Shown piece after piece: positions 1-19,057 of a stretch of DNA of 19,057 nucleotides (the first letter of the stretch is position 1; the number at the start of each line of letters is the position of its first letter). Under the pieces are notes generated by a model, which saw only the letters and a list, made by a program, of their open reading frames with translations, made no database searches and was not told the origin of the DNA. Location: the NCBI GenBank assembly GCA_027001995.1, contig JALTLO010000130.1:2926-21982 (forward strand). The letters run 5' to 3'. The position numbers and the translations under genes are program-made. The stretch is from Planctomycetota bacterium. GTDB lineage: Bacteria; Planctomycetota; GCA-002687715; DRQF01.

Positions 1-17
1 ATGGATCGGGATGGCAA

Positions 18-1184
18 ATGAAACGAATTGTCACATGGGTGATCATCCTCGGCGCAGCAGCCTTCATCCTCTACAATGTCTTTTGGCGTCCCCGAGAAGT
101 GGTGTCTCGCCAATCGTCTTCCGGTGACATCGTATTGGAGGCATTGGGCACTGGATCAATCGAAAGTCGAAAGACCATCGAGCTGGGCTTTGAGCTGACC
201 GGGCGGATCACTGAGCTTCTTGTTGACCAAGGGGACACAGTGGTGAAAGGCCAGGAGCTAGCCCGTTTGGACGCTGCAACATTCCAAGCAGAAGTAGCTC
301 TCGCTGAGCAAGAGGTGGCTCACACGAAAGCGACTGTTCGTCGTTTGGGAACTGACATTGGGCGAGCGCGCGCGGTCCTTCAAGGTGCCCAAGACAATCT
401 GGACCGAACGAAACCCCAAGTCGAAAAAGGTGTGGCGACTTTAGAACTTCTTGACGTGGCAGAGGAACGAGTCAAAGTGGCTCTCGCTGAACTTTCTCGT
501 GCGGAGGCTGCACTACTGGAAGGGGAACAAGTGGTCTTGTCGGCGGCGCGCAAGCTTGACCGAGCCAAAGCTGATCTCGAGAAAACAACCGCCATTTGCC
601 CCTTAGACGGGGTGGTGATTCGTCGGGAGAGTGAGGTGGGGAGCATTGTTTCTCCAGGAACCCCCGTCTTGCGGATTGCTTCAACGGAGACCATTTGGGC
701 CAGTGTTTGGGTTGACGAAACTTATCTCGATGGGCTTAGGGTTGGTCTGAAAGCTCGAATCGCCTTGCGCAGCGCACCGGAAGAGATCTTATTGGGGAAA
801 GTTGCTCGCATTGGGCGGGAGGTTGACCGAGAAACCCGGGAGCTTCTGGTTGATGTGGTTTTTGACAGCACCCCCAAGAACCTCGTCTTTGGACAGCGTG
901 TTGATCTTTGGATTGAACTCAAAGTCAAGAAGGATGTGCGTCGTGTTGATGCCCGCTTCTTGACCTATCAGGACGGCGAAGAAGGCGTCTTCATCGAGGT
1001 CGATGGCCGTGCGGAGTTTCGCAGATTGAAGTTGGGAATACGCGGACGGGAGCTGGTTGAGGTGTTGGAAGGATTAGATTCAGAGGTGACGTTGATAGCG
1101 CCTTTGGCCCAAAGCAATAAACCCCTCAACAGAAATCAACGTGTGGTCTTTCCGAAACAAGATTCGGGAGGACAGAAGCCGTGA
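18..1184 (+). CDS. Efflux transporter periplasmic adaptor (HlyD/MacA-type membrane fusion protein)
   Basis: N-terminal TM anchor. Lipoyl-like half-motifs 'GRITELLVDQGDTVVKGQELARLD' and 'CPLDGVVIRRESEVGSIVSPGTPV' flank a long coiled coil. C-terminal 'LGIRGRELVEVLEGL'. Its ATG overlaps the TGA (19-21) of an upstream frame entering from outside the window. Confidence 0.93.
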   Translation: MKRIVTWVIILGAAAFILYNVFWRPREVVSRQSSSGDIVLEALGTGSIESRKTIELGFELTGRITELLVDQGDTVVKGQELARLDAATFQAEVALAEQEVAHTKATVRRLGTDIGRARAVLQGAQDNLDRTKPQVEKGVATLELLDVAEERVKVALAELSRAEAALLEGEQVVLSAARKLDRAKADLEKTTAICPLDGVVIRRESEVGSIVSPGTPVLRIASTETIWASVWVDETYLDGLRVGLKARIALRSAPEEILLGKVARIGREVDRETRELLVDVVFDSTPKNLVFGQRVDLWIELKVKKDVRRVDARFLTYQDGEEGVFIEVDGRAEFRRLKLGIRGRELVEVLEGLDSEVTLIAPLAQSNKPLNRNQRVVFPKQDSGGQKP

Positions 1185-2395
1185 ATCTGGCCATTCGTGA
1201 TGTCCAAAATGATCTCAGTCGGTTTGCCTTGACCGCTGTTGGTCTGGGGTTATTGCTCACCATCGTGTTGGCCATGACTGGCATCTACAACGGGATTCTC
1301 CAAGATGCCACGGCTCTTCCTGATTCCTTGGGGTGTGATCTCTGGGTTGTCCAGCGCAATACCCGAGGTCCGTTCGCCGAGTTGTCTCGTATCTCTCCAG
1401 ATCTAGAAGATCGGGCTCGGGCTGTACCTGGTGTTCGGGCGGCGCGCTCTTATGTGTCGCATACGATTCAAAGAGAACTTCCCACGGGGAAACCCATTCG
1501 CTTTACTGCTGTGGGTTTGTCATGGCCAGACGACCGTGGCGAGAGACTCGCTATTGTAGATGGCCGAGCTTTATCTCAACCTCATTTCGAGTGTATTGTT
1601 GACCGCTCTTTGGGGCTCTCCCTAGGGGCTCGCCTGACTTTGGGCCGAGATGTTTATGAAGTTGTTGGGATCACCGAAGGTCTTCTTGCTTCAGGAGGAG
1701 ATCCGGCTGTATTTTTTACGCGCTCTGATGCTCAGGCCATTCAGTATGACCAATCCAATGAAGCGATTCGTCTCGATCGAGAGAGTCGGACGCGCAGGTT
1801 TAATGAAAGCTCCTTGAAGAACAATGAAGCCTTGAGGCGTCGGTCCTTGGAAGCAAACGTCTCCAGTCCGGCCCTCGGGCCACCGCCGATTGCTGCTGTC
1901 CTGATTGATGTTATGCCTGGAATTGATCCTGAAGATGTGCGTAGTCAACTGGAGGAATGGCGTGATATCACTGTCTACACTCAGGAGCAGCAGGATGAGC
2001 TGATCCTCGGAGGTGTGGTGGAAAAGACGAAGAAACAGATTGGATTGTTTCGTGGTTTGCTCGTGATCATTTCGGCAATTTTGATGTCCCTGATCATCTA
2101 CACCATGACGGTAGACAAGATTCACTCCATTGCCCTCTTGAAACTTTTGGGAGCAAAGCCCCAGGTGATTTTGGGGATGATCTTACAGGAGGCTCTCTTG
2201 TTGGGTGGCATCGCCTATGCCATTGCGATCTTGATCGGAAACGCAACCTTTCATCTCTTTCCCAGGCGCGTGGTGGTTGGCAATGAGCATCGTTTGACGT
2301 TGTTGGGCATTGTCTTTGCCATCTCTGTTGCTGCCAGCATCATTGGTATGCGAAAAGCCCTTGCCGCCGACCCCAACGAGGTTCTCGCATCATGA
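1181..2395 (+). CDS. ABC transporter permease, MacB/FtsX type
   Basis: One N-terminal TM helix, a large periplasmic domain, then three C-terminal TMs with the FtsX-like 'IALLKLLGAKPQVILGMILQEALLLG'. GTGA overlap with the adaptor gene. Confidence 0.92.
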   Translation: MNLAIRDVQNDLSRFALTAVGLGLLLTIVLAMTGIYNGILQDATALPDSLGCDLWVVQRNTRGPFAELSRISPDLEDRARAVPGVRAARSYVSHTIQRELPTGKPIRFTAVGLSWPDDRGERLAIVDGRALSQPHFECIVDRSLGLSLGARLTLGRDVYEVVGITEGLLASGGDPAVFFTRSDAQAIQYDQSNEAIRLDRESRTRRFNESSLKNNEALRRRSLEANVSSPALGPPPIAAVLIDVMPGIDPEDVRSQLEEWRDITVYTQEQQDELILGGVVEKTKKQIGLFRGLLVIISAILMSLIIYTMTVDKIHSIALLKLLGAKPQVILGMILQEALLLGGIAYAIAILIGNATFHLFPRRVVVGNEHRLTLLGIVFAISVAASIIGMRKALAADPNEVLAS

Positions 2396-3123
2396 ACACC
2401 CTAAAACCTGCCATTCGAGCTCAGGGACTTTCGAAGGACTATGGCGAGGGCAATACATTTGTTCGAGCCCTTCAAGATTGTAGTTTTGAGCTGAATGCTG
2501 GGGAGGTGGTCGCCCTCCTTGGCCCTTCAGGCTCGGGGAAGTCTACCTTGTTGACGATTCTTGGCCTAATCAACGAGCCTACAACGGGTGATCTTTGGAT
2601 TGGTGACTCTCAGGTGATCGAAGCTGGGAAAGTCGCCCAGGATGTGAATGACGTTCGGCGCCAAGAACTTGGGTTTGTTTTTCAGCGATCCAACTTGATC
2701 CCTTTTCTTAGCGCCGAAGAGAATGTCCGTTTGGTCTTGGAGTTGGACGAAATCTCTCCTCGTGAAGCCAAAAAACGGACGAAGGAGATTATGGCTGCTT
2801 TGGAGATCTGGGACAGAGCGGACAATGCGCCCAATAAACTCTCGGGGGGGCAGCAACAAAGGGTGGCCATTGCCCGCGCTCTCATCAATGAACCTTCGTT
2901 ACTTCTCGCAGATGAGCCCACAGCAGCTCTCGACAAATCTCGTGGACGACAGGTGATGGGGCTCTTTCAGACTGCTGCACGGGAACGCAATGCGGCCGTT
3001 CTCGTTGTGACTCATGACCACAGGGCCCTGGATCTGGTAGATCGAATCTTCATGATTGAGGACGGCTTGTTGGATACTGAATCCCAATTCAAACCGTCGG
3101 AGTTTGGAGTAATCGGCAAGTAG
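2392..3123 (+). CDS. ABC transporter ATP-binding protein (LolD/MacB-type)
   Basis: Walker A GPSGSGKS, signature [15 protein letters not shown], Walker [10 protein letters not shown]-loop VTHD. ATGA overlap with the permease. Confidence 0.96.
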
Positions 3124-3170
3124 GGCAAGTGCATTCGATTTGGAATTTTATTCCAACGCTTGCCTGTATT
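3124..3170 (+). terminator. Possible hairpin/terminator after the ABC operon
   Basis: GGCAAGTG (3124-3131) pairs with CGCTTGCC (3157-3164), enclosing TTGGAAT-ttt-ATTCCAA. Starts right at the stop codon. The following U-tract is weak. Confidence 0.35.
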
Positions 3171-3357
3171 GTTGATGATAACGTCGCGGTAGATGTGTCC
3201 CGTTCCCAGTCTGCCGCGATCTTCTGTTGCTTAGATGGAAGCCAAGTCCTCCGTCTCGTGTTCCCCATTCTTGCTTTAATGGATTTCGCGGCAGCTGCTA
3301 AATTCGGGGCTCAGGACGTCTCTCAAGAGGTATTCGGATGAACAGAGAAATAAGCAA

Positions 3358-4056
3358 ATGATCACCGTCGTTATTCCGACTCTCAATGAGGAAAATTACC
3401 TTCAACGGGTTCTGACTTCCCTTGCAGTTCCAGGAGTTGCTGAAGTTGTCGTGGTTGATGGTGGAAGCCAAGACAGGACTTGTCAGATCGCAGGAGACGC
3501 TGGGGTTACTTTCATCGAGAGCCAACCGGGGCGTGGAACTCAGATGGCAACTGGTGCTGGTGTCGCCAAGACACCTTACATTTTGTTCTTGCACGCGGAC
3601 ACAATCCCACCCATAGATTTTGTCGACGAAATTGGCCGGACGTTCGCGGATAAATCTGTGGTGGCTGGGGCATTTCGCTTGGGGATCGACCTCAAGAGCC
3701 CTGCGCTTCATGCGATTCAGTACTTAGCGAATCTCCGCTGTCGGATTTTCGAATCACCTTACGGCGATCAAGGGATTTTCGTACGGCGTCAAGCACTCGT
3801 TGATATTGGGGGAGTCGCGCAGATTCCCCTTCTTGAGGACGTGGACATGATTCGGCGATTGAAAAAAGTGGGGCGGGTAGTTCTGAGCCTCAAATCGGTT
3901 CGGACCAGTGGGCGGAGCTGGAGTGACCATGGGACAATTCGCACAACCATGGCGAACGTCAGCACATGTGTGGGATATGTAATGGGGGTGAATCCTGTGC
4001 GCTTGGCCAACTGGCGTAAGCGAATCTTGTCAGCTAAGGAAGTCATCCATGCATGA
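3358..4056 (+). CDS. GT2 glycosyltransferase, TIGR04283 family (rSAM/selenodomain-associated transferase 2; arsenosugar biosynthesis-annotated)
   Basis: Motifs VVIPTLNEE, VVDGGSQDRT, GRGTQM, LFLHADT, PYGDQGIFVRR, IPLLEDV and VRTSGRSW are characteristic of this family. Confidence 0.88.
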   Translation: MITVVIPTLNEENYLQRVLTSLAVPGVAEVVVVDGGSQDRTCQIAGDAGVTFIESQPGRGTQMATGAGVAKTPYILFLHADTIPPIDFVDEIGRTFADKSVVAGAFRLGIDLKSPALHAIQYLANLRCRIFESPYGDQGIFVRRQALVDIGGVAQIPLLEDVDMIRRLKKVGRVVLSLKSVRTSGRSWSDHGTIRTTMANVSTCVGYVMGVNPVRLANWRKRILSAKEVIHA

Positions 4057-4340
4057 ACCATTCTCTCGAATCACTTGCTGAAGCTTCGTCTCCCGTTCAC
4101 GCAGAACTCAAGAACACCTACGGTAGTTGCGGCAAAAAAAAGAATGCTGGTCGTTCTTCTTATCTCGAATGTGGAGAGTTGTCCATGGTCGTCAATCATC
4201 GCCAAGCAATCGAAAGGGACGAGTGGCCCGAGAGAAAAAACGCGTGTTTCCAATCCGCTCCACTCTGCCGAAGCCGGAGTCAAACTTGTGCTGCTATCTC
4301 AGACGAGCCCTGTTCATTTCTGAAGATTTCCGCAGAATAA
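4053..4340 (+). other. Possible small ORF or gene remnant (95 aa, 6 Cys)
   Basis: ATGA overlap with the GT2 stop, and its stop lies 4 nt before the putP ATG, so it fills the gap exactly. No recognisable domain. Confidence 0.25.
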
Positions 4341-4344
4341 AGAC

Positions 4345-5769
4345 ATGGACAGAACGACAGCCGTACTCATAACTCTTGTCTCCTATAAACTCATTCTCAT
4401 TGGGATTGGGCTCTATGCGAATTCTAAGTCCTCGAGCGAAGAGGACTTCTTTCTTGGAGGACGGAAGCTTGGGCCTTGGGTGGCGGCCATGAGCGCCTCA
4501 GCCAGTTCCTCTTCTGCTTGGACACTCTTGGGGTTGAGCGGCTTTGCTTATGCCAATGGCCTCTCCGCAATCTGGTTCTTTCCTTCCTGTGTTGGCGGTT
4601 TCTTCTTGAATTGGTTTGTGGTGGCCCCGGCGATTCGTCACCATGTCAAAGGCAAACGTGTTCTGACGGTGACTGACGTCTTGGTGCAAGACCCGGAAAA
4701 GCCTGGATCTCGCTGGGTGGCTGTGTTTGCCTCTATTCTGATCATCGTTCTCTTCACCATATACGTTGCGAGCCAGTTTCAAGCGGCGGGAAAGGCCTTC
4801 GCCGATTCTTTTGGCATGGACCTCAACACCGCCGTGATCTTGGGGGCGAGTATTGTCTTGCTCTATACCCTGCTCGGCGGTTTCTGGGCCGTCAGTCTGA
4901 CAGATACTTTGCAGGGCATGATGATGGCTTTCACAGCTCTGCTCTTGCCTCTTGTGGCTCTATTCAAGATTGGGCCAGGTGAGCTTTTGTCCGCATTGCA
5001 AGCTGTAGATGATCCCGATTTTTGGCGTCTCATCGGCGGGCGCGGCTGGGCGTCAGGATTTGGTTTTGTCGTTGGTGTCTTCGGCGTGGGGATGGCTTAT
5101 CCTGGGCAGCCTCATGTGGTGAATCGTTTTATGGCCTTGGATGAACGGGAGTTAGCACTACGCCAGGCCAGAAGAATTGCTCTTATCTGGGCATTTGTCA
5201 TTTACGCAGGCATGATTCTCCTCGGCTGGTGTGGCCGGGTTTTGTTTGAAGAAATGAAGGACGGAGAAACAGTGCTCATCGCTGCTGCGAATGAACTGCT
5301 CCATCCGGTATTAGCGGGTATCATGATTGCCGCGGTTTTGTCGGCCATCATGTCCACGGCTGACAGCCAACTTCTCGTCGCTGCCTCTGCTGTGGTCCAT
5401 GACCTGGGTTGGGTCAAAGCAAAGAACAACGCTGTGGTCTACTCTCGTTTTGTGATTGCAGGAATTAGCTTGTTGGCCTTGGGAGTTGTCTTTGGTGGCG
5501 ATGCTAGCATTTTCACCCGTGTTCTTTTTGCCTTCAGCGCCGCGGGAGCAGCCTTTGGCCCGCCTCTCTTGGCCATTTGTTTGGGACGTGAACCATCTTC
5601 CAAACGGGTCTTTTCAGCAATGGTGGCTGGTGTGGTCGCCGTTCTTCTGGCTCGCTTTGTGGTGGCGCGGGGTCCTTGGAAGTCCCAGGTCATGCTCTTC
5701 GAATACACCTTGCCGATTCTCTTGTCAGCGCTGATTGTCTTCAGCGGTAGGCGATCCCCAAGAGACTAA
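4345..5769 (+). CDS. putP: Sodium/proline symporter (SSS family)
   Basis: About 13 TM segments. Motifs DFFLGGRKLGPWVAAMSASAS, YTLLGGFWAVSLTDTLQG, YPGQPHVVNRFMA and LSAIMSTADSQLL. Confidence 0.9.
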   Translation: MDRTTAVLITLVSYKLILIGIGLYANSKSSSEEDFFLGGRKLGPWVAAMSASASSSSAWTLLGLSGFAYANGLSAIWFFPSCVGGFFLNWFVVAPAIRHHVKGKRVLTVTDVLVQDPEKPGSRWVAVFASILIIVLFTIYVASQFQAAGKAFADSFGMDLNTAVILGASIVLLYTLLGGFWAVSLTDTLQGMMMAFTALLLPLVALFKIGPGELLSALQAVDDPDFWRLIGGRGWASGFGFVVGVFGVGMAYPGQPHVVNRFMALDERELALRQARRIALIWAFVIYAGMILLGWCGRVLFEEMKDGETVLIAAANELLHPVLAGIMIAAVLSAIMSTADSQLLVAASAVVHDLGWVKAKNNAVVYSRFVIAGISLLALGVVFGGDASIFTRVLFAFSAAGAAFGPPLLAICLGREPSSKRVFSAMVAGVVAVLLARFVVARGPWKSQVMLFEYTLPILLSALIVFSGRRSPRD

Positions 5770-6656
5770 GTACGTTTTCGGATTCCTGGCGCCATCTCCA
5801 AGAACACTTCAAAGAGGGCGTTCTCTGGCATGTCTTTTCTCCAGGCCAAATGTACTGGGAATTCAACCTTAGGCCGCGTGATGCGTTTGGCGATGACCCC
5901 TTTTTGTTCTGGGCCGTCAGCCTCGAGGGAAGGGACCAAGGAATAGCCCAATCCAGCTTCGACCAAAGCCAAAATACTGTCGGCTGACCCAGCCCGAAGA
6001 ATGCGTGAAGGCTGGATACCGAAGGATTGAAGGGCTTGCATTTGCAGAGACTCCGGGAGCATGTCGCGGTGATAGGCGACAAAGGTTTCGTCTGCGAAAT
6101 CGCGGACGGAGAAACGGGCCGTAGATGCTTTCTTATGATCTTGGGGTACGATCAGGAATGGCCTCAGTTTAGCTACCAAGACTGCTGCAACAGAATCTGG
6201 GATTTCAGGGAGGTGACAAATGAGAACGTCTGCTACGCCCTTGATGAGATCGTCGACATCTGGTTTTCTTTTCTCGTTGAGTTCTAAGTGAGCCTGGGGC
6301 CTCTTGATCATGACGCGTTTGACCCAATTGGGCAAAAGGTGGCGCACCAAGAGCGTCTCGGCGTGAATGATCAATTCGCCAGCGGCCTCTCCAGCTTGAA
6401 TGGCGCGAAGGACGCTGGGCATTTTTTCGAAGAACGGAGCTGCGAACTCGTAGAGAGACTTGCCAGCGGGGGTCAGGTTGAGAGACTTACTGTTGATTCG
6501 TTCGAATAGGGCGAGACCCAATTCAGTCTCAAGCTTCTTAACTTGCTGATGAACTGCGGGCTGGGTGATGGGGTAGGGATAGGCCCTGGCCGCCGCCGCA
6601 TAGCCTTTCGTCTTAGCGACCCAGTAGAATCCCTCCAGTCGGTGGATCTGCATCAT
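5766..6656 (-). CDS. LysR-family transcriptional regulator
   Basis: N-terminal HTH 'ITQPAVHQQVKKLETELGLALFER...LTPAGK' and substrate-binding domain 'LVEAGLGYSLVP'. 296 aa. Stop overlaps the putP stop (convergent). Confidence 0.93.
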   Translation of the reverse strand: MMQIHRLEGFYWVAKTKGYAAAARAYPYPITQPAVHQQVKKLETELGLALFERINSKSLNLTPAGKSLYEFAAPFFEKMPSVLRAIQAGEAAGELIIHAETLLVRHLLPNWVKRVMIKRPQAHLELNEKRKPDVDDLIKGVADVLICHLPEIPDSVAAVLVAKLRPFLIVPQDHKKASTARFSVRDFADETFVAYHRDMLPESLQMQALQSFGIQPSRILRAGSADSILALVEAGLGYSLVPSLEADGPEQKGVIAKRITRPKVEFPVHLAWRKDMPENALFEVFLEMAPGIRKRT

Positions 6657-6699
6657 GGTTTTGGCCTTTCATTTTGCCGAAGAGAACCTTTTCCGGGCG

Positions 6700-6714
6700 A
6701 TGACTCGTGGTCAT
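6700..6714. promoter_or_regulatory. Putative LysR recognition box (T-N11-A dyad)
   Basis: ATGAC-tcgtg-GTCAT: a perfect dyad containing T(6701)-N11-A(6713), 44-58 bp upstream of the LysR start in a divergent intergenic region. Confidence 0.55.
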
Positions 6715-6960
6715 ATTGCTGCGAAAAGATAACTTGTACCAGACGGTGTGATTTTCCCTTCACAGGATGAGCTCATCTTAGCCCGACGAATTCACGGCAT
6801 CGTGGTCGTTGTGTGAGAAAACACATAACAAAGAAAGCCTGGAATAATGATTTTTGAGACTTCTTTGCAGAAACGCAATAGGGCCAGGGCTATCAGAGTG
6901 TTGGCTTCACCGCCTGTGGCGCCTGCGAGGCCGTGAATTATTCGCTTGAGGGAGGAAACA

Positions 6961-7662
6961 TTGAAATTTGAACCCTTTGGCTGGCATCATCTTCTTGTGG
7001 TGGTGGTGTCTCTTGTTGGCTGGAGTCTTCTGATCTCCCGGGGACGCAGGGAAAATCCTTGCCTGAGACGTTATGAGTTTCGTTTGGCGTTTTCCGCAGT
7101 AATTCTTGCCACCAATGTCTTTTCGCTTTCCATGAGACTCATTCCTGAACGTTGGAATTTGGACTCATCCCTTCCACTTCATTTGTGCGATTTCGCTTGG
7201 ATGGCATCTTGCTGGTCGTTAATCGTCCAAGAGAGACGTCATGCTTTGGCCCACCAAATGGTTTTCTACTGGGGGCTTGGGCTTTCGACCCAAGCTTTCA
7301 TTCAACCCACGCTTCACCACGGCATCCAAACTCTGGATTATTGGTTCTTTTGGATCCCCCATTGGCAGATTGTTGCCGTAGGTCTGCTTAATTACTTCGG
7401 CTTCGGTCTGCGCCCCAGTTGGGCTGGCTTTCGTCGCACCGTGGCGTGGACAGTCTTTTTAGTTTTGTGTGTGACAGCGATGAATATTGTCTTGGAGACA
7501 CCGTATTGTTTCACTGGCAGAGGGACTCCAGAGAATCCCACGGTCGTTGATGTCTTTGGCCCCTGGCCTTGGCGGATCCTCGTCTTGTTTGCTGTTGTCA
7601 TTGCTTGGTTTGCGATCTTGACGAAGCTGTGCAGCGATAGATCGGGGCAGAAAGAACTTTGA
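6961..7662 (+). CDS. YwaF / TIGR02206 family integral membrane protein (TMEM164-like)
   Basis: Multi-TM protein with LPLHLCD, FFWIPHW and FGPWPW motifs. Start moved from 6946 to TTG 6961, which follows SD GGAGGA (6951-6956). Confidence 0.85.
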   Translation: MKFEPFGWHHLLVVVVSLVGWSLLISRGRRENPCLRRYEFRLAFSAVILATNVFSLSMRLIPERWNLDSSLPLHLCDFAWMASCWSLIVQERRHALAHQMVFYWGLGLSTQAFIQPTLHHGIQTLDYWFFWIPHWQIVAVGLLNYFGFGLRPSWAGFRRTVAWTVFLVLCVTAMNIVLETPYCFTGRGTPENPTVVDVFGPWPWRILVLFAVVIAWFAILTKLCSDRSGQKEL

Positions 7663-7671
7663 GGTCAACAA

Positions 7672-8346
7672 ATGTGCGGACGATTTACCCTGCAAAGCCC
7701 CAGTGATGTCTTGGCCGATCTTTTTGATGTGGACGACGTACCCGGGTTAGAACCCCGTTACAACATTGCCCCCACCCAAACGGTAGTGGCTTTGCGGGCT
7801 GGTATGGACGATGAGCCTCGGGAACTCGCGTTCTTCCGCTGGGGACTTATTCCGTTCTTCGCCAAAGACATGAAGATGGGGGCTCGGATGATCAACGCCC
7901 GTAGTGAGACTGTGGCCTCGAAGCCATCTTTTCGCGCCGCGTTCAAGCGCCGCCGTTGCTTGATCCCCGCAGATGGTTTCTATGAATGGCGCAAGGTCGC
8001 TGATGACAAAATTCCATTCCACATTGGCTTCGGCGATGGCAGTGCTCTTGCCATGGCGGGCCTATTCGAGCGCTGGAAGAACCCCGACGGAAACGTGGTG
8101 GAGAGTTGCACCATTCTCACCACGGAGCCAAACCCAGAGATGGCTCCGATTCACGACCGGATGCCTGTCATTTTGGGGCCCGAGGATTGGGACTTATGGT
8201 TAGATCCGGGAGTCGAATCTCGCCAGCTCCTGGAGCCTCTTTTTTCTCCTTGGGCGGGGACCAAGCTTGTACCAGTCCCCGTTTCTAAACATGTCAACAG
8301 TCCGAGAAACGACGACATCAACTGCGTTCTACCTATTGCTCCGTAA
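7672..8346 (+). CDS. SOS response-associated peptidase (SRAP; YedK/HMCES family abasic-site protecting protein)
   Basis: N-terminal MCGRF (catalytic Cys2), RYNIAPTQ, WGLIP, INARSET, GFYEW and HDRMPVIL. Confidence 0.96.
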   Translation: MCGRFTLQSPSDVLADLFDVDDVPGLEPRYNIAPTQTVVALRAGMDDEPRELAFFRWGLIPFFAKDMKMGARMINARSETVASKPSFRAAFKRRRCLIPADGFYEWRKVADDKIPFHIGFGDGSALAMAGLFERWKNPDGNVVESCTILTTEPNPEMAPIHDRMPVILGPEDWDLWLDPGVESRQLLEPLFSPWAGTKLVPVPVSKHVNSPRNDDINCVLPIAP

Positions 8347-10480
8347 GCCTTTCCAAATGCTGCCGCAGACCGTCGATCTCATTGAGGTAGGCTCGCAATA
8401 CGTTCACAAGTTCAGTGGCTCCATCTTGAGCTCTGTTTTTGTCATTCGCCAAGAGAGCATCAGTGATGGTGGGTAAGTCCTCTGTTCCGTAACCTTTGTC
8501 CGGATGTGGCGCCCAAAGAGCGTGTTTGTACCACGGGCGCTCCTCGAGACCGTTTTTGAGGAGTAGCTTGCGGCTTGCCTGATAAATGCGACGGTTCAGG
8601 AGTAGGCGGGTTTCCAGGTTGAGATTCATGGAGCCCAGTTTTACCATCGCTTGATTGATTTTCGTCCCTACGTCGGTGACATGGTTGGCCAACTCGCCGA
8701 TTTCGCTTAAGTCGAGATTCTTGTATCTCGCTTCCATGCGTTTTTGGGTTTGCAAAAGATCAGCCCCTAACCGTTTGAAGTCAAAAGGTAAGATCTCTGA
8801 GTTCGCCAAGCGGGACACCATGGTGGCTAGGACGCCGGCCATGACCTTGTGCTGTTTGAAGCCTGGGTCAGCGAAGCGCTTCATGAAAACATAGGTATCG
8901 TAGCTCGAATGGTAGACGCCGTGAGCGCCTCCAGAGCCAATGTCGATGCAGTCGATGCCTAAACGCTCCAAGAACACGGTGTAATCGCTGCCGCTCCCCA
9001 GAGTGCCATAGCGCATCTGGCCTTTTTCATTCAACAAGGGATCGACAAGAGAACCGGGTTTCCCTTCATTGGCAATGGAGCTCAAGACGTCTTGGGCGAA
9101 TCTTGCCAAGGTGGGTACACCGGCAAGACGGAGATTCGGCCCTGAAACTGCGGAGTCTATGTTGATGTAGGCGACGCACTCTTTGCTGAGCTCTTTGGCG
9201 AATTGTTCGCCGTATTCTGTTGACCCAATGATGCCAAACTCTTCTGCATCCCAAAAAGCGAAACGGACGGTTCGGTCAAGTCCTTGCCCTGCTTCTTTGG
9301 CGTCTGCAAGGACCCGTGCCGCTTCCAAAAGTACGCTGGTTCCACTGCCTGGGTCGCTTGCACCATGGACCCAAGCATCACGGTGGTTGCCGATCAAGAT
9401 GACTTCGTCTGGGCAGCGAAGACCATTGAGAGTGGCGGTGATGTTTTCGATGAGCCTGAGGCTGTAATCCATTTCCAAGTGCAACCGAAGACGTACGGTG
9501 GATGCGTCCCCCAGATGATAGGTAATGGGGATTCCCCCTTGCCAGCCGTCCGGGACCGTTGAGCCCTTCATGTTTTCCAACAAGGGCTTTGCATCCGCTT
9601 GGGAGATGCAGGTCGTCGGCAGGTTCGGGAGGGACTTCATCTGGTCAAAAGTGAGCTGATCTTCTCCTGGAAGGCTAGGAATCCCCGGAGTACCTGGGTC
9701 TCCTGGATAGGTTGAGATATCCAAGATGCTGCCCCGTTCTACCGCCGTACTTGGCCGAAATGGCCCGTGGGGGTAGACATCACCTTTGACAAAACCATCA
9801 TCTGCGGGATCTGAGAAAAGAATCATGGCGGCGGCCCCAAACTCAGCGGCGATCTTAGCCTTGCTCCCTCTAAAAATGCGTCCGTAGCGTGTGAGGGCGA
9901 TCTTGCCTCGACAATCGATCCCCAGAGCGGCCAAACGCTCAAAATCCTCTCTCCTACCGTAATTGACGTAAATAACCGGGGCTGTGAGGTCACAGTCTGG
10001 GGAATAGGCGTTGAACGGGAGAACGGCCTTGTTGCTGGTGTCCAAGTCCAACTCTGTGGGTTCTTCCCGCAGGGAGGCCGAAAAAGCCACGGGAGCTACC
10101 ATTTCCACTTCCACATGGACCGGGTAAGGCAAGAGAACTTCATAAACGTGCCGCTCAACCTGGAATCCGAATTGGGTCAAAGTGTTCACCAAGTAAGTCG
10201 CTAACTCGGCATTGCGCTTACTACCCGCCACATGGGGCAATTTTGTCAGCTCTTTGGCAAATTTTTCGCAGGATTTGGCCCTAACCCTTTGTCTTAAAAC
10301 GGCTTCTGACTCCAAGTGGCGCCGATTTCCGTCTATTGCGGTCTCGGGTGGCTGCTCCCCAGAGTCCTCGCGGCCTTTTTCGGCTTTTAGGGCTGGATCA
10401 TCCTTGTCTTCCTGGGGTGTGGAACATCCGATGAGACATGAAAACATCAAAAAAAGTACAGAGATGAGGGTTTTTTGCAT
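8333..10480 (-). CDS. M28 metallopeptidase, glutamate carboxypeptidase II (PSMA/NAALADase)-like lipoprotein with PA and TfR-dimerisation domains
   Basis: Zn-ligand motifs GNHRDAW, GASDPGSG, WDAEEFG, YINID and YHSSYD; PA domain YVNYGRREDF. Likely start is ATG 10480 (SD AAGGAAAGG), giving signal peptide MQKTLISVLFLMFSCLIG-C with a lipobox. Confidence 0.93.
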   Translation of the reverse strand: MQKTLISVLFLMFSCLIGCSTPQEDKDDPALKAEKGREDSGEQPPETAIDGNRRHLESEAVLRQRVRAKSCEKFAKELTKLPHVAGSKRNAELATYLVNTLTQFGFQVERHVYEVLLPYPVHVEVEMVAPVAFSASLREEPTELDLDTSNKAVLPFNAYSPDCDLTAPVIYVNYGRREDFERLAALGIDCRGKIALTRYGRIFRGSKAKIAAEFGAAAMILFSDPADDGFVKGDVYPHGPFRPSTAVERGSILDISTYPGDPGTPGIPSLPGEDQLTFDQMKSLPNLPTTCISQADAKPLLENMKGSTVPDGWQGGIPITYHLGDASTVRLRLHLEMDYSLRLIENITATLNGLRCPDEVILIGNHRDAWVHGASDPGSGTSVLLEAARVLADAKEAGQGLDRTVRFAFWDAEEFGIIGSTEYGEQFAKELSKECVAYINIDSAVSGPNLRLAGVPTLARFAQDVLSSIANEGKPGSLVDPLLNEKGQMRYGTLGSGSDYTVFLERLGIDCIDIGSGGAHGVYHSSYDTYVFMKRFADPGFKQHKVMAGVLATMVSRLANSEILPFDFKRLGADLLQTQKRMEARYKNLDLSEIGELANHVTDVGTKINQAMVKLGSMNLNLETRLLLNRRIYQASRKLLLKNGLEERPWYKHALWAPHPDKGYGTEDLPTITDALLANDKNRAQDGATELVNVLRAYLNEIDGLRQHLERLTEQ

Positions 10481-10501
10481 GGAGACCTTTCCTTTGCTGA
10501 G

Positions 10502-10530
10502 AAGATAGGACGACCAGCTATTCCCGTCCA
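10502..10530 (-). promoter_or_regulatory. Possible sigma70 promoter for the M28 peptidase gene
   Basis: TGGACG-N17-TATCTT on the minus strand, immediately upstream of the SD. Confidence 0.3.
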
Positions 10531-10632
10531 CCGTAACCCTTTGGAAACTAGGCAATAATTCGTGATTTTTCCTTCCCACCCTGGCCATGGGTTTAGCCCA
10601 CCTATGGCCCCAGAAAATACTTCTGAGTAGAC

Positions 10633-10671
10633 AAAAGGAAACCCCCGGGGAATTGGCAAGCCGGGGGTTTC
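10633..10671 (-). terminator. Rho-independent terminator
   Basis: Minus strand GAAACCCCCGG-(12 nt)-CCGGGGGTTTC, a perfect 11-bp stem followed by CTTTT (UUUCCUUUU after the GC core). Confidence 0.8.
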
Positions 10672-10967
10672 AGTTCGGACTTGAAGGGTTTTACGGGACC
10701 ATTCTCGTTTGTCCGATCTATTGATTGTTACCACTTGGTAACGCTTTTCTTGAAGAGGGTCACAATCCTCTTCCCACTGCCTTTCCAGCAGTATTCGACC
10801 GGTTTTCCACAAGTTAACGGCTTGATGGAATTGGTCGTTGTCTTTTCGTTGACTCCGGCTTTGCTGCTCCTTGCCGTCGCTGATTTCTGATCAGCTTCTC
10901 CAAGGAGACGTCCAAAGCCATTTCCAGCTCTTGGATGAGGCTTCCCTTCCACGAGCTGAGTGAGGTC
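10633..10967 (-). ncRNA. Candidate stand-alone structured small RNA (~335 nt), family unknown
   Basis: Bracketed by a near-consensus promoter and an intrinsic terminator. About nine consecutive hairpins and 12 GGA trinucleotides. No convincing long ORF. The 5' end is estimated from the -10 box. Confidence 0.55.
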
Positions 10968-10973
10968 GGTTGG

Positions 10974-11001
10974 ATTATAGTCCATCGACAATCTCGGTCA
11001 A
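10974..11001 (-). promoter_or_regulatory. Sigma70-type promoter
   Basis: Minus strand TTGACC (11001-10996), 16-nt spacer, then a perfect TATAAT (10979-10974). Confidence 0.7.
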
Positions 11002-11060
11002 CACTCTTGCATCGAGCCTGGTCAATTTCATTTTTCCCCCGCTTCTTATGGTGCTTTGAC

Positions 11061-11079
11061 TTAAATCACTGTGATTTAA
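11061..11079. promoter_or_regulatory. Palindromic operator-like site
   Basis: Perfect AT-rich dyad TTAAATCAC-T-GTGATTTAA with 9-bp arms. Confidence 0.55.
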
Positions 11080-11217
11080 CACTTTACGTCATATCGATCA
11101 TCCAGGTGTCCCATCTGTGATAGGCAAGCCCGCAGCGGGGCCGAAGGTTGCAAGGTCCGCTCCTGGAACTGTTTGGGACACTCTTCGAGGTGGAGGGATG
11201 CGACAGGGGCGACGGCG

Positions 11218-11246
11218 AAAATAGCCAAAGATTTATTTTCGGCTAT
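11218..11246 (-). terminator. Possible intrinsic terminator of the GH42-like gene
   Basis: Minus strand ATAGCCGAA...TTTGGCTAT 9-bp stem (one G-U) followed by TTT, about 180 nt after the stop codon. Confidence 0.45.
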
Positions 11247-11424
11247 GAAGGGTGAGGGATATGGCTCAGGGCTATTTTAAGCATCATCCTGATCATTCTA
11301 TGTTGGTGAGATGGGGGATTTGCACCCTTCGTGTTTTCGTCTCATCCGGAATCCAACAAAGGGGACTGTCGCCAACAAGGGATGACAAGTTGTTGAGAAG
11401 GCGTTACCGAATGGGGACATTTTT

Positions 11425-13638
11425 CTAACGCGGCAAGCGAAACATGAGTGGTTCGAAGGGGAGCAAAGTAACGCGGATGGATGAGTCGCGACTTGGCCTG
11501 TTTGGATCTGTGGTTGCGTACTTTGTTGTTTGTAAAATGTCTTCAATAACCGCGGCCCGTGGCAACAAAATTTCGATGTCAATGGGTCTTAAGTTGGACA
11601 AACTTTTTGCACTGTTGGGGCGGGATGATTGCCGCCAATTCCTAAGCACAGCAATGTAGTCGGCGTGTTGGTCTTGACGATGAAAAATGCGAATGGGAGG
11701 TATGTTTCCTTTTCTGCGAATCTCAACGAAAGGACGAACCCCGGCAATGCGAAAAATGACACGGAGTTCATCTAAGAGTTCGACCCTTTGGTTGAGCTTG
11801 CGGGTGCTTAGGTAGCTGTAGGTCAAAAGGTTGAGGTAAACACTTCTACCATTCTTGCCGTGACGGTTGACGATTGTGCAAGGTGTGTCTTCTAAGCGCA
11901 GTGTTGACGCGACTTTCTGCAACATTTTGATGCCAGGTTCCGCATAGCGCAGTTCGTTGGCCTGGTGTGCGAGGGAATTCTTGAGGTCCCGTTGTCGCAG
12001 GTTGACTTTGCGGCCAGTTCTTTTGATGCCAAAGAACTTATCGAGCTTGAGGACTTCCCTTGCTTTGAGGTTCTCATCGAACAGCCCACTTTGACAGTCT
12101 GCGATGACAGTCTTGGTGGTGGCGAATCGTTTGATCACTTCTATAGCTTGGTTCGACAGGGCGATCGTTCTCGGTAACACCAAGACTTTGAATTGCGAGA
12201 GATCTCTTCTCCCTAAATCGCGGGCTGCGACATGGACGTAGTCTAAGTGGAGATCTTCCAACAACTTCTGCCAAGATTCTCGAGTTAGATTTTGGCTGTT
12301 TTGCTCTATTTCATGTTGAGCGAGTTGGTTGATCCAATTGCGACCGTCTAAGCGACCATCCAAGAGCCAATGGGCTTTGTTTGAGGCTGAGGACTCGATT
12401 ACGGCGATCTGAGCCTGAGTCGCTTGGGCGCGTTTCCAACCATCCAAGGACTTGTGGCGGAGCTTCCTAAGGGTTTTCGTCAGACGTTTGGCCCAAGGCT
12501 TAGGTTCGAGCTTTTCGGGATCGTTGAAGTAGTCCTTTGATGACCAAATGATGACGCCGTTGTCTCCACGGAGGTAGTAGTCCCAAAGTTCATGCTGATT
12601 GGCTTGGGGATGTCGATGATCTTCGAAGAGGGTGCGAAGGATGATGGTTTCTTCCTTGGCGAAAGAGCGGACGAGCTCCCGGGAACCCCCTTTGTCATAG
12701 GGTTCACAAAAGTCGATCCCCTTCAACATGGTGGCCCAGTCAATTCCGGAGAAAGGATGGGGGGCACTGCCACCGGTGAAGCCCACAGGGATCTTCTTTG
12801 TTGTTTTTGATTGGGCATAGTCGCCTAACTTCTTCACTTGTTGGGCAAAACTCATCTCAATGAATCTGCGATGATCGGCCCAAGGAGCAAAATTCCAATC
12901 CACCGGGTCTAAGATGAACTCTCGCCGGCGAATTTCCGCTGTGGTGAGGGGAAAGACGTCTTTGAAGGGTCTTCCTTTTGTGCGCCATGCTCGAGCCAAA
13001 GCCTCTGGATTTTTGTACTTATGTTCCAAGTGAAGACGGAATGCTCGCAAACACGCAGGTGAAAAACCGAAGTCCACGGGAATGTTCCGTCTACCGAAGG
13101 AAATCTCATCGTCTAAGGCTAAGGCCAAGGGTGCCCCATCTGTGAGGCGTTTGCCGAAGGGAGCCAGGACTTGATCGATTCGAGCTCTAGCTTTCTTGAT
13201 TACTTGAGGGTCAAAGAGATTGACGGGACGGCTAAGACCGGGAAGTCGGCGTTCTTTTCGCCAGTCGCTGTAGATCGCTCGCCAGGTTTCGTCCTTCAAA
13301 TAGAGGAAGCCTTTGCCAGCAACGTGATCCAAATAGAAGGGGCGTTTGTGTTTGAGATGGAGTTGGCTTGAGGCTGTTCCAGCGACATTTGTACCGCTGA
13401 CACCCAGAGCGTCCAAAGCCGAAAAAAGGGCGGGCGTGGGTTTTGATTCAGCGGTTAGCCATAGGAATGATTGATAATGAGAAAAGGTGTCGAATAAGTC
13501 TTTTTCTTGGGCAAACGTCGAAGACCCCCAAAATCCGACACTAAGGATAGGAATGATGATTCGAATCAGGAAAAACTGATGATTCCGCCCCGGAAATCTA
13601 TGGATGGCTGGGGATTCTGGGTCTGGTGATGGATTCAT
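11425..13638 (-). CDS. Secreted GH42-like glycoside hydrolase with beta-galactosidase trimerisation domain
   Basis: GH42-like segments ALDDEIS, 'AFRLHLEHKYKNPEALARAW', 'PWADHRRF' and 'RGDNGVIIW'; trimerisation-domain segments 'AQIAVIES' and 'DLSQFKVLVLP...ADCQSGLFDEN'. Hydrophobic signal ends TFA-Q. Start is likely ATG 13638 (AGGA SD). Confidence 0.75.
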   Translation of the reverse strand: MNPSPDPESPAIHRFPGRNHQFFLIRIIIPILSVGFWGSSTFAQEKDLFDTFSHYQSFLWLTAESKPTPALFSALDALGVSGTNVAGTASSQLHLKHKRPFYLDHVAGKGFLYLKDETWRAIYSDWRKERRLPGLSRPVNLFDPQVIKKARARIDQVLAPFGKRLTDGAPLALALDDEISFGRRNIPVDFGFSPACLRAFRLHLEHKYKNPEALARAWRTKGRPFKDVFPLTTAEIRRREFILDPVDWNFAPWADHRRFIEMSFAQQVKKLGDYAQSKTTKKIPVGFTGGSAPHPFSGIDWATMLKGIDFCEPYDKGGSRELVRSFAKEETIILRTLFEDHRHPQANQHELWDYYLRGDNGVIIWSSKDYFNDPEKLEPKPWAKRLTKTLRKLRHKSLDGWKRAQATQAQIAVIESSASNKAHWLLDGRLDGRNWINQLAQHEIEQNSQNLTRESWQKLLEDLHLDYVHVAARDLGRRDLSQFKVLVLPRTIALSNQAIEVIKRFATTKTVIADCQSGLFDENLKAREVLKLDKFFGIKRTGRKVNLRQRDLKNSLAHQANELRYAEPGIKMLQKVASTLRLEDTPCTIVNRHGKNGRSVYLNLLTYSYLSTRKLNQRVELLDELRVIFRIAGVRPFVEIRRKGNIPPIRIFHRQDQHADYIAVLRNWRQSSRPNSAKSLSNLRPIDIEILLPRAAVIEDILQTTKYATTDPNRPSRDSSIRVTLLPFEPLMFRLPR

Positions 13639-13810
13639 GGAGATCCTATGTGGTGATTTTGTTTCCCAAACCAAGACTACGCTGGACTTTCGGAGCGATC
13701 AAGCGATGGCCCTGAAGCTAAGAAAATGAAACATTTGGAATCTCTCCGATGTTTGATCGTCTCAGATGCTGTGTTTGTATCTTTTAGGATAACCAAGTCT
13801 CAGACGAAAA

Positions 13811-13839
13811 TTGAATGGATGGCGGCCAAGTCCTAAGCT
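13811..13839 (+). promoter_or_regulatory. Possible sigma70 promoter for the tandem repeat-protein genes
   Basis: TTGAAT-N17-TAAGCT about 40 nt upstream of ATG 13882. Confidence 0.4.
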
Positions 13840-13881
13840 ATTGGGCGAAGTCGAGAGTTGATCTTTCAACCGGAACGAATA

Positions 13882-15897
13882 ATGAACAAAGACGCGATTA
13901 TCTTGAGTCTCATGGTTGCTGTAGTCATTGCCGCAGGAGCTGTGTTTTTTCTCTTCAGCCAAGACGATGAGTCGGAAGGGTTTACACCCGCTGACCAAAC
14001 CAACATGGTGACTGATGGGGAGGCTCCTCAAGCTGTTGTTCCCCCTCGCCGTGTCTCTGACGATGTTCAGGAGATGTTCGGCAGAAAAGACCCCTTGAAG
14101 GGTATGGGCCCAGAGGTGGTGGCTGATGAGGAGCTGGCGGAAGAGTATGCCGCCAGGATTGGTGGGCGTGTGGTTAACTCCGAGGGCGAAGGTATTGCCA
14201 ATGCGGCTGTGGCCCTTTGTGTAGACATGGGGAATGCCCGTAACCTGAGCGTCTTGGGAGAGATTCGAGTGGCGGCTCTCACGGACAAAGACGGTTTCTA
14301 CGCTATAGATGGTATTGCCGTAGACGATCGCTACGCCATGCGCGTCGAGGCTGAAGGCCATGCTTCCAAAATCAAAGAGTGCATTACCCTCCAACCCAGC
14401 GAACTTTACAAAGCGAATTTTCAGTTAAGTGAAGGACAACGCCTCACTGGTTTGGTGTCAGACACCACCGGGACTCCCATCCCTGGAGCGACGATCATCG
14501 TCTCCGACCAGGCGACTCGTTCCGCAGACCCATCCATGGATGTGGAGAAAACCGCGACCACAGACGAAAACGGTGAGTTTGTTTGCTTGGGCATCAATCC
14601 CGGCATGAAACGAGTCTCTTGCCTTGCCAGTGGTTTCGGAACTCGAACTCAAATTGGCATTCAAGTGATCGCCGGAAAGGACGCCAAGCCTGTGGAATTC
14701 AAACTGCTCGCCGGCGGCGTCGATTTCACCGGGCGCGTTATTGATTCGGATGACGAATTGGCCATTGCTGGCGTCATTGTCAGGGCTCAGCCTATCAGCA
14801 CGGGAAGGGTGAATATTCCCTCTTTGAATTATCCTCCTGTTAAGACTGACGACGACGGGGTTTTCACCTTGAGTGGGTTGCAGCCTGGCAGTTATCGCAT
14901 GCGATTCTTTGGGGGCAAGGGATATCCTCTGTCGGGGACCATGCGGACCGCGCGGGTCCCTGGATCGACTGAGATGGTGGTGAAACTTGATCGGGAGCCC
15001 ACTGCAATCGGTCAGGTGGTTGATGCAGAAACCGGATTGCCAGTCAAGCGATTCAAGATCTTCTTTGCCCGCAGTGACAAGTTGGTGATGGCGAGCCCCC
15101 AGCTCAGCCAAAAATTCGAGGACGAAGAAGGCAAGTTCGAATACGTGGGTGTCCAAACGAAACCTCGGACACTGAAGGATTTCTATCTTCACGCTCGGGC
15201 CAAGGGATATGCCGGAGGCTCCAGCAAAAAGCTTTCTCTCAATGGTGTCAATGATATTACTGACATTGTCATCGAAATGTATCGTGGAGCCGTTGTGACG
15301 GGTAAGGTTGTTGATTCGGCTGGCAAGCCGGTGAATAACGCTGAAATCGACATTTCCCCCCAGATGGGACCTCCGAACGGCAATGATGCTGGTGCAGGCT
15401 TGTTTAAGGTATTGATTTCAAACGGTACACGGACGACAAGACGGAGCGCCCGGACGAATCCCGACGGTGAATTCCGCATTGAGAACGTGGCTGAAGGCTG
15501 GTATTTGTTGAATGTGAACCATTCACGCTTCGCTGATGGAACAAGCGAGAATTCCATCGAGGTGGGCCAGACAGGGGAGTACAGCTTCCCTGAAATGACC
15601 TTGATGAAAGGTGGAACAGTCAAGGGGCGGGTCTTGACTAAAGAGGGTGAACCAGAAAAAGGCGCCAAGGTACGCCTTCAAGCTAAGGGTGGCCTCAGCG
15701 GGGGGCGTGGTTATCAAGCCCAAACCGATAGCGGCGGACGGTTTGTCATCCGCAATGTTCGACCTCGTGTCTACATGATTAGCGTGATCGAAAGAAACGG
15801 GGCTGTTGATCTGAGCAGCATGTTCCAGCAGGCTCTTACCCCGGGTCAAGAGATTATCCTGGGCGACGGCGAAGTGATGGACTTGGGCGATATCTGA
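13882..15897 (+). CDS. Membrane-anchored protein with six carboxypeptidase regulatory-like (Cna-B/transthyretin-like) repeats
   Basis: N-terminal TM helix and acidic linker, then repeated 'GxVxDxxGxP...A.V...TDxxGxF...GxY'. Start taken as ATG 13882; the ORF track starts at TTG 13858. Confidence 0.85.
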   Translation: MNKDAIILSLMVAVVIAAGAVFFLFSQDDESEGFTPADQTNMVTDGEAPQAVVPPRRVSDDVQEMFGRKDPLKGMGPEVVADEELAEEYAARIGGRVVNSEGEGIANAAVALCVDMGNARNLSVLGEIRVAALTDKDGFYAIDGIAVDDRYAMRVEAEGHASKIKECITLQPSELYKANFQLSEGQRLTGLVSDTTGTPIPGATIIVSDQATRSADPSMDVEKTATTDENGEFVCLGINPGMKRVSCLASGFGTRTQIGIQVIAGKDAKPVEFKLLAGGVDFTGRVIDSDDELAIAGVIVRAQPISTGRVNIPSLNYPPVKTDDDGVFTLSGLQPGSYRMRFFGGKGYPLSGTMRTARVPGSTEMVVKLDREPTAIGQVVDAETGLPVKRFKIFFARSDKLVMASPQLSQKFEDEEGKFEYVGVQTKPRTLKDFYLHARAKGYAGGSSKKLSLNGVNDITDIVIEMYRGAVVTGKVVDSAGKPVNNAEIDISPQMGPPNGNDAGAGLFKVLISNGTRTTRRSARTNPDGEFRIENVAEGWYLLNVNHSRFADGTSENSIEVGQTGEYSFPEMTLMKGGTVKGRVLTKEGEPEKGAKVRLQAKGGLSGGRGYQAQTDSGGRFVIRNVRPRVYMISVIERNGAVDLSSMFQQALTPGQEIILGDGEVMDLGDI

Positions 15898-15927
15898 TCG
15901 AGAGTCATCTCTAACTGAGTGGTTTGC

Positions 15928-17988
15928 ATGAGTCGTGACCGTATCTTACTCGGAGCCGTAGCCATCATCTTGGTAGCTGCGGCTCTCTTCATTATGAGTC
16001 GCCAAGAAGAAGAGGTCTTGTCACCTGGTCTTCGTGACGAATCCGGTTCTGCTTTTGATTCGAAGAAAAAGGATTCTTCTCATCCCGTCCGGGTATCAGT
16101 CAAGGAAGTCAAAACGTCGCAATCTCCCAGCTCGGAGAAGCGTCAGGCTCCCTTGGCTAAACCTGTGACCACCCGCGATGACTTTGGCAACCTTCACGGG
16201 GCAGTGGAAGTATTCGTCGCCAAGCGAGACGGAACGGCTTTTGCGGGTGCCGCCATCGCCCTTTTTCAAGTGAGCCGGGGAATTCTGAGCGGTGTCCAGC
16301 GAGGGGCAAAACTTCAGGTCACAACTACAGATGAGAGTGGACTGGGGACCATTGACCACATCGAAGTAGGGCAAGATTATGCCCTGCGCATTCAGGCCCC
16401 AGGTTATCGCAAGTTCGAACTTAATCCTTTGAAGCTCATCGCTGGAGAAGTGGTTTCTTACCGTGCCGTTCTTGGGGACGGCTACCAAATTCATGGAACT
16501 GTACGATCTGCCAACGGTGGAGAGGCATTGGCCGGTGCTCGGGTGTCCATCTATGACTTGAATGATCTTACATCCAATCCAGAGGACGCTGTCGAGAGGC
16601 AAGCGTATTGTGATGATCAGGGCAAATACACCTGTACTGGTCTGAGCGGGGGACCGAAGCGGGTGTGCGTGGAAGCAGCAGGTTTTGGCGGCAAAACAAA
16701 ACCTTATGTCTTGTTGAGCGGACTGAGGCCCAACTTACCTCTCGATTTTGAGCTTGATCAAGGAGTCAGCATTCAGGGGATGGTGGTGGATGTTGATGGC
16801 AAGCCGATTCCCCAGGCATCCGTGTTTGTTTCTCCAGTAAAAGGTGGGCCCAAATCTGTTTCAATGGCCTGGTATCCCTCAGTTCAGACGGATGCTCTCG
16901 GTAGATTTGAGGCCCGGGGACTGCTGAAGGGTTTCTACTTTCTTCGTGCTTCAAAGCCGGGTTTTGCTCCCGGCAATTTCGGGTTCGAGAAAGGGGAGAG
17001 GAGAAGGCAGCGGGGGTCCATGATCAATGCTCAGGCGCCGTCTCAGGAGATCGAGCTGGTGTTGGGGCAGGGGCCAAGGGTCACCGGTCGAGTGGTAGAT
17101 GACCAAACGGGAATGCCAATCAGAGCCTTCGACCTTTTTGCGAGTTCTTTGGCCAATCCAAAAGACTTGGACCCGAAATCCAGACAGCGCTTTGTTGGTG
17201 AGGATGGCGTTTTCGATTTCTCCATCCAGGTGATCAATTCTCAAGCACGATTCGTACATCTTCATGCTCGGGCCCCAGGTTTTAGTGGCGGCCATGTTGT
17301 GGTTGATTTTGCCAAGGATCGTTTAGGTGTCACCGGATATAAGAGTTTAGTTGAAGCCGTTGAAATCCGCATGATGACAGGTTCGACCTTGATGGGGCGA
17401 GTACTTGATGCTGACGGTAGACCTCTTGAAAAAGCCAAAGTCGAGGCCATGCGTAAGTTGCCAAAGTTAGAGCGCGTGAATCCTACCGTCATGGGAGCAA
17501 GAGGCTCCCGGTCGTTTAGTCGTTCAATTGTGGCCACAAGCAAGAAGAACGGTGAATTTGAGGTCAAAGGATTACCTCTGGGTACTTACCGCATTCGTAT
17601 TGATCATCCCGATGCTGCAGCCCAAGTGCTGGCCAAGGAGATTGAGATAAGAGAAGCCGGGGATTCTATTGCCCTGGGGGAATTCCGTTTGACCGTTGGT
17701 GGCAAGATTACTGGTTTTGTTCGCGCAGACAGTGGGAAATTTGAAGAGGGGGCGCAGGTCATGTTGGAACCCGTGGAACGGGGGAAAATCCGGCCAATCT
17801 CTATGCGAACAGGCTTGTCTGGCCGCTATGAGTTCGAGCATATTCCTGTGGGGCAATACCGTCTTTACGTCAGTGAACGAAATGGCCTGCACACCCGCTC
17901 ACCCCAATATCGTCAACTCACAGGGAAGACAGCTGAAATGACTGAGATCAATGTCTCAGACGGCTTGGTCATGAGCCTCGATCTGTAA
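15928..17988 (+). CDS. Membrane-anchored protein with six carboxypeptidase regulatory-like repeats (paralog of the upstream gene)
   Basis: Same architecture as the upstream gene, collinear domain by domain (e.g. LHARAKGYAGG vs LHARAPGFSGG; SVIERNG vs YVSERNG). Confidence 0.85.
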   Translation: MSRDRILLGAVAIILVAAALFIMSRQEEEVLSPGLRDESGSAFDSKKKDSSHPVRVSVKEVKTSQSPSSEKRQAPLAKPVTTRDDFGNLHGAVEVFVAKRDGTAFAGAAIALFQVSRGILSGVQRGAKLQVTTTDESGLGTIDHIEVGQDYALRIQAPGYRKFELNPLKLIAGEVVSYRAVLGDGYQIHGTVRSANGGEALAGARVSIYDLNDLTSNPEDAVERQAYCDDQGKYTCTGLSGGPKRVCVEAAGFGGKTKPYVLLSGLRPNLPLDFELDQGVSIQGMVVDVDGKPIPQASVFVSPVKGGPKSVSMAWYPSVQTDALGRFEARGLLKGFYFLRASKPGFAPGNFGFEKGERRRQRGSMINAQAPSQEIELVLGQGPRVTGRVVDDQTGMPIRAFDLFASSLANPKDLDPKSRQRFVGEDGVFDFSIQVINSQARFVHLHARAPGFSGGHVVVDFAKDRLGVTGYKSLVEAVEIRMMTGSTLMGRVLDADGRPLEKAKVEAMRKLPKLERVNPTVMGARGSRSFSRSIVATSKKNGEFEVKGLPLGTYRIRIDHPDAAAQVLAKEIEIREAGDSIALGEFRLTVGGKITGFVRADSGKFEEGAQVMLEPVERGKIRPISMRTGLSGRYEFEHIPVGQYRLYVSERNGLHTRSPQYRQLTGKTAEMTEINVSDGLVMSLDL

Positions 17989-17995
17989 CCCGAAA

Positions 17996-18190
17996 TCACT
18001 CACTCAGTTCGGAGTTGTCATCTAGGGCTCGGGAAAAGCCGTAGTTGCCGTCAAACCAATGGCCCAAGTCGATCATCTTGCAGCGTTCAGAACAGAACGG
18101 GAAGTTGGGGAAGGCTTGGAGGACGAGTTTGGGGTCTTTCGTGGCCAAGACAATCGACTCTTTGCAGATGGGGCAGGTTGGATGAGACAT
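17996..18190 (-). CDS. yacG: DNA gyrase inhibitor YacG
   Basis: CPIC...PFCSERCKMIDLGHW zinc-finger motif and acidic tail. ATG 18190 overlaps the upstream TGA (TGATG). Confidence 0.92.
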   Translation of the reverse strand: MSHPTCPICKESIVLATKDPKLVLQAFPNFPFCSERCKMIDLGHWFDGNYGFSRALDDNSELSE

Positions 18191-18450
18191 CAGTTGGAGC
18201 ACTTTCCGTTTTTGCGCCCATGATTGCTATCTGGTTTGTCATTGGACTTCCCACTCTTGTAGTTCTCGCTGCGATAGTCCGTGGTGTAGAAGCCGGAGCC
18301 TTTGAAAAGGAAACCGGCACCGCTGCCAAAGAGTCTTTGCAACTTCATTTTCTTGCAAGATGGACATTTCTTCTTGACCGCATCGCTCACGTTCTGCAGT
18401 AGTTCAAAGCCGTGACCGCAAGCATCGCATTCGTAGTTGTAAGTTGGCAT
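18190..18450 (-). CDS. FmdB-family zinc ribbon protein
   Basis: MPTYNYECDACGHGFE...CPSC...FKGSGFYTTDYR. SD AAGGAG precedes ATG 18450. Confidence 0.92.
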   Translation of the reverse strand: MPTYNYECDACGHGFELLQNVSDAVKKKCPSCKKMKLQRLFGSGAGFLFKGSGFYTTDYRSENYKSGKSNDKPDSNHGRKNGKCSN

Positions 18451-18487
18451 GATGTAAGCTCCTTCAGTACGCCGCAACCGACCCGTA

Positions 18488-19057
18488 CTACTGATCTTCA
18501 CCTGTTGAATTGTCGTCAGAAGAATCCTCTGATGATTCGGGGGCAACCGAGACAACCACCCGCGCATGGCGGAGCACAATGTCATTCATGGTGTAACCCC
18601 GAGCGACTTCACTCAAGACGACATTGGGCTCCACGTCTTCCTTCTCTTCCTGAGAAACAGCTTCGTGCATTTTTGGATCAAATGGCTTGTCTATTGCAAC
18701 GATGGGTTTGATGCCGTTGTCAGCCAGAAGTTTCTCTAACATCTCGTGAATCATCTTGACGCCAATAAGAACGTTTTTGGCATCTTGGCCTTGATCCAGA
18801 GCTTTCATCGCTGAGCCAAAATTGTCGACGATTGGCAAGACTTGCTCAAAGACATCGCGGCGCACAAAGAGGCGGGCGTCTTTCTGACGCTTCTCTGTTT
18901 GCTTGCGGAAGTTCATGAACTCCGCCGTGGTTCTTTGCAAGCGATCTCGCAACTCGGCGATTTCTTCTGCCGGGTCTTTTTCCTCTTGCTCAGCAGCCTT
19001 GGCCGCAACTTCGTCGGTGTTTTCTGCGCTGTGTCGCAACACATCCAGTATCAGCTG
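18488..19057 (-). CDS. grpE: Nucleotide exchange factor GrpE (5' end probably outside window)
   Basis: AEFMNFRK, LPIVDNF, FDPKMHEAV and RGYTMNDIVLRHARVVVS. The frame is open to the window edge. Confidence 0.95.
   Translation of the reverse strand, partial: QLILDVLRHSAENTDEVAAKAAEQEEKDPAEEIAELRDRLQRTTAEFMNFRKQTEKRQKDARLFVRRDVFEQVLPIVDNFGSAMKALDQGQDAKNVLIGVKMIHEMLEKLLADNGIKPIVAIDKPFDPKMHEAVSQEEKEDVEPNVVLSEVARGYTMNDIVLRHARVVVSVAPESSEDSSDDNSTGEDQ

Follow-up and report, generated by a model that had tools for sequence, protein, structure and literature searches.

What RNA is encoded on the minus strand at positions 10633-11001 of this planctomycete DNA, and on what does it act? The window, by which we mean the whole stretch of 19,057 nucleotides that was analyzed, belongs to a source genome (G000) with an assembly of 5.2 Mb that is about 92% complete, and at these positions it holds a promoter-to-terminator unit. 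Comparison across a bacterial order suggests that the unit is probably a trans-encoded regulatory small RNA that represses the mRNA of a histone H1-like protein as its one main target. Its function-bearing feature would be a pair of near-invariant loops complementary in trans to that one mRNA, a feature absent from the preliminary description of the locus.

A promoter-to-terminator unit

The features of the unit, its neighbors and its predicted target are collected in Table 1. The promoter claimed earlier for positions 11001-10974 of the minus strand is present there: TTGACC-16-TATAAT agrees with the sigma70 consensus at 11 of 12 positions, and this exact motif occurs only once in the 5.2 Mb of the source genome. 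From the position of the promoter, transcription would start near 10967. The 11-bp terminator described at the other end is also seen, with its stem, 12-nt loop and U-run; a terminator scanner overlooked it because the scanner has a loop limit of 8 nt. Comparison of the fold with shuffled sequence, proposed when the unit was first described, comes out in its favor, with a full-length RNA of -127.2 kcal/mol (z -6.0) and none of 100 shuffles equally stable. The 3′ core alone folds at z -4.2. All nine stems of the preliminary description can form in isolation at their coordinates, and seven have a pair probability of at least 0.88 in the full-length ensemble; the remaining two, at 10897-10908 and 10856-10876, have a probability of 0.0 in that ensemble and are replaced by a longer helix.

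Table 1. Features of the unit on the minus strand of the window, of the adjoining genes and of the predicted target in the source genome (f1 is the window's own family)
Feature	Position	Strand	Basis or remark
-35 hexamer TTGACC	10996..11001	-	sigma70-type scan
-10 hexamer TATAAT	10974..10979	-	kept in 9/9 f1 genomes
5′ structured, fast-evolving region (hairpin chain)	10749..10967	-	z -5.7; role unexplained
Small hairpin GTTAC-N6-GTAAC	10727..10742	-	family-level alignment
Hairpin H2, UCGGA...UCCGA closing stem, presents seed 1	10675..10716	-	core alignment
Seed 1	10687..10706	-	near-invariant 10-mer 10700-10691; open loop 10697-10690
Intrinsic terminator, 11-bp stem, 12-nt loop, U-run	10633..10671	-	stem kept in 23/23 order genomes
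Seed 2, the 12-nt terminator loop	10649..10660	-	complementary to target start-codon region
GH42 beta-galactosidase-like protein, 749 aa	11425..13674	-	upstream; marks syntenic position
M28 peptidase, PA and TfR-dimer domains, likely start 10480	8333..10588	-	Pfam; downstream, outside the system
Target gene, histone H1-like	G000:C130:37382-37846		154 aa, MAKK.../AKK repeats, UUG start

The 749-aa protein encoded upstream at 11425-13674 has no Pfam or NCBIfam match, and its assignment comes from an Atlas feature score of 0.99 to GH42 clusters. A GH42-like gene was seen upstream of the RNA in 16 of 23 loci, across three families; some of the loci are truncated.

Conservation is confined to the 3′ core

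The unit is found in all 23 genomes of one Planctomycetota order, with a length of 174-359 nt. BLAST matched both ends of the unit, that of the promoter and the 3′ one, in eight of eight family relatives, a covariance model reached 18 of the 23 order genomes (E <= 0.5), and the other five were added by motif inspection. Collecting homologs in this way, as had been proposed, recovered promoter, core and terminator in every one of the 23. The layout is constant and consists of a sigma70-type promoter, a variable 5′ part, H2 with an almost invariant GGUCCCGUAA, and the terminator. The promoter reads TTGAC[AC]-16/18-TAnnnT in 22 of the genomes and TTGCCA-17-TATAGT in the twenty-third.

Conservation is restricted to the 3′ ~90 nt of the RNA. 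The part upstream of the core spans 72-266 nt in homologs, at z -0.3 to -6.3 (statistics that omit G003, which has an N-run, and G017, which is without a strict promoter match), and its BLAST similarity is almost confined to within genera. The emphasis placed on the hairpin chain in the preliminary description was therefore misplaced, since that part is without conservation beyond genera. Within the core, 92.9% of cells are paired across 24 distinct sequences, compared with 86.5 +/- 0.9 for shuffled and at most 65% for slid controls, and both sides have changed in seven pairs; because the same sequences served to derive the structure, this test is biased upward. H2 has 96.5% of cells paired with two pairs changed on both sides, and in the terminator stem four of nine pairs have so changed.

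Beyond the order the signal falls away. A covariance model (R2) run over 151 genomes of the phylum scored 62-85 bits in the seven genomes of the order and at most 33.5 bits outside it, where 36 of 144 genomes gave matches. The top 10 out-of-order matches resemble plain terminators, and the loop hexamer lies near four of 23 outside loci; homologs are therefore claimed within the order only. A metagenome scan returned 16 loci, four of them homologs and 12 unrelated, and blastn against a phage collection gave no match.

Several minor observations concern the 5′ part and the scans. The small hairpin GTTAC-N6-GTAAC keeps three of its five pairs intact in 9/9 f1 genomes, with the other two broken in one or two of them; its spacing is fixed in f1, five such sites occur in the genome, and it may act either as a hairpin in the RNA or as an operator in the DNA. 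Words of the form TGTGGA(A/G), which resemble the DnaA-box consensus, occur at 10800-10811 (-) of the window and, among f1 members, in the 5′ part of several (L009, L010, L012, L016); TGTGGA is present in the 5′ part of only five of 21 homologs. The N-run in the 5′ region of the G003 assembly hints at a short repeat. Six metagenome records (L199, L205, L208, L211, L212, L214) carry a repeated element near contig ends that matched the search pattern by chance and is unrelated to the RNA; it resembles a mobile sequence present in many copies.

A lysine-rich histone H1-like gene as the predicted target

A reverse-complement copy of the H2 loop lies 24 kb from the RNA gene, in the leader of a gene for an AKK-repeat protein (Table 1). 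The protein matches Pfam HC2 below cut-off (E 3.5e-6, 27.7 of 40 bits) and also falls below the cut-off of the NCBIfam histone H1-like model hist_H1_lk; we infer that it binds DNA. A protein search with this low-complexity query recovered the gene in only five of 23 genomes and passed over copies already known, and detection therefore relied on DNA patterns; one such pattern missed the targets of G009 and G018, and another found both. The target with its leader was found in 20 of the 23 order genomes, and the products are lysine-rich and 21-154 aa long, some of them clipped by contig ends. In G002 it is missing because the contig ends ~2.4 kb before the expected place, and in G019 and G020 the DNA patterns did not find it. 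A scan of genome contigs gave 25 loci, of which the seven translated comprise four lysine-rich targets and three chance matches.

The strict form of the leader pattern occurs in 18 of 23 order genomes and in 0 of 378 other genomes of the phylum, so the RNA and its site co-occur. Where RNA and target share a contig, in 12 genomes, they are 19-30 kb apart in 11 and 227 kb apart in one. In 16 of 18 leaders the segment complementary to the H2 loop (site 1) lies 28-56 nt downstream of a -10 box of sigma70 type, and site 1 is therefore inside the mRNA.

The target genes have some features of their own. Among their leaders (L096-L106, L245-L260), most are predicted to hide the Shine-Dalgarno sequence within a hairpin that costs 4-14.5 kcal/mol to open, and the start codon is usually UUG; target expression seems, from these predicted folds and starts, to be damped at several levels. 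In five genomes (G014, G009, G018, G015 and G010; loci L247, L245, L246, L259 and L260, respectively) the target has shrunk to 21-24 lysine/alanine-rich codons and keeps its full leader and terminator. Genes of this size are probably unannotated.

Two seeds that co-vary with their sites

Seed 1, in the H2 loop, can form 16 contiguous base pairs with the leader of the histone-like mRNA in the source genome, at a site ~50 nt upstream of the target start. Seed 2, in the terminator loop, can pair with the start-codon region from -4 to +9 with one bulge. Among 4951 candidate starts in the source genome, and in scan windows chosen after the target had been seen, the target ranks first for seed 1 (-33.2 versus -28.0 for the next), second for seed 2 (-15.9 kcal/mol), and first for the sum of the two (-49.1 versus -34.6, a margin of 14.5 kcal/mol). 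Both loops appear accessible, with opening costs in the source genome of 0.0 kcal/mol for seed 1 and 0.2 kcal/mol for seed 2, and site 1 is itself predicted to lie within a hairpin loop of the target leader.

Complementarity at site 1 extends through the order. The seed-1 10-mer is fully paired in 16 of the 20 RNA/target pairs and at nine of ten positions in the other four, and contiguous helices span 9-18 bp. For the two columns that flank the 10-mer on its 3′ side, three states are seen (A-A/A-C, G-C and C-C), and pairing nevertheless holds in 15 and 16 of 17 distinct pairs. At this site the genus-level permutation test has p 0.0003-0.0098, a value to be read with the knowledge that kin are not independent and that both partners are hairpins with constraints of their own. 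Mismatches without compensation are present in G009, G018, G010 and G013. In G020 seed 1 is degenerate or lost, and no target was found there.

At site 2, the cognate seed-2 duplex is in the best 2.4% of 2000 background starts, drawn from the source genome only, for 15 of the 20 pairs; it is weak in G012 and G014 and lost in G011, G013 and G016. In genus g7 the target has an AUG start after an added C, and the terminator loop reads a matching UGAUUCCC, which gives 8 bp plus a G-U. In G009 and G018 loop and target have both changed at -2 and -1, so that 8 bp form at -15.6, compared with -11.0 on the f1 target; both have changed at -1 in G017, and in G012 the loop changes alongside the start context, weakly. 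Permutation at genus level gives p <0.0001-0.015, again with kin that are not independent, and within family f1 alone significance is not reached (p 0.20). Only 3 of 18 RNAs at site 1, and 4 of 18 at site 2, have their cognate target as best partner.

A model for repression by two loops

In the model that we consider most probable, the conserved 3′ core presents two single-stranded loops to the histone-like mRNA. Seed 1 would meet the complementary loop of the leader hairpin in a loop-loop capture that extends to 9-18 bp, and the terminator loop would then pair across the start codon and block initiation. Pairing in the cell would presumably proceed without Hfq, for which a search of the 23 order genomes gave no match (the control was detected in 5 of 14). 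The two sites occur in the same 5′-3′ order on both RNAs. With this order the small RNA cannot be a leader copied in inverted form, and simultaneous pairing at both sites would need a looped geometry; the joint fold of the two RNAs covered pairing at site 1 only. Occupancy of site 1 shifts the opening cost of the ribosome binding site by at most 1.5 kcal/mol, which is not activator-like, and activation through opening of the Shine-Dalgarno hairpin was rejected on these grounds.

The unit has sequence features expected of a trans-encoded small RNA. It has its own promoter and terminator, it is intergenic in 23 of 23 genomes, and it has no conserved reading frame. Its accessible seeds face an unlinked mRNA, with site 1 in 20 of 20 pairs and a strong site 2 in 15 of 20.

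Alternative explanations

The pairing could be real and have an outcome other than repression: the mRNA might be stabilized or processed, or the leader of the abundant mRNA might serve as a sponge or decay trigger for a small RNA with weightier targets elsewhere. We judge this improbable, yet it draws on several observations. Site 1, which is universal, falls outside the ribosome footprint at 42-51 nt before the start, and it is the sole remaining site in three of the 20 pairs. A second seed-1 complement, ranked 2 of 4951, is found in the source genome at C178 ~12427-12440 (L074), ~70 nt upstream of an AAA ATPase gene that we take to be of the MoxR type from its GVPGLAKT motif. However, in 15 of the 20 pairs the start codon lies within site 2, the Shine-Dalgarno hairpin is not opened by binding at site 1, and the same pattern detected no complement upstream of the MoxR gene in eight family relatives.

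A different concern is that the 10-mer with its inverted arms might be a DNA element, an operator or an alternative-sigma promoter element, at both loci, so that the complementarity would be a by-product and the role of the RNA a different one. At each locus the copy forms an imperfect inverted repeat about a common spacer, and lineage drift of protein specificity would likewise yield co-variation at site 1. The mismatches at this site carry no strand-specific signal, with G-U and A-C equally frequent (15 and 15). Against such an element, seed 2 and its co-variation with the start-codon context would be left unexplained, the orientation of the motif relative to transcription is always opposite at the two loci with a variable distance to the promoter, and each genome has only one to four copies. 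The one-side changes in H2, moreover, all lead to G-U on the minus strand. These points make the DNA reading quite unlikely; a reading of the motif as an ECF promoter was dropped by eye for its variable spacing.

We give still less weight to the idea that the unit is a leader or attenuator, such as a riboswitch or T-box-like element, of the downstream M28 peptidase gene. The two are on the same strand and adjacent in 9/9 family genomes, and the possible promoter that the preliminary description had assigned to the peptidase was not borne out: a sigma70-like scan of 9500-12000 found no further minus-strand site, so that read-through may express the peptidase. Adjacency ends with f1, however. 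The core persists in the other 14 genomes without a neighboring peptidase gene (in G013 the gene is 3.4 kb off), the ~1.1-1.5 kb of downstream sequence examined in 13 genomes contains no match to it, and Rfam gives no riboswitch match. With adjacency in 9/9 family genomes and 0/14 others, the unit is very probably not a peptidase leader, which agrees with its initial description as an independent noncoding RNA gene.

The reading that fares worst, scarcely credible to us, is that of a divergent housekeeping or protein-titrating RNA (SRP, 6S, tmRNA, RNase P or CsrB-like) or a small-protein mRNA: SRP RNA and 6S have no match in the source genome itself, at its 92% completeness, and the RNA has 12 GGA triplets, but tmRNA and RNase P RNA both lie elsewhere in that genome, SRP RNA over cut-off (five of five kin) and weak 6S matches (four of five) lie at other loci in kin, GGA is not enriched across 21 homologs, and no Shine-Dalgarno-led frame is shared. 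The four housekeeping RNAs, whose hallmarks the preliminary description did not see, are thus not supported, and the missing SRP RNA and 6S are probably assembly gaps. In keeping with the unknown family of the preliminary description, the RNA matches no Rfam family: Rfam 15 at gathering threshold gave 0 matches in the window (best local E 1.6) and 0 in 14 homolog and target loci. ARAGORN found nothing in the window; in the source genome it lists a selenocysteine tRNA. As to coding capacity, the source genome has no Shine-Dalgarno-led reading frame of at least 12 aa in the RNA, and different genera have none in common. An ATG-GTC-CCG-TAA frame in H2 was dropped on account of an ATG missing in two of nine family members, and a CsrB/RsmZ-type sponge was rejected on the GGA count (12 versus 8.9 expected in the source genome).

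Comparison with known systems

Chlamydia and Planctomycetota belong to the same PVC superphylum. The closest parallel to the RNA described here is the IhtA/hctA small RNA circuit of Chlamydia (PMC4355289, PMC3469542), in which, without Hfq, a 7-nt IhtA loop pairs over the AUG and so represses translation of HctA, a histone H1-like protein (PMC4355289). Both are trans-encoded stem-loop RNAs that end in an intrinsic terminator and act in an Hfq-less host, and in both a loop, here by prediction, covers the start codon of an mRNA for a histone H1-like protein. There are also differences. The seed of IhtA consists of 7 nt of loop 1, and the RNA can do without its terminator loop, whereas here the terminator loop is predicted to cover the start, and the planctomycete RNA has an extra, longer seed (9-18 bp) ~50 nt upstream. 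The planctomycete target resembles, below cut-off, the repeats of the HC2/HctB type rather than Hc1, and IhtA is described as not repressing hctB. The IhtA locus adjoins sctC, whereas the planctomycete RNA lies between a GH42-like gene and an M28 peptidase. We therefore suggest, from anatomy and target description, that the RNA may work like IhtA, and we do not file it as IhtA.

A bolder reading would have an order-wide anti-histone small RNA clamp one mRNA with two loops in parallel order that co-evolved with it base for base across four families, with IhtA/HctA as a parallel or a relative by shared deep ancestry. It would mean that free-living PVC bacteria gate chromosome condensation by RNA, perhaps in connection with a cell form for dormancy or dispersal. 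We regard this larger picture as speculative and, taken whole, rather doubtful.

Other systems share single elements. In the type I toxin-antitoxin pair SR4/bsrG of Bacillus subtilis the terminator loop is a functional site (PMC3834814), as is also reported for E. coli small RNAs that act on fepA (PMC11979758). The terminator loop of SR4 pairs, and loop-loop contact comes first with the mRNA of a small protein, as proposed here; the bsrG product is hydrophobic and the planctomycete target basic. The genes of SR4 and bsrG overlap as cis-antisense partners. The RNA and target genes described here are instead 19-30 kb apart in 11 of the 12 same-contig cases and 227 kb in the other, so that the overlapping or adjoining layout of type I antitoxins is not seen. 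LhrC of Listeria monocytogenes pairs at multiple sites independently of Hfq and blocks translation (PMC4132741). It similarly exposes several pyrimidine-rich sites with Hfq dispensable for pairing, and it differs in being multicopy with redundant CU-rich sites, whereas the planctomycete RNA is single-copy and directs two different seeds to two sites on one mRNA.

Significance and further observations

We consider the order-wide, uncatalogued small RNA to be real and its co-varying histone-like target to be strongly predicted. A search of full-text literature, which takes in few subscription papers and no supplements, returned no report of such a planctomycete RNA, which may sit in a large ncRNA table, and none of small RNA control over a planctomycete histone-like protein; IhtA was the only case of a small RNA acting on a histone-like protein found within that scope. 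Planctomycetes have condensed nucleoids. If confirmed, the pair would put names to a regulator and its target in the nucleoid compaction of these bacteria, and would be a second PVC case of RNA control over a histone-like protein. It would also be a rare small RNA-target pair with natural compensatory changes throughout an order, testable in a reporter strain.

Two observations lie beside this argument. In genus g2 (G003, G007) there is a second structured unit of ~200 nt (L069:1462-1665 (+) and L068 ~1350-1555 (-), z -5.75), which has a terminator of its own and carries the two seed motifs in reversed order. Its other strand has a perfect 17-nt seed-1 complement followed by a seed-2 complement, preceded by a Shine-Dalgarno-led hydrophobic reading frame. 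The unit has no Rfam match, a pattern search found no such locus in the other seven family genomes, and it could be either a sibling small RNA or a sponge or second target. The interval between RNA and target in the source genome (window 18190-19042 and G000:C130:22000-26979) contains grpE, identified by Pfam, together with a dnaJ-like and two groEL-like genes that were recognized by eye.
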